DNA of 64,000 bases, taken from Alphaproteobacteria bacterium. GTDB lineage: Bacteria; Pseudomonadota; Alphaproteobacteria; UBA8366. This document shows positions 1 through 64,000 of this stretch, piece after piece. The position numbers and the translations under genes were made by a program. The notes under the pieces are model-generated. The model did no database searches, had not been told where the DNA came from, and saw only the letters and a list, made by a program, of their open reading frames with translations. Each line of letters opens with the position of its first letter. The stretch's first letter is position 1. The DNA lies in contig OZ245851.1 of assembly GCA_965228975.1 (NCBI GenBank), positions 2,933,953-2,997,952 of the forward strand, in the 5' to 3' direction.

Positions 1-831
1 CTGGAGGCCGAGGAATTCCAGCATCTCGACCGCCGCGAAGCGCCGCGCGCCGATATCGATCAAATCGCACGGGTGCATGAACGCGAATACGTGCACGCGG
101 TGCTAGACGCAATCCCGGCCGATGGCCGACGAGCCTTGGACGGCGATACTCATGTGTCGCCGGGGTCCGGCGAGGCGGCCCTGCGGGCATCGGGCGCGGT
201 TTGCGCCGCGGTCGATGCGGTCGTCGCCGGTGAAGCCCGCAACGCCTTCTGCGCGGTACGGCCGCCGGGCCATCATGCCGAACAGGCCATCGCCATGGGG
301 TTCTGCCTGTTCAACAGCGTCGCCGTGGGGGCCGCCCATGCCCAGGCCGTACATGGCCTTACCCGCGCCGCCGTCATCGATTTCGATGTTCATCACGGCA
401 ACGGGACGCAGGCAATGTTCTGGGACAAGGCCGATCTGTTTTACGCATCGACCCATCAATCGCCGCTCTACCCCGGCACCGGCGGGCTGAGCGAGCGCGG
501 CAATCATCGCAACATCGTGAACGCTCCTCTCGCCCCGTCGGCCGGTTCGGACGAGTTTCGCGCGGCCTTCGATGAAACGGTCCTTCCGGCGCTGCGCGAT
601 TTCGATCCGGACATCGTCTTTATCTCGGCCGGGTTCGATGCGCATCGCGCCGATCCGCTGGCCATGTTGAACTTGGAGGATTCCGATTACGAATGGGCAA
701 CCGCCGCATTGATGAAAGTCGCCGATGAATGCTGCGGCGGCAAACTCGTATCGGCGCTGGAAGGCGGATATGATCTGAATGCCCTGGCCTCGAGCAGCCG
801 CGCACATGTTCACGCGCTTATGACGTCGTGA
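1..831 (+). CDS. histone-deacetylase-family (HDAC/AcuC-like) amidohydrolase; 5' end outside the window
   Basis: Frame 1 is open from nt 1 (LEAEEFQHLDRREAP...IARVHEREYV) into ORF 73..831. HDAC motifs RPPGHHAE, DFDVHHGNGTQ and LEGGYDL are present. Confidence 0.85.
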   Translation: MEAEEFQHLDRREAPRADIDQIARVHEREYVHAVLDAIPADGRRALDGDTHVSPGSGEAALRASGAVCAAVDAVVAGEARNAFCAVRPPGHHAEQAIAMGFCLFNSVAVGAAHAQAVHGLTRAAVIDFDVHHGNGTQAMFWDKADLFYASTHQSPLYPGTGGLSERGNHRNIVNAPLAPSAGSDEFRAAFDETVLPALRDFDPDIVFISAGFDAHRADPLAMLNLEDSDYEWATAALMKVADECCGGKLVSALEGGYDLNALASSSRAHVHALMTS

Positions 832-898
832 CCCGGTTGCCTGTTTCGAGGGCGGCGACTACACTCCGCCGCCGTTGACCAACCGCCGAGGAGGCAAA

Positions 899-1150
899 AT
901 GGCGGAACGAAAACCCGACGCCGATATAGCAAAGATGAGCTTCGAAGACGCGTTGCAGGAACTCGAAGGCATCGTCCGCAATCTCGAATCCGGAAAAGGG
1001 AATCTCGATACCGCGATCGATTCTTATGAGCGCGGAGCCGCATTGAAGAAGCACTGCGAAGCGAAGCTGCGCGAGGCGAAGGAAAAGATCGACAAGATCA
1101 CGGCGGGCGCGGACGGCAAACTCGGGGCCGAACCGGTGGATCTCGACTAA
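899..1150 (+). CDS. xseB: exodeoxyribonuclease VII small subunit
   Basis: ATG 899 is preceded by GAGGAG. MSFEDALQELEGIVRNLESGKGNLDTAIDSYERGAALKKHCEAKL is a typical XseB sequence. The stop overlaps the next ATG (TAATG). Confidence 0.9.
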   Translation: MAERKPDADIAKMSFEDALQELEGIVRNLESGKGNLDTAIDSYERGAALKKHCEAKLREAKEKIDKITAGADGKLGAEPVDLD

Positions 1151-2046
1151 TGACCGGAACGGCGGATTTGAATGCCGCTCTTTCCGACGCGGCGGCGAAG
1201 GTTGAAACCACGCTGGACGAGGTTCTCGCCGCCGACGGCGCGCCGGAAACCCTGATCTACGAGGCGATGCGTTACACCACACTCGCCGGCGGCAAGCGGC
1301 TGCGGCCCTTCCTGGTGCTCCAGAGTTCCACGCTGTTCGACGTCGCGGAGATTTCGGCGCTCCGGGCCGGCGCGGCATTGGAATTGATCCATTGCTACTC
1401 GCTGGTTCATGACGACCTGCCCGCAATGGATGACGACGATCTGCGCCGCGGGAAACCGACCGTCCATAAACAGTTCGACGAGGCGACGGCCATTCTCGCC
1501 GGTGACGGATTGCTGACGATGGCTTTCGAAGTGCTCGCCGACGACCGGACCCACTCGGACGCCGACGTGCGGGCCAAACTCGTGCTCGGCCTTGCACAAG
1601 CATCCGGTGTGCGCGGCATGGTCGGAGGCCAGATGATCGACCTTCAGGCTGAGACCCGCACGCTTACCTTGGACGAGATCACGCAGTTGCAACGGCTGAA
1701 GACCGGCGCATTGATTCGGTTCGGCTGCGAAGCCGGGGCGATCCTGGGTAATGCGCCGGATGCGGCGCGTTCCGCGCTGACGAACTACGCCCAGGACCTC
1801 GGCCTGGCGTTTCAAATCGCCGACGACCTGCTGGACGTCGAAGGTAGCGTGGAAGAAACCGGCAAGGCCGTCGGCAAAGATGCCGACGCGGGCAAGGAAA
1901 CCTTCGTATCGCTTCTGGGAATTGACGGCGCCCGGCAGCGCGCCAACGAACTGGTCGATCAAGCTGTCTCGCATCTCTCGACATTCGACGAACGCGCGGA
2001 CCTGCTCCGGTTGACGGCCCGCTTCGTCGTAGACAGAAATCACTGA
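1150..2046 (+). CDS. ispA: polyprenyl (farnesyl/geranylgeranyl) diphosphate synthase
   Basis: Two Asp-rich motifs, LVHDDLPAMDDDDLRRGKPT and FQIADDLLD. Sits in the classic position after xseB. Confidence 0.85.
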   Translation: MTGTADLNAALSDAAAKVETTLDEVLAADGAPETLIYEAMRYTTLAGGKRLRPFLVLQSSTLFDVAEISALRAGAALELIHCYSLVHDDLPAMDDDDLRRGKPTVHKQFDEATAILAGDGLLTMAFEVLADDRTHSDADVRAKLVLGLAQASGVRGMVGGQMIDLQAETRTLTLDEITQLQRLKTGALIRFGCEAGAILGNAPDAARSALTNYAQDLGLAFQIADDLLDVEGSVEETGKAVGKDADAGKETFVSLLGIDGARQRANELVDQAVSHLSTFDERADLLRLTARFVVDRNH

Positions 2047-2220
2047 AACAACGCCATGCGACGTGCAAGCACGACCAGTTTCTGCAGTTTTAGTTGAATT
2101 CGGTAATCGGATACCGCTGCACCCCCTCGTCTTCCCGCCTAAACATCGTCATACTCGGTATCGCTATACCGCGCTCGGTCAATTGGGGGCGGCACGGCCA
2201 ATAATAACGAGAGGCTTTCG

Positions 2221-2970
2221 TTGGCGAAGTCGAAAAAACGGCGCGTCGACATGCTCTTGGTCGAACGCGGCCTTGTGCCGACGCGCACGCGTGCGCAGTC
2301 ATCGATCATGGCCGGGCTGGTCTATTGTGGGGACCGCCGGATCGGCAAGTCTGGCGAAACAGTCGACTCCGACGCCCCCCTGGAAGTGCGCGGTAAGGAG
2401 CACCCGTGGGCTTCGCGCGGCGGCCTGAAACTCGAACACGCGCTGGACACGTTCGGCCTCGATGTGACGGATGCGATCTGCGTGGACATCGGCGCGTCGA
2501 CCGGGGGATTCACGGACGTCCTGCTGACCCGCGGCGCGGGCAAGGTCTTCGCCGTGGATGTCGGCAAGGGACAGTTGGATTGGAAATTGCGCCAGGACGA
2601 ACGTGTCGTCGTTCTCGAAGAGACCAACGCGCGCTATATCACCAAAGAAGACATCCCGGATCCAATCGACCTGGTTACCTGCGACGTGAGCTTTATCGGC
2701 CTGGAGAAGGTACTGCCCGCCGGAATGGCCCTTTGCCATGCCGGGTCGGTCCTGGTCGCCTTGATAAAACCGCAATTCCAAGCCGGCCCGGACCAGGTTT
2801 CCAAGGGCGGCATCGTCCGCGATCCGAAAATCCACGACGCTGTCTGCGAACAGGTATCGCAATGGATCAATGCGCAGCCGGGCTGGCGGGTTCTTGGCGT
2901 CACCGCGAGCCCCATTACCGGCGCGAAAGGCAACCGCGAATTCCTGATCGCGGCCACCAAGGACGCCTAA
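2221..2970 (+). CDS. tlyA: TlyA-family rRNA 2'-O-methyltransferase (S4 domain + FtsJ-like MTase)
   Basis: TTG start after GAGAGG. RVDMLLVERGLVPTRTRAQSSIMAGLV (S4-like) and the SAM motif DIGASTGGFTDVLL. Confidence 0.85.
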   Translation: MAKSKKRRVDMLLVERGLVPTRTRAQSSIMAGLVYCGDRRIGKSGETVDSDAPLEVRGKEHPWASRGGLKLEHALDTFGLDVTDAICVDIGASTGGFTDVLLTRGAGKVFAVDVGKGQLDWKLRQDERVVVLEETNARYITKEDIPDPIDLVTCDVSFIGLEKVLPAGMALCHAGSVLVALIKPQFQAGPDQVSKGGIVRDPKIHDAVCEQVSQWINAQPGWRVLGVTASPITGAKGNREFLIAATKDA

Positions 2971-4769
2971 TAGTGGAGACGCATAGGCGGAAGCTGCAAG
3001 CGACCGACCGGCGGCTGCAATAGGTCCAAGTCCCCGACGAACGGTTCCAGCCTCTCTTTCAATGAGTCGGAGAGAAATCCGCTCAACCCCAACATGTCCA
3101 CGAGCGCTACCGAGATATTCTCGGTCTCGCCGGAGACAAATTCCAAGAGGCGCTCGAACGGCATTTTCCGCCGCGGGAATTCCTGTAGTTGGACGCTCAC
3201 GTCCGGTTTCAGGTCGAGCGCTTCCTTCACTGCCGCAACGGCTTCGGTCAGGCCGCCCAACCGATCGACCAATCCGGCATTCAGGGCGCGGGCACCGGAC
3301 CAGATCCGGCCGCGCGCGACCGCATCGATCTGTTGGTCGTCGAGTTTCCGCCGCTCGGCCACCTTGCCCGTGAAATCGCGATAGATGAAATCCATATGTG
3401 CATCGAGACGCGCTTGCGCACCGTCCGGATAATCCTGAAAGGGACTCCACATCGTGGCATTCTTCCCGGCATGGACATCCTGCCAGTTCACGCCGAGTTT
3501 CTCCCACAACTCCGCTGTCACGAATTTTCCGCCATAGACGCCGATCGACCCCGTCAGCGTGCCGGGCTGCGCAACGATTACATCGGCCGCCATGGCGATG
3601 AAATACCCTCCGGACGCCGCCGTACTGCCCATGCTGACAATCACCGGCTTACCCAACTCGCGCGCGCGTATCAGCGCATTCCAGACCGTATCCGAGGCGA
3701 CATAAGAACCCCCGGGACTGTCGAGCCGCAATAGGATGGCCTTGATGTTCGTATCGTTCACCGCTTTCACGATTGCGGCCTCCATCGCGTCGGCCGCGAG
3801 GTACCTGCGATCGTCGAAGGGACTGCCTTTCGGCGCGTCCGACACGATCGGGCCGACCCCGTGGATCAAGGCTACCGTCGGCCCCTCGCTATTCGGCAAA
3901 TCGCCCTCGGCGATGTACGACGCCAAGCTCACGAGGTTCTTTTTGCCGCCCGCCCGTTTGTGCGCGGTCGATACAAAGGCCGGCCAGTAGTCCAACGTAT
4001 CGATCAACCCGCGGGCTCTCGCCTCCTGGGCCAGCAAGGGGCTGGTATCGATCGCCTGCCGCGCCGTCGCCACCGGCAGATTACGCCCCGTTGCGATGCC
4101 GTCCACGATCTGCGCCAGCCATGTATCGACAACGGCCTGCAGGTTCTGCCGCGCCGGCTTGCTGAGACTCCGCCGCATGAAGGTTTCCGGCGCGGACTTG
4201 AATTCCTCGCGCTGCCGGATTTTCGCTTCGACGCCGACTTTCTCAAGTGCCTCGGCGGCGAATGGAAGTTCCAGCGAAATGCCGGTGATCGCCAGTTCGC
4301 CCGAGGGCTGCATCCAAATGGTGTCGAAGGCGGTCGCGAGATAGTACTCGACCGTCGCCCCGCCGGACGATGCAAAACTCGTCGCAAAGGCGACGGCGGA
4401 CTTGCCGGATTTCCGGAACTTGGCGACCGCATCGCGCAGTTCTTGCGCTTGCGCCAGGCTCACGCCGGTCGCGCCCAACCGCACGGCAAGCCCGGCGACG
4501 CGGTCATCCGTTTCGGCTTTTTCCAATGCCGACAGAAATTCACGGATCGAAACCGGCCCCGGTCCGCGGGACAGGAAACCGAACGGACCGCCGGACTTTA
4601 CCTCGGTCACGCCTTTGTTCAGGTCCAGCGACAGGACCATGCGCTCCGGCAGTTCCGGCGCATCGTCATCGACGAGCGCGAACCAGATGCCGACCGAAAC
4701 GACAGTCGCCGCGGTCAAAATGCCGATGGTCGTGAAAACCCAGAGGAAGAACCGTCCAATGCGCCTCAT
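2967..4769 (-). CDS. sppA: signal peptide peptidase SppA, 67K (two-domain) type
   Basis: 600 aa with an N-terminal TM helix and the S49 serine-protease segment SMGSTAASGGYFIAMAAD...GSIGV. Confidence 0.85.
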   Translation of the reverse strand: MRRIGRFFLWVFTTIGILTAATVVSVGIWFALVDDDAPELPERMVLSLDLNKGVTEVKSGGPFGFLSRGPGPVSIREFLSALEKAETDDRVAGLAVRLGATGVSLAQAQELRDAVAKFRKSGKSAVAFATSFASSGGATVEYYLATAFDTIWMQPSGELAITGISLELPFAAEALEKVGVEAKIRQREEFKSAPETFMRRSLSKPARQNLQAVVDTWLAQIVDGIATGRNLPVATARQAIDTSPLLAQEARARGLIDTLDYWPAFVSTAHKRAGGKKNLVSLASYIAEGDLPNSEGPTVALIHGVGPIVSDAPKGSPFDDRRYLAADAMEAAIVKAVNDTNIKAILLRLDSPGGSYVASDTVWNALIRARELGKPVIVSMGSTAASGGYFIAMAADVIVAQPGTLTGSIGVYGGKFVTAELWEKLGVNWQDVHAGKNATMWSPFQDYPDGAQARLDAHMDFIYRDFTGKVAERRKLDDQQIDAVARGRIWSGARALNAGLVDRLGGLTEAVAAVKEALDLKPDVSVQLQEFPRRKMPFERLLEFVSGETENISVALVDMLGLSGFLSDSLKERLEPFVGDLDLLQPPVGRLQLPPMRLHY

Positions 4770-4890
4770 GCTGGCTCCCTTATGCGATCAAATTCCTATG
4801 AGCGGGCGTTTGCCGGATCCGTACGCCCACCCGCGCTGACATGTATATGTGAAAGCTTTGCCCGAAGGTTAAGACCTTTCGCCGCAATCA

Positions 4891-6279
4891 TTATGCCGCC
4901 TGAAGTGCCGCCGCCCGCTGCCGGGCGTCCTCGGCCGCCGCCGCCTCGCCCAACCCATCCAGCGCTTCCGCCTCGCGCTTAAGTCCCCACGGCGAACGCG
5001 GGTTCAGGGCATTCCGTTCGGCCAACAGCGCCCGGGCCAAGCGGTGCCGTCCCGACCGTAACGCCGCGACGGTCAGCAGCCGGAAGAACAAATCCCGCTG
5101 CGCGTGGCTGCCGCCGACGCGATACACCTGCCGCCGTATCGGGGACAGGATATCGACGACACGTTTATAGTCCGCGGTGCCAAAAGCGGCCACGGCCTGA
5201 CACAATGGCCGGCCGACATCGCGGAAAACCGGTCCCTCGGTGGTTTCCTCCGAGGCCGCCGCTCCGTCCAGCGATTCAAGCATCTCGGAGACCATCTCCT
5301 GCCGGCCGTCGGCAGCAAGCGCCATCATGTAATGGGCATCATGGAAGGCGAAGATGTGATCGTGGATCTTGTCTTCCGCCTTGTCGGCAAGTTCGACCCA
5401 ACGATCGCCGATATCCGCGCCCGCCTCTTCCAAACGCCACAACAGGGCGATGGCGTTGCTCATGTCGAGATAGTCGGCCGAAGTCGTATCCGCCCGTACT
5501 TGGGTATCATAGAGATCGAGGATCACATCGAATTCTTCCCGCTCCAGATGGAACAGACATTTGTGCCACCAAGTGTGATAGCGAAAGTTGTTGCAGCCAT
5601 CCCAATTGGCCGACAGTCCATCCAGCCAGTCGATCCCGTCGCGGTGCCGCCCCTGCATCTCCATCACGTGGGCCACCGCATGTGTGGCCCAGATATCCTT
5701 CGCATTGATTTCGACGGCGCGGCGGCCCGCCTTCTCCGCGTCGATGTAGTTGCCGGTCTCTTCCAACCCGAACGCGTTGAGTCCCTGGACGAAGCCGTAT
5801 GCGGGCATGTCGGCGTGCCAGTAAGGCAACGCCCGCGCGACCGAGTCCCGCATTGCCGCCGAATCGCCGAGATAGAAATGGGTGAAATGCACCAGACGCA
5901 TCGCCAGAACATCGGTCGGATGGTCCAACAGAATTGCTTCCCAGACATCGGTTGCGCCGGCAACGTCTCCGCGGCACCAGGCATCCAGCGCCGCGACGTG
6001 TTGCTTCTCGCGGTCGGTCGCCCCAACGGCCATCAGCTTCTCGGCGGCTTCCAACGATTCCTCGGCCTTCCGTTCCAACGGCGGCGTGCAGAACAGCTTC
6101 ATGAAATTGCCTTTGGCGCAATGCGCCATGAGCATCTCCGGATCGGCGTCGAAGACTTCCTTGAGACGGTCGCCGGTGTCCGACCGGATACCCAGATAAT
6201 GCAATATCATGCGGTCATACCGCGCGACGGCCTGCTCGCTGGCGGCCGTCATCTCCAGTCCGTGCTGGTCGCGAAACAT
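4891..6279 (-). CDS. TPR-repeat protein (TTC38-like), function unknown
   Basis: ORF 4891..6339. The internal ATG 6279 follows GGAGAG. Helical-repeat composition throughout. Confidence 0.6.
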   Translation of the reverse strand: MFRDQHGLEMTAASEQAVARYDRMILHYLGIRSDTGDRLKEVFDADPEMLMAHCAKGNFMKLFCTPPLERKAEESLEAAEKLMAVGATDREKQHVAALDAWCRGDVAGATDVWEAILLDHPTDVLAMRLVHFTHFYLGDSAAMRDSVARALPYWHADMPAYGFVQGLNAFGLEETGNYIDAEKAGRRAVEINAKDIWATHAVAHVMEMQGRHRDGIDWLDGLSANWDGCNNFRYHTWWHKCLFHLEREEFDVILDLYDTQVRADTTSADYLDMSNAIALLWRLEEAGADIGDRWVELADKAEDKIHDHIFAFHDAHYMMALAADGRQEMVSEMLESLDGAAASEETTEGPVFRDVGRPLCQAVAAFGTADYKRVVDILSPIRRQVYRVGGSHAQRDLFFRLLTVAALRSGRHRLARALLAERNALNPRSPWGLKREAEALDGLGEAAAAEDARQRAAALQAA

Positions 6280-6377
6280 GGGTTGCTCTCCGTTACCGGC
6301 GTCGCGGGAACCGTAATACGCGGCCGCAGCGCGAAGCAAGCATCCAGACCAGGAGGACGAGCGGAGAAACCCGCCCT

Positions 6378-9300
6378 CTATTCGGCGGGTGCTTTCCCGG
6401 CAGCGGACTGGGCATCGAGCCGGCGCTTTACGTCGCCGGGCGATCCCGTTCGTCGGGCCAGGACGGCATAAGCGGCGGGCACGACAAACAAAGTGAAGAA
6501 TGTCGCCGCAATCACCCCCGAGAACACGACCGTGCCGATGACGATGCGGGTTTCCGCTCCCGCGCCCGAGGCGAGCAGCAAAGGAATCGATCCGGCCGCC
6601 GTGGTAATCCCGGTCATCAGGATCGGGCGCAGCCGGCTTTCCGACGCATCGAGCAGCGCATCATGAAAGGCGGCACCCTGGTCGCGCAGTTGATTGGCGA
6701 ATTCGACAATGAGGATACCGTTCTTCGCCGCCAATCCGACCAGCATGATGAGGCCGATCTGACTGTAGATGTTCAGCGAGCTGCCGGTGACATACAAGCC
6801 GAAAAGACCGCCCGCGATCGCCAGCGGCACGGTCAGGATGATGATCAGCGGGTGAATGTAGCTTTCGAACTGTGCCGCCAGAACCAGGAATACAACGACG
6901 ATGCCGAGGAGGAACACGAAAAGGAGCGAACCGCCCGACTCCTTGAAATCCTGCGACTCGCCCTTGTAGTCGATCACCGCGCTCGGCGGCAGGATCTCAC
7001 GCGCAAGCCCTTCCAGATAGGCCAAGGCCTCGCCAAGCGTATAGCCGTCCGCCAGGTTCGCTTCCAGGGTGATGGCGCGCACGCGATTGTAGCGGTTGAG
7101 GGTGCGCGAATCCGCGAACTCGCTGATCGTCACCAGGTTGGACAGCGGAATCAGCGCACCGGTTCGGTCGGACCGGACATAGATGTTCTCGATGCTCGTC
7201 GGGGTGCGCTGTGCATCCCGCTCACCTTCGAGAATCACATCATACTCCTCACCGCCGTCGATATAGGTGGTCACCCGGCGGGAGCCCAGCATCGTCTCGA
7301 GCGTGCGTCCGATGCTGTCGAGCTTGACGCCGAGATCGCCGGCCCGGTCCCGGTCGACGACCACACGCAACTGGGGCTTGGTTTCCTTGTAATTGTGATC
7401 GAGGCCGACCAGGCCGGGGTTGCTCTCGTTGATCTTTGCCAGAATCTGATCGCGCCAAGACGTCAGTTCCTGGTACGTGCCGCCGCCGATCACGAACTGC
7501 ACGGGTTTCTGGATACGGCCTCCGAACCCTTGCCGCATAACGGGGAAAGCGCGCACACCCGGCAAGTCGGCGATACGCCGCCGCACGTCGGCCATGATGT
7601 CCCAGCCCGACCGCCGCTCCGACCAGTCGGTCAGCACCAGAATGCCGATACCGGTATTGAAGGACTCGATGTTTCCGAAAGCCCGTGGCGCCCGGATCAG
7701 CAGGCGGCTGACCTCGTTCTTCTCGACCAACGGCATGAGCCGCCGCTCAATCTCATCCATATAGCCCTCGATATATTCATAGGATGCGCCTTCGGGGCCA
7801 TTCACGATCAGGAAGAATGCGCCCCGGTCCTCCTTCGGAGCGTATTCCGTCGGGATCTTCTGGAACAACCAGGCGGCCCCGCCGAGCAGGACAAGAAAAC
7901 CAGCCGCAATCAGCACGGGCTTGTGGATGGTGAACGCCAGCGCCCGCCGATACGCTTTCTGAATCGGTGCGAACCCCCGTTCGACCCCCCGGGCGACCGC
8001 CGTCTTGGATCCCCCGCCTTTGAGGATTTTGGACGCGAGCATCGGAGACAAGGTCAGCGCGACCAGGCTCGAAAAGATGACCGCCGCAGCCATGGTCAGG
8101 GCGAACTCGGAAAACAATCGCCCGACGTCCCCTTGCAGGAAGGTCATCGGCACGAAAACCGCAACCAGGACGAGCGTGGTCGCGATGACCGCGAAGCCGA
8201 CCTGACGCGTTCCCTTGAACGCCGCAACCAGCGGCGGCTCACCGAGATCCATGCGCCGGTGGATATTCTCCAGCACCACGATCCCGTCGTCGACCACCAA
8301 GCCGATCGCCAAGACGAGGGCAAGCAGCGTCAACAGATTAATCGAGAAATCGAGTGCATACAGAATGATGAAGGTCGCGATCAGCGATACCGGCACCGCC
8401 ACCGCCGGAATCAACATCGCACGGAAGCTGCCGAGGAACAGGTAGATCACGATGACGACGAGGACGATCGCGATGAAAAGCGTCTTGTACACCTCGTCGA
8501 TCGCACCCTGGACGAAGACGCTGGTGTCGTAGCTTTGCTTGATTTCCATGCCGTCCGGCAGCGCCGCGTTTATCCGCGCCGCCTCGGCGCGTGCGGCCGC
8601 CGTCACGGCGAGCGTGTTGGCACGCGATTGCTTGATGACGCCGATACCGACCATCGGTACTTCGTTGCCGCGGAAGAAGGTGCGATCCTCGACCGCACCC
8701 TTCTCGATACGCGCGACATCGCCAAGCCGAACCAGATATCCATCCCCACCGCGTGACAGCACCAATGTGCGGAAATCCTCCGGCGTGCGGAAACTGCGGT
8801 CGACCCGGACGGTGAACTGACGCATCCGCGATTCGACGCTGCCGGCGGGCAGTTCCACGTTGTCGGCGCGCAGCGCATTCTCGACATCCTCGACCGTAAG
8901 GCCGCGGGCGGCGAGCGCGGTCCGGTCAAGCCAAATGCGCATGGCGTAGCTGAGACCGCCGCCGACCCGCACCCGCGCGACACCGTCGAGCGCTGAGAAC
9001 CGGTCGGTCAGATAGCGTTCCGCATAGTCGGTCAGTTCCAGCACACTCAACCGGTCGCTGACTAGATTAAGCCACATGATGACGTCGTCGTTGGAATCCG
9101 CCTTTTGAATTTCCGGCGGGTCGGCCTCTTCGGGAATATCGTCGAGGATGCCGGCCACCCGGTCACGGATGTCATTGGCCGCTGCGTCGATATCACGGGA
9201 GACGTCGAACTCCACCGTGATCGTCGACCGCCCGTCCGCGCTCGATGATTCGACGAACCGGATTCCCTCAACGCCGGCGATACGGTCTTCGATGATCTCG

Positions 9301-9491
9301 GTCACCCGCGTCTCGACAACATTCGCCGCGGCACCCGGATAGGTCGTTTCGATCGAAACGACCGGTGGATCGATGTCGGGATACTCACGCAGCGGCAGGC
9401 GGTCGAAAGCCACCAGCCCGAAGGCGATCAGCAGCAGACTGATCACCGATGCGAAGACCGGCCGCGTGACCGAGACGTCGGACAACAACAT
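6378..9491 (-). CDS. RND efflux transporter permease (AcrB/HAE family)
   Basis: 1037 aa with 12-TM RND architecture. N-terminus MLLSDVSVTRPVFASVISLLLIAFG and typical periplasmic loops. Confidence 0.9.
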   Translation of the reverse strand: MLLSDVSVTRPVFASVISLLLIAFGLVAFDRLPLREYPDIDPPVVSIETTYPGAAANVVETRVTEIIEDRIAGVEGIRFVESSSADGRSTITVEFDVSRDIDAAANDIRDRVAGILDDIPEEADPPEIQKADSNDDVIMWLNLVSDRLSVLELTDYAERYLTDRFSALDGVARVRVGGGLSYAMRIWLDRTALAARGLTVEDVENALRADNVELPAGSVESRMRQFTVRVDRSFRTPEDFRTLVLSRGGDGYLVRLGDVARIEKGAVEDRTFFRGNEVPMVGIGVIKQSRANTLAVTAAARAEAARINAALPDGMEIKQSYDTSVFVQGAIDEVYKTLFIAIVLVVIVIYLFLGSFRAMLIPAVAVPVSLIATFIILYALDFSINLLTLLALVLAIGLVVDDGIVVLENIHRRMDLGEPPLVAAFKGTRQVGFAVIATTLVLVAVFVPMTFLQGDVGRLFSEFALTMAAAVIFSSLVALTLSPMLASKILKGGGSKTAVARGVERGFAPIQKAYRRALAFTIHKPVLIAAGFLVLLGGAAWLFQKIPTEYAPKEDRGAFFLIVNGPEGASYEYIEGYMDEIERRLMPLVEKNEVSRLLIRAPRAFGNIESFNTGIGILVLTDWSERRSGWDIMADVRRRIADLPGVRAFPVMRQGFGGRIQKPVQFVIGGGTYQELTSWRDQILAKINESNPGLVGLDHNYKETKPQLRVVVDRDRAGDLGVKLDSIGRTLETMLGSRRVTTYIDGGEEYDVILEGERDAQRTPTSIENIYVRSDRTGALIPLSNLVTISEFADSRTLNRYNRVRAITLEANLADGYTLGEALAYLEGLAREILPPSAVIDYKGESQDFKESGGSLLFVFLLGIVVVFLVLAAQFESYIHPLIIILTVPLAIAGGLFGLYVTGSSLNIYSQIGLIMLVGLAAKNGILIVEFANQLRDQGAAFHDALLDASESRLRPILMTGITTAAGSIPLLLASGAGAETRIVIGTVVFSGVIAATFFTLFVVPAAYAVLARRTGSPGDVKRRLDAQSAAGKAPAE

Positions 9492-9493
9492 CG

Positions 9494-10597
9494 TCAGCCC
9501 TCCGCCGCGGGACGGATCACCGTATTGGCCTTCGAACTCGGCGACGGCCTTGGCTCCTGCTCGGATATGATCGTCACGGCCTGGCCCGGCCGCACGCGCG
9601 TGGTGCCGTGGGTGACGACTTTTTGACCGGCTTGCAGGCCGTCCAGGATCTCCACTTCCCCGGGCCGGCGCGCGCCGACGGAGACCTTCTGGCGGCGTGC
9701 GTTGTTACCGGCGCTCTCGTCCACGATCATGACAAAGTTATCCCGCCCGCGGGGGATCAACGCCTCCTCCGGAATGATCATCGCCTGCCGTGCGTTCTTC
9801 AGCAGTTCCACCGTCATCAACAGGCCGGGTCGCAACAGACCATCCGGGTTCGGCAAGACCGCGCGCGCGATGATGGAGCGAGATACCGGATCGACTTGCG
9901 AGCCGATGCTCCGAAGCTCGCCTTGGAACAAGCGGTTGTTCACGGCTCGGGCCTTCGCGAGGATCGGCAGGCCCGGTTTCAGGGTGGTCAGATAGGTCGC
10001 CGGAACCGTCACGTCGACCTTTATCACGCTGAGATCGTAAAGCGTGGTGATCAGGTCGCCCGGCTCGACCAGGGCGCCGACACTGATATTCCGGATATCG
10101 ACGATTCCGTCAAAAGGTGCTCGGATGACCCGCTTATCGATCCGGGATTTTATCGCGTCCAACTGGGCTTCCGCCTGCTGAAGGGCGGCGCGGCGCTCGT
10201 CCAACTGTGCGGTCGCGGTGAATTTCCGGCTTTCCAGATTACGCGCCCGATCGAAGGCGAGCCGCCGTTCCGTCACGATCGCCTCGGCGGCGCGGAAATC
10301 GGCCTCTTCTTCCGATTTTTCCAGCTCGACCAGCACATCCCCCGCGCGGACCCTTTGCCCGTCGTCGAAATTAATCTTGACGATCGTTTCGGTGACGGTG
10401 GCGGTAATGCGTACGGTCTCGTTGGCGCGGGTCGTGCCGAGCGCCTCCAACCGGTCGACGAACTCGGCCAAACGCACGGCCGCGACGATTACCGGCTGCG
10501 GTTTACCCTTGCCCGGCTTCTGGGCGACCGCGGGCGTGCCGAACGGCAGGATGAGAAACGATAGAGCCGCTACGCCAAATAAGAATGTCCGACCCAT
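9494..10597 (-). CDS. RND efflux periplasmic adaptor (membrane-fusion protein)
   Basis: ORF 9494..10645. A start at ATG 10597 gives the signal-like MGRTFLFGVAALSFLILPFGTPAVAQ. Coiled-coil and barrel-sandwich pattern. Only 2 nt separate it from the permease start codon. Confidence 0.8.
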   Translation of the reverse strand: MGRTFLFGVAALSFLILPFGTPAVAQKPGKGKPQPVIVAAVRLAEFVDRLEALGTTRANETVRITATVTETIVKINFDDGQRVRAGDVLVELEKSEEEADFRAAEAIVTERRLAFDRARNLESRKFTATAQLDERRAALQQAEAQLDAIKSRIDKRVIRAPFDGIVDIRNISVGALVEPGDLITTLYDLSVIKVDVTVPATYLTTLKPGLPILAKARAVNNRLFQGELRSIGSQVDPVSRSIIARAVLPNPDGLLRPGLLMTVELLKNARQAMIIPEEALIPRGRDNFVMIVDESAGNNARRQKVSVGARRPGEVEILDGLQAGQKVVTHGTTRVRPGQAVTIISEQEPRPSPSSKANTVIRPAAEG

Positions 10598-10864
10598 TAT
10601 GTATGCCGCTCCTATTTCCAACCACCGCGTAGAGATAGGCGGCAAAATCGTCCTTTCAACGACCTGTCACATAAGGTTAGGCGAGCGATAAATTTCGTTA
10701 AGTGAATTGCCGTCCGGCAACCGCGCGCCACCCAATATCCACATATGGCACGGCGGATGCGGGACAAGTCCGGGTGACCGGCACGAGGCCGGCGCCGAAG
10801 CCTTGTCATCGCGGAAGGCGCATCACATACTCGGCCAACCGCCGCCCCGAATAAGGACACATCC

Positions 10865-12109
10865 ATGGATTTCGACCTCACCCCCGACCAACGGGATTTG
10901 CAGCAGCGCGCCCGTGATCTTGCGCAGAATGTCTTTGCCGCCCGCGCGCCGGAGATCGACAAGACCGAGGAATACCCATGGGACAACGCCAAGGCGCTGA
11001 ACGAAGCCGGTTTCATGGGCATGACGATTCCCAAGGAATATGGCGGCCAGGGCCGAAGCTTTCTCGATGCGGTTCTGGTCATCGAACAGATCGCCATGGT
11101 CTGCGGCGTCACCGCGCGGATCGTCGTGGAATCCAACATGGGCGCGATCAGCACCGTCATGCGCTACGGCACCGAAGAACAGAAACGTATGGCGGCGGAC
11201 GTGATCTTCTCGCGCGCCGACAAGCCGGCGATCTGCATCACGGAGCCGGAGGCCGGCAGCGCCGCAACCGAAATGACGACGCGCGCGGACAAGCGCGGCG
11301 ACAAATGGGTGATCAACGGCAAGAAACATTGGATCACGGGCGCCGGCGTGTCCTGGCTGCACCTGATCTTCGCCCGCGCCTTCGACGAGGACGGGACGGA
11401 ACTGGGTATCGGCGGATTCCTGGCCCTGCGCGACGAGACGCCCGGTCTCCGCATCGGCGACCGCGAACCGACGATGGGCCTGCGCGGCATTCCCGAAGCC
11501 GAGGTCATCTGCGAGGACATGGAAGTGCCAGCGGACGCCTTGGTCGAATCGCCCAGCGGCTTCAAGCGCGGCTTTGCCGACCTGATGAACGCCTACAACT
11601 CGCAACGGGTCGGCGCGGGCACCATCGCGCTCGGCATCGCCGCCGGTGCCTACGATCACGCGCTGATTTATGCGCAAAATCGCGAACAATTCGGACGCCC
11701 GATCGCCGAGTTCCAGGGCCTGCAATGGATGCTGGTCGACATGGACAGCCAGGTCGCGGCGGCCCGCGCGCTGATCTACAAGGCGGCGGCCAGCGCCGAG
11801 AAAAGCAACATGGGCTTCCCCGACGTGAAGCTGGCGGCGCAAGCCAAGATCGTCGCTTCTGAGATGGCGATCAAGGTCACCAACGATGCGCTCCAGATGT
11901 ACGGGGCCGCCGGTTATTCGCGGCGCAACCCGATCGAGCGCATGGTCCGCGACGGCCGGATGTTCACCATCGGCGGCGGCACCGCGCAAATCCTGCGCAC
12001 CGTCGTGGCCTCGCAGATTCTGGGGCAGAAACTGCCGCAAACCCGCGACGGGTACCTGAAATTGGCGCAACGGGAAGCCGCCGACAAGGCCGGCAACGCC
12101 GCCGAATAG
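10865..12109 (+). CDS. acyl-CoA dehydrogenase
   Basis: 414 aa with ACAD N/M/C layout and a typical C-terminus, RMFTIGGGTAQILRTVVASQIL. Confidence 0.9.
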   Translation: MDFDLTPDQRDLQQRARDLAQNVFAARAPEIDKTEEYPWDNAKALNEAGFMGMTIPKEYGGQGRSFLDAVLVIEQIAMVCGVTARIVVESNMGAISTVMRYGTEEQKRMAADVIFSRADKPAICITEPEAGSAATEMTTRADKRGDKWVINGKKHWITGAGVSWLHLIFARAFDEDGTELGIGGFLALRDETPGLRIGDREPTMGLRGIPEAEVICEDMEVPADALVESPSGFKRGFADLMNAYNSQRVGAGTIALGIAAGAYDHALIYAQNREQFGRPIAEFQGLQWMLVDMDSQVAAARALIYKAAASAEKSNMGFPDVKLAAQAKIVASEMAIKVTNDALQMYGAAGYSRRNPIERMVRDGRMFTIGGGTAQILRTVVASQILGQKLPQTRDGYLKLAQREAADKAGNAAE

Positions 12110-12198
12110 AGCGCCGACGGCGGCGCGGCTTCTCTTCTGTGAAACCGGTGGTAGACTGTCGGCGATTCGTTTGACGTAACCATCAAAAGAGGGAGCGA

Positions 12199-12645
12199 AT
12201 GTCCTTACCCGAAATCGGAAGCGACGCGCCTGGTTTCACCTTGCCGAACCAAGACGGCAAGTCGGTGAGCCTGGCGGATTACGCGGGCAAGAACGTGCTG
12301 TTGTGGTTCTACCCCCGCGCATTCGGCAACAATTGAACCAAGCAAGCCAACGGGTTCCGTGATCGAACCCAAGACTTTGCCGACAAGAACACCGTCCTGT
12401 TGGGCATCACGTTCAGCTCGACCGAAGACCTGAAATCCTGGCGGAACGAGGTGGGGTACACCGCGGACCTGCTGCAGGACCCGGACCGTTCCGTCGCCAT
12501 GGCCTATGGCGCGGCGGACAGCGCCGACCAAGAAAAGGCCACCCGCGTTTCCATCCTCGTGGGACCGGACGGCAAGGTTGCCAAGACCTATGCCGACATG
12601 AACGCCGAGGCCCATCCGGCCGAAGTGCTCGCGGAATTGGGGTAG
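12199..12645 (+). CDS. Bcp/AhpC-TSA-type peroxiredoxin with in-frame UGA (12334-12336) at the peroxidatic-Cys position; candidate selenoprotein
   Basis: ATG 12199 follows AGAGGGAG. The reading is MSLPEIGSDAPGFTLPNQDGKSVSLADYAGKNVLLWFYPRAFGNN-TGA-TKQANGFRD..., and the same frame runs to TAG 12643-12645. The ORF track shows only the 3' part (12400..12645). FYPRAFGNN[U]TKQANGFRD aligns without gaps to E. coli Bcp FYPKAMTPGCTVQACGLRD. Confidence 0.7.
12342..12380 (+). promoter_or_regulatory. bacterial SECIS-like stem-loop downstream of the in-frame UGA
   Basis: Upper stem GGGTTC (12352-12357) pairs with GAACCC (12365-12370), with the 7-nt loop CGTGATC containing GU. A possible lower stem is GCAAG (12342-12346) with CTTTGC (12375-12380). 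The structure starts 6 nt after the UGA. Confidence 0.5.
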
Positions 12646-12678
12646 CGTCCGGAGACGCACTCCTATTCCGATACGCAT

Positions 12679-12721
12679 AACGAAGGGCGCGATACCGACG
12701 ATCGGTATCGCGCCCTTCGTT
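12679..12721. terminator. bidirectional intrinsic terminator hairpin
   Basis: Near-perfect ~20-bp inverted repeat AACGAAGGGCGCGATACCGA / TCGGTATCGCGCCCTTCGTT between convergent genes. Confidence 0.7.
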
Positions 12722-12736
12722 CATTTGGCGAGTCTG

Positions 12737-13891
12737 CTAGGCGGCGGCCTTCACCGGCACGACCGGCGTATCCAGGATCGGGTCCAGGCCGAGCGCCAGC
12801 CGTCCCGTGAACTGCTGTTGGCGTTTCTCGGGCAACGGATGGAATTGCACGCCATGCGCGTCGCGCAGCAACCGTTCCAACCCGAGCTTCGAGTAGAAAC
12901 CCGAACCACCGGCGGTTTCCAAGGCCTTCTCGACCGTGGCGATCACGGCATTGGCGGCGATCGTCTTGCGGACGAGAATTGCGTTCGCGGTCTCCGGCGT
13001 CGCGTCGAACTGCCAATCGTTGGTGATACCGATCATGGCGTCGACCGCCAATTGCGCGGTGGTCAGCGTGTTGGTCAACTCGCCCAACTGAAACGGCGTC
13101 GCCGGATCGGCGATGCGCTTGTTCGCCTGGGTTTGCGCGATCTCGGCGGCGGCTTCGGCAACTCCGACATAGGCCGACAGGATCAGCGGCATGGCGACCG
13201 TCAGGATCACGTTGAACGCCATATGATAGGCATGGCGCGGCCGCCGCATGACGACGGCCGCGTCCGGCACGAACACGCCGTCTAGGACGACCGTTTCCGA
13301 GCCCGTGGCCCGCATGCCGAGGGTATCCCAATCGCCGGCGCGCGATATGCCGTCACTCGCGAACGGCACCGGGAAGTGCAGCACCTGCCAACCTTCCTCC
13401 GGGTCTTCATAGGGCGCGGACGTGACCAAAACGTCGCCCTTCGGCGAACCGCTGGCGAAGGGCTTACGGGCGGTAACGCGGAAGCCGTCGGCGACGCGCT
13501 CCACCTCGCCGTTGGAGCCGAGCCAGTCGTTGGCGCCCGTGCTGACAAGCACCGCTTCCTTTTCGGCCACACGCTCCAGCAGTTTCTGCCCCGGCCGGCC
13601 GTTGCGGTAGTTGAAGACGGCGGCGGCCACGAGATGCTGATGCATCGATACGGCCAGCGCGGTGGAACTGCAGTAATGCGCCAGACCGCGCAGGAAGGCG
13701 CACATCTCGCTATGCGAGGCACCACCCCCACCGAGTTCGGTCGGCACGAGCGCGGAAAATACCTTCCGCTCGCGCAGGGCGTCGTAATGGTCGGCGACGA
13801 ACTCAGCCACTGCGTCGCGATCCGACGCACCCACAGCAAAACGCGGGCCGAGGTCTTCGAGGATGGCGTTGAGGTTGATGGAGGTCGTCAT
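12737..13891 (-). CDS. acyl-CoA dehydrogenase family protein
   Basis: 384 aa with an ACAD-like fold pattern (VFSALVPTELGGGGAS..., GFRVTARKPFASGS). Confidence 0.8.
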   Translation of the reverse strand: MTTSINLNAILEDLGPRFAVGASDRDAVAEFVADHYDALRERKVFSALVPTELGGGGASHSEMCAFLRGLAHYCSSTALAVSMHQHLVAAAVFNYRNGRPGQKLLERVAEKEAVLVSTGANDWLGSNGEVERVADGFRVTARKPFASGSPKGDVLVTSAPYEDPEEGWQVLHFPVPFASDGISRAGDWDTLGMRATGSETVVLDGVFVPDAAVVMRRPRHAYHMAFNVILTVAMPLILSAYVGVAEAAAEIAQTQANKRIADPATPFQLGELTNTLTTAQLAVDAMIGITNDWQFDATPETANAILVRKTIAANAVIATVEKALETAGGSGFYSKLGLERLLRDAHGVQFHPLPEKRQQQFTGRLALGLDPILDTPVVPVKAAA

Positions 13892-13932
13892 GGCTTCGTT
13901 TCCTTCTCGTCAAGCAATCGGGGTTTAGGGAT

Positions 13933-14781
13933 TTACGCGGCTGATTTTCGAATCGCGCACCAGTTGGCGATTTCGACGTGACTTTCGATGGCGGTCGCAA
14001 CGGTCTGCGGATGGGTCAGCGGCGACATGTGCCCGGCCCCATCGATGATGCGATCGGAGCAACCGGGCACGCGCGCACGAACGATCGCGCAGATGCGGCG
14101 GAAGGACTTGCAGGTCGCTTCGCCGCACACCACCATCGTCGGCGCGGCAAGCCCCATCAGATCGGTAAGCGTTGTGACGTTGTTCAGATTCGATTTGTAG
14201 GCATCCGCCGTTTCCATCGTCATGGCGAGGAACCGGTCGCGCGCTTTGTCGGACAGGCCGTTCCAGGTTCCGTCCCCGTTGTGATTGTCGATGAAACGCC
14301 GCCAGGCGGCTTCGGACCTGCCGGCCTCGGCATCGGCGATAAAGGCGCACGCGAGGATCCGCGTGGATTGGAAAAGGGCGGAATCGCCGGACTGCTTCAG
14401 CAACGGTGTCAACACCGGCTCGATGAGCACGAGCCCTTTGAGCATTTCCGGATATCGCAGCGCGAGCCGGGTCGCGGTCGCGCCACCGTAGGAATGCCCG
14501 ACCACATGTACCGGCCCGACATCCAAGTGATCCAGCAGCCCGGCGACCAAGTCCGCCTGGTCGTCATGAGTCAATTCCCGGTTGCCGCGCCAACTGTCGG
14601 TTTTACCGAAACCGATCAGATCGGGCGCAATCAACCGGACATCGCCGTCGAGGAGAGGCGCAACCTTCCGCCAGTGCGCGGACGAGGTCCCGCCGGCATG
14701 CAGCAACAGGATTGTGTCACCCGTCGCGGGTCCGGTATCGGTGTAATTCGCATTCAAGCCGTTTACTGTGATCTCGGGCAT
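13933..14781 (-). CDS. alpha/beta-fold hydrolase
   Basis: ATG 14781 follows GAGGAG (ORF 13933..14841). Contains the oxyanion HAGG-type motif LLLHAGGTSS and the nucleophile elbow GHSYGG. Confidence 0.8.
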   Translation of the reverse strand: MPEITVNGLNANYTDTGPATGDTILLLHAGGTSSAHWRKVAPLLDGDVRLIAPDLIGFGKTDSWRGNRELTHDDQADLVAGLLDHLDVGPVHVVGHSYGGATATRLALRYPEMLKGLVLIEPVLTPLLKQSGDSALFQSTRILACAFIADAEAGRSEAAWRRFIDNHNGDGTWNGLSDKARDRFLAMTMETADAYKSNLNNVTTLTDLMGLAAPTMVVCGEATCKSFRRICAIVRARVPGCSDRIIDGAGHMSPLTHPQTVATAIESHVEIANWCAIRKSAA

Positions 14782-14896
14782 TTCTATTCTCCTCGTTGGC
14801 GACCGGTCTCCGGCCGTCATTGGCCATCGAACCGGGTACAACGATAGAAGCGCCCGATTTCAGCCGGATTTCCGGCAAACGGGAGAAGGGTTTCAA

Positions 14897-15406
14897 TTGT
14901 TTCAGCGATTTTTGCGAATACCCCACCTCCTGAAACGTTGGGTTCGGGGCGCCTGTGGCGGCCTTGCCATCTGCGGTGCATTCGCAATGCCGGGTATCGC
15001 ATCGGCCGCAGACCTGACCGTCGAGATCGCCGGTATCCGATCGAACGACGGCGTCATCGTGTTGGGCCTATACGACACGTCGGACGGGTTCGACCTCGCC
15101 CTGAAGGTCTTCGACCATCCGGACGGCTTCGTCCGCGACGCGGGCCGCTTCCTGGGCGCGTCGATCCGCGCGGATTCCGGGATACGGCGCACGGTGTTTT
15201 CGAACCTGCCGCCGGGCCGATATGCGGCGATCGTGTTCCAGGACGCCAACCGCAACGGCAAGATCGACAAGAACCTCGTCGGCATTCCGACGGAGGCTTA
15301 TGGGTTCAGCCGGAATGCATCCGGCTTCCTGGGCCCGCCAAAATTCGAAGATGCGGCGATCGAGATCACGGACGGCAGTCTGTCGATCCAGATCGACATG
15401 CAATGA
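14897..15406 (+). CDS. DUF2141-like secreted protein
   Basis: ORF 14768..15406. A probable TTG start at 14897 follows GGAGAAGGG. Signal peptide ...AFAMPGIASA, then the DUF2141-like core GRYAAIVFQDANRNGKIDKNLVGIPTEAYGFSRNA. Confidence 0.6.
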   Translation: MFQRFLRIPHLLKRWVRGACGGLAICGAFAMPGIASAADLTVEIAGIRSNDGVIVLGLYDTSDGFDLALKVFDHPDGFVRDAGRFLGASIRADSGIRRTVFSNLPPGRYAAIVFQDANRNGKIDKNLVGIPTEAYGFSRNASGFLGPPKFEDAAIEITDGSLSIQIDMQ

Positions 15407-15432
15407 GCCGAGACGTGACAAGGAGTGGACGA

Positions 15433-16347
15433 ATGAACGACAGCTACCCGCGGGACATGATCGGCTACGGCCGCACGCCACCGGACCCGCAATGGCCGGA
15501 TAGCGCGAAGATCGCGTTGCAGTTCGTCATCAACTACGAGGAAGGCGCGGAGAACAACATTCTGCACGGCGACGAGGCATCGGAAGCCTTCCTCTCCGAG
15601 ATCGTCGGCGCGGCCCCCTGGCCCGGCGAACGGCATATGAATATGGAGTCGATCTACGAATACGGTTCGCGCGCCGGGTTCTGGCGGCTCTGGAGAATCT
15701 TCACGGCGCGCAGCCTGCCCCTGACCGTGTACGGGGTCGCGATGGCGCTCGCGCGGAATCCGGAAGCCGTCGCCGCGATGAAAGAAGCCGACTGGGAGAT
15801 CGCGTCGCACGCCTACCGGTGGATCGAATACAAGGACTTCACCGCCGACCAGGAACGCGACCATATGGCGGAAGCGATCCGCATCCATACCGAGGCCACC
15901 GGCGACCGGCCGCTCGGCTGGTACACGGGCCGCTGCTCGATCCATACGTTGGACCTCGCCGCCGAGGAAGGCTTCGAATATGCCGCGGACTCCTACGCGG
16001 ACGACCTGCCCTACTGGCGGGAGGCCCCGAGCGGACCGCAGCTCATCGTGCCCTACACCCTCGACGCCAACGACATGCGCTTCGGCACGCCGCAGGGGTT
16101 CAACTCGGGTGATCAGTTCTTCGCCTATCTGCGGGACAGTTTCGACGTGCTTTATGCCGAGGGGCGCGACGGCGCGCCGAAGATGATGAGCGTCGGGCTG
16201 CATTGCCGCCTGGTCGGCCGGCCGGGGCGCGCCGCAGCACTTCTGCGCTTCCTCGATCATGTCCAGAAACACGACGACGTCTGGATCACGCGGCGCATCG
16301 ACATCGCCCGCCACTGGCGGGAAACGCATCCGCCGGCAAAATCCTAG
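15433..16347 (+). CDS. puuE: polysaccharide-deacetylase-family allantoinase (PuuE type)
   Basis: ATG 15433 follows AGGAG (ORF 14938..16347 carries a spurious N-terminal extension). N-terminus YPRDMIGYGRTPPDPQWPDSAKIALQFVINYEEGAENNILHGDEASEAFLSEI is PuuE-like. Confidence 0.7.
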   Translation: MNDSYPRDMIGYGRTPPDPQWPDSAKIALQFVINYEEGAENNILHGDEASEAFLSEIVGAAPWPGERHMNMESIYEYGSRAGFWRLWRIFTARSLPLTVYGVAMALARNPEAVAAMKEADWEIASHAYRWIEYKDFTADQERDHMAEAIRIHTEATGDRPLGWYTGRCSIHTLDLAAEEGFEYAADSYADDLPYWREAPSGPQLIVPYTLDANDMRFGTPQGFNSGDQFFAYLRDSFDVLYAEGRDGAPKMMSVGLHCRLVGRPGRAAALLRFLDHVQKHDDVWITRRIDIARHWRETHPPAKS

Positions 16348-16363
16348 TCGGTTATTACGGCTG

Positions 16364-17437
16364 TCAGCCGCACTGCCCGCGGTGGCGCAGCATGTGGTCG
16401 GCGAGGACGCAGGCCATCATCGCCTCGCCCACCGGTACGCCTCGAATCCCGACACAAGGGTCGTGCCGACCCTTGGTGACGATTTCCGTATTCTGCCCGT
16501 CCACGGTGACGGTCCGGCGCGGTTTCAGGATCGAGCTGGTCGGCTTCACGGCAAACCGCACCACGACGTCCTGCCCCGACGAGATACCGCCGAGCACGCC
16601 GCCGGCATGGTTCGACAGGAACCGGACGGTGCCGTCGTTGTTCATCGCCATCTCGTCGGCATTGTCCTCGCCGCGCAGAGCGGCGGACGCCATACCCGTG
16701 CCGATCTCGACGCCCTTCACCGCGTTGATGCTCATCATCGCGGCGGCGAGGTCGGCGTCGAGCTTGCCGTATACCGGCGCGCCCCATCCGACGGGGACGC
16801 CCGAGGCGATGACCTCGATCACCGCACCGACCGACGAGCCGTCCTTGCGGACACCGTCCAGGTAGGTCGCCCATTCTTCCGCCGCCACGGGATCGGGGCA
16901 GAAGAAGGGGTTGTTCGCCGTTTCGTCCCAATCGCAGCGGTCCCGGTTTACACCGTGCGGTCCCATCTGCACCAAGCCGCCGCGGATTTCGATCCCGTCG
17001 CCCAGCACCTTGCGCGCGATGCCGCCCGCCGCGACCCGCAATGCCGTTTCCCGCGCCGAGGCCCGACCGCCGCCACGGTAATCCCGCAGGCCGTATTTCT
17101 TGTGATAGGTGTAGTCCGCATGCGCCGGGCGGAACTTGTCCTTGATGTCGCCGTAGTCGCGCGACCGCTGGTCCACATTCTCGATCAACAGGCTGACGGG
17201 TGTTCCTGTCGTAACACCCTCGAACACGCCGGACAGAATCTTCACCTGATCCGGTTCCTTGCGCTGGGTGGTGTATTTCGACTGACCCGGCCGCCGTTTA
17301 TCGAGCCACTGCTGGATGTCCGCTTCGGTCAGCGCCAGCCCCGGCGGCACGCCGTCGACCACGGCGCCGATCGCCGGCCCGTGACTTTCACCCCAGGTCG
17401 TGAAGCGGAAAAGATGTCCGAAGCTGTTATCCGACAT
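16364..17437 (-). CDS. aroC: chorismate synthase
   Basis: [33 protein letters not shown]..., full-length at 357 aa. Confidence 0.95.
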
Positions 17438-17455
17438 AGGGGCCGCCGCCGCGGC

Positions 17456-18295
17456 TCAGGATTTGGTCCTGAGCCCGTCAATGAGTTTCGAGACTTCGTC
17501 GGCCGCGTCGACCGAGACCATGCCGACCGTGTGGTACCCGGAGTCCACATGATGGACTTCGCCGGTCACGCCGCTGCTCAGGTCCGATAGGAGATACAGG
17601 CCGGAATTGCCGACGTCGTCGAGCGTGACGTTGCGCTTGAGCGGCGAATTCAACTCGTTCCATTTCAGGATATAGCGGAAGTCGCCGATCCCGGACGCGG
17701 CAAGCGTCTTGATCGGGCCCGCCGAAATCGCGTTGACGCGAATGTTCTGCCCGCCGAGATCGACCGCCAGATACCGCACGCTCGCCTCCAACGCCGCCTT
17801 CGCGACACCCATGACATTGTAATGCGGCATCACGCGCTCCGACCCGTAATAGGTCAGCGTCAGGATGCTGCCGCCATTCGGCATCATCTCCGCCGCGCGC
17901 TGGCAGAGCGCGGTCAGCGTGTAGCAGGACACATCCAGGGTAAGCTGGAAATTGGCGCGCGACGTGTTGACGTATTTGCCGGTCAACTCATGCCGGTCGG
18001 AAAAGGCGATGGCATGCACGATGAAGTCAAGGCTGTCCCACCGCTTACCGATCTCGGTGAACAAGTTGTCCAGGCTACCGTCGTCGCCGGCATCACATTC
18101 GATGATGAAGTCCGACCCGACCGATTCGGCCAGCGGCTTGACCCGGCGTTCGAGCTGCGGCGCTTGGTAGGAAAAGGCGAGTTCGGCCCCATGGTCGGCA
18201 AGCACCCGAGAGATACCCCAGGCGATCGAGCGGTCGTTCGCGACCCCCATTACCAATCCACGTTTTCCTGCCATCAGCGCTTGCGGCTCAGCCAT
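17456..18295 (-). CDS. fabI: enoyl-[acyl-carrier-protein] reductase (NADH)
   Basis: GKRGLVMGVANDRSIAWGI...; 279 aa with a FabI-type SDR pattern. Confidence 0.95.
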   Translation of the reverse strand: MAEPQALMAGKRGLVMGVANDRSIAWGISRVLADHGAELAFSYQAPQLERRVKPLAESVGSDFIIECDAGDDGSLDNLFTEIGKRWDSLDFIVHAIAFSDRHELTGKYVNTSRANFQLTLDVSCYTLTALCQRAAEMMPNGGSILTLTYYGSERVMPHYNVMGVAKAALEASVRYLAVDLGGQNIRVNAISAGPIKTLAASGIGDFRYILKWNELNSPLKRNVTLDDVGNSGLYLLSDLSSGVTGEVHHVDSGYHTVGMVSVDAADEVSKLIDGLRTKS

Positions 18296-18374
18296 CGGAA
18301 CTCCAATAAAAACTCAGGGCAAAGTGCGCGACATCTTATACAAGAAGGTCCGCCGGTCAAAGGCGGCATCCGCC

Positions 18375-18632
18375 CTATTTCGGCGGGTCCGGCGTTTCTT
18401 CGGCCACCGGAACGCCGTCCATATGGCGCATGGTCCGGATGACGATGATGCCGACGGTAACGATCACGATCAGGCCCGCAAGCGAGAGCAACCCGGCAAC
18501 CACGCCCCATATGAGGCCGAATTCCTCGTACATGAGGAGAGTGCCCCGCCAAACGGCGAAATAGGCCACGAAGGCAACGAGGCACGATAAGGCGAGGATA
18601 TGCTTGATCCGAGGCAGAACAGAACCCTCCAC
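18375..18632 (-). CDS. small membrane protein (2 predicted TM helices), hypothetical
   Basis: 85 aa with two hydrophobic stretches (ILALSCLVAFVAYFAVW and VVAGLLSLAGLIVIVTVGIIVI). No recognisable family. Confidence 0.4.
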   Translation of the reverse strand: MEGSVLPRIKHILALSCLVAFVAYFAVWRGTLLMYEEFGLIWGVVAGLLSLAGLIVIVTVGIIVIRTMRHMDGVPVAEETPDPPK

Positions 18633-18700
18633 AATGGCAGAAATTGATGTTCAGCGGATTTTAATCCCGGCGCTATACTAACGCCATACGGGAGAAAAGA

Positions 18701-20092
18701 ATGGCGAAGACACCTCGCGCCGCTACAACGACCCACGAACGGCCAAGCATACGATCGGGACTCGCCTTCCTGGTCTATGTTCTCCGCCGATTCAACCGCG
18801 ACCATTGCCAGGAGCGATCGGCGGCACTGACGTTCACCGCGCTGTTGGCATTGGTGCCGTTGCTGGCAATCAGTTTCGCAATCTTCGCCGCCTTTCCGGC
18901 CTTCCAGAGCATGAAGGGGGAATTGCAATCCTTCGTTTTCCAGAACTTCGTGCCCGAGATCGGTTCGGTGGTCTATGACCATATCGACCAGTTCACCAGC
19001 AAGACGGGCCAGTTGACCGCGGTCGGCGTGATCTTCCTCGCGGTTACGTCGATCATGCTGCTATCGTCGATCAACAACACGTTCAACGTCATCTGGAAAG
19101 TCCGGGAAACGCGCCCCCTGGTCGGCCGCCTGCTGGTCTACTGGGCGGTGCTCACCCTGTCGCCGATGTTGTTCGGGGCCAGCCTCTCGCTATCGAGCTA
19201 TCTGTTCGCCGCCGCGCAAGCGACGGGCGTCGAGCAATACACCGGCCCGCTCAGCCGGCTTGCGGGCTTTATTCCGCTGATCCTGCAAGTGGTCGGCTTC
19301 TCGATCCTCTACATGGTCATGCCGGCGTATCCGGTGCGCCGCCGCGACGCCCTGATCGGCGGCCTTGCCGCCGGATTGTTGTTCGAACTTCTCAAGAAAG
19401 GGTTCGGCCTCTACGTCAAAAACTTCCCGACCTACGAAACGGTCTATGGCGCGCTGTCCGCCTTTCCGATCCTGCTGATCTGGATGTATGTCGCATGGGT
19501 CGTTGTGCTGCTGGGCGCGCAGATGACCGCCGCGATGCCGGAATGGCGCGCCGGCGTCCGCGTGATCACGCAATCGACGATCCCGGCGGCCCGGCTGCTG
19601 GCGGCGGCGCTTTCCCTTCTTCACGCCTTGCATCTCACGAATCTGAAGGGCGGCGGGCTCAGCATTCGGCGCATGGCCCGCGCGGCGCCCGCGGCACCCG
19701 AAGCCGTTGCGGTCGTGCTGGCCGCCTTGCAGCGGGCGCGCTACATGATGCGCACGGACGGCGGCGGCTGGACCCTTTCCCGCGATCTGGAATCCGTCAC
19801 GCTGGCCGACCTGAAACGCGACTTGGGGTTGGACTTGGATATCAGCGACCTGCGCTACATCCCGACCTACGGGTGGGGCAAGCGGTACAGCGAGATCATC
19901 CGGAACATCGACGAGGCCGATGCCGAATTCACCAACATCACCCTGAGGGACCTGCTTGCACCGGACGACGAGGCCGAAATCATCGAGTTCCCGGATCCTG
20001 ACGACGAGGACGAACCCGGCGAAGGTCAAATCACCGACCGTAAGACACGACTGCTCGCCCTTCTCGGACTAACAGTGCTCAGCAAAAACTAG
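18701..20092 (+). CDS. YihY/BrkB-family inner-membrane protein with a long C-terminal extension
   Basis: N-terminus RFNRDHCQERSAALTFTALLALVPLLAI and a multi-TM core typical of YihY. About 165 extra C-terminal residues end in an acidic tract. Confidence 0.8.
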   Translation: MAKTPRAATTTHERPSIRSGLAFLVYVLRRFNRDHCQERSAALTFTALLALVPLLAISFAIFAAFPAFQSMKGELQSFVFQNFVPEIGSVVYDHIDQFTSKTGQLTAVGVIFLAVTSIMLLSSINNTFNVIWKVRETRPLVGRLLVYWAVLTLSPMLFGASLSLSSYLFAAAQATGVEQYTGPLSRLAGFIPLILQVVGFSILYMVMPAYPVRRRDALIGGLAAGLLFELLKKGFGLYVKNFPTYETVYGALSAFPILLIWMYVAWVVVLLGAQMTAAMPEWRAGVRVITQSTIPAARLLAAALSLLHALHLTNLKGGGLSIRRMARAAPAAPEAVAVVLAALQRARYMMRTDGGGWTLSRDLESVTLADLKRDLGLDLDISDLRYIPTYGWGKRYSEIIRNIDEADAEFTNITLRDLLAPDDEAEIIEFPDPDDEDEPGEGQITDRKTRLLALLGLTVLSKN

Positions 20093-20097
20093 CGGGA

Positions 20098-21045
20098 TTA
20101 TTCCAGGCCGGCCTTCTTGCGCACGTCGTAACGATGCCGCAATGCCCATCCTTGCAGGAACGACCGCAATTCGTCGTCCGGCCGTTCGGGCAGGACAACC
20201 TCAAGCTCGACGATCTGATCGCCGCGTCCGCCGCCCCGTTGACCGGCAACGCCCTTTCCTTTCAGCCGCAGCATGCTGCCCGTGTTGGAGCCCGGCGGGA
20301 TCGTCACGGAGACGTGGCCGTCGATCGTCGGCACTTTGATCTTGCCGCCCAACACCGCCTCATCCAGCGTCACCGGGATCGTCAGATAAACGTCCTTACC
20401 CTTGCGCCGGAACATCGCATCGTCCTGGACCTGCACGGTGACATAGGCGTCACCCGCCGTGCCGCCGCCCAGCCCCGGCATGCCTTGCGACCGCAGCCGC
20501 AGCGTCTGACCGTCTTCGGTGCCCGGCGGGATCGTAACGTCCAGTGATTTTCCGTCATACAGCGATATCCGCCGCCGGACACCGCGCGCCGCCTCCGCGA
20601 ACGAGACCTGAAGCGTGTATTGCACGTCCCGGCCTTTGACCCGTCCACCACGCTGGCCGCCGCCGCCGCGGGGTCCCGGGCCGCGCCGCGGGTCCGCCTT
20701 GGCCCGGCCGAAGAGGTCGGAGAAAAGATCCTCGAAATTGCCGCCCGAATCGTCGCGCGCGCCACCACCGGACGCTCCGCCGCCTGAGGAATAGGCGCGG
20801 TGAAAGGCATCGTCATAGCGTGGCGAGCCGTCTGGGTTGGTCTCGCCACGATCATACTTCGCCCGCGCAACCGTATCGGAGAGGGTGTTATAGGCGGTCG
20901 AGACCTCCTTGAACCGCTGTTCTATCACCTCGTCGCCCGGATTCAGGTCCGGGTGCAGCTCTTTCGCAAGCTTGCGATAGGCCTTCTTGATATCGTCTTG
21001 GCTGGCCTTCTTGTCGACGCCCAGCACGGTATAAGGGTCTCGCAT
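20098..21045 (-). CDS. J-domain protein with DnaJ C-terminal domains but no zinc finger (CbpA-like)
   Basis: J domain DPYTVLGV...AYRKLAKELHPDLNPGD, a Gly-rich linker, and a DnaJ_C-like C-terminus. Confidence 0.8.
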   Translation of the reverse strand: MRDPYTVLGVDKKASQDDIKKAYRKLAKELHPDLNPGDEVIEQRFKEVSTAYNTLSDTVARAKYDRGETNPDGSPRYDDAFHRAYSSGGGASGGGARDDSGGNFEDLFSDLFGRAKADPRRGPGPRGGGGQRGGRVKGRDVQYTLQVSFAEAARGVRRRISLYDGKSLDVTIPPGTEDGQTLRLRSQGMPGLGGGTAGDAYVTVQVQDDAMFRRKGKDVYLTIPVTLDEAVLGGKIKVPTIDGHVSVTIPPGSNTGSMLRLKGKGVAGQRGGGRGDQIVELEVVLPERPDDELRSFLQGWALRHRYDVRKKAGLE

Positions 21046-21214
21046 ACGACCTTTTTTCCCTGTTCACGGTCTGCGGCCCCCCGCCGGCGGAGACCCTTGG
21101 TATTTCCGTGATTCGATACACATACTCAGTATAGGATCAAATTTGAACCAGATTTGGTTAACAACCTAACAATCAATCTATCCTTCCGCTGCTCCAAATC
21201 AAAAAAGGGCGACC

Positions 21215-21796
21215 ATGGCCGCACAAGACCCCATCCAACGCTTCCATGACTGGTTCGAGGACGCGAAGGAAAAAGAACCGACACTTCCGGAAGCGGTGGC
21301 GCTTGCGACGGCGGACGGCAACGGCACGCCCTCGGTTCGCATGGTCCTTCTGAAAGCGTTCGATGAGAACGGCTTCGTATTCTACACCAATTTGGAAAGC
21401 CGCAAGGCCCAGGAGATTGCCGAGACCAACCGTGCCGCGCTGCTGTTTCATTGGAAATCGCTGGGCCGCCAAATCCGGATCGAAGGCGCGGTGACGCCGG
21501 TCGATCCCGCCGAGGCGGATGCCTATTTCGCCTCCCGCCAGCGCGGGGCGCAGATCGGCGCGTGGGCCAGCGATCAATCCCGCGCCATGAAATCGCGGTT
21601 CGATCTGGAAAAACGAGTCGCCACCTTCACCGCGAAATTCGGGGTTGGGACAATACCGAGACCGGATCATTGGTCGGGGTATCGAATTGCGCCGGAGCGG
21701 CTGGAATTTTGGAGCGAAGCGACCTTCCGGCTGCATGAACGCGAAGTCTTCATTCGGGACGGCGGCGAATGGCGAACCGAGCGTCTGTTCCCCTGA
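21215..21796 (+). CDS. pdxH: pyridoxamine 5'-phosphate oxidase
   Basis: [26 protein letters not shown]...[15 protein letters not shown]...RLHER, ending in the RLFP-type C-terminus. Confidence 0.9.
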
Positions 21797-21812
21797 TAGA
21801 GGCAAATCGACC

Positions 21813-22736
21813 GTGAATACGTCCGCGACCGCGACAAATCGACAGCACAGCAACGACCGGCTGACGCGCGCCGCGAGCTATGCATCGCTTTCGGTCGCCG
21901 CGTTCCTGATCATCCTGAAAAGTGCCGCCTGGTTCTTCACAGGGTCGGTCGCCGTATTGTCGAGCCTAGCGGATTCCATCCTCGACGGTATCGCCTCCCT
22001 CGTGACGCTTTTCGCGATCCGCCAGGCCCAAGTACCGGCGGACCGGGAACATCGGTTTGGCCACGGCAAGGCGGAGCCGCTGGCCGCGCTGGCTCAATCG
22101 GCCTTCATCATCGGTTCGGCCGTCCTGCTTTTCTATGAGGCGGGCAACCGGTTCTTCCATCCATTGGCGGTCGCGCGCCCGGAAATCGGCATCGCCGTCA
22201 CCGTCATCGCCATCGTTGCGACTCTCGGCCTCGTGACATTCCAGTATTGGGTCGTCCGGCGAACGAATTCCATCGCGATCAACGCGGACTCGCTGCATTA
22301 CAAGGGCGACTTGCTGATGAACATGGCGGTGATCGCCGCTTTGGTCCTGAGCGGATGGTTCGACCTGCCCTATGCGGACCCGATATTCGCCCTGTTCATC
22401 GCCATCTATCTTGCCGGCAACGCGTGGAAGATCGTCCGCGAGGCTATCGATATCCTGATGGACCGCGAGTTGCCCGAGGAAGACAGGCAGAAGATCATCG
22501 AAATCGCCAACTCGCACCCGCACGCTCGGCGGGCGCATGACCTGCGGACCCGTCACGACGGCCAGACCAGCTTTATCCAATTGCATCTGGAAATGGACCC
22601 GGATATTTCGCTGTTGGCCGCGCACAAGATTGCCGACGACGTGGAAGCCATGATCGGGAATGCCTTCCCGAATGCCGAAATCATCATTCATCAGGACCCG
22701 GAAGGCCTTGAAGAAGACCACCACAGATTCACTTAA
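21813..22736 (+). CDS. cation diffusion facilitator (CDF) metal efflux transporter
   Basis: ORF 21645..22736 overlaps pdxH, so the probable start is GTG 21813. TM core SLADSILDG...HFGHGKAEPL plus a C-terminal cytoplasmic domain. Confidence 0.8.
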   Translation: MNTSATATNRQHSNDRLTRAASYASLSVAAFLIILKSAAWFFTGSVAVLSSLADSILDGIASLVTLFAIRQAQVPADREHRFGHGKAEPLAALAQSAFIIGSAVLLFYEAGNRFFHPLAVARPEIGIAVTVIAIVATLGLVTFQYWVVRRTNSIAINADSLHYKGDLLMNMAVIAALVLSGWFDLPYADPIFALFIAIYLAGNAWKIVREAIDILMDRELPEEDRQKIIEIANSHPHARRAHDLRTRHDGQTSFIQLHLEMDPDISLLAAHKIADDVEAMIGNAFPNAEIIIHQDPEGLEEDHHRFT

Positions 22737-22757
22737 TCCCTGCGCATTGGAACCAGC

Positions 22758-23507
22758 ATGAGCGACGAGAAAAAAACCGTCATCCTCACCGGCGCGAGCC
22801 GCGGGATCGGCCACGCCACGGTGAAACGCTTTTCCGCGGAGCAATGGCGCATCATTACCTGCAGCAGGGATGAGGTTCCGGAAGCCTGCAAGCGCGATCC
22901 GAACTGGAGCCACCATATTCCGACCGACCTTGCCGATCCTGCCTCGGTCACCGCTTTCATCGACGAGGTCAACGATGTCCTCGGCGATACGGCCGTGAAT
23001 GCCTTGATCAATAACGCGGCAATCTCGCCGAAGACCGAATTCAAGGAACGGCTGGGCTGCCTTAACGGCGGCCTCGACCGCTGGCGCGAGGTATACGAGT
23101 TGAACCTGTTCACGCCACTGACGCTGGGCCGAGGATTTGCCGCCGCACTGACCCGCGGGGCCAAGAGTGGCGGCGCCTGCGTGGTGAACATCACTTCGAT
23201 CGCGGGACATGAAATCCACCCCTTCGCCGGATCGGCCTATTCAACCTCGAAGGCCGCCCTGTCCGCCCTGACGCGCGAGATGGCGGTGGAGTTCGCCCAA
23301 CTGGGCGTGCGGGTCAACGCCGTCGCCCCCGGTGAGATAGAAACCGAAATGATCGGCGAAGAATACGAGCCGCTGATCAACCGGATCCCGATGCACCGCA
23401 TGGGGACGCCGGACGAGGTCGCGGGCTGCGTCTTCCAAATGTGCGGGACGGATATGGGCTACGTCACCGGGACCGAGGTTTTCGTCACCGGTGGCCAACA
23501 CCTATAG
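22758..23507 (+). CDS. short-chain dehydrogenase/reductase (SDR)
   Basis: TGASRGIGHA cofactor motif and YSTSKAAL (YxxxK) catalytic motif. Confidence 0.85.
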   Translation: MSDEKKTVILTGASRGIGHATVKRFSAEQWRIITCSRDEVPEACKRDPNWSHHIPTDLADPASVTAFIDEVNDVLGDTAVNALINNAAISPKTEFKERLGCLNGGLDRWREVYELNLFTPLTLGRGFAAALTRGAKSGGACVVNITSIAGHEIHPFAGSAYSTSKAALSALTREMAVEFAQLGVRVNAVAPGEIETEMIGEEYEPLINRIPMHRMGTPDEVAGCVFQMCGTDMGYVTGTEVFVTGGQHL

Positions 23508-23528
23508 CGATTGGCAAGATATCTGCCC

Positions 23529-24059
23529 TTAGGCTGGTGTCTCGATCGAGTGGAACCATTCCAGGCGCTGCTTGATCTGGTCGATCTCCAACACCAACCA
23601 GTCGCGCAGATACCCTTCTTCATAGCGCGAAAGCAGGTCTTGGAGACGCGCGAGCTCGGTTTCGCACATCTCGACCAGAATGGCGGTCTGTTCTTCGCGC
23701 GCCGGCGCATCGAGAAGATGCAGGAAGCGCAGTTTCAGCGCGACAACGAGCTTGGCGACATCGTTGACCGGCGCCCGAACATTCGAGGTCATCAGCGTGA
23801 CGAAGGCTTCGCGTCCCGGTTCCGTGATCCGCAACACGCCGTCTTCCGCGCCATTTTCCCCATCGGTCTCGACCAGGCCTTCATAGGTCAGCAGTTCGAG
23901 CGACGTGCCCAACAGGTCAAGCGACGGTCCGATGATCCGGCCGACGAAGTATCGAATTTCCGAGGCGAGATCGGCATAGGGCCGCTCGCCTTCCATCAAA
24001 GTCCCCAACGCCGTGAGACGAACGGCTTCGGTCGGTATGAGAGTATTGTCGCGATACAT
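23529..24059 (-). CDS. PadR-like winged-helix protein (tentative)
   Basis: The N-terminal segment LTALGTLMEGERPYADLASEIRYFVGRIIGPSLDLLGTSLELLTYEGLVE resembles a PadR wHTH. Weak, judged by eye only. Confidence 0.35.
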   Translation of the reverse strand: MYRDNTLIPTEAVRLTALGTLMEGERPYADLASEIRYFVGRIIGPSLDLLGTSLELLTYEGLVETDGENGAEDGVLRITEPGREAFVTLMTSNVRAPVNDVAKLVVALKLRFLHLLDAPAREEQTAILVEMCETELARLQDLLSRYEEGYLRDWLVLEIDQIKQRLEWFHSIETPA

Positions 24060-24072
24060 GATCTACGCTCCC

Positions 24073-25290
24073 TCAGGCGGCGCGTTCCAACGACAGGCTC
24101 TCCCAAATCTCTACCAGAGCCCGGGTCAGCGCGTCCATCATCTCATCGGTATGAAGCGGCGTTGGCGTGATGCGCAACCGCTCCGTGCCTTTCGGAACCG
24201 TCGGATGGTTGATCGGCTGAACATAGATGCCATAGCTGTCGAGCAGGATGTCGCTCGCCTGTTTGCATAGCACAGGGTCCCCGACCATAACCGGAACGAT
24301 ATGGCTAACCGACGGCATGACCGGCAATCCGGCATCCCGAAGCTTTTTCATTAGGGTCTTGGCCCGCTCCTGATGGCGCGCCCGCATCGCCCCGCCTTCT
24401 TGCCCCTGCAACGTCTTCACGCTGCTCAAGGCGCCCGCAGCGATGGCCGGCGGCAAGGCGGTCGTGAATATAAAGCCGTCGCCGTAGGACCGGACGAAAT
24501 CGATCATCGCGGCCGAACCGGCAATGTACCCGCCGATCACGCCGAACGCCTTCGCCAGCGTCCCTTGAATGACGGTCATCCGATCCATCACGCCATCGCG
24601 CTCGGCAACGCCGGCGCCGCGCGGGCCGTACATGCCGACCGCGTGGACTTCGTCCAAATAGGTCATAGCATTGTATTTCTCGGCGATGTCCGCCAGTTCC
24701 GCGAGCGGCGCGATATCGCCGTCCATAGAATAGACCGATTCGAAGGCGACCAGCTTCGGCCGATCCGGGTCGTCCGCGCTGATCAGGCGTTCCAGGTCGG
24801 CGGGATCGTTATGCGCGAAGATCCGTTTCTCGACACGGCTGTGACGCATGCCCTCGATCATCGAGTTGTGGTTGAGCGCGTCGGAATAAAGGATGCAGCC
24901 CGGAATCTTCGAGGCCAGCGTCGCCAGCGCGGTCATGTTGGCGACATAGCCGGAGGTAAACAGCAGCGCGGCCTCTTTCTGGTGCAGCGCCGCCAATTCG
25001 CGCTCCAACAGCACATGATAGTGATTGGTACCCGAGATATTGCGCGTGCCGCCGGCACCGGCTCCGCAACGCTCGAGCGCCTCCTTCATGGCGGCGATGG
25101 TGTTCGGGTTCTGACCCATGCCGAGATAGTCGTTCGAGCACCATACGGTGACGTCCGCCACGGTTCCTTCGTCATGTCGATACGCGCTCGGGAAATCGCC
25201 CGCCTGCCGTTCCAAATCGGCAAAGACGCGATAATTCCCCTGGCGTCTCAGATCGTCGACACGCTCTTCGAAATACGCTTCGTAATTCAT
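24073..25290 (-). CDS. hemA: 5-aminolevulinate synthase
   Basis: [28 protein letters not shown]...[14 protein letters not shown]; 405 aa, alpha-oxoamine synthase family. Confidence 0.95.
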
Positions 25291-25417
25291 GGCCTACCCA
25301 CCTACTCGGACAGCGGCTTGCCGCTCTCGTAACACGTTGTACGATATATATGCTCTAATTTAATCTACCATGAAGGTGGCCGCCGCCACAGCGTTCTCAA
25401 TGTCGCAGGGCAACCTC

Positions 25418-26812
25418 CTAATTCGCTGAATTCTCCAGCCACGACGCCGTATCGTCCAGCGCCTTGCCGAAACGGTCGAACAGGTCGTCGATTTCATCGT
25501 CGGTGATAATTAACGGCGGACAGAGAGTGATCGTATCGCCCGGCACGGCGCGTACGATCAACCCGTGCTCCTGCGCCTGCGCCGCGAAATATGGCCCCAC
25601 ACCCTGCTGGGCGTCGAAAGATGTCTTGCTGGCCTTGTCCTTGACCAGCTCGACGCCGGCCACGAGCCCGCAGCCCCGGGCTTCCCCGACCAGCGGATGG
25701 CCGGCGAACCCGTGCAGCCGTTCGGCGAAGCGCGGCATCACCTTCCGGACATGCCCGACGATGTTGCGTTCTTCATAGATATTGAGGGTTTCGAGGGCGA
25801 CGGCGCAGGCAACGGGATGACCCGAATAGGTGAAGCCGTGCCCGAAGGTGCCGATCTCCCCGCTGTTCTTGTAGATGGCATCCGACACCTTGTCGTTGAT
25901 CAACAGACCCGAGATCGGGAGATAGGCCGAGGACAAGGCCTTCGCGACCGTGATGATGTCCGGCTGAAGATTGTAGGTTTCGGTGGCGAACATGTTGCCT
26001 GTCCGCCCGAATCCGCAGATCACCTCGTCGGCGACGAACAGGATGTCGTGCTTCTTCAGGATCGGCTGGATCTTGTCGAAATAGGTGGCCGGCGGCACGA
26101 TCACGCCCCCTGCCCCCATGATCGGCTCCGCGAAGAAGGCGGCGACCGTGTCGGGGCCTTCCTCTTCGATCAATTTTTCGAGATTGGTCGCCAATCGCGT
26201 CGCGAAATCCTCCTCGCTTTCTCCCTCTTCGGCGAAGCGGTAGTGATGCGGGCAATCGGTATGGAGGATTCCGGCAATCGGCAGGTCGAAATCGCGATGA
26301 TTGAAAGGGAGCCCTGTCAGGCTTGCCGACGCGACGGTCACGCCATGATAGCCCTTGATGCGGCTGATGATCTTCTTCTTCTCCGGCCGACCCAGGGCGT
26401 TGTTGTAATACCAGATCATCTTGACGGCGCTGTCGTTCGCCTCCGACCCCGAATTGGCGAAAAAGACCTTCGACATCGGAACCGGCGCCATGCCGATCAG
26501 CTTCTCCGCGAGATTGATGGCCGGGTCGTGACTCTTTGCGGCGAACACATGATAGAAAGGCAAGTCCCGCATTTGCCGGGCCGCTGCCTCGACAAGCCGC
26601 TCCTCGGCGAATCCTAGTGACGTGCACCACAATCCAGCCATCCCCTCGATATAGGCCTTGCCCTCTTCATCGTAGACCCAGATGCCCTTGCCTTTCGCCA
26701 TAACCTGGGGGCCGACGGTCTTATGCCGTTCCAGGTTCGTGTAGGGATGCATGACATAGGCAATATCGCGGCTGCTGGCGGAATTGCCGGGCGATGTCGG
26801 GGTCTGTGACAT
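25418..26812 (-). CDS. class-III (omega) aminotransferase
   Basis: ATG 26812 follows AGGAGA (ORF to 26905). FFANSGSEANDSAVK and DEVICGFGRTG are typical of the family. Confidence 0.9.
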   Translation of the reverse strand: MSQTPTSPGNSASSRDIAYVMHPYTNLERHKTVGPQVMAKGKGIWVYDEEGKAYIEGMAGLWCTSLGFAEERLVEAAARQMRDLPFYHVFAAKSHDPAINLAEKLIGMAPVPMSKVFFANSGSEANDSAVKMIWYYNNALGRPEKKKIISRIKGYHGVTVASASLTGLPFNHRDFDLPIAGILHTDCPHHYRFAEEGESEEDFATRLATNLEKLIEEEGPDTVAAFFAEPIMGAGGVIVPPATYFDKIQPILKKHDILFVADEVICGFGRTGNMFATETYNLQPDIITVAKALSSAYLPISGLLINDKVSDAIYKNSGEIGTFGHGFTYSGHPVACAVALETLNIYEERNIVGHVRKVMPRFAERLHGFAGHPLVGEARGCGLVAGVELVKDKASKTSFDAQQGVGPYFAAQAQEHGLIVRAVPGDTITLCPPLIITDDEIDDLFDRFGKALDDTASWLENSAN

Positions 26813-27028
26813 GAATGGTGTCTCCTGTTGGGCAATCAGCATCCCGGCCAAGGATCGGCCCGAATACCGGATGGCCAACCCTACAATGCGGTTTCGCCCG
26901 GGCAAAGGACCACTTCGTAAAATCGCTTTCTACGACTCTGACGTTGACATGATCTGAAATCACATCATATTAGTGGAGAATATAATTAAAACAGAATTTT
27001 TGTGTTAATTCAGGTTGAGGGCACCGTC

Positions 27029-27982
27029 ATGACGGCCATCTACGTGTTGCATGAAAACGATGAGTGGGTCGCACCGCTCCGCACCGCTTTCGAGCGACAG
27101 GGCCTACCGTTCGAGGAATGGCATCTGGCGGAAGGGTCCGTCGACCTGGGAGATACCCCGCCGACCGGCGTGTTCTATAACCGCATGAGCGCATCGTCGC
27201 ACACGCGCGGGCACCGCTATGCGCCCGAATTGGCTGGCAGCGTCCTGGCGTGGCTGGAGGGTCATGGCCGCCGCGTCGTCAACGGCGGGAACGCGCTGGA
27301 ACTGGAAATCAGCAAGGTAAAACAATACGCGGCCTTGGCCGCCGCCGGCATCCCCGTGCCGCGCACCGTCGTGGCGGTCGGCAAGGATGCCTTGCGCGAC
27401 GCGATCCGCAAGGTCGGCGCGCCATTGATCCTGAAGCCCAACCGCGGCGGCAAGGGCTTGGGTGTCCAGAAATTCGACGACGTCGCGTCGGCCGAAGCCT
27501 TCATCGAGAACGACGCCTTCGACCCCGGTCTGGACGGTACGGTCTTGGTGCAACGCTATGTGCAGGCGGCGGAAACCGCCATCATCCGCAACGAATTCGT
27601 CGGCGGCCGTTTGGTCTATTCGGTCAGGGTCGATACGTCGGACGGCTTCGAACTGTGCCCCGCCGACGTCTGCGCCATCGACGAAGCCCCGGTCACGCCG
27701 GAGCGGCCCAAGTTCGAGATCCTCGAAGGCTTCGCCCATCCGCTGCATGCCCGCATGGAACAGTTCCTCGCGCACAACGGGATCGAGGTCGCCGGGATCG
27801 AGATGATCACAGACACAAACGGCGAGACCTGGGTTTACGACGTCAACACCAACACGAACTACAACCCCGACGCCGAAACGGCAGCCGGCCTGACCGAGAC
27901 GAACCGGTCCGGCATGGGCGCGCTTGCGGAATTCCTCGGCGGCGAACTGGCGGATCTCCGGCACCTCGCCGCCGCCGAATAG
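27029..27982 (+). CDS. ATP-grasp (RimK-like) ligase family protein
   Basis: ATG 27029. ATP-grasp pattern LILKPNRGGKGLGV...VLVQRYV...GIEMITDTNGETWVYDVNTNTNY. Confidence 0.65.
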   Translation: MTAIYVLHENDEWVAPLRTAFERQGLPFEEWHLAEGSVDLGDTPPTGVFYNRMSASSHTRGHRYAPELAGSVLAWLEGHGRRVVNGGNALELEISKVKQYAALAAAGIPVPRTVVAVGKDALRDAIRKVGAPLILKPNRGGKGLGVQKFDDVASAEAFIENDAFDPGLDGTVLVQRYVQAAETAIIRNEFVGGRLVYSVRVDTSDGFELCPADVCAIDEAPVTPERPKFEILEGFAHPLHARMEQFLAHNGIEVAGIEMITDTNGETWVYDVNTNTNYNPDAETAAGLTETNRSGMGALAEFLGGELADLRHLAAAE

Positions 27983-28096
27983 CGCTCCCCTCTTCTCCCC
28001 CCAATGCATGCTCTGCCGCGGTTTCGTGCCGCGGCAGTTTTCTTGTCTATACTGGGTCCGACACAACGCGCGCTGCCGCCGCAGGGAGAGGACGCC

Positions 28097-28957
28097 ATGG
28101 CGATCGACTACGAAAAAATCATGAAGCTCGACATTCCGGAGATCGAGCAGGAATGGACCGCGCGAGACTCGATGCTGTATGCCCTCGGCGTCGGTCTCGG
28201 CAGCGATCCCATCAATCGCGACGAGCTTCGATTCCTGTATGAAAAAGAGCTTCAGGCACTGCCGACGCAAGCCGTTGTGATGGCCTATCCCGGTAGCTGG
28301 ATCCGACAATATGATGTCGGCATTGACTATCTTCGTATGGTCAATGGCGGCAACAGCTTTACGATCCACAAGCCGCTGCCGGTCGAAGGGACGTTCATCG
28401 GCAAGATTCGCGTGACCGGCGTGATCGACAAGGGCGAAGGCCGGGGCGCGTTGGTCAACGCCGAGCGCGAGGTCTACGACAAGGCGACCGGCGACCATCT
28501 GTGCACCGTCGGCACCAGTTCCTTCCTGCGCGGCCAAGGCGGATTCGGCGGACCGAGTGGGCCGGAAAAACCGGTGGCGCAAATTCCCGACCGCGAACCG
28601 GACTTGAGCTGCGACCTGGAGACACTGCCGCAGTCGGCGCTGATCTACCGCTTGAGCGGAGACTACAATCCGCTGCACGCCGACCCGGATATCGCGACGA
28701 AGGCGGGCTTCGACCGGCCCATCGCGCACGGTCTGCTGACCTACGGCGTCGCCGGGAACGCGCTGCTCAAGACTGCCTGCGGCTACGACCCGGCGAAACT
28801 GAAAGGCATGGAAGACCGTTTTTCCGCCCCGGTCTTCCCCGGCGACATCATCCGCACGGAGATGTGGCAGGACGGGCCCGAGATCATCTTCCGCTCAGTC
28901 GTCGCCGAGCGGGACGCCGTGGTGATCAACAACGGCCGGGCCGAGATTGCGGGATAG
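28097..28957 (+). CDS. MaoC-family (R)-specific enoyl-CoA hydratase, double hot-dog
   Basis: ATG 28097 follows GGGAGAGG. The C-terminal MaoC segment is YRLSGDYNPLHADPDIATKAGFDRPIAHG. Confidence 0.8.
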   Translation: MAIDYEKIMKLDIPEIEQEWTARDSMLYALGVGLGSDPINRDELRFLYEKELQALPTQAVVMAYPGSWIRQYDVGIDYLRMVNGGNSFTIHKPLPVEGTFIGKIRVTGVIDKGEGRGALVNAEREVYDKATGDHLCTVGTSSFLRGQGGFGGPSGPEKPVAQIPDREPDLSCDLETLPQSALIYRLSGDYNPLHADPDIATKAGFDRPIAHGLLTYGVAGNALLKTACGYDPAKLKGMEDRFSAPVFPGDIIRTEMWQDGPEIIFRSVVAERDAVVINNGRAEIAG

Positions 28958-28999
28958 ACGGGCGATACCGCACGACCCGTCGCTTCCTTACCTTTTTCG

Positions 29000-29548
29000 T
29001 CAACGCAACCGCCAGCTTCCTTCCCAACGCAGCGTCTGACGACCGTCGGGTAGGCGCACCAGCGTCGTCGTTATTCCTTTGCCTTCGATGTCCGCATATT
29101 TGCCGGTGCCGTCGATGAATTCCCAGACGCTGCCCTTGCCTTCGGCACGCCACCAGATCCACCAGGCGTCGCCGTCCTTGTCGATCGTGCTGCAATAACC
29201 GCTGCTATGCGGCGGAAACCCCTTCGCCGATAGAACCGTCGTGCCACCACAGCTTTGTCCGGCCAGATGGAACGGCGTTTTCGGGTCGTCCGCGACGATG
29301 ATGCCCTTCATCCGCGTCCGGATCACCGTGCCGCCATTCTTGAGCTTCGTGGTCTCAGTGGCGGTCGCGACGTAGGTCACCGTTCCACTGCCCTTCCGCA
29401 TCGGCGCCGGTTCGGGTTTCTGCTCGGCTGCCGGTTCGGATTTTTGCGGGGCCACCGCACCGGCTTTCGGATCGGCCGCCTGTACGGGGCCGAACAAACA
29501 GGCAAACACGAGCCAAGCGAAGCCGACTCCTTTTCGAAATCCCGTCAT
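29000..29548 (-). CDS. secreted hypothetical protein
   Basis: Signal peptide MTGFRKGVGFAWLVFACLFGPVQA, a Pro/Glu/Lys-rich linker, then a beta-rich domain with two Cys. No family recognised. Confidence 0.5.
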   Translation of the reverse strand: MTGFRKGVGFAWLVFACLFGPVQAADPKAGAVAPQKSEPAAEQKPEPAPMRKGSGTVTYVATATETTKLKNGGTVIRTRMKGIIVADDPKTPFHLAGQSCGGTTVLSAKGFPPHSSGYCSTIDKDGDAWWIWWRAEGKGSVWEFIDGTGKYADIEGKGITTTLVRLPDGRQTLRWEGSWRLR

Positions 29549-29664
29549 TGTATCCCTCCGCTTTACGGCATGCGTCTATTCGAGCATGCCCCGACAGAAC
29601 TTTCTTAATACGCAATCTCGCCAACCCGATGCCGCCCGACATGCCGGACGCCGCACACCCGACA

Positions 29665-29704
29665 TCGAAATTCAAGGGTCGCGGCACACGTCGAATTTTA
29701 GGGT
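29665..29704. repeat. two direct repeats TCGAA(A/T)TT(C/-)(A/T)AGGGT spaced 26 nt apart
   Basis: TCGAAATTCAAGGGT (29665-29679) and TCGAATTTTAGGGT (29691-29704), in the intergenic region upstream of the 29000..29548 gene. Confidence 0.3.
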
Positions 29705-29775
29705 GTCGAGCCAGCCGATCACGCGGAAGCAAAAACGCGCCTAAACTTTATCCGAGAACCGCGCTCAAGAGGAAA

Positions 29776-32037
29776 TCACCCGCTATTCAGGCGCCTATCG
29801 TCGGTCAACCTGTGAGGCAGGGTGATCCGGACCCGTGTCCCCTTCCCGACCTCGCTTTCGATATCGAGCTTCCCATGATGCAGGCGCACCAACGACGCGA
29901 CAATCGACAACCCGAGGCCAGTGCCCTCCATCGATACAAACGCGTCGGATCTTGATCCCTGGGTAAAGGGCTTGAGAAGCAAAGGAATATCGTCCGTCGG
30001 GATGCCAATGCCGGTGTCCTCAACGCACAAGACCAGGTCATCCTGCGCTCCGGACGCGGTCACGAGCACCGAGCCTCCATTCGGCGTGTATTTAACGGCA
30101 TTAGAAAGCAGGTTAAGGATGATTTGCTTGACCGCCCGCCGGTCCGAGTAGAGAGGCGAGAGGTTTCCGGGCAAATCCAAATTCAGATCGACGCCCCTCC
30201 GCTGCGCCAATTCGGCGATAATTGCACTGCACTCGCCGATCAATTCTCCGATGTCCACCGTCTCTTTAACCAGGGCGAGCTCACCCGCTTCGATGGTGGA
30301 GATATCAAGGATATCGTTGACCAAGCTCAATAAATGCTCGCCGCTCGCGCGAATATCCTCGGCGTAACCCGCATACCTGTCACTCCCGAGCGGACCGAAG
30401 GTCTGATGACAAAAGAGTTCCGCGAAACCGATAATCGCGTTCAACGGCGTTCGGAGTTCATGGCTCATATCGGCCAAGAATTGGGATTTGGCCTCGTTCG
30501 CGTTCTCGGCCTCTTGCTTGGCGTTCAACAGCGCCTCTTCGATCCGTTTGCGCTGGGTGATGTCATGTACGGTACCGGTCATCCTGACGGGCTTACCATT
30601 CTCGAAAGTGATCTCCCCCAACTCTTGAACCGTCTTGATTTGACCGTCCGGTAGTACGATCCGGTGCTCGATTACATACGGGTCATCGCTCTCCAGGCAG
30701 TGTTCGACTGCGTCGATGACGGATTGGCGGTCATCAGGATGAATGGTGTCGAGGAAAGATTCGTATGTGGCCCCGAACTGCTGCGGCTGTAATCCGAAAA
30801 TCCGGTAGATTTCATCGGACCAATAAAGGGCATTCGTTTCGATTTCCCAGTCCCAGTTTCCAAGCTTGGCGATTCTTTGCGCGTTCGCGAGGCTATCCTG
30901 GCTAATCCGTAATGCGGCCTCCGATTCAATTCGTTTCTCGATTTCTTTCTGCAAATCGCGGGTGCGATCATGAATATGCTTCTCTAAGTCGTCCTGACTT
31001 TCATACACCCGCGCTTCAACCCGATTGAGAATTGTTGAAAAAAATGTGAGTGCCGCACTACCCAATAGGAGGCCAACGACGAGTACCGAAACCACTCTGG
31101 CATGAAACCCGCTCCAGATCGCGGACGTGTCTTGAATGACAGCAAGCTCGCCGACGAGACGCTCATTTGAATCAATGAGCGGGATGAAACCAATATCGAA
31201 ACGACCGACTGCTATATCAGCCGGATGGTCGACGACAGTCGCGTAGCTCAGATGCCGGCCAGACTTGTCGGTTAGTTGGTTGCGCGCAAGAACCGCCGGA
31301 TCACCAAACGGCCATTCCGTCGTTTCCGCTGCGATTACCGACGTTTTGTATTTGCCCCAATTGGCAACTCTACCCATCGCCGACATCCCGGTCTCCCAAT
31401 CCGGCCGCTGCAGGTAGTCTTTCGATACGAATACGGCCAGATCGACATTCAATGTCTCACGAATTTCCGCGGTGATTCGGGAAATTTCCTTACCGAGCTC
31501 AACAAACCCAATGATTTCGCCTTCGAAAACCCACGGCATGACCACGCGCATGCTCAACGTGCCCAACGGTCCCAATTCCAACCCATGCGACATTTCCATC
31601 CGCTTCTCGGCCTGAAGAACCGTACGCCGCCCTATCGTGTCTCCGTGACGGCCAGGAAAATGCAACCGAAGCAAAGTGACACGCTCCGGCGTGAGGAAAT
31701 AGAAATGCGTAATCCCAGTCTGAACTGCGAGGTTCTCGAACTGGGAAGAATTCAAGCGCAAGAGCGACTGACGATCGCGTTCAACCAGAGCGTCGCGGAT
31801 GTCCTTTCTCGTGGCGAGCGTGGCAAGCACCGCCTTCATCGTTTCGGTGTCTTGTTGCGTTCGTTGCCGAAGAAGGTGCTCGGCCGCGGCGATATCCTCG
31901 GCCAAATGAGTCTCAAGAAGATCGCGTTCCCGCAGGAAAGCAGTCGTGAAAACCACTCCGGCGAGAATTGTCAGGACGCCCACAAATGTAGCAAGGACAG
32001 GAAACTTTATGTTGGGCTTCTTCGATGATTCAACCAT
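29776..32037 (-). CDS. sensor histidine kinase (2 TM + large periplasmic domain, PAS, HisKA, HATPase_c)
   Basis: H-box SHELRTPLNAIIGFAE, G-boxes DTGIGIP and GTGLGLSIV, and a PAS segment LGNWDWEIETNALYWSDEIYRIFG. No adjacent response regulator. Confidence 0.9.
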   Translation of the reverse strand: MVESSKKPNIKFPVLATFVGVLTILAGVVFTTAFLRERDLLETHLAEDIAAAEHLLRQRTQQDTETMKAVLATLATRKDIRDALVERDRQSLLRLNSSQFENLAVQTGITHFYFLTPERVTLLRLHFPGRHGDTIGRRTVLQAEKRMEMSHGLELGPLGTLSMRVVMPWVFEGEIIGFVELGKEISRITAEIRETLNVDLAVFVSKDYLQRPDWETGMSAMGRVANWGKYKTSVIAAETTEWPFGDPAVLARNQLTDKSGRHLSYATVVDHPADIAVGRFDIGFIPLIDSNERLVGELAVIQDTSAIWSGFHARVVSVLVVGLLLGSAALTFFSTILNRVEARVYESQDDLEKHIHDRTRDLQKEIEKRIESEAALRISQDSLANAQRIAKLGNWDWEIETNALYWSDEIYRIFGLQPQQFGATYESFLDTIHPDDRQSVIDAVEHCLESDDPYVIEHRIVLPDGQIKTVQELGEITFENGKPVRMTGTVHDITQRKRIEEALLNAKQEAENANEAKSQFLADMSHELRTPLNAIIGFAELFCHQTFGPLGSDRYAGYAEDIRASGEHLLSLVNDILDISTIEAGELALVKETVDIGELIGECSAIIAELAQRRGVDLNLDLPGNLSPLYSDRRAVKQIILNLLSNAVKYTPNGGSVLVTASGAQDDLVLCVEDTGIGIPTDDIPLLLKPFTQGSRSDAFVSMEGTGLGLSIVASLVRLHHGKLDIESEVGKGTRVRITLPHRLTDDRRLNSG

Positions 32038-32258
32038 TCAAATTGAATTTTCGTAACGCTTGCTCGCGATGCAGTCGAAATCTAAAGCCGCGCTTTTAAG
32101 AAATTGTAAAACTCCCGTCGGTCAATCCACCCGAGGCCAAAGCTCGGCACAGTCCCGCAATGTGACAAGCGGACGGCCACGCCGCATAATCGGTCCGCCC
32201 CAACCGGCGGCCCGGACAAATGCCCGGGCCCGCAACCACAATTAGGGAGTTACTGAGT

Positions 32259-32636
32259 ATGTCCGAGAGGGCGGAAACGTCGCCGCTCGCGGTATTCCGG
32301 GAATACTGCGACAAGGGCGACCTTGCGTATCAAGTCACCGAAGACGGCGAGGCGGTGTTTTATCCGCGATTGGTCGCACCGGAAACAGGCGGCGCGTTGG
32401 AATGGAAGGTCAGCAAGGGCCTCGGCACCGTCTATGCCACGACCACCCTGCACCCGCGCAACGGCGAGCCGTATGACGTCTCGATGATCGATCTCGATGA
32501 AGGCTTTCGCATGATGAGCCGCGTCGAGAATATCGATCCGACCGAGGTCAAGATCGGCATGCGCGTGAAGGTGCGGATGATCCCCGGCACCGACGACCAG
32601 CCGGTCTATCCGGTCTTCGATCCGGTGGAGGGCTGA
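32259..32636 (+). CDS. DUF35 OB-fold protein (thiolase-associated)
   Basis: ATG 32259 follows GGGAG. OB-fold segment GTVYATTTLHP...VSMIDLDEGFRMMSRVE...KIGMRVKV. The Cys4 zinc-ribbon cysteines are absent. Confidence 0.7.
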   Translation: MSERAETSPLAVFREYCDKGDLAYQVTEDGEAVFYPRLVAPETGGALEWKVSKGLGTVYATTTLHPRNGEPYDVSMIDLDEGFRMMSRVENIDPTEVKIGMRVKVRMIPGTDDQPVYPVFDPVEG

Positions 32637-32638
32637 TC

Positions 32639-33790
32639 ATGAGCAACCTTCGCGGAAATATCGCGATCGTCGGCACGGCGGAATCCGACCTCGGCGTCGT
32701 CGCCCCCGACATGACCCCGTTCGACCTGATGGCGCAAGGTACGATGCGTGCGCTCGACAATTGCGGCCTGAAGCTGAGTGACATCGACGGCTATTTCGCC
32801 GCGACCAGCCAGTCGCGCATGGTCGCCATGGCAATGTGCGAGTATCTCGGCATCCAGCCGAAATATTTCGACTCCACGCAGATCGGCGGCTCGTCCTTCA
32901 TGGCGCATGTGGCGCACGCCCAGGCGGCCATCGCAGCGGGTTGCTGCGAGGTCATCGTCGTCGCCTACGGCAGCACGCAGCGCTCGGTCAGCCGGGCCGC
33001 CGCATCGGCGCGCGAGCCTAATGCCTACGAGGACCCGTACAAGCCCATGATGCCCCCGAGCGCCTATGCCCTCGCCGCCTCCCGGCATATGCACGAATAC
33101 GGCACGACGCGTGAGCAACTGGCGGAGATCGCCGTAGCGGCGCGCAATTGGGCCAAGCTGAACCCGGTCGCCTACCGCCAAGACGACCTGACCGTCGACG
33201 ACGTGCTGAACGCGCCGATGATCAGCCATCCGTTCACGGTGCGCGACTGTTGCCTTGTCACGGACGGTGGCGGCGCGATCGTCATCACCACGCCGGAACG
33301 GGCCAAGGACCTCAAGACCAAGCCCGCCTATGTGCTCGGCACCGGCGAACACATCAGTCACAACATGATCAGCGCGATGCCGGACATGACGGTTTCCGGC
33401 GCGGCCCATTCCGGACCGATCGCCTACAAGGAAGCGGGCGTGACGGTGAAGGATATCGACGTGTTCGAGCTGTATGACGCCTTCACGATCAACACGCTGC
33501 TGTTCCTCGAAGACCTCGGCGTCTGCGCCAAGGGCGAAGGCGGCGCGTTCGTCGAGAACAACCGCATCGGCCCCGGTGGCGAGGTGCCGGTCAACACGAA
33601 CGGCGGCGGCCTGTCCTACTGCCATCCCGGCATGTACGGCCTGTTCCTATTGATCGAGGCGACTCGGCAGATTCAGGGCGTGTGCGGCGACCGGCAGGTG
33701 GACGACGTCAACCTGGCGATCGCCCACGGCAACGGCGGGGTCCTGTCGAGCCAGTGCACCGTCATCCTCGGCAGCGAAGACACGCTGTAG
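32639..33790 (+). CDS. thiolase-like (SCP-x/Ltp-type) protein lacking the nucleophilic Cys
   Basis: 383 aa, starting 3 nt after the DUF35 gene. Thiolase fold with NTNGGGLSYCHPGMYG. The position of the acyl-accepting Cys reads QIGGSSFMAHV. Confidence 0.8.
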   Translation: MSNLRGNIAIVGTAESDLGVVAPDMTPFDLMAQGTMRALDNCGLKLSDIDGYFAATSQSRMVAMAMCEYLGIQPKYFDSTQIGGSSFMAHVAHAQAAIAAGCCEVIVVAYGSTQRSVSRAAASAREPNAYEDPYKPMMPPSAYALAASRHMHEYGTTREQLAEIAVAARNWAKLNPVAYRQDDLTVDDVLNAPMISHPFTVRDCCLVTDGGGAIVITTPERAKDLKTKPAYVLGTGEHISHNMISAMPDMTVSGAAHSGPIAYKEAGVTVKDIDVFELYDAFTINTLLFLEDLGVCAKGEGGAFVENNRIGPGGEVPVNTNGGGLSYCHPGMYGLFLLIEATRQIQGVCGDRQVDDVNLAIAHGNGGVLSSQCTVILGSEDTL

Positions 33791-33814
33791 ACTGGCGGTT
33801 CCGTAACCATGCTT

Positions 33815-33847
33815 GGGCCTCATCCGGCGGCATGCCGGGTGAGGCCC
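33815..33847. terminator. GC-rich hairpin between convergent genes
   Basis: GGGCCTCAtCCGGC...GCCGGgTGAGGCCC gives a ~14-bp stem. No strong U-tract follows. Confidence 0.4.
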
Positions 33848-33887
33848 TTGCCTATTCTAACGCCTGTTTTCAAAACCGGGCGGCGGA

Positions 33888-34247
33888 CTACTCCTTAGAC
33901 GGTTTTCGGGCCTTTCGGTCCGGGCCATAGAACTCCGCCAGGTAGTCGACGATCAATTTGCGATCCGCCGGCTCCAGCTCCGGCATGTCCTGCTCCTCGA
34001 CCATCCAATCGATCGCTTCGTCCCAGCGATCGCGCGACAAACCCTGTTGCGTCACCAACCGCATGGAATGGCACACGACGCAGGCATAGAAAGTCTCCTC
34101 GCGCCCTTTGCCCGGTGGCATGCCTTGAAAATCCGTTTCGTCGGACGCAACGGCCGACTGCGTGAAGCCGGTGGGAGCGGCGGCGAGCCACCCCCACGCC
34201 AGCGCCGCGGCACACACCAAAGCGCCCGTCCATTTTCGTGCCGACAT
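33888..34247 (-). CDS. sorB: mono-haem c-type cytochrome (SorB-like partner of the sulfite dehydrogenase)
   Basis: The internal ATG 34247 overlaps the sorA stop (TAATG). Signal peptide MSARKWTGALVCAAALAWG and haem motif CVVCH. Confidence 0.65.
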   Translation of the reverse strand: MSARKWTGALVCAAALAWGWLAAAPTGFTQSAVASDETDFQGMPPGKGREETFYACVVCHSMRLVTQQGLSRDRWDEAIDWMVEEQDMPELEPADRKLIVDYLAEFYGPDRKARKPSKE

Positions 34248-35551
34248 TAAGCCACCGTCACGGAAATCCGGTGCATCGAGTTGTTCAAATACCCTTTCGG
34301 GTTCCAGGCGATCGCGAAAGGCTGGCTCTGGCCGGCATCGTCCGTCGCCCGCACCCAGACCTCGTAATAGCCGTTCATCGGAAACTTGATCTCGGCCGAC
34401 CACTGCTGCCAGGCATACGGATTATGCGGCTTGGCGAGGTTCGCCTTCATCCAGGTCGCCCCGAAATCGATCGATACGTCGACGCTCGAGACCGTGTTGT
34501 CGCCGGACCAGGCATGACCCCGAACGGTCAGCGTGCGATCGCTCGTCTTCAGTCCGGTCTTGGGACTGGTGATCAACGATTTCACGGGCATCGCCTCGAT
34601 GATCTCGAAATCTTTCTTCGGCACCTTCTGACCTGGCGCAACGGGGTATTTCGGGACGCGATAGGACGATCCTGTCATCTTCGGCCCGTCGTGGACCTTG
34701 TCGCGCAGCCAAACCCGCGTGAGCCATTTCTGCGAACAGGAGCCGGGCCACCCGGGAACCACCAAACGTAACGGCGCACCGTTCATGGGGTGAAGCGCCC
34801 CGCCATTCATGCCGAAGGCAATCAAGTTGTATGGGTTCATGGCTTTCTTGATCGGCACGCCACGCGAGATCGGGAGCTTGTCCGGGTTGCCGGAAAGATG
34901 CTCGTCGGCGCCGACATGCGCGGTGTAGACGACATTGTCTTTCACGCCCGCCGCCTTGAGAACGTCGGCAAGCCGCACGCCGGTCCATTCCGAACAGCCC
35001 ACGGCGCCCAGCGTCCATTGATTGCCGCGCGCGGGCGGATCGAAGAACGAGCGGCCATTGCCGCCACATTCAATCGTCAACCGATGCGTCACCACTTCGA
35101 ACTTCTTCTTCAGATCGTCGATGGTGAGGTCCATCGGAGAATTCACCAAGCCATCGACCCGAAGCTTCCAGGATTTGGCGTCGGTGTCCTCCGGTGGGAT
35201 TCCGTTGTTACGGATGAAATGACGCGCGGTTGGCGTGACGGCGTCATCGAGCAGATGTGGCGGCGTCTCGGCGTTGACCGGCCGGTCATTGAGGATCGTT
35301 AAACCGTCCTTGCCCTCAATCTTCACCGGCTCGGCGGCGAGCGCTTCGGGAATGAAACCGGCCGGCATGTTGCGGTGAAAGGGAATCGCGGCGCCGAGCA
35401 AAGCACCCATGCTGGCAAGGCCTGCGCCGCGGAGAAATCCACGCCTGTCTCCGTGCGGCACCCGGCCAAAGACGACCTTATCCGCACGGTCCGGGTCCTC
35501 GGCGTAAAGCTCGAACAGATCGGCTTCCTGATTTTCGATATCTCTTGGCAT
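34247..35551 (-). CDS. sorA: molybdopterin sulfite dehydrogenase / sulfite-oxidase-family catalytic subunit, Tat-exported
   Basis: ATG 35551 follows GGAGG. Twin-Arg signal RRGFLRGAGLASMGALL and the Mo-ligand Cys context TIECGGNGRSFF. A C-terminal dimerisation domain is present. Confidence 0.8.
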   Translation of the reverse strand: MPRDIENQEADLFELYAEDPDRADKVVFGRVPHGDRRGFLRGAGLASMGALLGAAIPFHRNMPAGFIPEALAAEPVKIEGKDGLTILNDRPVNAETPPHLLDDAVTPTARHFIRNNGIPPEDTDAKSWKLRVDGLVNSPMDLTIDDLKKKFEVVTHRLTIECGGNGRSFFDPPARGNQWTLGAVGCSEWTGVRLADVLKAAGVKDNVVYTAHVGADEHLSGNPDKLPISRGVPIKKAMNPYNLIAFGMNGGALHPMNGAPLRLVVPGWPGSCSQKWLTRVWLRDKVHDGPKMTGSSYRVPKYPVAPGQKVPKKDFEIIEAMPVKSLITSPKTGLKTSDRTLTVRGHAWSGDNTVSSVDVSIDFGATWMKANLAKPHNPYAWQQWSAEIKFPMNGYYEVWVRATDDAGQSQPFAIAWNPKGYLNNSMHRISVTVA

Positions 35552-35616
35552 TTCCGTTTCCTCCCTCGTTGCTGACGAACGATGCGCGGTATCCATGAAC
35601 CGCTGATAAGGGAAGA

Positions 35617-35642
35617 AACGCGTGACCGCACCGAATTATTCC
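35617..35642 (-). promoter_or_regulatory. candidate ECF-sigma-type promoter upstream of sorA
   Basis: The minus strand reads GGAAT-N17-CGTT (ATTCC 35638-35642, AACG 17-20), about 65 nt upstream of the sorA ATG and just downstream of the anti-sigma gene. Confidence 0.3.
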
Positions 35643-35661
35643 AGCATCCGAAAGGAAATCT

Positions 35662-36447
35662 TTAGGCGAGGCAGGGCACGCTTTTTGCGCGGCTTTCCCC
35701 AAGCGCCTGTTGCGTGCCCGAGTCCAGCGGCAAATGACGAAGGCTCGCGTCGCGCACGCTGCGCGCGATCAAGGAAAACCGGTCTTCGGCCATGCCTTCG
35801 GCGAACACGACGTAGCCGCGCGTACCGGCACGCCAGGCATAACCCCGGTGCGGTGATACATTGAGCGCCGTCATCTCATCGGAAAAGGCGTCCGCATCGG
35901 CGACGATGATCAGGCTTACCTTGCAACCGCGCGTGCCGCGGTAACCGATCAACGTCGCGTGCCCACCCGTGGGGCCGGGGACGGCGCCGACATGTGCGAT
36001 GAACAGCTTCGCCGATGTCAGGTCGGGCACATAAACGGCGGGATCCATGACGGCGGCGCGGCCCGAAATGCGGGTCGGCGCGACGGGCGTCACCGAAAGA
36101 TCCCAGGAACCATGAACGCGCTGGAGCCATGCGGTATCCAGACCGTGGCCTTCGTTCTTGATCGCTATGGAGAGGCTGAACGCCGCCACGGCGATAAAGA
36201 GTGCGAGGCATGCCGCCACGACGCCGATCATGCGCCGACTGCGGCGCGGAGTCTCGATTCCGAAGTCGATCGGCGGCGCGTCATGCGCCATTGTCGCTTT
36301 GAGCCGACTCAGCGCGGAAAGCTCACGGGCCACCGCCGGGTCCCGGGCAGCGGCCGCCAAGACATCGGCAGCGCGCGCGGCGTCCAGTTCGCCATCGACA
36401 TAGGCGGTCAAGGTTTCGTAATCGATCGTTCTACGGCTCACGCCCAA
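35662..36447 (-). CDS. anti-sigma factor (single TM, periplasmic C-terminal domain)
   Basis: N-terminus YETLTAYVDGELDAARAADVLAAAARDPAVARELSALSRLK, TM helix MIGVVAACLALFIAVAAFSLSIAI. Begins 12 nt downstream of the sigma gene. Confidence 0.7.
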   Translation of the reverse strand: MGVSRRTIDYETLTAYVDGELDAARAADVLAAAARDPAVARELSALSRLKATMAHDAPPIDFGIETPRRSRRMIGVVAACLALFIAVAAFSLSIAIKNEGHGLDTAWLQRVHGSWDLSVTPVAPTRISGRAAVMDPAVYVPDLTSAKLFIAHVGAVPGPTGGHATLIGYRGTRGCKVSLIIVADADAFSDEMTALNVSPHRGYAWRAGTRGYVVFAEGMAEDRFSLIARSVRDASLRHLPLDSGTQQALGESRAKSVPCLA

Positions 36448-36459
36448 GCGTCTCCTAAT

Positions 36460-36984
36460 TCAACACGGCCCGCGCCGGCGCGACGGCAGCGCGCGAATAT
36501 TCGTATCCTCGATCGCTTCCAGCAGCCGGCGCCGCGCCCGGCTGACACGGCTCATGATCGTACCGACCGGCACGTCCAACATATCCGCCGCCTCCTGATA
36601 ACTGAAACCGGCCACATCCACCAATGCCAGAATCTCACGATGCAATGCGGGGAGGCGGTCGAGGGCAAGACGAACACTCACGATACTGATGAAACGTTCG
36701 TCGCCGCCCCAATATTCCATCTCCGCGCCGTCCGGCGGGTCGTCGAGTAAGAATTCCTCGGCGCGCCGGTTCCGGCGCATCCGGTCGAGAAAATCATTCC
36801 GGAGGACGAGGAACAACCAAGCTCGATAGGCAGGTTCATCGCGCGGCACCCGGCGCGCCGAAAGCGCCTTGACCGCCGTCGCTTGCACCAGTTCACGCGC
36901 TTGGTCCTCGTCACGCGTGAGGCTGAGCGCATACCGGTACAACCTGTCGAGGTAGGATTCGATGCGTTTCTTGTCTCGAGTCAC
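36460..36984 (-). CDS. ECF (group 4) RNA polymerase sigma-70 factor
   Basis: GTG start. Region 2 LYRYALSLTRDEDQARELVQATAVKAL...WLFLVLRNDFLDRMRR and region 4 FSYQEAADMLDVPVGTIMSRVSRAR. Confidence 0.9.
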   Translation of the reverse strand: MTRDKKRIESYLDRLYRYALSLTRDEDQARELVQATAVKALSARRVPRDEPAYRAWLFLVLRNDFLDRMRRNRRAEEFLLDDPPDGAEMEYWGGDERFISIVSVRLALDRLPALHREILALVDVAGFSYQEAADMLDVPVGTIMSRVSRARRRLLEAIEDTNIRALPSRRRGPC

Positions 36985-37171
36985 TTAGAACCCTTACATT
37001 CCAGAAGCGTCAAGAGTGACCAATGAACCGGGACGTTGCAAGGCCGGCGCGAAATCTCCCCTCCCGTTTACAGCGGTCGGCAGCATTTTCAAAAATCGCG
37101 GCCGCAGTTGTTTCACTAGAACTCAATAGTTTAATGAAATCGCGGATTCATATATTTTAAATAATCGAGAC

Positions 37172-37186
37172 AGATATTTAATATCT
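37172..37186. promoter_or_regulatory. perfect 7-1-7 palindrome AGATATT-T-AATATCT (possible operator)
   Basis: Seen directly in the AT-rich intergenic region, about 30 nt upstream of the ATGs at 37203 and 37218. Confidence 0.3.
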
Positions 37187-37217
37187 CGCCCAAAACCCAA
37201 ATATGTTGGAGAAAAAC

Positions 37218-37682
37218 ATGAGATTTCTTCGATATATACTCATAATTGTTTTAACATTACTTCCTGCCATCGCGCAGGCGACACCTATTACCAAGAAGGA
37301 AGTCCGGGAAATGCTTGCCGCGATGGACGCCGCGGTCCTGGCCGAGGATATGAATAAATTCGGCGATTACCTGAGTGAAGATATACAGATGGTCGTCGAC
37401 TTACAGAACCAAGGTAATATTTACCGGCGTACAATGGGCAAGCAGGATTTTTTGACTGCATTATATCAAAGTATTATTCGACTCGATGCTTATGAGATCA
37501 CGCGTGAAAACATCAAAATCAAAATAAAATCCCCCAATACGGTAGCCGTTACTTCCCGTCTTATCGAAACGATCATAATCGGCGACCGGCAAAGCACCGG
37601 CGTAACGCATGATAACTTCATCATCGAACGGGTCGGCAACACCCTGCAGGTAACCGCCTATTCCAGCAAAACGCGGATGTAA
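37218..37682 (+). CDS. small secreted protein, AT-rich gene, NTF2/SnoaL-like by composition (tentative)
   Basis: ATG 37218 follows GGAGA (the ORF starts at 37203). Signal peptide MRFLRYILIIVLTLLPAIAQA. Codon usage is markedly AT-richer than the neighbours. Confidence 0.5.
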   Translation: MRFLRYILIIVLTLLPAIAQATPITKKEVREMLAAMDAAVLAEDMNKFGDYLSEDIQMVVDLQNQGNIYRRTMGKQDFLTALYQSIIRLDAYEITRENIKIKIKSPNTVAVTSRLIETIIIGDRQSTGVTHDNFIIERVGNTLQVTAYSSKTRM

Positions 37683-37784
37683 ATCTTGCCGCCGACGAAC
37701 GTTCTAGGGTGAGCGATCCGGCGCGGACCTTGCCGGGCCGCCGCGCCTGTGATGTCATGGCGGGGACATGGGAGGAGACCTGCC

Positions 37785-38774
37785 ATGACCCAATCCATTC
37801 AACCTATCGGCGGTCCCGCCGCCTGGCGCGGCCAGACGCTCCTCGATGATACCCGCTGGGTTCGCCCTCTCGACGGCGGCGCCATGGCTGAGATCGATGC
37901 GGCGCTCACACATGTCCGGCTGCGCGGCTGCGACTGGGCCGAAATCACGCGCGAGGACTTTCCGCTCGACGGCCTCGCCAACACGCTGTCTTCGGTCGCC
38001 AACGAACTGGAAAACGGCCAGGGTGTCGTCAAATTGACAGGGATCCCGGTCGACGACTACACCGAGATCGATCTGCGCCGGCTGCTGTTCGGCATCGGTA
38101 CCCATCTCGGAACGCCGGTTCAGCAGAATGGCGGGCGCGGTCTGATGCGCGACATCCGCGACAGCGGCGGCAGACGGGTCGATTCAAGCGGCCCGCTGCG
38201 CTGGCATACCGACCGAACGGATGTCGTGGGCCTGCTCTGCGTCCGGCGTGCCAAGGCGGGCGGCATCAGCCGAATCGTCAGCGCGGTCGCCATTCACGAC
38301 GCGATCCTCGAACGCCGCCCCGACCTGCTGGCGACGCTCTATCAGGACTATCACCGCAGCACCGTGGGCGACGAGGTGGGCGCCGAAACCTTGTCCTATC
38401 CGCTGCCAATCTTCGCGCGACGGGACGGCCACTTCACCAGTCATTACTCGCGTACCTATATCGAGCAGGCACAGGACGTTCCCGGCGTCCCGCCGCTTAC
38501 CGACATGCAGATCGAAGCCCTCGACATGCTGACCGATCTGGCGGAGGAATTGTGCTTCGAGATGCCGCTCGCCCCCGGCGACCTGCAACTGCTGAACAAT
38601 CACGTGATCTACCATGGGCGCACCCCATTCGAGGATTCGCCCGGCGATCGCCTCGACCGGCTGCTCATGCGTATCTGGCTATCGATGCCGAACAGCCGGC
38701 CCCTCCCCGAGAGCCATCGGGTGGTCTGGGGCAGCGTCGAGGCCGGCGCGCTGCGCGGCGGCGCGCACGCCTGA
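37785..38774 (+). CDS. TauD/TfdA-family Fe(II)/2-oxoglutarate dioxygenase (paralog 1)
   Basis: ATG 37785 follows GGGAGGAG. HxD in WHTDRTD and distal His/Arg in NNHVIYHGRT. C-terminus RLLMRIWLSMPNSRPLP is shared with the paralogs. Confidence 0.8.
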   Translation: MTQSIQPIGGPAAWRGQTLLDDTRWVRPLDGGAMAEIDAALTHVRLRGCDWAEITREDFPLDGLANTLSSVANELENGQGVVKLTGIPVDDYTEIDLRRLLFGIGTHLGTPVQQNGGRGLMRDIRDSGGRRVDSSGPLRWHTDRTDVVGLLCVRRAKAGGISRIVSAVAIHDAILERRPDLLATLYQDYHRSTVGDEVGAETLSYPLPIFARRDGHFTSHYSRTYIEQAQDVPGVPPLTDMQIEALDMLTDLAEELCFEMPLAPGDLQLLNNHVIYHGRTPFEDSPGDRLDRLLMRIWLSMPNSRPLPESHRVVWGSVEAGALRGGAHA

Positions 38775-38789
38775 GCCTCAACTGGACGA

Positions 38790-39659
38790 TCAGTTCCCGC
38801 GGCGCTGCGCCTGCACGCGCTGGTACACGCCCTCGATATTCATCGTCCGCCACTCCTTGTAGCGCCCCCAGCCCTTGTATTCTTCGAGCGTCAACGACGC
38901 CTTGATCTCGTCGAGCGACCTGCCCGCCCGCGCTCCCGACAGGACGCCATCGTAGAGATCCTGCAAATATCCACGATGCGCGGTCACGTCTGCCTTGGTG
39001 CCGAGCTTGCCGTGTCCGGGCGCGAGGATGTCGAAATCCTGCGCCTCGACCACCTTTAGCGCGTTGATCCAATCCGGCCAGTAGGAATCGGTCAGTGTTT
39101 TGTAGGGCAGCCGGTTGACCGTCACGATGTCGACCGCGAAGAGCACGCGCTCCGCCGGGAAGCGCATGACGATCGTGTTGTCGGAGTGACTCTTGCCGAC
39201 ATAGATCAGCTCGACCTGCTTGCCGCCGAGTTCGATCGTCATGCGGTCCGAGAAGGTGATGTCCGGCGGCGGCGCCGGCCGCTTCTCGCCGACGATCGTC
39301 CGCTTGGCCTTCTCATGGCCGACATAGAGCGCGGTGTCGGCAAATGCGTCCGCGCCGGCGATGTGATCGCGGTGATCGTGGCTGTAGATGACGTATTTGA
39401 CCGGTTGGTTGAACCGTTTGGCGATCTCCGCCTTTAACCAGGACGCCGCTTCGGCATTGATCGGGTCGGTCACGATCACGCCTTTCGGCGTCACCATGAA
39501 GACGGAGAAATGGAACTTGTTCTGGAACCGGTACACATCGCCCGCGATCTTCGTGATCGAGCGTTTCGCGGCTTGCTGCGCCTGTGCCGGAACCGTTTGC
39601 ACCGTCAAAACGAAAACGGCCGCGACTGCGGCCAAAATACATCTGAAAGAATTACGCAT
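38790..39659 (-). CDS. secreted metallo-beta-lactamase-fold hydrolase
   Basis: Signal peptide MRNSFRCILAAVAAVFVLTVQTVPAQA and HxHxDH motif YSHDHRDHIAG. Confidence 0.8.
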   Translation of the reverse strand: MRNSFRCILAAVAAVFVLTVQTVPAQAQQAAKRSITKIAGDVYRFQNKFHFSVFMVTPKGVIVTDPINAEAASWLKAEIAKRFNQPVKYVIYSHDHRDHIAGADAFADTALYVGHEKAKRTIVGEKRPAPPPDITFSDRMTIELGGKQVELIYVGKSHSDNTIVMRFPAERVLFAVDIVTVNRLPYKTLTDSYWPDWINALKVVEAQDFDILAPGHGKLGTKADVTAHRGYLQDLYDGVLSGARAGRSLDEIKASLTLEEYKGWGRYKEWRTMNIEGVYQRVQAQRRGN

Positions 39660-39769
39660 CGATATGCCTCCCGATTATCCGTCGACAACCGTGCGGGAGG
39701 GTAAAGCGGAATGCAATATGCAGTCGCGCCGTTGTGATTATGCGCCGGTGCCGTTCGCCGGGCCCCGAT

Positions 39770-40471
39770 TCAACCGATATGCCGATTCAGGAATTCAACC
39801 GTTCGACGCCATGAATCCTTGGTCGGGCCGTCGCGGTAGGACTCCTCCGACGTAAAATTCTGGAAGGCATGCCCGGCCCCATCATAGCGGTGGAACTCGT
39901 GCGGCACGCCGAGCCTATCCAGTTCCGCGTCGATCTTGTTCACATCTTCCGGCGACGGGTTGGGATCGTCGTTGCCGTAGAACCCGATCACCGGCACCTT
40001 CAAGTTGCCCAGCCGGTCGAAGGGCGACGGACCGTCATGCCCCCAGGGCGCGAACATGTTACCGCCGTAGTAGGCGACGACGCATCGGAAGACCGGGTTC
40101 ATGCTGGCGCCCAGATAGGCGTGCCGCCCGCCCATGCAATGGCCGAGGATCGCGGCCCGGCCAAGATCGGCACGACCGGTACTTTCCAGCCAGGCGACGC
40201 CTGCATTCGCGTCGGCGATCAGCCCATCGTCGGTCAGGGCTTCGCGCCGCGCCGTCCGGTCGAGCCCTTCGGGCTGGCGATGAAATATGTCCGGCGCGGC
40301 GGTGATGTAACCTTCCGACGCCAGCTTATCCGCCAAATCGAACTCAAAATCGTCGATGCCGCCGCCGTGGATCGTCACCAACACCGCCGGAAACGGCCCG
40401 TCTCCCGCGGGGGACGCGGTGCAGATGCGCATCGGGCTGCCGTCGACTTCCACTTCGACCAATTCCGCCAT
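39770..40471 (-). CDS. dienelactone hydrolase family protein
   Basis: FPAVLVTIHGGGIDDF..., nucleophile context ILGHCMGGRHAYL, and C-terminal His in YDGAGHAF. Confidence 0.85.
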   Translation of the reverse strand: MAELVEVEVDGSPMRICTASPAGDGPFPAVLVTIHGGGIDDFEFDLADKLASEGYITAAPDIFHRQPEGLDRTARREALTDDGLIADANAGVAWLESTGRADLGRAAILGHCMGGRHAYLGASMNPVFRCVVAYYGGNMFAPWGHDGPSPFDRLGNLKVPVIGFYGNDDPNPSPEDVNKIDAELDRLGVPHEFHRYDGAGHAFQNFTSEESYRDGPTKDSWRRTVEFLNRHIG

Positions 40472-40524
40472 AACACCCTCCTGTTGCTACCCGAATGCCG
40501 GAGAGCCCGGTTGTTTAGGGCTGG

Positions 40525-41559
40525 TTATCCGGCATAGAACGGCCGGCCGCTGTTCCGGAACCACAAGCGCACGAGATGCCGCTTCCGTTCCGGTTCCGGC
40601 CAATCCTTGAATGCGGTCCGGCGATGACCGAGCCGCGTGTTGTTGACGATCTGGATCTGCCCGCGCTCGAACGCGAATTCCTTGTCCATGCCGGGCGCAT
40701 TCATGATGCCGAGCATGGCGTCGATCGCCTGCCGGCTCTCGGCATCGAACTCCTCGCCGCGCATCTCGAAGGCCTGCTCGATGAGCCGTTCGGAAAACCG
40801 CACCGACAACCGCCCGTCGATGCATCGGAAAACCGGCGTTTGCGATATCAACGCGTCGTCCTCCGCATGCTCTTGCTGGCGGTCGAAGTAGAACGGCTTG
40901 TACAACCGCTCAAGCAGCTCGGGATGCCGTTTTCGCAACTCGTTATGCACGGTCTGGAAACTCACCAATCCGCTGACGCCGCCTTCCATCGATGGCTGGA
41001 AACACATCAACGCCACATAGTCCGGCGCCATGTCGTAGGCGTTGTCGGTGTGATAGCTCTGGCCCTTGTTGGTGATAGACGACCGTACCCCGTTGCCGGC
41101 AAGCGGCTGCGCACCGGTATCCCGAACGTCATACTTCATCAAGCCGTTGTATTTTTGCGCCACCGCGCGGCCCAGCATCGAGCCGAGCAGCCAGTAACAG
41201 GCTTCGGCCTCCTCGGTGCTCAGGTCATCGAGCGGCAGCCGGTCGAGTATCGCGAACCCGATCCCGTCGTCGAGCCGATGCTTCACGTCGCGCATCAACG
41301 CGCGGCAGGCGTCCAGTTCGAAATCGTCCTGGCTGACCGCCAGCAGCGGCAATGGATTGTCCCGCAACGTCTGCGCGGCTGCGCGCAATTCATCCAGGCA
41401 ATCCTCCGTCAGAAAGACCTTTCCGCCGTCGGGAATATCGGTGTCGCCGACCCACGCCGCATCGCCCGCCACCTCCCGGTCCAGCATTGCCGTCGGGGTA
41501 CCCACGACCTTGACGCCGTCTGTCCGAAGTTCAGACATCACGCCTCCATATTCGTCCAA
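40525..41559 (-). CDS. TauD/TfdA-family Fe(II)/2-oxoglutarate dioxygenase (paralog 2)
   Basis: HxD in SYHTDNAYD, distal NNTRLGHRRT, C-terminus RHLVRLWFRNSGRPF. An alternative start is ATG 41538, just after GGAGG. Confidence 0.8.
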   Translation of the reverse strand: MDEYGGVMSELRTDGVKVVGTPTAMLDREVAGDAAWVGDTDIPDGGKVFLTEDCLDELRAAAQTLRDNPLPLLAVSQDDFELDACRALMRDVKHRLDDGIGFAILDRLPLDDLSTEEAEACYWLLGSMLGRAVAQKYNGLMKYDVRDTGAQPLAGNGVRSSITNKGQSYHTDNAYDMAPDYVALMCFQPSMEGGVSGLVSFQTVHNELRKRHPELLERLYKPFYFDRQQEHAEDDALISQTPVFRCIDGRLSVRFSERLIEQAFEMRGEEFDAESRQAIDAMLGIMNAPGMDKEFAFERGQIQIVNNTRLGHRRTAFKDWPEPERKRHLVRLWFRNSGRPFYAG

Positions 41560-41619
41560 AGTGTTGATTTGCCCGGAATCCTAGCCCCGGCCCGCTAGAG
41601 CCGTCAACTTGCGCCGCCG

Positions 41620-42210
41620 CTAAATCTTTCGGCCGCCATCCACGTCCTCGCCCCAGCGTTGCGGCAAACCGGACTCGATGTCGAACAGGTCCAGGACACG
41701 ACCGACGGTCTGGTTGACGACATCGTCCAGCGTCTGCGGGCGGGTGTAGAAAGCGGGTACCGGCGGGGCGATGATCGCGCCCATTTCGGTCGCCCGCAGC
41801 ATCGATTGGACATGCCCGGCATGCAACGGTGTTTCGCGCAGCATCAGCACGAGCCGCCGGCGTTCCTTCAACACCACGTCGGCGGCACGGCTCAACAGCG
41901 ACGAGGTTACGCCGCTGGCAATCTCGGAGAGGCTGCGGATCGTGCACGGCGCCACCACCATCCCCATCGTCCGGAATGACCCCGACGAAATCGCCGCGCC
42001 GATGTCGGCGATCGGGTAAACAACATCGGCTAACGCCTTCACATCCGCGGACTTCATATCGGTCTCGTAGGCGATCGTCATCTCGGCGGATTTCGACATC
42101 ACGAGATGGCTTTCCACCGGCAACTTGCTCAATGCCTCAAGCATCCGAATTCCATAGATCACGCCCGAGGCGCCACTGATGCCAACGATGAGTCGGGGTT
42201 TGTCGGCCAT
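41620..42210 (-). CDS. ubiX: flavin prenyltransferase (prFMN synthase)
   Basis: RLIVGISGASGVIYGIRMLEAL...; 196 aa, typical UbiX/Pad1. Confidence 0.9.
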   Translation of the reverse strand: MADKPRLIVGISGASGVIYGIRMLEALSKLPVESHLVMSKSAEMTIAYETDMKSADVKALADVVYPIADIGAAISSGSFRTMGMVVAPCTIRSLSEIASGVTSSLLSRAADVVLKERRRLVLMLRETPLHAGHVQSMLRATEMGAIIAPPVPAFYTRPQTLDDVVNQTVGRVLDLFDIESGLPQRWGEDVDGGRKI

Positions 42211-42216
42211 ATCGGC

Positions 42217-43887
42217 TCAATCCTTATCGAAGAAATCGGCGCCCAACACGTCGCGGATCGGAATTTGCGGATTTTCCAGCTTGCGCTTCCACTGCGCCGA
42301 CCGTTCGCCGTTCCGGAGATAGTCGCCCTGCGCAGCGCGTTCGGCGGCCAGGTCCCAATCGTCGTTCCAATCGCCGAGGGAATACCCGTACCAGGGGGAC
42401 TCCGGTTTGAGCGGCGGCAGGCCGAGCTTTTCCCACAGTTCCTTGGCGTGCTCCATGTATTCCTTCTTGGGCAGCGCGACCGGCGGCATGTCGGCCTTCA
42501 GCGTCGCGTCGATCAGCATGGTCGAGTCCGAGTCCACGCCTTTCAGCACCGGCCCGTGGCCGCGCGCGCGATGCTTCAGGATTTGCACGTCCAGGTCAGG
42601 GTTCGCGCGGTACGACAAGGCCCAGAAGACCGCATCGCCACTGTCGGGGTCGATATCCTCGTTGATCGCGATACAGTATTTGCCCACGGCCGGTTGCAAG
42701 GCCGAAATCCCATACAATCCGCGCCAGATCTCGGTGCGCGGCACGCCGCGCTCGAACTGCACGAAGACCACGCGACGAAGGTTCGTCAACGGCTCATGCA
42801 TCGAGACCTTCTTGACGCCTTTGATGCTGAGCGTATCGCGCAGATGGCTGAGGTATTGCGGTTCGTAGGCGACGCGCTTGATCACGCTCGACTCGCTCGG
42901 CGTGACCTGCGAGATGATCGAACTGATCACCGCGTCCTTACGCCGGGTGATCGCCGTCACCTCCATGACCAAATTGTATTCCTCAAGCGCCACATAACCG
43001 TGGGATTCGCCGAACGGTCCCTCGGGTTCGAGATACTCGGGGTCCATATACCCTTCGACGATGACCTGCGCTTCGGCGGGCACCATCAGGTCGACGGTCT
43101 TCCCCTTGGCCACGTTGATCGGACCTCCGCCCAGGCCGCCCGCAACGGACAGCTCGTCGACGCCCATCTTAACCTTGGCAGGGCCGGTGTACTCGACCAC
43201 AGGCGGACAGCCGAGAATGATCGCCACCGGCATTCGCTCGCCCCGTTCCTGATATTTCTTCCAGTGATAGTAGCCGCCCGCTTGCATCGACATCAGCATC
43301 ATCACGGCGACGCGGTCCGGGGCTTTCAGGTTGCCGCGGTAGACCCCCATATTCTGCACGCCGTCATCAGGGTCCTTGGTGATCCAGGTGGCCGCCGTAA
43401 AATAGGGACCGACATCGAAGCCCGGCGTGGAGATCGGGATCGGCAACGCGTCCAACCCCTTGCCTTCGCCTTTCACCTCATCGCCTTGCAGAACGATCTC
43501 GTGAACCGGCGCATCTTCGACGACATTGGGTTGAACGGGATTGTTGAAGGCGTGGTCCCATTGCGGACCGATATCCTCGACCCGGTCCACGCCGATGCCG
43601 ATGCGGTAGATCTCTGCGTTCGCCGCCAGCGCGCCGATGACGACCGGGATATCGTATGTGCGGCCCCGACTGTCCGTGACGTTATTGAATAAAAATGCCT
43701 TGCGCTCCGGCTCGGGGATACCGCCGCGGAATTGCCATCGGACCAACGGATGCATCTCCGTGTCCTTGTTGATCGGTGCGTCGATCGTCGTCAGCAATCC
43801 GGCCGTATCCAGCGCCGCGATATGTTCGTGGAGGTCGTTATAACTTCGTTGGCGTTTTTCGGCCGGGGTACTGTCGCTCATGGGCAT
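42217..43887 (-). CDS. UbiD-family prFMN-dependent (de)carboxylase, long form (556 aa)
   Basis: N-terminus YNDLHEHIAALDTAGLLTTIDAPINKDTEMHPLVRWQF with a UbiD fold pattern throughout. Lies 6 nt upstream of ubiX. Confidence 0.9.
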   Translation of the reverse strand: MPMSDSTPAEKRQRSYNDLHEHIAALDTAGLLTTIDAPINKDTEMHPLVRWQFRGGIPEPERKAFLFNNVTDSRGRTYDIPVVIGALAANAEIYRIGIGVDRVEDIGPQWDHAFNNPVQPNVVEDAPVHEIVLQGDEVKGEGKGLDALPIPISTPGFDVGPYFTAATWITKDPDDGVQNMGVYRGNLKAPDRVAVMMLMSMQAGGYYHWKKYQERGERMPVAIILGCPPVVEYTGPAKVKMGVDELSVAGGLGGGPINVAKGKTVDLMVPAEAQVIVEGYMDPEYLEPEGPFGESHGYVALEEYNLVMEVTAITRRKDAVISSIISQVTPSESSVIKRVAYEPQYLSHLRDTLSIKGVKKVSMHEPLTNLRRVVFVQFERGVPRTEIWRGLYGISALQPAVGKYCIAINEDIDPDSGDAVFWALSYRANPDLDVQILKHRARGHGPVLKGVDSDSTMLIDATLKADMPPVALPKKEYMEHAKELWEKLGLPPLKPESPWYGYSLGDWNDDWDLAAERAAQGDYLRNGERSAQWKRKLENPQIPIRDVLGADFFDKD

Positions 43888-44016
43888 CTCCTACGGCCTG
43901 GAGGCAATCCTTCGTATCGGACGATTGCCTCTTGCCGCTTATTCTCATCTAGCGTGTTCCGCGGCCAACCTTAGAGCATCGGCCTCCCGCCGCCAATTTC
44001 GACGATCAATGGCTCT

Positions 44017-44499
44017 CTAGAAGAAACGACCGAACCGGCCACGCTGCTTTTCGAAATACTGCTGATGATAGTCTTCGGCCATCCAGTAATCCGACGCCGC
44101 GGTGACTTCGGTGACAATCGGATCGCGGAACCGCCCTGATTTGTCCTGGGCATCCTTCGATGCCCGGGCGGCCGCCGCCTGCTCCTCATCCAGATAAAAT
44201 ATGGCCGACCGGTATTGCGTGCCGACATCCGGCCCCTGACGGTTCATGGTGGTCGGATCGTGGATTTGCCAGAACACGTCGAGCAGGGAATCGTAGGTCA
44301 CCACATACGGGTCGAACTCAACCCGCACGACCTCGGCATGGCCGGTCGCACCGCTGCAGACCTCCTCGTAGGTCGGGTTCGCCTTGGTACCGCCGGAATA
44401 TCCGACCGATGTAGATTTCACGCCATCCACCTTGCGGAACGACGCCTCGATGCCCCAAAAGCAGCCCGCTCCGAATATCGCCGATTGTGTCTCCGCCAC
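44017..44499 (-). CDS. msrA: peptide-methionine (S)-S-oxide reductase
   Basis: GTG 44499 follows GGAG. Active site GAGCFWGIEASF. The long ORF extension to 45099 is rejected. Confidence 0.9.
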   Translation of the reverse strand: MAETQSAIFGAGCFWGIEASFRKVDGVKSTSVGYSGGTKANPTYEEVCSGATGHAEVVRVEFDPYVVTYDSLLDVFWQIHDPTTMNRQGPDVGTQYRSAIFYLDEEQAAAARASKDAQDKSGRFRDPIVTEVTAASDYWMAEDYHQQYFEKQRGRFGRFF

Positions 44500-44619
44500 C
44501 TGCTCGCTCCTATCGCTGGAAGTTATGCGCCGTTTTCGACATGGTAGCAGGAAGCGCGCGGAACAAGTCACGAATTCGTTCGAGACCGCGATGCAATTGT
44601 CGACGGCGAGCGTTACAGG

Positions 44620-46002
44620 ATGAACGAACCGGCAAACGAGCAAGGGTTGAGATGCGGTCAGGTGCTGCTGGCCGACGGATGGGCAACGAATCAAACGGTC
44701 CGGTTCGGCCCGGATGGCGGGATCACCGGCATAACGGACACGACCGGCGCAGATGCCGCGCTTCCGGCGGCACGCGGGCCAGTCATACCTGGCATGGCGA
44801 ACCTGCATTCCCACGCTTTCCAATACGCCATGGCCGGGCTGGCGGAGGAAACGGAAAGCACAGGCGGATTCTGGTCCTGGCGGGATGTCATGTACCGGAT
44901 CGCAAACCGCATCGACCCGGACAGTTTCGCGGCGATCACAGCGCAACTTTATGCCGACATGCTGCGGCACGGTTACACGGCGGTCGGTGAGTTCCATTAC
45001 CTTCATCACGCACCCGACGGGCGGCCCTACGATTCGCCCGACACCATGTCGCTGGCAGCGATCGAGGCTGCCCGGCGGACGGGCATCGCCCTGACACACC
45101 TACCGGTGCTCTACGCCCAAGGCGGATTCGGCGGTGAACCGCCCGGCGAGGGTCAGCGCCGGTTCGTCCATGATGTCGACGGCTATGCGCACTTGATAGA
45201 CATGCTATCCGCCAGCGTCGCGGGCGATCCGGACATTCGTATCGGGATCGCGGCGCATTCGCTCCGTGCGGTGACGCCGGATCAACTCGCCAAGGCCGCG
45301 GACATTGCAAAGGCCGCCGACATGCCGATGCATATCCATGTGGCGGAACAGCCGAAAGAGGTCGCCGACTGCCTGGCCCAATTAGGCGCCCGCCCCGTCG
45401 CGTTGCTGCTCGACAAATACGACGTGGACAGCCGATGGTGCCTGATCCACGCGACCCACATGACACCCGACGAGACGGTGGCGCTGGCGCGATCCGGCGC
45501 CGTGGCCGGGCTGTGTCCGACGACGGAGGCCAACTTGGGTGACGGACTCTTCGACGCACCGCGTTTCTTGGAATACGCCGGTGCGTTCGGCATCGGCACC
45601 GACAGCCAAATTTGCCTCGACCCGGCACAGGAACTGCGGCTGCTGGAATACGGTCAGCGTCTGATACAAGGCCGCCGGGGCATCCTGGGATGCGGCGACG
45701 CGCATACCGGCGCCGGCCTGTATCAGGCCGCCATCCTCGGTGGCGCCCGCGCCCTGGGCCAAACGGCGGGCGCCGTCGCGGTGGGTCACCGGGCCGACTT
45801 CGTGGTCCTCGATCCCGATCATCCGGTGTTGGCCGGACGAAACCCCGACACGCTGCTGGACAGCTTCGTTTTTTCTGCCGGCGCGGGTGCCGTCAAAGAT
45901 GTCTTCGTCGCTGGACGCAAGGTTATCGACGACGGCGCTCATGCGGAAGACGCGTCGCTGAAACCGGCGTTCCAGGATGCGCTGCAAACGATAATCGACT
46001 GA
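44620..46002 (+). CDS. formimidoylglutamate-deiminase-like amidohydrolase (HutF-type)
   Basis: Metal motif NLHSHAFQYAMAG and amidohydrolase-superfamily layout. No other hut genes are nearby. Confidence 0.75.
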   Translation: MNEPANEQGLRCGQVLLADGWATNQTVRFGPDGGITGITDTTGADAALPAARGPVIPGMANLHSHAFQYAMAGLAEETESTGGFWSWRDVMYRIANRIDPDSFAAITAQLYADMLRHGYTAVGEFHYLHHAPDGRPYDSPDTMSLAAIEAARRTGIALTHLPVLYAQGGFGGEPPGEGQRRFVHDVDGYAHLIDMLSASVAGDPDIRIGIAAHSLRAVTPDQLAKAADIAKAADMPMHIHVAEQPKEVADCLAQLGARPVALLLDKYDVDSRWCLIHATHMTPDETVALARSGAVAGLCPTTEANLGDGLFDAPRFLEYAGAFGIGTDSQICLDPAQELRLLEYGQRLIQGRRGILGCGDAHTGAGLYQAAILGGARALGQTAGAVAVGHRADFVVLDPDHPVLAGRNPDTLLDSFVFSAGAGAVKDVFVAGRKVIDDGAHAEDASLKPAFQDALQTIID

Positions 46003-46211
46003 CCGCACAGTCGCCGACTGCCGCAATTGCCTGTCCGATCTCAGCGCGATTTTTCTTTCTTTTTTCTTCGAAACGCGATTTCCGATGCAAAAGAACCGCA
46101 GAAATCTGCGGATTTCAGGCGACCGCTGTTTACAGAATTTTAAACAAAACACCGATAGCTTGGTTAACAGCAGAATGCTGACCAAGTGGTTTTTATTCGG
46201 GGAACTGAAAA

Positions 46212-46466
46212 ATGGCCCGCCCAAGAACTGGAGCGATCGAGACCGAACCACAGGAAAAATACGTGGCAGGTCTCGCTGAACAAGAAACGGTCGCGGCGAA
46301 CGCCGACGCGGACCTCACGGACAAATTCGACTCCGTGCTCGACGAAGACAGCGATTTCGACGTCGAAGAAGACATCGCCTTCATGGGCGAAGAATACGAC
46401 GTGCTGGATATCGACGACGTCCTCGACATGTGCAATGTCGGGAAGCGGGAGTTTCTCGACTCCTAG
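46212..46466 (+). CDS. small highly acidic hypothetical protein (84 aa)
   Basis: GC3-rich codon usage (gac/ctc/gtc/ttc), ATG after GGGGAA, followed by a 9-bp hairpin at 46485-46509. The sequence is Asp/Glu-rich (DEDSDFDVEEDIAFMGEEYDVLDIDDVLD). Confidence 0.45.
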   Translation: MARPRTGAIETEPQEKYVAGLAEQETVAANADADLTDKFDSVLDEDSDFDVEEDIAFMGEEYDVLDIDDVLDMCNVGKREFLDS

Positions 46467-46592
46467 AGCCGCGAGATTCGGAATCCGCCGGCATCGCAGT
46501 TGCCGGCGGCGCAACTCCCAAGTCGCCAACGGCAGGATGCCGGCCGGACCTGCTATGCGGTTGACCGCCCGCCAGGGACATGCCGAATCCCC

Positions 46593-46606
46593 TTGATTGA
46601 TGTCAA
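46593..46606. promoter_or_regulatory. FixK/FNR(CRP-family)-type box TTGA-N6-TCAA
   Basis: TTGATTGATGTCAA matches TTGAT-N4-ATCAA at 9 of 10 positions. Centred about 70 nt upstream of the usp ATG (46669). Confidence 0.45.
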
Positions 46607-46668
46607 TGCCGTCTCGACGGCCTTCCCGCAGACTAACGCCAGTGATCATCCGTTCAGGAGTGAGTCTC

Positions 46669-47496
46669 ATGGCGTTGAAAGATCTTTTGGTGCACGTCAA
46701 CAATGCGCGTAGCGCCAAGGCGGTGGTTGGCGCGGCGGCGTCGCTCGCCATCCGCCATAATGCCCATATTGTCGGATTGGGCATTCGGCCGCCGCTGGAC
46801 ATGCCACGCTATGCCAGCGCCCGGTTACCGGAATCCGTCGTGGAAATAATGGAAACCCGGGAAAAGGAGCTGCTCGAGGCATCCGAAGAGGTCTTCAAGT
46901 CGACAACGGCCCACGCTGGACTGCAAGACCGCAGCGAATGGCGTACCGAATTGGGCAGCCCCCATGAAGTGTTGGGACTCCACGCGCGCTACGCGGATCT
47001 GACAATTGTCGCGCAGCATGAAACAGGCGGTGGCGACGGACGTTTCGCGGATCTCGCCGAGGACGTCCTGGTCAGCTCCGGACGCCCGCTGCTTATGGTT
47101 CCCTACATCGGCGCGCCAGACACTATCGGCGAGAAAGTGATCGTCGCCTGGAACGCAAGCCGCGAAGCGTCCCGCGCCGTGGCCGATGCCATGCCGATTT
47201 TGGACAGCGCTCACGATGTCGAAGTCTTCATCGCCAGCGGCGACGAGATCGGGGATTTGCCGGGTGCCGATATTGCGGCTCATCTCGCCCGGCACAACAT
47301 CGACGTGACGGTCTACGAGACACCGGCGAACAATGTTACGGTGGGCGATGCGCTGCTTAATCGTGCATCGGAAACCGGTGCCGATTTGGTGGTGATGGGC
47401 GGTTACGGCCGGTCGCGATTCCGCGAGTTCGTCCTGGGCGGCGTAACCCGGCACATGTTGCAGCACATGACCGTGCCCGTGTTAATGTCGCACTGA
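46669..47496 (+). CDS. tandem universal stress protein (UspA family)
   Basis: ATG 46669 follows AGGAG. Two Usp domains, with C-terminal G-rich ATP motif DLVVMGGYGRSRFREFVLGGVTRHML. Confidence 0.8.
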   Translation: MALKDLLVHVNNARSAKAVVGAAASLAIRHNAHIVGLGIRPPLDMPRYASARLPESVVEIMETREKELLEASEEVFKSTTAHAGLQDRSEWRTELGSPHEVLGLHARYADLTIVAQHETGGGDGRFADLAEDVLVSSGRPLLMVPYIGAPDTIGEKVIVAWNASREASRAVADAMPILDSAHDVEVFIASGDEIGDLPGADIAAHLARHNIDVTVYETPANNVTVGDALLNRASETGADLVVMGGYGRSRFREFVLGGVTRHMLQHMTVPVLMSH

Positions 47497-47543
47497 TCGG
47501 AGACCGCGAGACCGCGCGATCTCCCGCTTGGGGCGGCGATGCA

Positions 47544-48467
47544 ATGATCACCGTATTCGGCTCGATAAACGTTGATATGGTGATGCAAGTCGACGCATTG
47601 CCGGTGCCCGGCGAAACCGTCCTCTGTCCCGAATACATGATCGTCCCCGGCGGCAAGGGGGCGAACCAGGCCGCCGCCGCCGCCCGCGCCGGTGCGGCGG
47701 TCCGAATGGTCGGTACCGTCGGAACCGACGCCTTTGCGGAAACCGCCCTGAGCCTGTTGCGCGACAGCGGCGTCGATCTATCGGCAATCGCAAAGTCCGG
47801 CCGTCCGACCTGTTGCGCGGCCGTCTGGGTTGACAGCAAAGGCGAAAACTCGATCGTCGTGGCATCCGGGGCCAATTTGGACACCACCGCCGGTCAATTG
47901 CCCGCTGACACACCGGGTCCCGGCGATTGGCTCGTCCTGCAAATGGAAGTCCCCTTGCCGGAAAACTGGGCCGCAATACGCCACGCAAAAGCGAACGGCG
48001 GCCGCATCATCCTCAGCGTCGCGCCCGCCGGCCCGGTACCCGAAGAGATTCTCGCCGGGATAGACGTGCTGCTGGTCAACGAGATCGAAGGCAGAGCGGT
48101 CGCGGATGCCATTGGGCTCCGGGCCCGGGAACCGGCGCGGCTCTTGGCCGACCTCTCCGGCCGATTCGGCCTCACCGCCATAATGACGCTCGGCAAGCGG
48201 GGCGCGATCGCAATCGGCCCATCCGGCGGCTTCGAAGTGCCGGCGTTACCGATCACCGCGACCGACACCACCGGCGCCGGGGATGCATTCGCGGGTATCC
48301 TTGCGGCGGCTCTGGATAATGGGGAGTCCGTCCCGGATGCGGTCCGCCGGGCCAGCGTCGGCGCCGCACTCGCCTGTCAAACTATCGGCGCCCAAACGAG
48401 CCTGCCCTACCGTGCGGATATCGATTCGACGCTGCCGAAACTCGCGCCGCTTCGCCCTTTGGATTAA
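47544..48467 (+). CDS. rbsK: ribokinase (PfkB family)
   Basis: ITVFGSINVDMV, GGKGANQA and TGAGDAFAG motifs. Confidence 0.85.
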   Translation: MITVFGSINVDMVMQVDALPVPGETVLCPEYMIVPGGKGANQAAAAARAGAAVRMVGTVGTDAFAETALSLLRDSGVDLSAIAKSGRPTCCAAVWVDSKGENSIVVASGANLDTTAGQLPADTPGPGDWLVLQMEVPLPENWAAIRHAKANGGRIILSVAPAGPVPEEILAGIDVLLVNEIEGRAVADAIGLRAREPARLLADLSGRFGLTAIMTLGKRGAIAIGPSGGFEVPALPITATDTTGAGDAFAGILAAALDNGESVPDAVRRASVGAALACQTIGAQTSLPYRADIDSTLPKLAPLRPLD

Positions 48468-48616
48468 TCCGAACACCTCACGCCCTTCGGATTAGCACGC
48501 GGCCCGAACTGGTTAGTCAAAGTTTCCTCAACGACTGGTACATTCCGGTGCAATAGTGCATAAAAGGAGCCTGTCTGCTCGTGCAGAGGGGCTACGGGCA
48601 GGCGTGGAGGTATCAA

Positions 48617-51178
48617 ATGACCGCGCGTACTCTAACCGCGGCAGAGGAAGCGATGGCATTCAGCGACGGCCCCTCGGCGAATGGGCTGAGCGTCGTGGTT
48701 GCCGATGCGCTATCCGACGCCGTCATCACCGTTCCGAACGGCTCTTTCCTCTCCGACGCCCAATATATTCGCGACGGCAGCGACCTGATCCTGGCGAAGC
48801 CGGACGGCACCGCCGTCGCGGTTCGCAACTATTTCACGGCCGATCCACGTCCCGACCTGACCAGCGAAGACGGCACCCGCGCGATGGACGCGGAATTGGT
48901 CGAGTCCTTCGTTCTGCCGATGGCGCCCGGGCAATACGCGCAACTCGGCACCGCGCCCGGCAGCCCGCCGATCGGGCAGGTCGCCGAATTGACCGGCCGG
49001 GCCTTCGCCGTGCGGGCCGACGGCACCCGCGTCGAACTCGGCACCGGCGATCCGCTGTTCCAGGGCGACGTGGTCGAAACCGGCGACGGCGACAGTGCCA
49101 TCCGCATGCTGCTCGCCGACCAAACCACTTTTTCGCTCAGTTCGGACGCCCGGATCGCGCTGGACGACCTGACCTTCGATCCGCAGACCCAGGCGGGGAA
49201 CCTGTCGGTTTCCATCCTGAAAGGTGTCTTTATCTTCACGAGCGGCCAGGTCGCCAAGACCGACCCGTCGCAAATGACGGTCAAGACCCCGGTCGCCACG
49301 ATCGGCATTCGCGGCACCGTCGTGACCGGCAAGCTCGACGAACTCGGCGGACAGTTCACGATCCTGGACGGCGCGATCAGTGTCGTGACCAACGAAGGCA
49401 GCGTGCAGTTGAGCGAAGCCGGCGCGACCACCCAGGTCACGAACATCAACGCGCCGCCCTCGACGATCTTCGTCCTCACGCCGAACGAATACGCGGCGAT
49501 TTACCAAGCCGTCTCCACGATTGCGCCGGGATCCTTCCTGAAGCCGCGGCGCCGCGAACTCGACGAGCGCGACAGTTCCGATGGTCTCGGCGCCGATGCG
49601 CCGACCGACGAAGGCAGTTCCGGCGAGCGCGGCAGCGTGGGGCAAAACGGCGCGCAGCTTCTCGGCGCCGGCGTCGCGGGTCTTGGCGCGTTCGACATCT
49701 TAAACCAGACCCCGAACCTCGCAGATCAACTTCAAGCGCTGCTTGAAGAAAACACGGACGGCGACCTAACGGACCCGACGGAGGTGCCGGGAGACGACGA
49801 CCCCGTCGAGACGACCACGCCCACCGGACCGACCGGCCCCGCGATCTTCGATTTCAGCAGCGCCAGCGGCCCCATTAACTTCGTCGGAAACGATAGCGAC
49901 GAAATCGTCATCGGCAGCGCCTTCGGCGATACCATCGATACCCAGGGCGGCAACGATGTGGTCGCGGCGGGTCCGGGCGGCGATACCGTCCTCGGCGGCG
50001 CAGGGAACGACGTGCTGACCGGCGACAGCGTTGCGGGCGGCGCGGCGATTGAGCACAGCTTTGTGACGACGGAGGAAATTCCCGAGCTTTCCGACGGTAC
50101 AGTCGTCGATCCCGAGGCGCGCAACGGCGTGGACCTGGCCGACCTGACACTGGCTGCGGACAATCCGGTAACCGTCACCTTCCAAGGCGAAGGGGCAGGC
50201 TTCCAGAACTCGATCGGTTACTACACGGTCGGTCCCGACGGCACGATCGGCGATGTGGAATTCATTTGGACCAATGCATCGGAGGCCGGCAGCGGCGGCG
50301 ACCTGACCGTCGGCGATACCGCCACACTGGATGTCGGCGCCGGTGACACGTTCTCCTTCTTCATCATCGCGGATGGCTTCGGCGAGAACGATTTCGCTTC
50401 CTTCGGCAGCGGCAGTTTCGAATTCCGCGGCCCGGACGGCGAACCGGCGACCATCGACACCGTCAATCCGCAGCTCTTTTTCGTTTCGGACGACGGCCTG
50501 ACGGAAATACCGTTGAGCGGCGACGTTTTCCATTCGTCGGCAACCAATCTGAACCCTGATGGCGTCGAACATGCCGTCAGCGGCATCGACGGCGAAACCG
50601 GCGAGTTGGTGATCGGCTTCGAGGATCTGCTCGGCGGCGGCGACAACGATTTCGAGGACGTCCTCATCAGCGTCGACATCGCGCCTACGCCCACCGGCTC
50701 GGACGACACGTTGATCGGCGGCGCCGGCAACGACACACTTACGAGCGGGGGCGGTGCCGACATCCTGTTGGGCGGCGACGGCGACGACCTGATCCAGGTA
50801 TCGGACCTCACCTTCGAACGGATTGACGGCGGTGCGGGCACCGACACGCTGGCCTTCACGGGACCAGGTACAAGTTTCGATCTGGGCGGTCTAACGCCGG
50901 GCCAGGTGACCGGTATCGAGGAAATCGATCTTTCCGCCATCGCCGACGCGACGCTGACGCTGGACGCGGCCATAGTCCTGGACTTGACCGACGGCGTGAA
51001 CGCCTTAACCGGGACGGCAGATACGCTGGTCGTTACCGGCGAGGCCGGCGACGAACTCGACGCGGGCGCCGGATGGAGCGAATCCGGCGACACCTCGATC
51101 GACGGTGAAAGCTACACGCTCTACGAACACAGTTCGGGCGCGCAACTTGCCGTCGACGACGACGTCACCTTCACATAG
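48617..51178 (+). CDS. large secreted mosaic protein: FecR-like domain + RTX Ca-binding repeats + DUF4114-like domain, T1SS-type C-terminus
   Basis: ATG 48617 follows GGAGG. FecR-like GDVVETGDGDSAIRMLLADQTTFSL...ATIGIRGT. Nonapeptide repeats GGAGNDVLTGD and GGAGNDTLTSGGGADILLGGDGDDL. DUF4114-like GAGFQNSIGYY...FEDLLGGGDNDFEDVLISV. No N-terminal signal peptide. Confidence 0.8.
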   Translation: MTARTLTAAEEAMAFSDGPSANGLSVVVADALSDAVITVPNGSFLSDAQYIRDGSDLILAKPDGTAVAVRNYFTADPRPDLTSEDGTRAMDAELVESFVLPMAPGQYAQLGTAPGSPPIGQVAELTGRAFAVRADGTRVELGTGDPLFQGDVVETGDGDSAIRMLLADQTTFSLSSDARIALDDLTFDPQTQAGNLSVSILKGVFIFTSGQVAKTDPSQMTVKTPVATIGIRGTVVTGKLDELGGQFTILDGAISVVTNEGSVQLSEAGATTQVTNINAPPSTIFVLTPNEYAAIYQAVSTIAPGSFLKPRRRELDERDSSDGLGADAPTDEGSSGERGSVGQNGAQLLGAGVAGLGAFDILNQTPNLADQLQALLEENTDGDLTDPTEVPGDDDPVETTTPTGPTGPAIFDFSSASGPINFVGNDSDEIVIGSAFGDTIDTQGGNDVVAAGPGGDTVLGGAGNDVLTGDSVAGGAAIEHSFVTTEEIPELSDGTVVDPEARNGVDLADLTLAADNPVTVTFQGEGAGFQNSIGYYTVGPDGTIGDVEFIWTNASEAGSGGDLTVGDTATLDVGAGDTFSFFIIADGFGENDFASFGSGSFEFRGPDGEPATIDTVNPQLFFVSDDGLTEIPLSGDVFHSSATNLNPDGVEHAVSGIDGETGELVIGFEDLLGGGDNDFEDVLISVDIAPTPTGSDDTLIGGAGNDTLTSGGGADILLGGDGDDLIQVSDLTFERIDGGAGTDTLAFTGPGTSFDLGGLTPGQVTGIEEIDLSAIADATLTLDAAIVLDLTDGVNALTGTADTLVVTGEAGDELDAGAGWSESGDTSIDGESYTLYEHSSGAQLAVDDDVTFT

Positions 51179-51194
51179 TCACGCAATCGTTTGA

Positions 51195-51233
51195 AAAGAC
51201 GGGCGGATGGGTATTTCCATCCGCCCCGTCTTT
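51195..51233. terminator. bidirectional intrinsic terminator
   Basis: AAAGACGGGCGGATGG-gtattt-CCATCCGCCCCGTCTTT, with T-runs on both strands. Confidence 0.7.
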
Positions 51234-51277
51234 ATGTGATGCCCGACGTGCGAATTTCCGGCATAGCTTGGGGAGCA

Positions 51278-51505
51278 TCAATGATCGTGATGGTCGTGAC
51301 CGCCACTGCCGCTGACATGCACCGCTTCGCCCGCCCCAAAGGCCCATTGGAAGCCAAGCCAGACCGAATGGGCATCGTCATCGGTCAGGAAGTCTGCGTT
51401 GTCGTAGTTGTATTGAAGACGAACGTTGCCTGTCGGCTCGACAGCTCCTAAGAGGGTGCCTTGAGACAGCCGATCATGCTGCTCGCCAAATTCCGCAATA
51501 AATTG
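51278..51505 (-). pseudogene. start-less coding-like fragment: beta-barrel-like C-terminus plus His-rich tail
   Basis: A 75-codon open frame, QFIAEFGEQHDRLSQGTLLGAVEPTGNVRLQYNYDNADFLTDDDAHSVWLGFQWAFGAGEAVHVSGSGGHDHHDH*. It has no ATG/GTG/TTG usable as a start and overlaps the last 58 nt of znuA in another frame. Confidence 0.25.
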
Positions 51506-52476
51506 TCATAGGCAAGCGGTCCTTGCGGCAGGTCGGCACCAACCGGATCGAGCATGCCGATTCGCGCCTGGGTCCCCCGTACAACCGTTTGGACCAACTT
51601 GGATTCGAACTGCGGCTCGCTGAAGACACAAGCTGCTTTGCTGCGCACGAGCCTGGATCGGATTTCGTGCAGGCGCTTCGCTCCCGGCCGGACCTCCGGG
51701 CTGAGCGTAACCGACCCGACGGCGTTCAGGCCGTACCGTCGCTCGAAATACTGATATGCGTCGTGGAACACCACAAAGGGCTTCTTGCGAACCGGGGCCA
51801 AGCTGTTCCGCAATTCGGCATCCAAGGCATCGAGCCGCGCCAAAACGCGTTCGGCATTGGAGCTATAGCGCGCGGCGTTGGCGGAATCGGCCATTACAAG
51901 CGCTGCCGCGATCACACGTACCATGGCCCTGGCGTTTGCCGGATCGAGCCAAAGATGCAGATCGTACTCGCCCGCATGGTCGTCGGGATCCATTTTCGCG
52001 TGGTCGTCTTTTTTCCCGTGATCGTGATGGTCCTTTTCCGCGTGGCCGTGGTCGTATTGATCCTTTTTGCCATGGTCGTGATCGTGGTGGTCTTCGTGTC
52101 CATGATCATGCGCCTCCCACGCGCCGCCGGCCCGGGTTTTGAGCAGCCGGACGCCCTCTGCCGTCGACAACCTCACCGCACCCTTCTTGCCGCGTGCCTT
52201 TAGCGCTTTCGGCAAGAAGGTTTCTAAATCATCGCCTACCCAAAAAATCAGATCGGCCTGACGCAAAGCCCGCGCTTCGGACGGCCGCAGTGCCGCCGTG
52301 TGAGGCGACGCGCCACTCTGGATAAGCAGCGTCGGTTCAGCGATCCCCTGCATGACGCCGGCGACCAACGAGTGGATGGGATTGATGCTGGCAACGACCT
52401 TTGGCGCCTCATCAGCACCTGCCGAAGTTACCGTCAAGAAAGTGAGGGTGACAAACCAGACGAATTTTCGGATCAC
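51448..52476 (-). CDS. znuA: zinc ABC transporter periplasmic binding protein with His-rich loop
   Basis: GTG start. Cluster-9 SBP pattern plus the loop HDHGHEDHHDHDHGKKDQYDHGHAEKDHHDHGKKDDH. Confidence 0.9.
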   Translation of the reverse strand: MIRKFVWFVTLTFLTVTSAGADEAPKVVASINPIHSLVAGVMQGIAEPTLLIQSGASPHTAALRPSEARALRQADLIFWVGDDLETFLPKALKARGKKGAVRLSTAEGVRLLKTRAGGAWEAHDHGHEDHHDHDHGKKDQYDHGHAEKDHHDHGKKDDHAKMDPDDHAGEYDLHLWLDPANARAMVRVIAAALVMADSANAARYSSNAERVLARLDALDAELRNSLAPVRKKPFVVFHDAYQYFERRYGLNAVGSVTLSPEVRPGAKRLHEIRSRLVRSKAACVFSEPQFESKLVQTVVRGTQARIGMLDPVGADLPQGPLAYDNLLRNLASSMIGCLKAPS

Positions 52477-52531
52477 TGCGATGCCCCTTGAAAACAGATT
52501 ATGAGTTATGTGCTTAAGATCAGTTTTAATA

Positions 52532-52546
52532 TGTTATAATATAACA
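52532..52546. promoter_or_regulatory. Zur box (perfect 7-1-7 palindrome TGTTATA-A-TATAACA)
   Basis: Seen directly in the AT-rich divergent znuA / zur-znuCB intergenic region. Confidence 0.6.
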
Positions 52547-52553
52547 ATTCAAG

Positions 52554-52568
52554 TGTTATAAGATATCA
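52554..52568. promoter_or_regulatory. second, degenerate Zur-like box TGTTATA-A-GATATCA
   Basis: The same left half-site lies 22 nt downstream of the first box. The right arm matches at 5 of 7 positions. Confidence 0.35.
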
Positions 52569-52642
52569 TTGCAAATTTGTACCGGAATCCTCTAAGTGAT
52601 GTCGTTCGACCAATACGTTCGAACGTCGCAAAGGCCACTGTT

Positions 52643-53158
52643 ATGCCCAACAAAGCGAACCAAGAACCCTTCCCCGATCACGGTCACGACCATGACCGAT
52701 GCATCGAGGAGGCGTTCGATCGAGCAGAGAATATTTGCAAAAAGAACGGATTACGGTGGACTGATCTGCGCCGCAGCGTGCTGGAGATTATCTGGCAAAG
52801 CCATCGTCCGATCGGCGCGTACGACATTCTCGACCGACTGAAGGAACGCGGCCGCCGCGCCGCGCCGATGACCGTATACCGGACCCTCGATTTTCTCATG
52901 GAGAACCAGCTCGTCCATCGGCTGGCCAGCCAAAATGCCTATATCGGTTGCGACCACCCGGAAGAGTCCCATCGCGGCCAGTTCCTGATTTGCCGGACCT
53001 GCGGCGTGGTCGGCGAATTGTCCGACGCCCGCATCTTGGCCGCGATCAAGGAAACGGCGGCAACCACCGGGTTTTCGGTCGAGGCGCCGGTGGTCGAGGT
53101 AACCGGCCTTTGCCGCGACTGCGTCGAACCCGAGCGCGCCGAGCACGGCAATGCTTGA
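52643..53158 (+). CDS. zur: zinc uptake regulator (Fur family)
   Basis: ATG 52643. DNA-binding segment RRSVLEIIWQSHRPIGAYDILDRL and the CxxC pairs CRTCG / CRDC. Overlaps znuC by 8 nt. Confidence 0.85.
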   Translation: MPNKANQEPFPDHGHDHDRCIEEAFDRAENICKKNGLRWTDLRRSVLEIIWQSHRPIGAYDILDRLKERGRRAAPMTVYRTLDFLMENQLVHRLASQNAYIGCDHPEESHRGQFLICRTCGVVGELSDARILAAIKETAATTGFSVEAPVVEVTGLCRDCVEPERAEHGNA

Positions 53159-53972
53159 TCAATCGCCGCTGATTTCGGCATCGGACATCGCGATGTCGTT
53201 CGGGCGCCGGCAGGTTCTCAGCCACATCACGCTGTCCGTCTATCCCGGCGAGATCGTCGCGCTTATCGGGCCCAACGGATCCGGCAAATCGACGCTGGCC
53301 CGTATTCTCCTCGGCGTAATCCGCCCGGACGCCGGTTCCGTCGTCCGCCGGCCGGGCCTTCAGATCGGCTATGTGCCGCAACGACTGCCGCTGGACGGCG
53401 TGTTGCCGCTGCCGGTGCGCCGTCTGCTCGGATTGACCAACAAGGTCTCCTTCGAGGCGATGCAACAAACTCTCGATGAGGTCGGCGCGTCCGGTTTGAT
53501 GGACGCCGCGGTGCACGATCTTTCCGGCGGGGAGTTGCAGCGGGTTCTGATCGCACGGGCCCTGCTCCGGAATCCCGACCTACTCGTCCTCGACGAACCG
53601 ACGGCGAATGTGGATTTCAACGGACAAATCTCGCTGTTCGAGTTGATCAGCCGGATCCGCGACGAGCGCGGCTGCGGGGTACTGACCATCTCGCACGATC
53701 TTCATCTCGTGATGGCCGCGACCGATCGGGTGATATGCCTCAACGGTCATGTATGCTGCGAAGGACGCCCCGAAACGGTGAGCCGGGATCCCGCATACAT
53801 GCAGTTATTCGGGCCGAGGGCGGCGGAAACCCTCGCGGTCTACACCCATGACCACGACCACGAGCATGACCTGTCCGGCGGCGTGGTGGGGCATCACCAC
53901 CATCACGATCATGATCATCACGGGCATGATCACCCGCCCCATCCCGAGGCGGATGCCGAGCGCAAGTCATGA
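53151..53972 (+). CDS. znuC: zinc ABC transporter ATP-binding protein
   Basis: Walker A GPNGSGKST, signature LSGGELQRV, and a His-rich C-terminal tail. The stop overlaps the znuB ATG (ATGA). Confidence 0.9.
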   Translation: MLDQSPLISASDIAMSFGRRQVLSHITLSVYPGEIVALIGPNGSGKSTLARILLGVIRPDAGSVVRRPGLQIGYVPQRLPLDGVLPLPVRRLLGLTNKVSFEAMQQTLDEVGASGLMDAAVHDLSGGELQRVLIARALLRNPDLLVLDEPTANVDFNGQISLFELISRIRDERGCGVLTISHDLHLVMAATDRVICLNGHVCCEGRPETVSRDPAYMQLFGPRAAETLAVYTHDHDHEHDLSGGVVGHHHHHDHDHHGHDHPPHPEADAERKS

Positions 53973-54790
53973 TCTTCGATAGTTTCCTGATCCTTGGCCT
54001 GCTGGGCGGCATCGGCCTGGCGATGGTCACCGGACCGCTCGGCTGTTTCGTCGTCTGGCGGCGGATGGCGTATTTCGGCGATTCGGTGGCACATTCGGCC
54101 CTGCTGGGTGTCGCGCTGGGATTCCTGCTATCGGTCAATCTGACGCTCGGGATCGCGGTAACCTGCGTCGTCTTCGCCCTCAGCATCGTGGCCTTGCAGC
54201 AACAGAACCGGATCGCGACGGATACGCTGCTGGGGATCGTATCGCACACGTCGCTGTCGATCGGCCTGATCGCGATCAGTTTGATGGAGACGATCCGCGT
54301 CGATCTCATGGGCTATCTGTTCGGCGACATCCTGGCGGTAACGCCGCAGGACCTGCTCGTCATCTACGGCGGCGGCTTCATCGCGTTGATCGTATTGGTC
54401 GCGCTGTGGCGCGACCTGCTGGCCGTCACAGTGCACGAGGAATTGGCGCGCGCCGAGGGGGTTTCGGCTTTGCGCACCCGGTTGATCTTCACCTTGCTGC
54501 TGGCGGTCGTGATCGCCATATCGATGAAGATCATGGGCATTTTGTTAATCACCTCGATGCTAATCATCCCGGCAGCGACAGCCCGGCGTTTCGCCCGGAC
54601 ACCGGAAGGCATGGCGATCCTTGCCTGCGGCATAGGCGCGCTATCGGTCGTATTGGGGTTGATCGGCTCGCTGCGGTGGGATACGCCAACGGGACCATCG
54701 GTCGTGGTTGCCGCCTTCGTCCTTTTCCTCGCAAGCCTTGTTTTCTCCGGGTTTCGCGAAACCGGACGGTCGCTCTCCCGGCCACAATGA
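53969..54790 (+). CDS. znuB: zinc ABC transporter permease
   Basis: 273 aa, multi-TM ABC-3 family pattern, in an operon with znuC. Confidence 0.9.
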   Translation: MIFDSFLILGLLGGIGLAMVTGPLGCFVVWRRMAYFGDSVAHSALLGVALGFLLSVNLTLGIAVTCVVFALSIVALQQQNRIATDTLLGIVSHTSLSIGLIAISLMETIRVDLMGYLFGDILAVTPQDLLVIYGGGFIALIVLVALWRDLLAVTVHEELARAEGVSALRTRLIFTLLLAVVIAISMKIMGILLITSMLIIPAATARRFARTPEGMAILACGIGALSVVLGLIGSLRWDTPTGPSVVVAAFVLFLASLVFSGFRETGRSLSRPQ

Positions 54791-54847
54791 CAGAGTCCGC
54801 AGTACCGGCATCGGACCGGCGATTGGCGGCACCAAGGAGCAAAGATT

Positions 54848-55243
54848 ATGGCGGAGTCACCTGCCCACAAACCCGATTACGGTCTCGCATTCATCGTCAA
54901 CGCGATGCGGCGCGGCTTTGGCGGGAAGTGCCCGAAATGCGGCGACGGGGCCCTGTTGGCGGGCTACCTGAAGCCCAATACCGCCTGCTGCACCTGTGGT
55001 GAGGAAACCGGCGAGATCTACACGGCCGATATCGCCCCCTATTTCACCATCATGATCGTCGGGCATATCGTGATACCGCTATTGCTGGCCACCGAGAAAA
55101 TGGCCGCCCCACCCGTCTGGCTTCAGGCCGTCTTCTGGCCGACGTTGGCCCTGGCGCTTACGCTGTGGGTCCTTCCGCGCGTCAAAGGCAGCATCATGGG
55201 ATTGATGTGGGCGCTCGGCATGCGCGGCCACGAACAACACTAG
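54848..55243 (+). CDS. DUF983 membrane protein (zinc-ribbon + 2 TM)
   Basis: CPKCGDG...CCTCGEE, followed by two hydrophobic helices. Confidence 0.7.
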   Translation: MAESPAHKPDYGLAFIVNAMRRGFGGKCPKCGDGALLAGYLKPNTACCTCGEETGEIYTADIAPYFTIMIVGHIVIPLLLATEKMAAPPVWLQAVFWPTLALALTLWVLPRVKGSIMGLMWALGMRGHEQH

Positions 55244-55310
55244 CCCGGCTGGCCGAGTCACCGCCTTTCGATGTAGGCTCCCCGCCACAAACGGATCAGG
55301 GAGAAACATC

Positions 55311-55601
55311 ATGAGCAAGGTCGCCCTCGTCGTCGAATTCGACGTCAAACCCGAACATCGTCAGGCATTCGAAGAAGTCATTCGCAGCCACGCCAGCCGC
55401 ACCAAAGAAGCGGAAAGCGGCTGTGTTCAATTCGACGTGCTGATCCCGCAACGGGACGAGAACAAGGTTCTGCTGTTCGAATGCTACGAAGACGCCGCGG
55501 CATTCGACGTCCACGGCAAGTCGCCCATCCTCGCGGAGACCCGCGAGAAATATAAAGACATGATCGTCGACCGGAAAATTACCATCTGTTCCGCCGACTG
55601 A
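55311..55601 (+). CDS. antibiotic-biosynthesis-monooxygenase (ABM/Dabb) domain protein
   Basis: 96 aa. VALVVEFDVKPEHRQAFEEVIRSHASRT...FECYEDAAAFDVH is a typical ferredoxin-like ABM pattern. Confidence 0.65.
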   Translation: MSKVALVVEFDVKPEHRQAFEEVIRSHASRTKEAESGCVQFDVLIPQRDENKVLLFECYEDAAAFDVHGKSPILAETREKYKDMIVDRKITICSAD

Positions 55602-55619
55602 CCGGGCGGTGCCCGGCGT

Positions 55620-55940
55620 CTACCCGGTGCGGTGGATAAGGTGATATCCGAACGCGGTCTCGACCACGTCGCTGCACGCGCCGACATCGAGCGCAAAGGC
55701 CGCCGCATCGAATTCCGGCACCATCATGCCCCGGCCGAACGCGCCAAGATCGCCGCCGTCGTTCGAGGACGGGCAGTCGGAGTTCGCTTTGGCGAGTTCG
55801 CCGAAATCCCCACCGGCATCGACCTGCGCCTTCAACTCGTTGATTTGCGTCAACGCTTCTTCCTTGGTTCGGGTGGCGGTGGATCGCTCGGACCCGGCAT
55901 ACATGAGGAGAATATGCGACGCACGCACTTGATCGGCCAT
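55620..55940 (-). CDS. parvulin-type peptidyl-prolyl cis-trans isomerase
   Basis: VRASHILL...GGDLGAFGRGMMVPEFDAAAF...TAFGYHLI. Confidence 0.85.
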   Translation of the reverse strand: MADQVRASHILLMYAGSERSTATRTKEEALTQINELKAQVDAGGDFGELAKANSDCPSSNDGGDLGAFGRGMMVPEFDAAAFALDVGACSDVVETAFGYHLIHRTG

Positions 55941-56096
55941 CAGGCTCTATCCTTTGTGTGATTGAGATGCGGTCACTCGGTGCCGCTTTCGCCCTGTATA
56001 TCCCGCGGAACGGGTGAAAGCGAGGTCTATTTGCCCGCCGCCCCGTTCCGCGCGACACTGCGCAACCGAATTCGCCGAACCAGGGAAAACTACGTA

Positions 56097-56753
56097 ATGA
56101 CAACGAAAATCGGCCTGATCCATTCCGTCGTTCCCGCGATCGCAGCGGTCGAGACCGCCTTCGCCGAAATCTGGCCGGCTGCACGACCGGTCAGTCTCTA
56201 CGACGAATCGCTATATATCGATCTGGCACCGGACCGCTCGCTCACGCCGCCGATATTCGAACGGATGGAACGGCTGCTCGCGTATAGCGCCGACAGCGGC
56301 GCCAGTGCGATCCTGGTAACCGGCTCATTGTTCGGCCCGGCCGTGCTCGAAGGGCGAAGAGGCTTGAATATTCCCGTCCTCACCTCTTTCGACGGTTTGA
56401 TCGACGAGGCACTCGCCGCCGGCAACTCCTTCGCCTCGATCTCCACCGACCCCGGCACGAACCGGATGCTACGAGCGGAGCTGGAGCGCCGCGCCGAAGA
56501 GGCGGGCAAGGCGATCACCTTGTCGGAGACGCACGTGCCTGACGCCACCGCCCTGCTGAATGCCGGGGACCGGACGGCGCACGACGCGCTGGTGGTCGAC
56601 GCCGCCGAGGCCGTGGAAAGCTGCGATGCCATCCTTCTCGGCCAATTCTCCATGGGCCCGACCCGGCCTCTGGTGGAGCAACGGACCGGCCGCCCGACCC
56701 TGGGAGCCCCCGAAGCCGCGGTTCGCAAATTACGCCATATGTTCGAGGCCTAG
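56097..56753 (+). CDS. Asp/Glu/hydantoin-racemase-superfamily protein lacking the usual catalytic Cys pair
   Basis: ATG 56097 (the ORF starts at 55962). KIGLIHSVVPAI...AILVTGSLFG...AILLGQFSMG resembles the two pseudo-symmetric racemase half-sites, but with no Cys. Confidence 0.5.
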   Translation: MTTKIGLIHSVVPAIAAVETAFAEIWPAARPVSLYDESLYIDLAPDRSLTPPIFERMERLLAYSADSGASAILVTGSLFGPAVLEGRRGLNIPVLTSFDGLIDEALAAGNSFASISTDPGTNRMLRAELERRAEEAGKAITLSETHVPDATALLNAGDRTAHDALVVDAAEAVESCDAILLGQFSMGPTRPLVEQRTGRPTLGAPEAAVRKLRHMFEA

Positions 56754-56851
56754 CTGCCGCATATTCCAATCCTTGCTATAATCACCAGCGCCTTGCCGGA
56801 CCGCGAACCAACCACCAATCGCGATAAGAAGACATTGTCGCTGCCGGGAGA

Positions 56852-58039
56852 TTGAACCGGATGACAGATACCGACAGTTGGGAACTGTCCGAAGAACTTA
56901 CCATGCTGAAGGATACGGTTCGGCGCTTCATGACGAATGACGTGCAGCCGGTCGAGGACCGAGTCCCGCACGATACGTTCGAGTTGCCGCCGGACCTGCT
57001 GAAACCGCTGCAAAGTAAGGCGCGCGACCTCGGCTTGTGGTGCATCCGGACGCCCAGTGAATACGGCGGCGCCGGACTCGATTTGATGGGACAGATCGTG
57101 GTCAGCGAGGAAGCCGCGAAATGCCGGATGGGCGCCTATGTGCCCGCCTGCGGCGCCTTCGGATCCGATCCGCCGAACGTGATCTTCAAGGGAACGCAAG
57201 ACCAGATCGAGCGGTTTGCCCTTCCCGCCATCGAAACCGGCGAGAAGCCCTTCACCGCCATAACGGAAGCCGGCGGCGGTTCGGACCCCCGACGGTCGAT
57301 CCGCACACGCGCGGTGCGCCAGGGCGACCGCTATATCGTCAATGGCACCAAGATGTACATTACCGGCGCCGGACAAGCGCGCTGGGGTATCCTCTACGCC
57401 CGAACCGAGATGGAAGACGGCCGCGACGGCATCACGTGTTTCGTTGTGGAAACCGACAAACCGGGATACGAGGCCCGGCCAATTCCCGTCATTCGCTCGT
57501 ATTCGCCCTACGAACTCGTCTTCGAGGATTACGAAATCCCGGTCGAGAACCGTATCGGCGAGGAAGGCCAAGGATTCGCCCTGGCCGAGCATTGGCTTGT
57601 GCAAGGCCGCCTGCCCTATGCCGCCGGCGTCATCGGCATTGCCCAGGCCGCGCTCGATATGGCCATAGACTGGGCCAAACAGCGCGAGACCTTCCGCAGC
57701 CCGCTCGCGGACAAGCAGGCCATCCAATGGATGATCGCCGATTCCGAGGTAGAACTGCGCGCCGCCCGGCTGCTGACCTATCAAGCGGCCTGGCGCGGGG
57801 AACTCGGCCATGACATCAAGGTAGACGCTTCGATCGCCAAGCTCTACTCGACGGAAACCGCCGGCCGGGTGATCGACCGCTGCGTCCAGATCTTCGGCAG
57901 TCTCGGCGTCTCAAACGAATTGCCGCTGGAGCGGTGGTATCGCGAACTTCGCATCAAACGTATCGGCGAAGGCCCGTCGGAGGTCCACCGGATGGTGATC
58001 GCCCGGGATTTGCTGCACCAAAAAAGAGGGAGGAACTGA
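56852..58039 (+). CDS. acyl-CoA dehydrogenase
   Basis: 395 aa with ACAD layout and C-terminus YRELRIKRIGEGPSEVHRMVIARDLL. Confidence 0.9.
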   Translation: MNRMTDTDSWELSEELTMLKDTVRRFMTNDVQPVEDRVPHDTFELPPDLLKPLQSKARDLGLWCIRTPSEYGGAGLDLMGQIVVSEEAAKCRMGAYVPACGAFGSDPPNVIFKGTQDQIERFALPAIETGEKPFTAITEAGGGSDPRRSIRTRAVRQGDRYIVNGTKMYITGAGQARWGILYARTEMEDGRDGITCFVVETDKPGYEARPIPVIRSYSPYELVFEDYEIPVENRIGEEGQGFALAEHWLVQGRLPYAAGVIGIAQAALDMAIDWAKQRETFRSPLADKQAIQWMIADSEVELRAARLLTYQAAWRGELGHDIKVDASIAKLYSTETAGRVIDRCVQIFGSLGVSNELPLERWYRELRIKRIGEGPSEVHRMVIARDLLHQKRGRN

Positions 58040-58044
58040 ACCCC

Positions 58045-59244
58045 ATGGAACAGCGTGCCTATCCGCTGGAAGGAATGACGGTGCTCGATATGGGGCATAT
58101 CTATAACGGTCCGTATGCCGGTTTCCTGCTGGCCATGGCAGGCGCCGATGTCATCAAGATCGAGCCGCTGAAGGGTGAGCACCTACGGCATCGCGGAAAG
58201 GCAAAAAACCATTCCGTCCCGTTCGCCTTGCTCAACTCGAACAAGCGCTGCGTTACCCTGAACCTGAAGGCGCCACGCGGCCGCGAAATCTACCTCGAGA
58301 TGGTCAAAAAGGCGGATGTGGTCCTGGAGAATTTCGCACCCGACGCGATGGACAACATGAACCTGGGTTGGGACGTGCTGAGCGCGACGAACCCGCGGCT
58401 GGTCTATGGCTGCTCCAGCGGCTACGGGCGCAGCGGTCCGCGCCGCGACGACCTGGCGATGGACCTAACGGTGCAGGCGTCATCGGGTGTCATGAGCGTG
58501 ACCGGGACCGAGGACAGCCCGCCGCTGAAAGCCGGCGCCGCGGTCTGCGATTTCTCCGGCGGCGTACATCTGTACGCCGCCATCGTTACGGCGCTTGTCG
58601 AACGCGAACGGACCGGCAAGGGCCGCATGGTCGAAGTCTCGATGCAGGAAGCGATCTTCGCCTCGCTCGCGTCCAATCTCGGGATGTATTACAGCATGGG
58701 CCAAAAAGAGCCTCCGCGTACCGGCAACCAGCACGGCGGCTTGTCGATCTCGCCCTATAACGTGTACCCCACGCGCGACGGCCATGCCGCGATCAACTGC
58801 ACCAATGACGGCCATTTCCACAATCTGCTGCGCGCGATGGGCCGCGAGGACATCAAGGATGATCCCCGCTATGCGACCAATCACGACCGCGCCTTGATCC
58901 TGGAGGAGGTCAACGACCTTGTCAGCGGTTGGACGCAGACGCTCGACAAGGACGACCTGCTCGACATCTCCCGCAAGCACGGTTTCCCCTGCGCCCCAGT
59001 GCGGGGCCTCGACGAGGTGGTCCATGACGAGCATTTACACCAGCGCGGCATGTTGAAATGGATGGATCATCCGGAACTCGGCCGGATCGCCCTGCAGAAC
59101 AGCCCGCTGCGCTTCCACGGCTCGCCCCTGATGCCGATCGAGCCAAGCGCGGATCTTGGGGCCCATAACCGCGAAGTCTTCGGCGAGTGGCTGGGGATCG
59201 CCGACGACGAACTCGACGCCATGAAGCGCGATGGAGTTATTTGA
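58045..59244 (+). CDS. family III (CaiB/BaiF) CoA-transferase
   Basis: ATG 58045 follows GAGGGAGG, 5 nt after the ACAD stop. LEGMTVLDMGHIYNGPYAGFLLAMAGADVIKIEP. Confidence 0.9.
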   Translation: MEQRAYPLEGMTVLDMGHIYNGPYAGFLLAMAGADVIKIEPLKGEHLRHRGKAKNHSVPFALLNSNKRCVTLNLKAPRGREIYLEMVKKADVVLENFAPDAMDNMNLGWDVLSATNPRLVYGCSSGYGRSGPRRDDLAMDLTVQASSGVMSVTGTEDSPPLKAGAAVCDFSGGVHLYAAIVTALVERERTGKGRMVEVSMQEAIFASLASNLGMYYSMGQKEPPRTGNQHGGLSISPYNVYPTRDGHAAINCTNDGHFHNLLRAMGREDIKDDPRYATNHDRALILEEVNDLVSGWTQTLDKDDLLDISRKHGFPCAPVRGLDEVVHDEHLHQRGMLKWMDHPELGRIALQNSPLRFHGSPLMPIEPSADLGAHNREVFGEWLGIADDELDAMKRDGVI

Positions 59245-59246
59245 GT

Positions 59247-60323
59247 ATGTCATCCGCCGCTCTGGCCTCCGGGAACACGATGCCGCCCGGCCCCCTCGCC
59301 GGGCCTGCGGCTTGGTATGGCCGAGATGTCGCAACCGACACGGGTTGGATTTACAAGCTAAACGGAACAGAACTCAGCGATATTGAAACCGCGCTGTCCG
59401 AATTCCAACAGCAGGAGATCGACCTGACGCAGGTAACGCGGGAGACCTTCCGGCTTCCCGCACTCGGTCCGGCCCTGGACGAAATCCGGCACGAACTCTT
59501 GTCCGGGCGTGGCTTCGTCCTGATTCGCGGCGTCCCCATGGAAAGCCGGTCGGTTGCCGACGCCGCCGCAATCTTTTGGGGCTTGGGCAGTTATCTCGGC
59601 AAGGCGGTGTCCCAGAATGGCAAGGGCCATGTCCTAGGGCATGTCCGCGATCTCGGGTATGACGTCGATGATCCCAATGCCCGGGTTTATCAAACCGACC
59701 GGCGGCAATTCTATCATGCCGATTCCTGCGACATCGTCGGGCTCATGTGCCTCAAGAAAGCCAAAAGCGGCGGCCTCAGCAGCATCATCAGTTCTACGAC
59801 CCTGTACAACGAAATGCTGAAACGGGATCCGGACCTCACGGCTGAATTATTCCAACCGTTCAAGGTCGACCGCCGGGGCGAAGTGCCGGCTGGAATGGAC
59901 CCTTATTTCTCGGTTCCCATCATGAATTGGTTCGGAGGGCGGCTGACCTGCTACTACGTTCGCCGTTACATCGAGTCCGCCCAGCGGTTCGAAGACGTGG
60001 CGCCGCTGACGGAACGGCAGATCCAGGCATTAGACCTATTCGACGCGATCTCCGAAGAGGACGAGGTCCATCTCAACATGGATTTCGAGCCAGGGGACCT
60101 GCAGTTTCTGCACAACCATCAAATCCTGCACGACCGGACCGACTACGTGGACTGGGACGAACCCGACCGCAAAAGACATCTACTGCGATTGTGGCTGTGC
60201 CCGCCCGACGGCCGCCCGCTGCCGCCCAGCTTCGCGGCCCGCTACGGCGGCGTCGAGCCCGGCAACCGCGGCGGTATCATGACGCCCGGCGTGCGGCTTC
60301 ACGCACCAATGGCCCCCGCTTAA
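59247..60323 (+). CDS. TauD/TfdA-family Fe(II)/2-oxoglutarate dioxygenase (paralog 3)
   Basis: ATG 59247 lies 2 nt after the CoA-transferase stop. HxD in FYHADSCD, distal HNHQILHDRT, C-terminus RHLLRLWLCPPDGRPLP. Confidence 0.8.
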   Translation: MSSAALASGNTMPPGPLAGPAAWYGRDVATDTGWIYKLNGTELSDIETALSEFQQQEIDLTQVTRETFRLPALGPALDEIRHELLSGRGFVLIRGVPMESRSVADAAAIFWGLGSYLGKAVSQNGKGHVLGHVRDLGYDVDDPNARVYQTDRRQFYHADSCDIVGLMCLKKAKSGGLSSIISSTTLYNEMLKRDPDLTAELFQPFKVDRRGEVPAGMDPYFSVPIMNWFGGRLTCYYVRRYIESAQRFEDVAPLTERQIQALDLFDAISEEDEVHLNMDFEPGDLQFLHNHQILHDRTDYVDWDEPDRKRHLLRLWLCPPDGRPLPPSFAARYGGVEPGNRGGIMTPGVRLHAPMAPA

Positions 60324-60391
60324 CACTTTTAGCATCTTATTCCTCACGAATAATCAATATATTTCAAAGCATTATTTGAATTAAGACGCCA

Positions 60392-60441
60392 TTAGGGGAT
60401 GCTAACACTTCGTTAAGAATTGGGTGCAACGCTCACCCCGC
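60392..60441 (+). repeat. conserved upstream block, copy A (shared with 61258-61307)
   Basis: Ungapped alignment of TTAGGggatgcTAACacttcgTTAAGAattgggTGCaACGCTCaCCC with copy B gives about 35 of 50 identities. A possible -35/-10 is TTAGGG...TAAGAA. Confidence 0.5.
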
Positions 60442-60512
60442 TGACCTGGTGTAGGCCCGCGCGTTGATCACGCGTTGGTGTGGGGTCAGTGCAATGAGGG
60501 AGAGATTGCATC

Positions 60513-61112
60513 ATGCATATTTCGACAGTGGGACGGCCGCCGGTACGGGCGGTCATTGCTGCCGCAGCACTTTTCGCAGCGGCATTCTTCACCCCGGGTC
60601 AAGCCGATGCGAAGGCCGTTAGCGGTATCGAACCGCAAATGAAGGTCGCAACGGTTAACCCGGTGGACGCGGTCCAAGTGGCCGTACTTTCGCCGCGGGA
60701 ACGTCGGCAAGTCCGCCGGCAGTTTCAGCGGGAACGCCGGCAGGCTCGCCGCGATTTTCGTCGGGCAACCCGAGAAGCCGTTCGGGACCGGCGTCAGGCG
60801 GCCAGGAGTGCCGCGCGTGATTTCCGCCGGTCGGTGCGCGACGCGCGCCGCACGTTCCGGGACAACCGGAGAGAGGACCCGCGCGCTGCTCGTCGTGATT
60901 TCCGGGACCAGGTTCGCGACGCGCGCGATCAGTTGCGGAATGCCCGCCAACAGGCACGTGCCCAGTTCCGGGACGCCCGCGGCGAAGCGCGGGATGAGTA
61001 TCGGAGAGCCCGCGACGAAGCCCGCGAACGGCTCCGCGAAGCCCTCAGTGGCGGTGGCGGAGACGGCGGCGATATTGGCGATACCGATCCGCCACCGCGC
61101 AGCGACGACTGA
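60513..61112 (+). CDS. secreted Arg-rich helical-repeat protein, paralog A (unknown family)
   Basis: ATG follows GAGGGAGAG. Signal peptide ...AAAFFTPGQADA, about 115 aa of RDFRR-type repeats, a Gly-rich segment, and C-terminus PPRSDD. Confidence 0.55.
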   Translation: MHISTVGRPPVRAVIAAAALFAAAFFTPGQADAKAVSGIEPQMKVATVNPVDAVQVAVLSPRERRQVRRQFQRERRQARRDFRRATREAVRDRRQAARSAARDFRRSVRDARRTFRDNRREDPRAARRDFRDQVRDARDQLRNARQQARAQFRDARGEARDEYRRARDEARERLREALSGGGGDGGDIGDTDPPPRSDD

Positions 61113-61140
61113 TCCAATCGTCTACTGTTAGACGTGATAG

Positions 61141-61167
61141 ACGGCCGTCTTCGGACGGCCGTTTTTC
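61141..61167 (+). terminator. intrinsic terminator
   Basis: ACGGCCGTC-ttcg-GACGGCCGT followed by TTTTT. Confidence 0.75.
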
Positions 61168-61257
61168 ATTACAAAAACAACCGTGCATGATAATTATGTT
61201 AACCATATCATTTGCTTACAATTCTCCGCACAATTTAGACAAATGTCTTAACGCGCC

Positions 61258-61307
61258 TTAGGAAGATTTAACGCCGCATTAAGATTTGCCTGCCACGCTC
61301 TCCCTAC
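61258..61307 (+). repeat. conserved upstream block, copy B
   Basis: TTAGGaagattTAACgccgcaTTAAGAtttgccTGCcACGCTCtCCC, with the same spacing to the RBS region GAGGGAGAGAnTnCATCATGC as copy A. Confidence 0.5.
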
Positions 61308-61378
61308 AGTCCTTGCGCACGCCGCTATTCCGAGGCTGCGCAATGGGGTGGGACTGCAACAGAGGGAGAGACTCCATC

Positions 61379-61837
61379 ATGCGTTCGAATTTGTTCCACC
61401 TTCCCCGCAAGACCGCCCTGTCCGTAGCGGCAGCGCTGTTCGCGGCGACGATGTTGACGCCCGCTGCGGGGAGCGCCACGGCCATCGACGGAATCAACGC
61501 CGCTCCGTCGGCCGCGCTCAATGCAACGACTATCGAGATCGCCGCAATTTCGCGTAGCGAAGCCCGCAACGCGCGCCGGTCCATTCGGGGCGATTTGCGG
61601 GATAACTGCCGTTCAATCGCTGAGCGGTCGAACCGGCGCGTCTGTTTCCGGGATGCGCATCGCGAGATGCGCAATCTGCGCGGACAAGCGCGCAATATTT
61701 TCCGCGAATGCCGCGCCAGCGGCGGGTCGCGGGCGGATTGCCGCGAGGCGCGCCGGGCATTCTGGCTCGACCAGGCCGGGGGTAGCTCCGGCGGCGGAAA
61801 TGATAGCGGCGGCGCACCGCCGCGAAGCGACGACTAA
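61379..61837 (+). CDS. secreted Arg-rich protein, paralog B (unknown family, 4 Cys)
   Basis: ATG 61379 follows GAGGGAGAG (the ORF starts at 61286). Signal peptide ...ATMLTPAAGSA, an Arg-rich helical region, a Gly/Ser-rich segment, and the identical C-terminus PPRSDD. Confidence 0.55.
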   Translation: MRSNLFHLPRKTALSVAAALFAATMLTPAAGSATAIDGINAAPSAALNATTIEIAAISRSEARNARRSIRGDLRDNCRSIAERSNRRVCFRDAHREMRNLRGQARNIFRECRASGGSRADCREARRAFWLDQAGGSSGGGNDSGGAPPRSDD

Positions 61838-61874
61838 ACGCTTCGCAACGACACTATACGACTTCAGTCGATAG

Positions 61875-61903
61875 AGCGGCCGTCCTTGTGGCGGCCGTTC
61901 TTC
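61875..61903 (+). terminator. terminator-like hairpin related to 61141-61167
   Basis: CGGCCGTC...GGCGGCCG stem sharing the CGGCCGTC core with the upstream terminator. The U-tract is weak. Confidence 0.4.
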
Positions 61904-62043
61904 GATTCCGCGGACGGCGCACAAATTGCCAAGACGCGCGTTCGGTCCACGCCGTTTCTGTCAAAATGGTTTCCCATGGTATCGTGCGGCCCATCGCGCC
62001 CGACGCGATCAGCATGAATCCAATAGCCAGCCGGGAGCCCACC

Positions 62044-62856
62044 ATGAGTTTCGAGTCGCTTACTTACGAGACCCGCGACGGTATCGCCTTTGTCACCCTG
62101 AACAGGCCGGACAAGCGAAACGCGCTGGACATGACCATGCGCGACGAACTCTCCCAGGTCGTATTGGAGATGCGAAACGACAAATCGCTTTTCGCCGCCA
62201 TTATCACGGGCGCCGGCGGCGCGTTCTGCGCGGGCGGCGACCTGCAAGGCCTGTCCGAAGACAAAGCCACACCATCGGAAACCCGTCGCCGCATTCAGAA
62301 TATTTATGTATGGCTGTATGAATTGGTCAGCCTGGAATTGCCGGTGATCACGGCCGTCGACGGCGCGGCCTACGGCGCTGGCATCAATATCGCATTGGCC
62401 GGCGACTTCATCCTGGCCTCGACCCGGGCGCGCTTCTGCCAAGTGTTCGGTCGGATCGGCTTGGTGCCCGACGTGGGCGGGTTCTTCCTGTTGCCGCGCA
62501 TCGTCGGTCTGCAAAAGGCCAAGGAGCTGATCTTCTCCGCCCGCTCCTTCGGTCCCGAAGAGGCCAAGGATCTGGGCATCGTGTACGAGATTTACGAACC
62601 CGGTCAGCTGATGGACGAAGCCATCAAGCTCGCCGAGCGTTTCCGCCATTCGTCACGCGACGCCATCGGCATCTCGAAGAATATTCTGAACCAGTCCTTC
62701 AACCAGGACTTCCGGGGCCTCGGCGAACTCGAAGCATTCGGTCAAGCGGTCGCATATGATTCCCAGTATCATTCGGACGCCGTCGGACGATTTCTCGACA
62801 AGCAGCCGCTTCGGTTCAATTGGGACGAGTCCGGGAAAGCCAGCAAGGGCGACTAG
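62044..62856 (+). CDS. enoyl-CoA hydratase/isomerase (crotonase) family protein
   Basis: ATG 62044 (the ORF starts at 61888). IAFVTLNRPDKRNALD, ITGAGGAFCAGGDL and VDGAAYGAGINIALAGD. Confidence 0.9.
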   Translation: MSFESLTYETRDGIAFVTLNRPDKRNALDMTMRDELSQVVLEMRNDKSLFAAIITGAGGAFCAGGDLQGLSEDKATPSETRRRIQNIYVWLYELVSLELPVITAVDGAAYGAGINIALAGDFILASTRARFCQVFGRIGLVPDVGGFFLLPRIVGLQKAKELIFSARSFGPEEAKDLGIVYEIYEPGQLMDEAIKLAERFRHSSRDAIGISKNILNQSFNQDFRGLGELEAFGQAVAYDSQYHSDAVGRFLDKQPLRFNWDESGKASKGD

Positions 62857-62870
62857 AGGCAACGCCATCC

Positions 62871-63941
62871 TCAACGCGGCGTCAGCGGCGCATTCAGCAC
62901 CGTATCGGGACCAACGATTCCGCCGGGCCAATCCACGGCGCCCGGCTCCCCGTGACGAGCGAAGTAGGCTTCCGGCAAGGGCCGGCTTCCCTTGTTCTTG
63001 AGCCATAGCCGCAGCAGGTGCCGGCGATGCGCAGGGTCCGGGTCATCATCGAACGCCTGACGCGTGTGCATGATGACGTAGTTATTGAGGAACTGCATAT
63101 CGCCCGGCTCGAAAGCGATGTCGAGCCGCTGCTCCGCCGCGATCTCCTGCACCAGGGTGAGCGCTTCCTTCTGTTCGGGAGTCATGTCGGGAATTCCGTC
63201 CAGCCGATGGGCCGATCCCATGTAGGTCGGTTCGATGCTGGTGCTCAGATATCCCTGATGATAGTGGAACACGGCCAAGCTGTACCAAGGCGGCATACCG
63301 GACGGCACTTCGTCGCGCCGGTCGCGGTAATAGGGTTGGGCGAGCACCCGCACCAAATCGGGCCGACGCTTGAGCATCTCGTTGTGGACGGTCACCGAAC
63401 TGGCAAGGCTGCTTTCGCCACCAGACCGCGCCGTGTGCAGACACAGCAGCCCGACGATATCGCAACAGTCGACATGATACGGGATCGTATCGCTGGAATA
63501 CGGTCCGCGCTGGCTCCGGTTGCGGACGGTCTCGCCGATATCGGTGATATGGCCGAGCACATGACCCTTCTTGTTCTGAGAGAAGACACCGTCACCGAGG
63601 TGTGCGCCGATGCCCCAGAAAGCGATGGCCGACTGTTCGTCGGTATATCGGTCAACCGGAAAACCGCGGATCTGCACAAATCCTCGCCCATCCGTAATCT
63701 CTGCCCGAATTGCGCGCAGGTCATCCGCCAAGGTCGCCAGCGGGAACCGGTCGCGGTTGATTTCCATGATCGGCGTGGCTCGATCCTGCAGCGCCCTGAC
63801 GGCCGAATCCAATTCCGCCACATGCGTCGGCTCGAGATGAAACAGGTACTCGCCGCTCGCCGCCATGTCCGATGCGATCCATCCTGCCGGATCCCGGACG
63901 GGCTCGAATGGCTTAGCGGGTTGGTGTTTGCGCTGTGTCAT
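62871..63941 (-). CDS. TauD/TfdA-family Fe(II)/2-oxoglutarate dioxygenase (paralog 4)
   Basis: ATG 63941 (the ORF runs to 63998). HxD in PYHVDCCD, distal NNYVIMHTRQ, C-terminus RHLLRLWLKNKGSRPLP. Confidence 0.8.
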   Translation of the reverse strand: MTQRKHQPAKPFEPVRDPAGWIASDMAASGEYLFHLEPTHVAELDSAVRALQDRATPIMEINRDRFPLATLADDLRAIRAEITDGRGFVQIRGFPVDRYTDEQSAIAFWGIGAHLGDGVFSQNKKGHVLGHITDIGETVRNRSQRGPYSSDTIPYHVDCCDIVGLLCLHTARSGGESSLASSVTVHNEMLKRRPDLVRVLAQPYYRDRRDEVPSGMPPWYSLAVFHYHQGYLSTSIEPTYMGSAHRLDGIPDMTPEQKEALTLVQEIAAEQRLDIAFEPGDMQFLNNYVIMHTRQAFDDDPDPAHRRHLLRLWLKNKGSRPLPEAYFARHGEPGAVDWPGGIVGPDTVLNAPLTPR

Positions 63942-64000
63942 GGCCAGTTCGCCTCTACGGTTGCAAAGGACAGGGTAGGACTGTTGGTCACGGATCACAC

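Follow-up and report, generated by a model that had tools for sequence, protein, structure and literature searches.

A conserved in-frame UGA at the catalytic position of an unannotated peroxiredoxin gene points to a selenoprotein family of marine alphaproteobacteria

What does a reading frame encode when a stop codon interrupts it at the very position where a peroxiredoxin carries its catalytic cysteine—one protein, two proteins or none at all? The question is raised by positions 12199-12645, on the forward strand of the window (the whole 64-kb stretch of DNA analyzed here). From ATG 12199 the frame translates as MSLPEIGSDAPGFTLPNQDGKSVSLADYAGKNVLLWFYPRAFGNN, meets TGA at 12334-12336, continues as TKQANGFRDRTQDF... 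and stays open until TAG 12643-12645. The residues FYPRAFGNN lie upstream of this TGA and TKQANGFRDR downstream, and it is the only in-frame TGA between the start codon and position 12645. A Shine-Dalgarno-like GAGGGAG (12189-12195), recognized from the sequence and of putative function, is located 3 nt ahead of the ATG. The mechanical ORF list contains only two pieces of this frame, i.e., a stub of 45 aa (12199-12336) and a fragment of 81 aa that begins at TTG (12400-12645). An earlier, sequence-only reading had proposed that a Sec-containing peroxiredoxin, perhaps one of a divergent 1-Sec subfamily, had been missed here by ORF calling. Translation confirms the open frame with its single TGA, and the omission extends to public gene calls, which hold either 45-aa and ~82-aa pieces or a protein in which the TGA is rendered as Trp. 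On the evidence set out below, we conclude with high confidence that 12199-12645 is one functional gene of 148 codons, encoding a BCP/PrxQ-type peroxiredoxin in which residue 46 is selenocysteine (Sec), specified by the UGA at 12334-12336.

Downstream of the TAG, a 20-bp perfect inverted repeat (12679-12721) occupies the space between the peroxiredoxin gene and a convergent gene on the reverse strand (12737-13891). Its RNA fold reaches -47.7 kcal/mol (z = -6.7), none of 200 shuffled sequences being as stable, and it is probably a bidirectional terminator. The strong terminator that the sequence-only reading had placed after the full-length frame thus stands as far as the hairpin is concerned, whereas its U-tract is weak (UUCAUUUGG)—which is why a simple terminator scan made no call at this site. 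TGA is an ordinary stop elsewhere: among 32 long ORFs of high GC3 in the window, 12 end with it, and it is the terminal codon of 15 of the 29 complete genes that, among the relatives described below, share the internal TGA. Recoding of the UGA is therefore local and involves no variant code, as had been proposed. A scan of the 64-kb window for further TGA-interrupted genes gave no convincing case; the long candidates were rejected as adjacent genes that share a frame.

With Cys placed at the TGA, the deduced product matches the Pfam AhpC-TSA family (PF00578) over profile positions 1-123 of 124 (E = 2.1e-30), scoring 105.7 bits against a gathering cut-off of 26. The best NCBIfam match was Bcp (PRK09437), with 92.5 bits and hence below the equivalog cut-off of 140, while the PrxU model (NF040737), whose cut-off is 270, gave 35.6 bits. 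The GxxU/GxxC peroxiredoxin family, as we refer to this product and its relatives, has no NCBIfam model that covers it. Comparison with PDB entries showed that FYPRAFGNN-[TGA]-TKQ aligns without gaps to FFPAAFSPVCTKE in the Aeropyrum BCP (2cx3), to FYPAAFTQVCTKE in 2ywn and to FFPLAFTGICQGE in M. tuberculosis AhpE, which puts the TGA on the Cys known from experiment to be peroxidatic, and Gly43 on the conserved Thr/Ser. The UGA at 12334-12336, the putative Sec codon for residue 46, is accordingly assigned to the peroxidatic position both by this structure-based alignment and by conservation of the column. Within the active-site loop (P39-R-A-F-G43, 12313-12327), as aligned to family members and to solved BCP and AhpE structures, Pro39 is conserved and Gly43 takes the Thr/Ser place of the PxxxT/SxxC motif—a replacement that the alignments reveal family-wide, in Sec-forms and Cys-forms alike. 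Arg116 (codon 12544-12546), the conserved active-site arginine of peroxiredoxins, is an invariant column in alignments A1, A2 and A4. Asn51 occupies the position of the Bcp resolving Cys (+5), and the window's deduced protein contains no Cys at all; about half of the Sec-forms have a Cys93, which is not conserved. Two of the Cys-forms (L031 and L034) keep the Bcp-type CTKQAC, with the resolving Cys at +5. The features on which the sequence-only reading had built its case—a UGA on the catalytic Cys, a protein devoid of Cys, a retained Arg, Gly for the motif Thr and Asn for the resolving Cys—were all recovered in these comparisons.

From a structure perspective, AlphaFold was run on the closest Cys-form homolog (P0001, 68% identical to the window's peroxiredoxin). 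The resulting model had a pLDDT of 95.4 and a pTM of 0.90, with residue 46 in the first turn of a helix spanning residues 44-55, after a strand at residues 32-37. Foldseek searches with this model returned Bcp4, Bcp1, AhpE, BcpB and PrxQ as the best PDB neighbours, at TM-scores of 0.85-0.91. The model shows a peroxiredoxin (thioredoxin) fold that the locus product is predicted to adopt, with the peroxidatic residue at the first turn of helix alpha2.

To what extent is the interrupted frame shared by other organisms? Protein searches recovered about 15 full-length homologs (147-151 aa, 57-68% identity) together with more than 100 clusters of ~82-aa fragments covering the C-terminal 55% only—the pattern expected if the in-frame stop is common to many relatives. 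At the TGA column, the full-length database homologs have Cys in eleven cases and Trp in five. For one of these Trp-forms (P0013), three metagenome contigs of independent origin all have TGA as the corresponding codon, which shows that the Trp was introduced by gene callers using a TGA=Trp code. Species-representative genomes, when scanned, yielded 35 loci, all from MAGs, which are labelled Alphaproteobacteria, Rhodospirillaceae or Rhodospirillales, with the exception of two Proteobacteria, two Gammaproteobacteria and one 'uncultured bacterium'; the window's organism is related to the Rhodospirillaceae-labelled MAGs. Full-length orthologs occurred in 34 of these 35 species-level genomes, the catalytic column being TGA in 29 and TGC or TGT in five, with one frameshifted locus (L024); such agreement at a single column greatly exceeds what chance would produce. 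The stop-forms, 30 out of 30, have TGA at precisely the catalytic column and exactly one internal stop each, and the five Cys-forms have TGC or TGT there.

Both sides of the TGA evolve as protein-coding sequence. Across the 30 TGA-forms, dN/dS (Nei-Gojobori; medians over pairs unsaturated at synonymous sites) was 0.15 upstream of the TGA (codons 2-45) and 0.21 downstream of it (codons 59-147); judged from these codon comparisons, both gene halves are under purifying selection. Four close relatives (L039-L042), assembled from independent metagenomes and syntenic with the window, give the same picture at shorter distance. Two of them (L041 and L042) differ from the window by 22 synonymous and two non-synonymous codons, and L039 differs by 36 synonymous and 14 non-synonymous codons; in all three, the TGA is kept and the hairpin described below is identical. 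The fourth, L040, has a late frameshift in the peroxiredoxin gene. This sequence, however, comes from a long-read contig at 2x coverage in which three neighbouring genes are damaged as well—the membrane-fusion gene and the second acyl-CoA dehydrogenase gene both fall into two pieces, and the RND pump product is truncated—and we therefore attribute the frameshift to assembly error. The random frame disruption among close relatives that the sequence-only reading had named as evidence against itself is thus absent. On the same contig, no damage affects the first acyl-CoA dehydrogenase or the hydrolase, and DUF2141 is called as in L039. The flanking acyl-CoA dehydrogenase synteny is limited to close relatives rather than family-wide, and the neighbouring genes therefore provide no functional clue.

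An additional layer of constraint lies in the RNA. A SECIS-like hairpin follows the UGA after a 15-nt spacer (12352-12370), formed by GGGUUC (12352-12357), a CGUGAUC loop (12358-12364) and GAACCC (12365-12370). The hairpin GGGUUC/CGUGAUC/GAAYCC was found at the same position, 15 nt past the UGA, in all 30 TGA-forms and in none of the five Cys-forms, where the x-F-R-D-R/H peptide is encoded by CGC/GAC/CGC-type codons. Within the TGA-forms, the majority base at third positions accounts for a fraction of 0.97 at codons 52-57 versus ~0.58 elsewhere, and synonymous entropy averages 0.24 at codons 52-57 versus 1.28 outside codons 47-58 (Mann-Whitney test on codons 47-58, p = 7e-5). The choice of arginine codons illustrates the effect: Arg54 is CGU in 30 of 30 sequences and Arg56 is CGA in 28 of 30, in contrast to Arg40, which is CGC in 26 of 30. 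Pairing in the stem holds for 98.9% of cells, sliding the register abolishes it, and the loop guanosines G26 and G28 are invariant. Covariation was not significant (the observed score was reached by 70 of 500 shuffles), because the hairpin hardly varies; the sole compensatory change is one G-C to A-U replacement common to the related loci L026 and L029, to which some G-U wobbles can be added. Folded alone, the 67 nt after the UGA were no more stable than shuffled sequences (z = -0.46), and Rfam at gathering thresholds gave no match across the whole window, including the hairpin at 12352-12370. Bacterial SECIS elements have been described as a stem-loop immediately 3' of the UGA with a conserved G in the apical loop, a description that the invariant guanosines fit. 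The synonymous constraint, the fixed position and the difference between TGA-forms and Cys-forms, rather than covariation, support the identification of 12352-12370 as a bacterial SECIS signature, the kind of structure that had been anticipated 3' of the UGA.

The machinery for Sec insertion was sought in the same material. Neither the 64-kb window nor the flanks of the 35 related loci contain selA, selB, selD or a second selenoprotein gene, and ARAGORN detected no tRNA-Sec in the window or the 35 related loci. A 92-nt 'tRNA-???' call at L028 was a false positive located inside the coding sequence of an acyl-CoA dehydrogenase. Sec machinery is documented for Rhodospirillales in general, and for Alphaproteobacteria a selC nested in selB has been described (PMC8124441).

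Could the frame be explained without Sec? A nonsense mutation in a former Cys-peroxiredoxin would leave a pseudogene, as the mere fragments held in public annotations and the frameshifts at the related locus L024 and in the close relative L040 might suggest. Against this stand the recurrence of this TGA at the identical codon in 29 other species, whose genes contain no further internal stop, a dN/dS of 0.15-0.21 on either side of it, the synonymous nature of 22 of the 24 changed codons in L041 and L042, and the assembly noise behind the L040 frameshift on its 2x-coverage contig with three damaged neighbours. We regard a pseudogene as so extremely improbable that, together with a sequencing error and a variant genetic code, it is excluded as an explanation. 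If a suppressor tRNA or a reassigned code led instead to the UGA being read as, for instance, Trp, Gly or Cys, the five database homologs with Trp at the TGA column would find a ready explanation; those Trp residues, however, are TGA in the DNA, mistranslated by the original gene callers, and TGA terminates 15 family genes as well as 12 of 32 long window ORFs. Moreover, the conserved, position-specific hairpin after the UGA occurs in TGA-forms only, and Trp or Gly at the peroxidatic position would abolish catalysis, which is at odds with the purifying selection on the gene—all of which makes such decoding very improbable. It is likewise scarcely credible that termination at the UGA is intended and that the locus yields a separate 45-residue peptide plus an 81-residue C-terminal protein starting at TTG 12400. 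Both ORFs do exist mechanically, and most databases hold the 81-82-aa fragment, but neither half would form a stable domain within what the P0001 model presents as one continuous thioredoxin fold, and the active site draws on both halves, from position 46 to Arg116. Additionally, codons 47-67, between TGA and TTG, are conserved as protein sequence, and the Cys-forms are single uninterrupted ORFs. These considerations leave the single Sec-containing gene as the preferred explanation.

How, then, would such a selenoprotein be made and work? For the window's peroxiredoxin, we infer from the established bacterial pathway that SelB binds and Sec is inserted, and from family membership that the product would act as a peroxidase with an external thiol as its reductant. 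The hairpin at 12352-12370 would act in the mRNA as a SECIS, binding SelB loaded with GTP and Sec-tRNA(Sec), and SelB would bring Sec to the ribosome, where it competes with release factor 2. In the folded enzyme, the selenolate of Sec46, placed in the first turn of helix alpha2 beside Arg116, would attack the peroxide to give a selenenic acid, to be reduced by an external thiol, e.g., thioredoxin, glutaredoxin or glutathione. Since the window's protein lacks any Cys, reduction of Sec46 would have to come from such an external thiol—a 1-Sec mechanism analogous to that of 1-Cys peroxiredoxins such as AhpE.

Peroxidase activity is nevertheless not assured, given the Gly in place of Thr/Ser and a Bcp score under the cut-off (92.5 versus 140 bits). 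The active-site Thr/Ser is regarded as essential, and a 2026 review deems PxxxTxxU crucial for catalysis. The protein may hence be a genuine peroxiredoxin-fold selenoprotein of an unconventional kind, with another substrate or chemistry (for instance, a selenol-based reductase or a redox sensor), an alternative that we consider unlikely. It draws on the replacement of Thr/Ser by Gly in every family member, whether Sec-form or Cys-form, on the scores under the Bcp and PrxU cut-offs, on that same review and on the absence of a resolving Cys. Yet Pro39, Arg116, the peroxidatic position and the overall fold conform to the peroxiredoxin norm, the CTKQAC of L031 and L034 points to descent from ordinary BCP peroxidases, and no conserved neighbour gene hints at another pathway. 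We also put forward, tentatively, that the GxxU/GxxC clade could be a distinct, Thr-less branch of BCP/PrxQ with altered chemistry or substrate, in which a preference for Sec compensates for the missing residue. Such a preference is visible in the ratio of 29 TGA-forms to five Cys-forms across the 35 species-level genomes.

Having weighed these options around a Sec-containing peroxiredoxin, we compared the gene with known systems. Its best match in both sequence and structure is the group comprising E. coli Bcp and BCP/PrxQ enzymes (PRK09437; 2cx3, 3drn, 3hjp, 5epf and 3ixr), with which it shares the P...C-T-K-Q/E...FRD active-site helix and, in two Cys-forms, the C-x4-C arrangement; unlike these enzymes, the window's protein has Sec for Cys, Gly for Thr/Ser at -3 and no resolving Cys. 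M. tuberculosis AhpE (1xvw, 4x1u) resembles it in size, in fold (TM 0.85-0.87) and in relying on a single redox-active residue recycled by an external reductant, but AhpE has Cys and keeps the Thr (PLAFTGIC), and sequence identity is only ~30%. Experimental proof of a Sec-containing peroxiredoxin goes back to PrxU of Eubacterium acidaminophilum (Sohling et al. 2001). PrxU is a peroxidase that shares with the product described here the AhpC/TSA fold and Sec as the peroxidatic residue; the window's peroxiredoxin is not a member of that family, since it scores 35.6 bits where the cut-off is 270. PrxU itself is longer, belongs to the AhpC/Prx1 type, carries the canonical TxxU motif and comes from an anaerobic Firmicute.

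The closest precedents come from the ocean. Under '#Peroxiredoxin', Dataset S1 of the GOS selenoproteome survey (Zhang & Gladyshev 2008, PMC2398784) lists JCVI_READ_1320741 (...LWFYPRAFGNNUTKQINGFRDRAQDF...) and JCVI_READ_1091140759810 (VLIWFFPRAFGGGUTKQIDGFRDRIQSF...). Both reads belong to the same subfamily as the window's gene, with active-site strings FYPRAFGNNUTKQ(I/A)NGFRDR and FFPRAFGGGUTKQIDGFRDR and the same C-terminal sequence, and the class was found by the same logic of Sec/Cys pairs. That survey ranks 'Prx' among the most abundant oceanic selenoprotein classes; the class is labelled 'TxxU', and in the portions of the work that deal with it the Thr-less subgroup is recorded without being singled out (PMC2398784). 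Within Dataset S1, the GxxU motif appears in at least two reads, compared with at least 115 for TPGUT. The existence of Sec-peroxiredoxins, the GxxU subfamily included, is hence not new, and the selenocysteine interpretation given by the sequence-only reading, although supported, is less novel than implied there. The window's gene is an unannotated selenoprotein gene from a family of marine alphaproteobacteria already present in the 2008 GOS list, to which the window adds, relative to the GOS reads, a complete gene in its genomic context.

The lasting value of the locus lies in what it reveals about the family, i.e., a family-wide mis-annotation and an unusual GxxU active site. Because no dedicated annotation model exists, public databases consistently break up or mistranslate members of the family, and more than 100 clusters are present there only as ~82-aa C-terminal fragments, 45-aa stubs or proteins with a false Trp. 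With a dedicated family model, an antioxidant selenoenzyme that is widespread in marine Alphaproteobacteria would be annotated correctly. Moreover, the family offers natural Sec/Cys pairs in a Thr-less peroxiredoxin, which could be used to probe to what extent selenium substitutes for active-site activation. Should the proposal of a distinct Thr-less branch prove true, the preference for Sec would mean that selenium compensates for a lost activating residue.

Codon 57 of the peroxiredoxin gene (window 12367-12369) lies within the 3' arm of the SECIS-like hairpin that follows the UGA. Of the family's 30 TGA-forms, 18 have the Thr codon ACC here. The other variants in the alignment at this position are AUC, GCC, GUC and UUC, with stem pairing mostly retained; the choice of amino acid at codon 57 seems to be constrained by RNA structure. 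The sole compensatory change in the hairpin across the family, a replacement of G-C by A-U, occurs together with one U-U mismatch in L026:4246-4305 and L029:1300-1359—the two family loci labelled Gammaproteobacteria, an occurrence that could reflect either horizontal transfer or mis-binned contigs of metagenome-assembled genomes.

The peroxiredoxin gene is flanked by two members of the acyl-CoA dehydrogenase family, one upstream (10865-12109, +) and one on its other side (12737-13891, −), and close homologs of the upstream gene are named '3-sulfinopropanoyl-CoA desulfinase' in some sources. This three-gene arrangement is not family-wide, being kept only in the close relatives of the window's organism (L039-L042). 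The gap from the upstream stop codon to the peroxiredoxin start spans 89 nt and contains two terminator-like hairpins with T-rich tails (12111-12126 and 12145-12162), which suggests separate transcription of the peroxiredoxin gene, although a search for a sigma-70-like promoter found none. Between the gene and its convergent neighbor, a perfect inverted repeat of 20 bp with a 3-nt loop (12679-12721; −47.7 kcal/mol, z = −6.7) probably acts as a bidirectional terminator. A consensus terminator scan did not call this repeat because its U-tract is weak.

Only two disrupted copies of the peroxiredoxin gene were identified, L024:10001-10445 and L040:4333-4780, both of them frameshifted. The L040 copy derives from a long-read contig of 2x coverage in which three neighboring genes are likewise split or shortened, and we therefore attribute its frameshift to an assembly error. 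The 92-nt 'tRNA-???' that ARAGORN called at L028:18984-19075, its anticodon only 2 nt long, is a false positive and no tRNA-Sec: the call falls within the coding sequence of an acyl-CoA dehydrogenase (…GISIFMVEKGTPGFS…). A scan of the window for TGA-interrupted ORFs returned three long 'read-through' candidates, at 17458 (−), 42219 (−) and 54788 (+); rather than selenoprotein genes, these are neighboring genes in one reading frame, the first ending in TGA and the second starting at its own initiation codon a few codons further on.

The peptide NGFRDRIQDF, just after Sec, is common to canonical TPGU-type Sec-peroxiredoxin reads, e.g., JCVI_READ_560720 (GOS Dataset S1, PMC2398784). This shared peptide hints that the GxxU clade may be a close relative of the TPGU-type enzymes, and that those reads may perhaps carry the same SECIS hairpin. 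Finally, five full-length family entries in protein databases (P0005, P0008, P0010, P0011 and P0013) have Trp in place of the catalytic residue. For P0013, the underlying DNA carries TGA at this codon in three independent contigs (loci L036-L038, e.g., L036:349-351), indicating that the original metagenome gene callers applied a TGA=Trp code on these short contigs. Through such calling, selenoproteins can be deposited in protein databases with an incorrect amino acid and no sign of the error.
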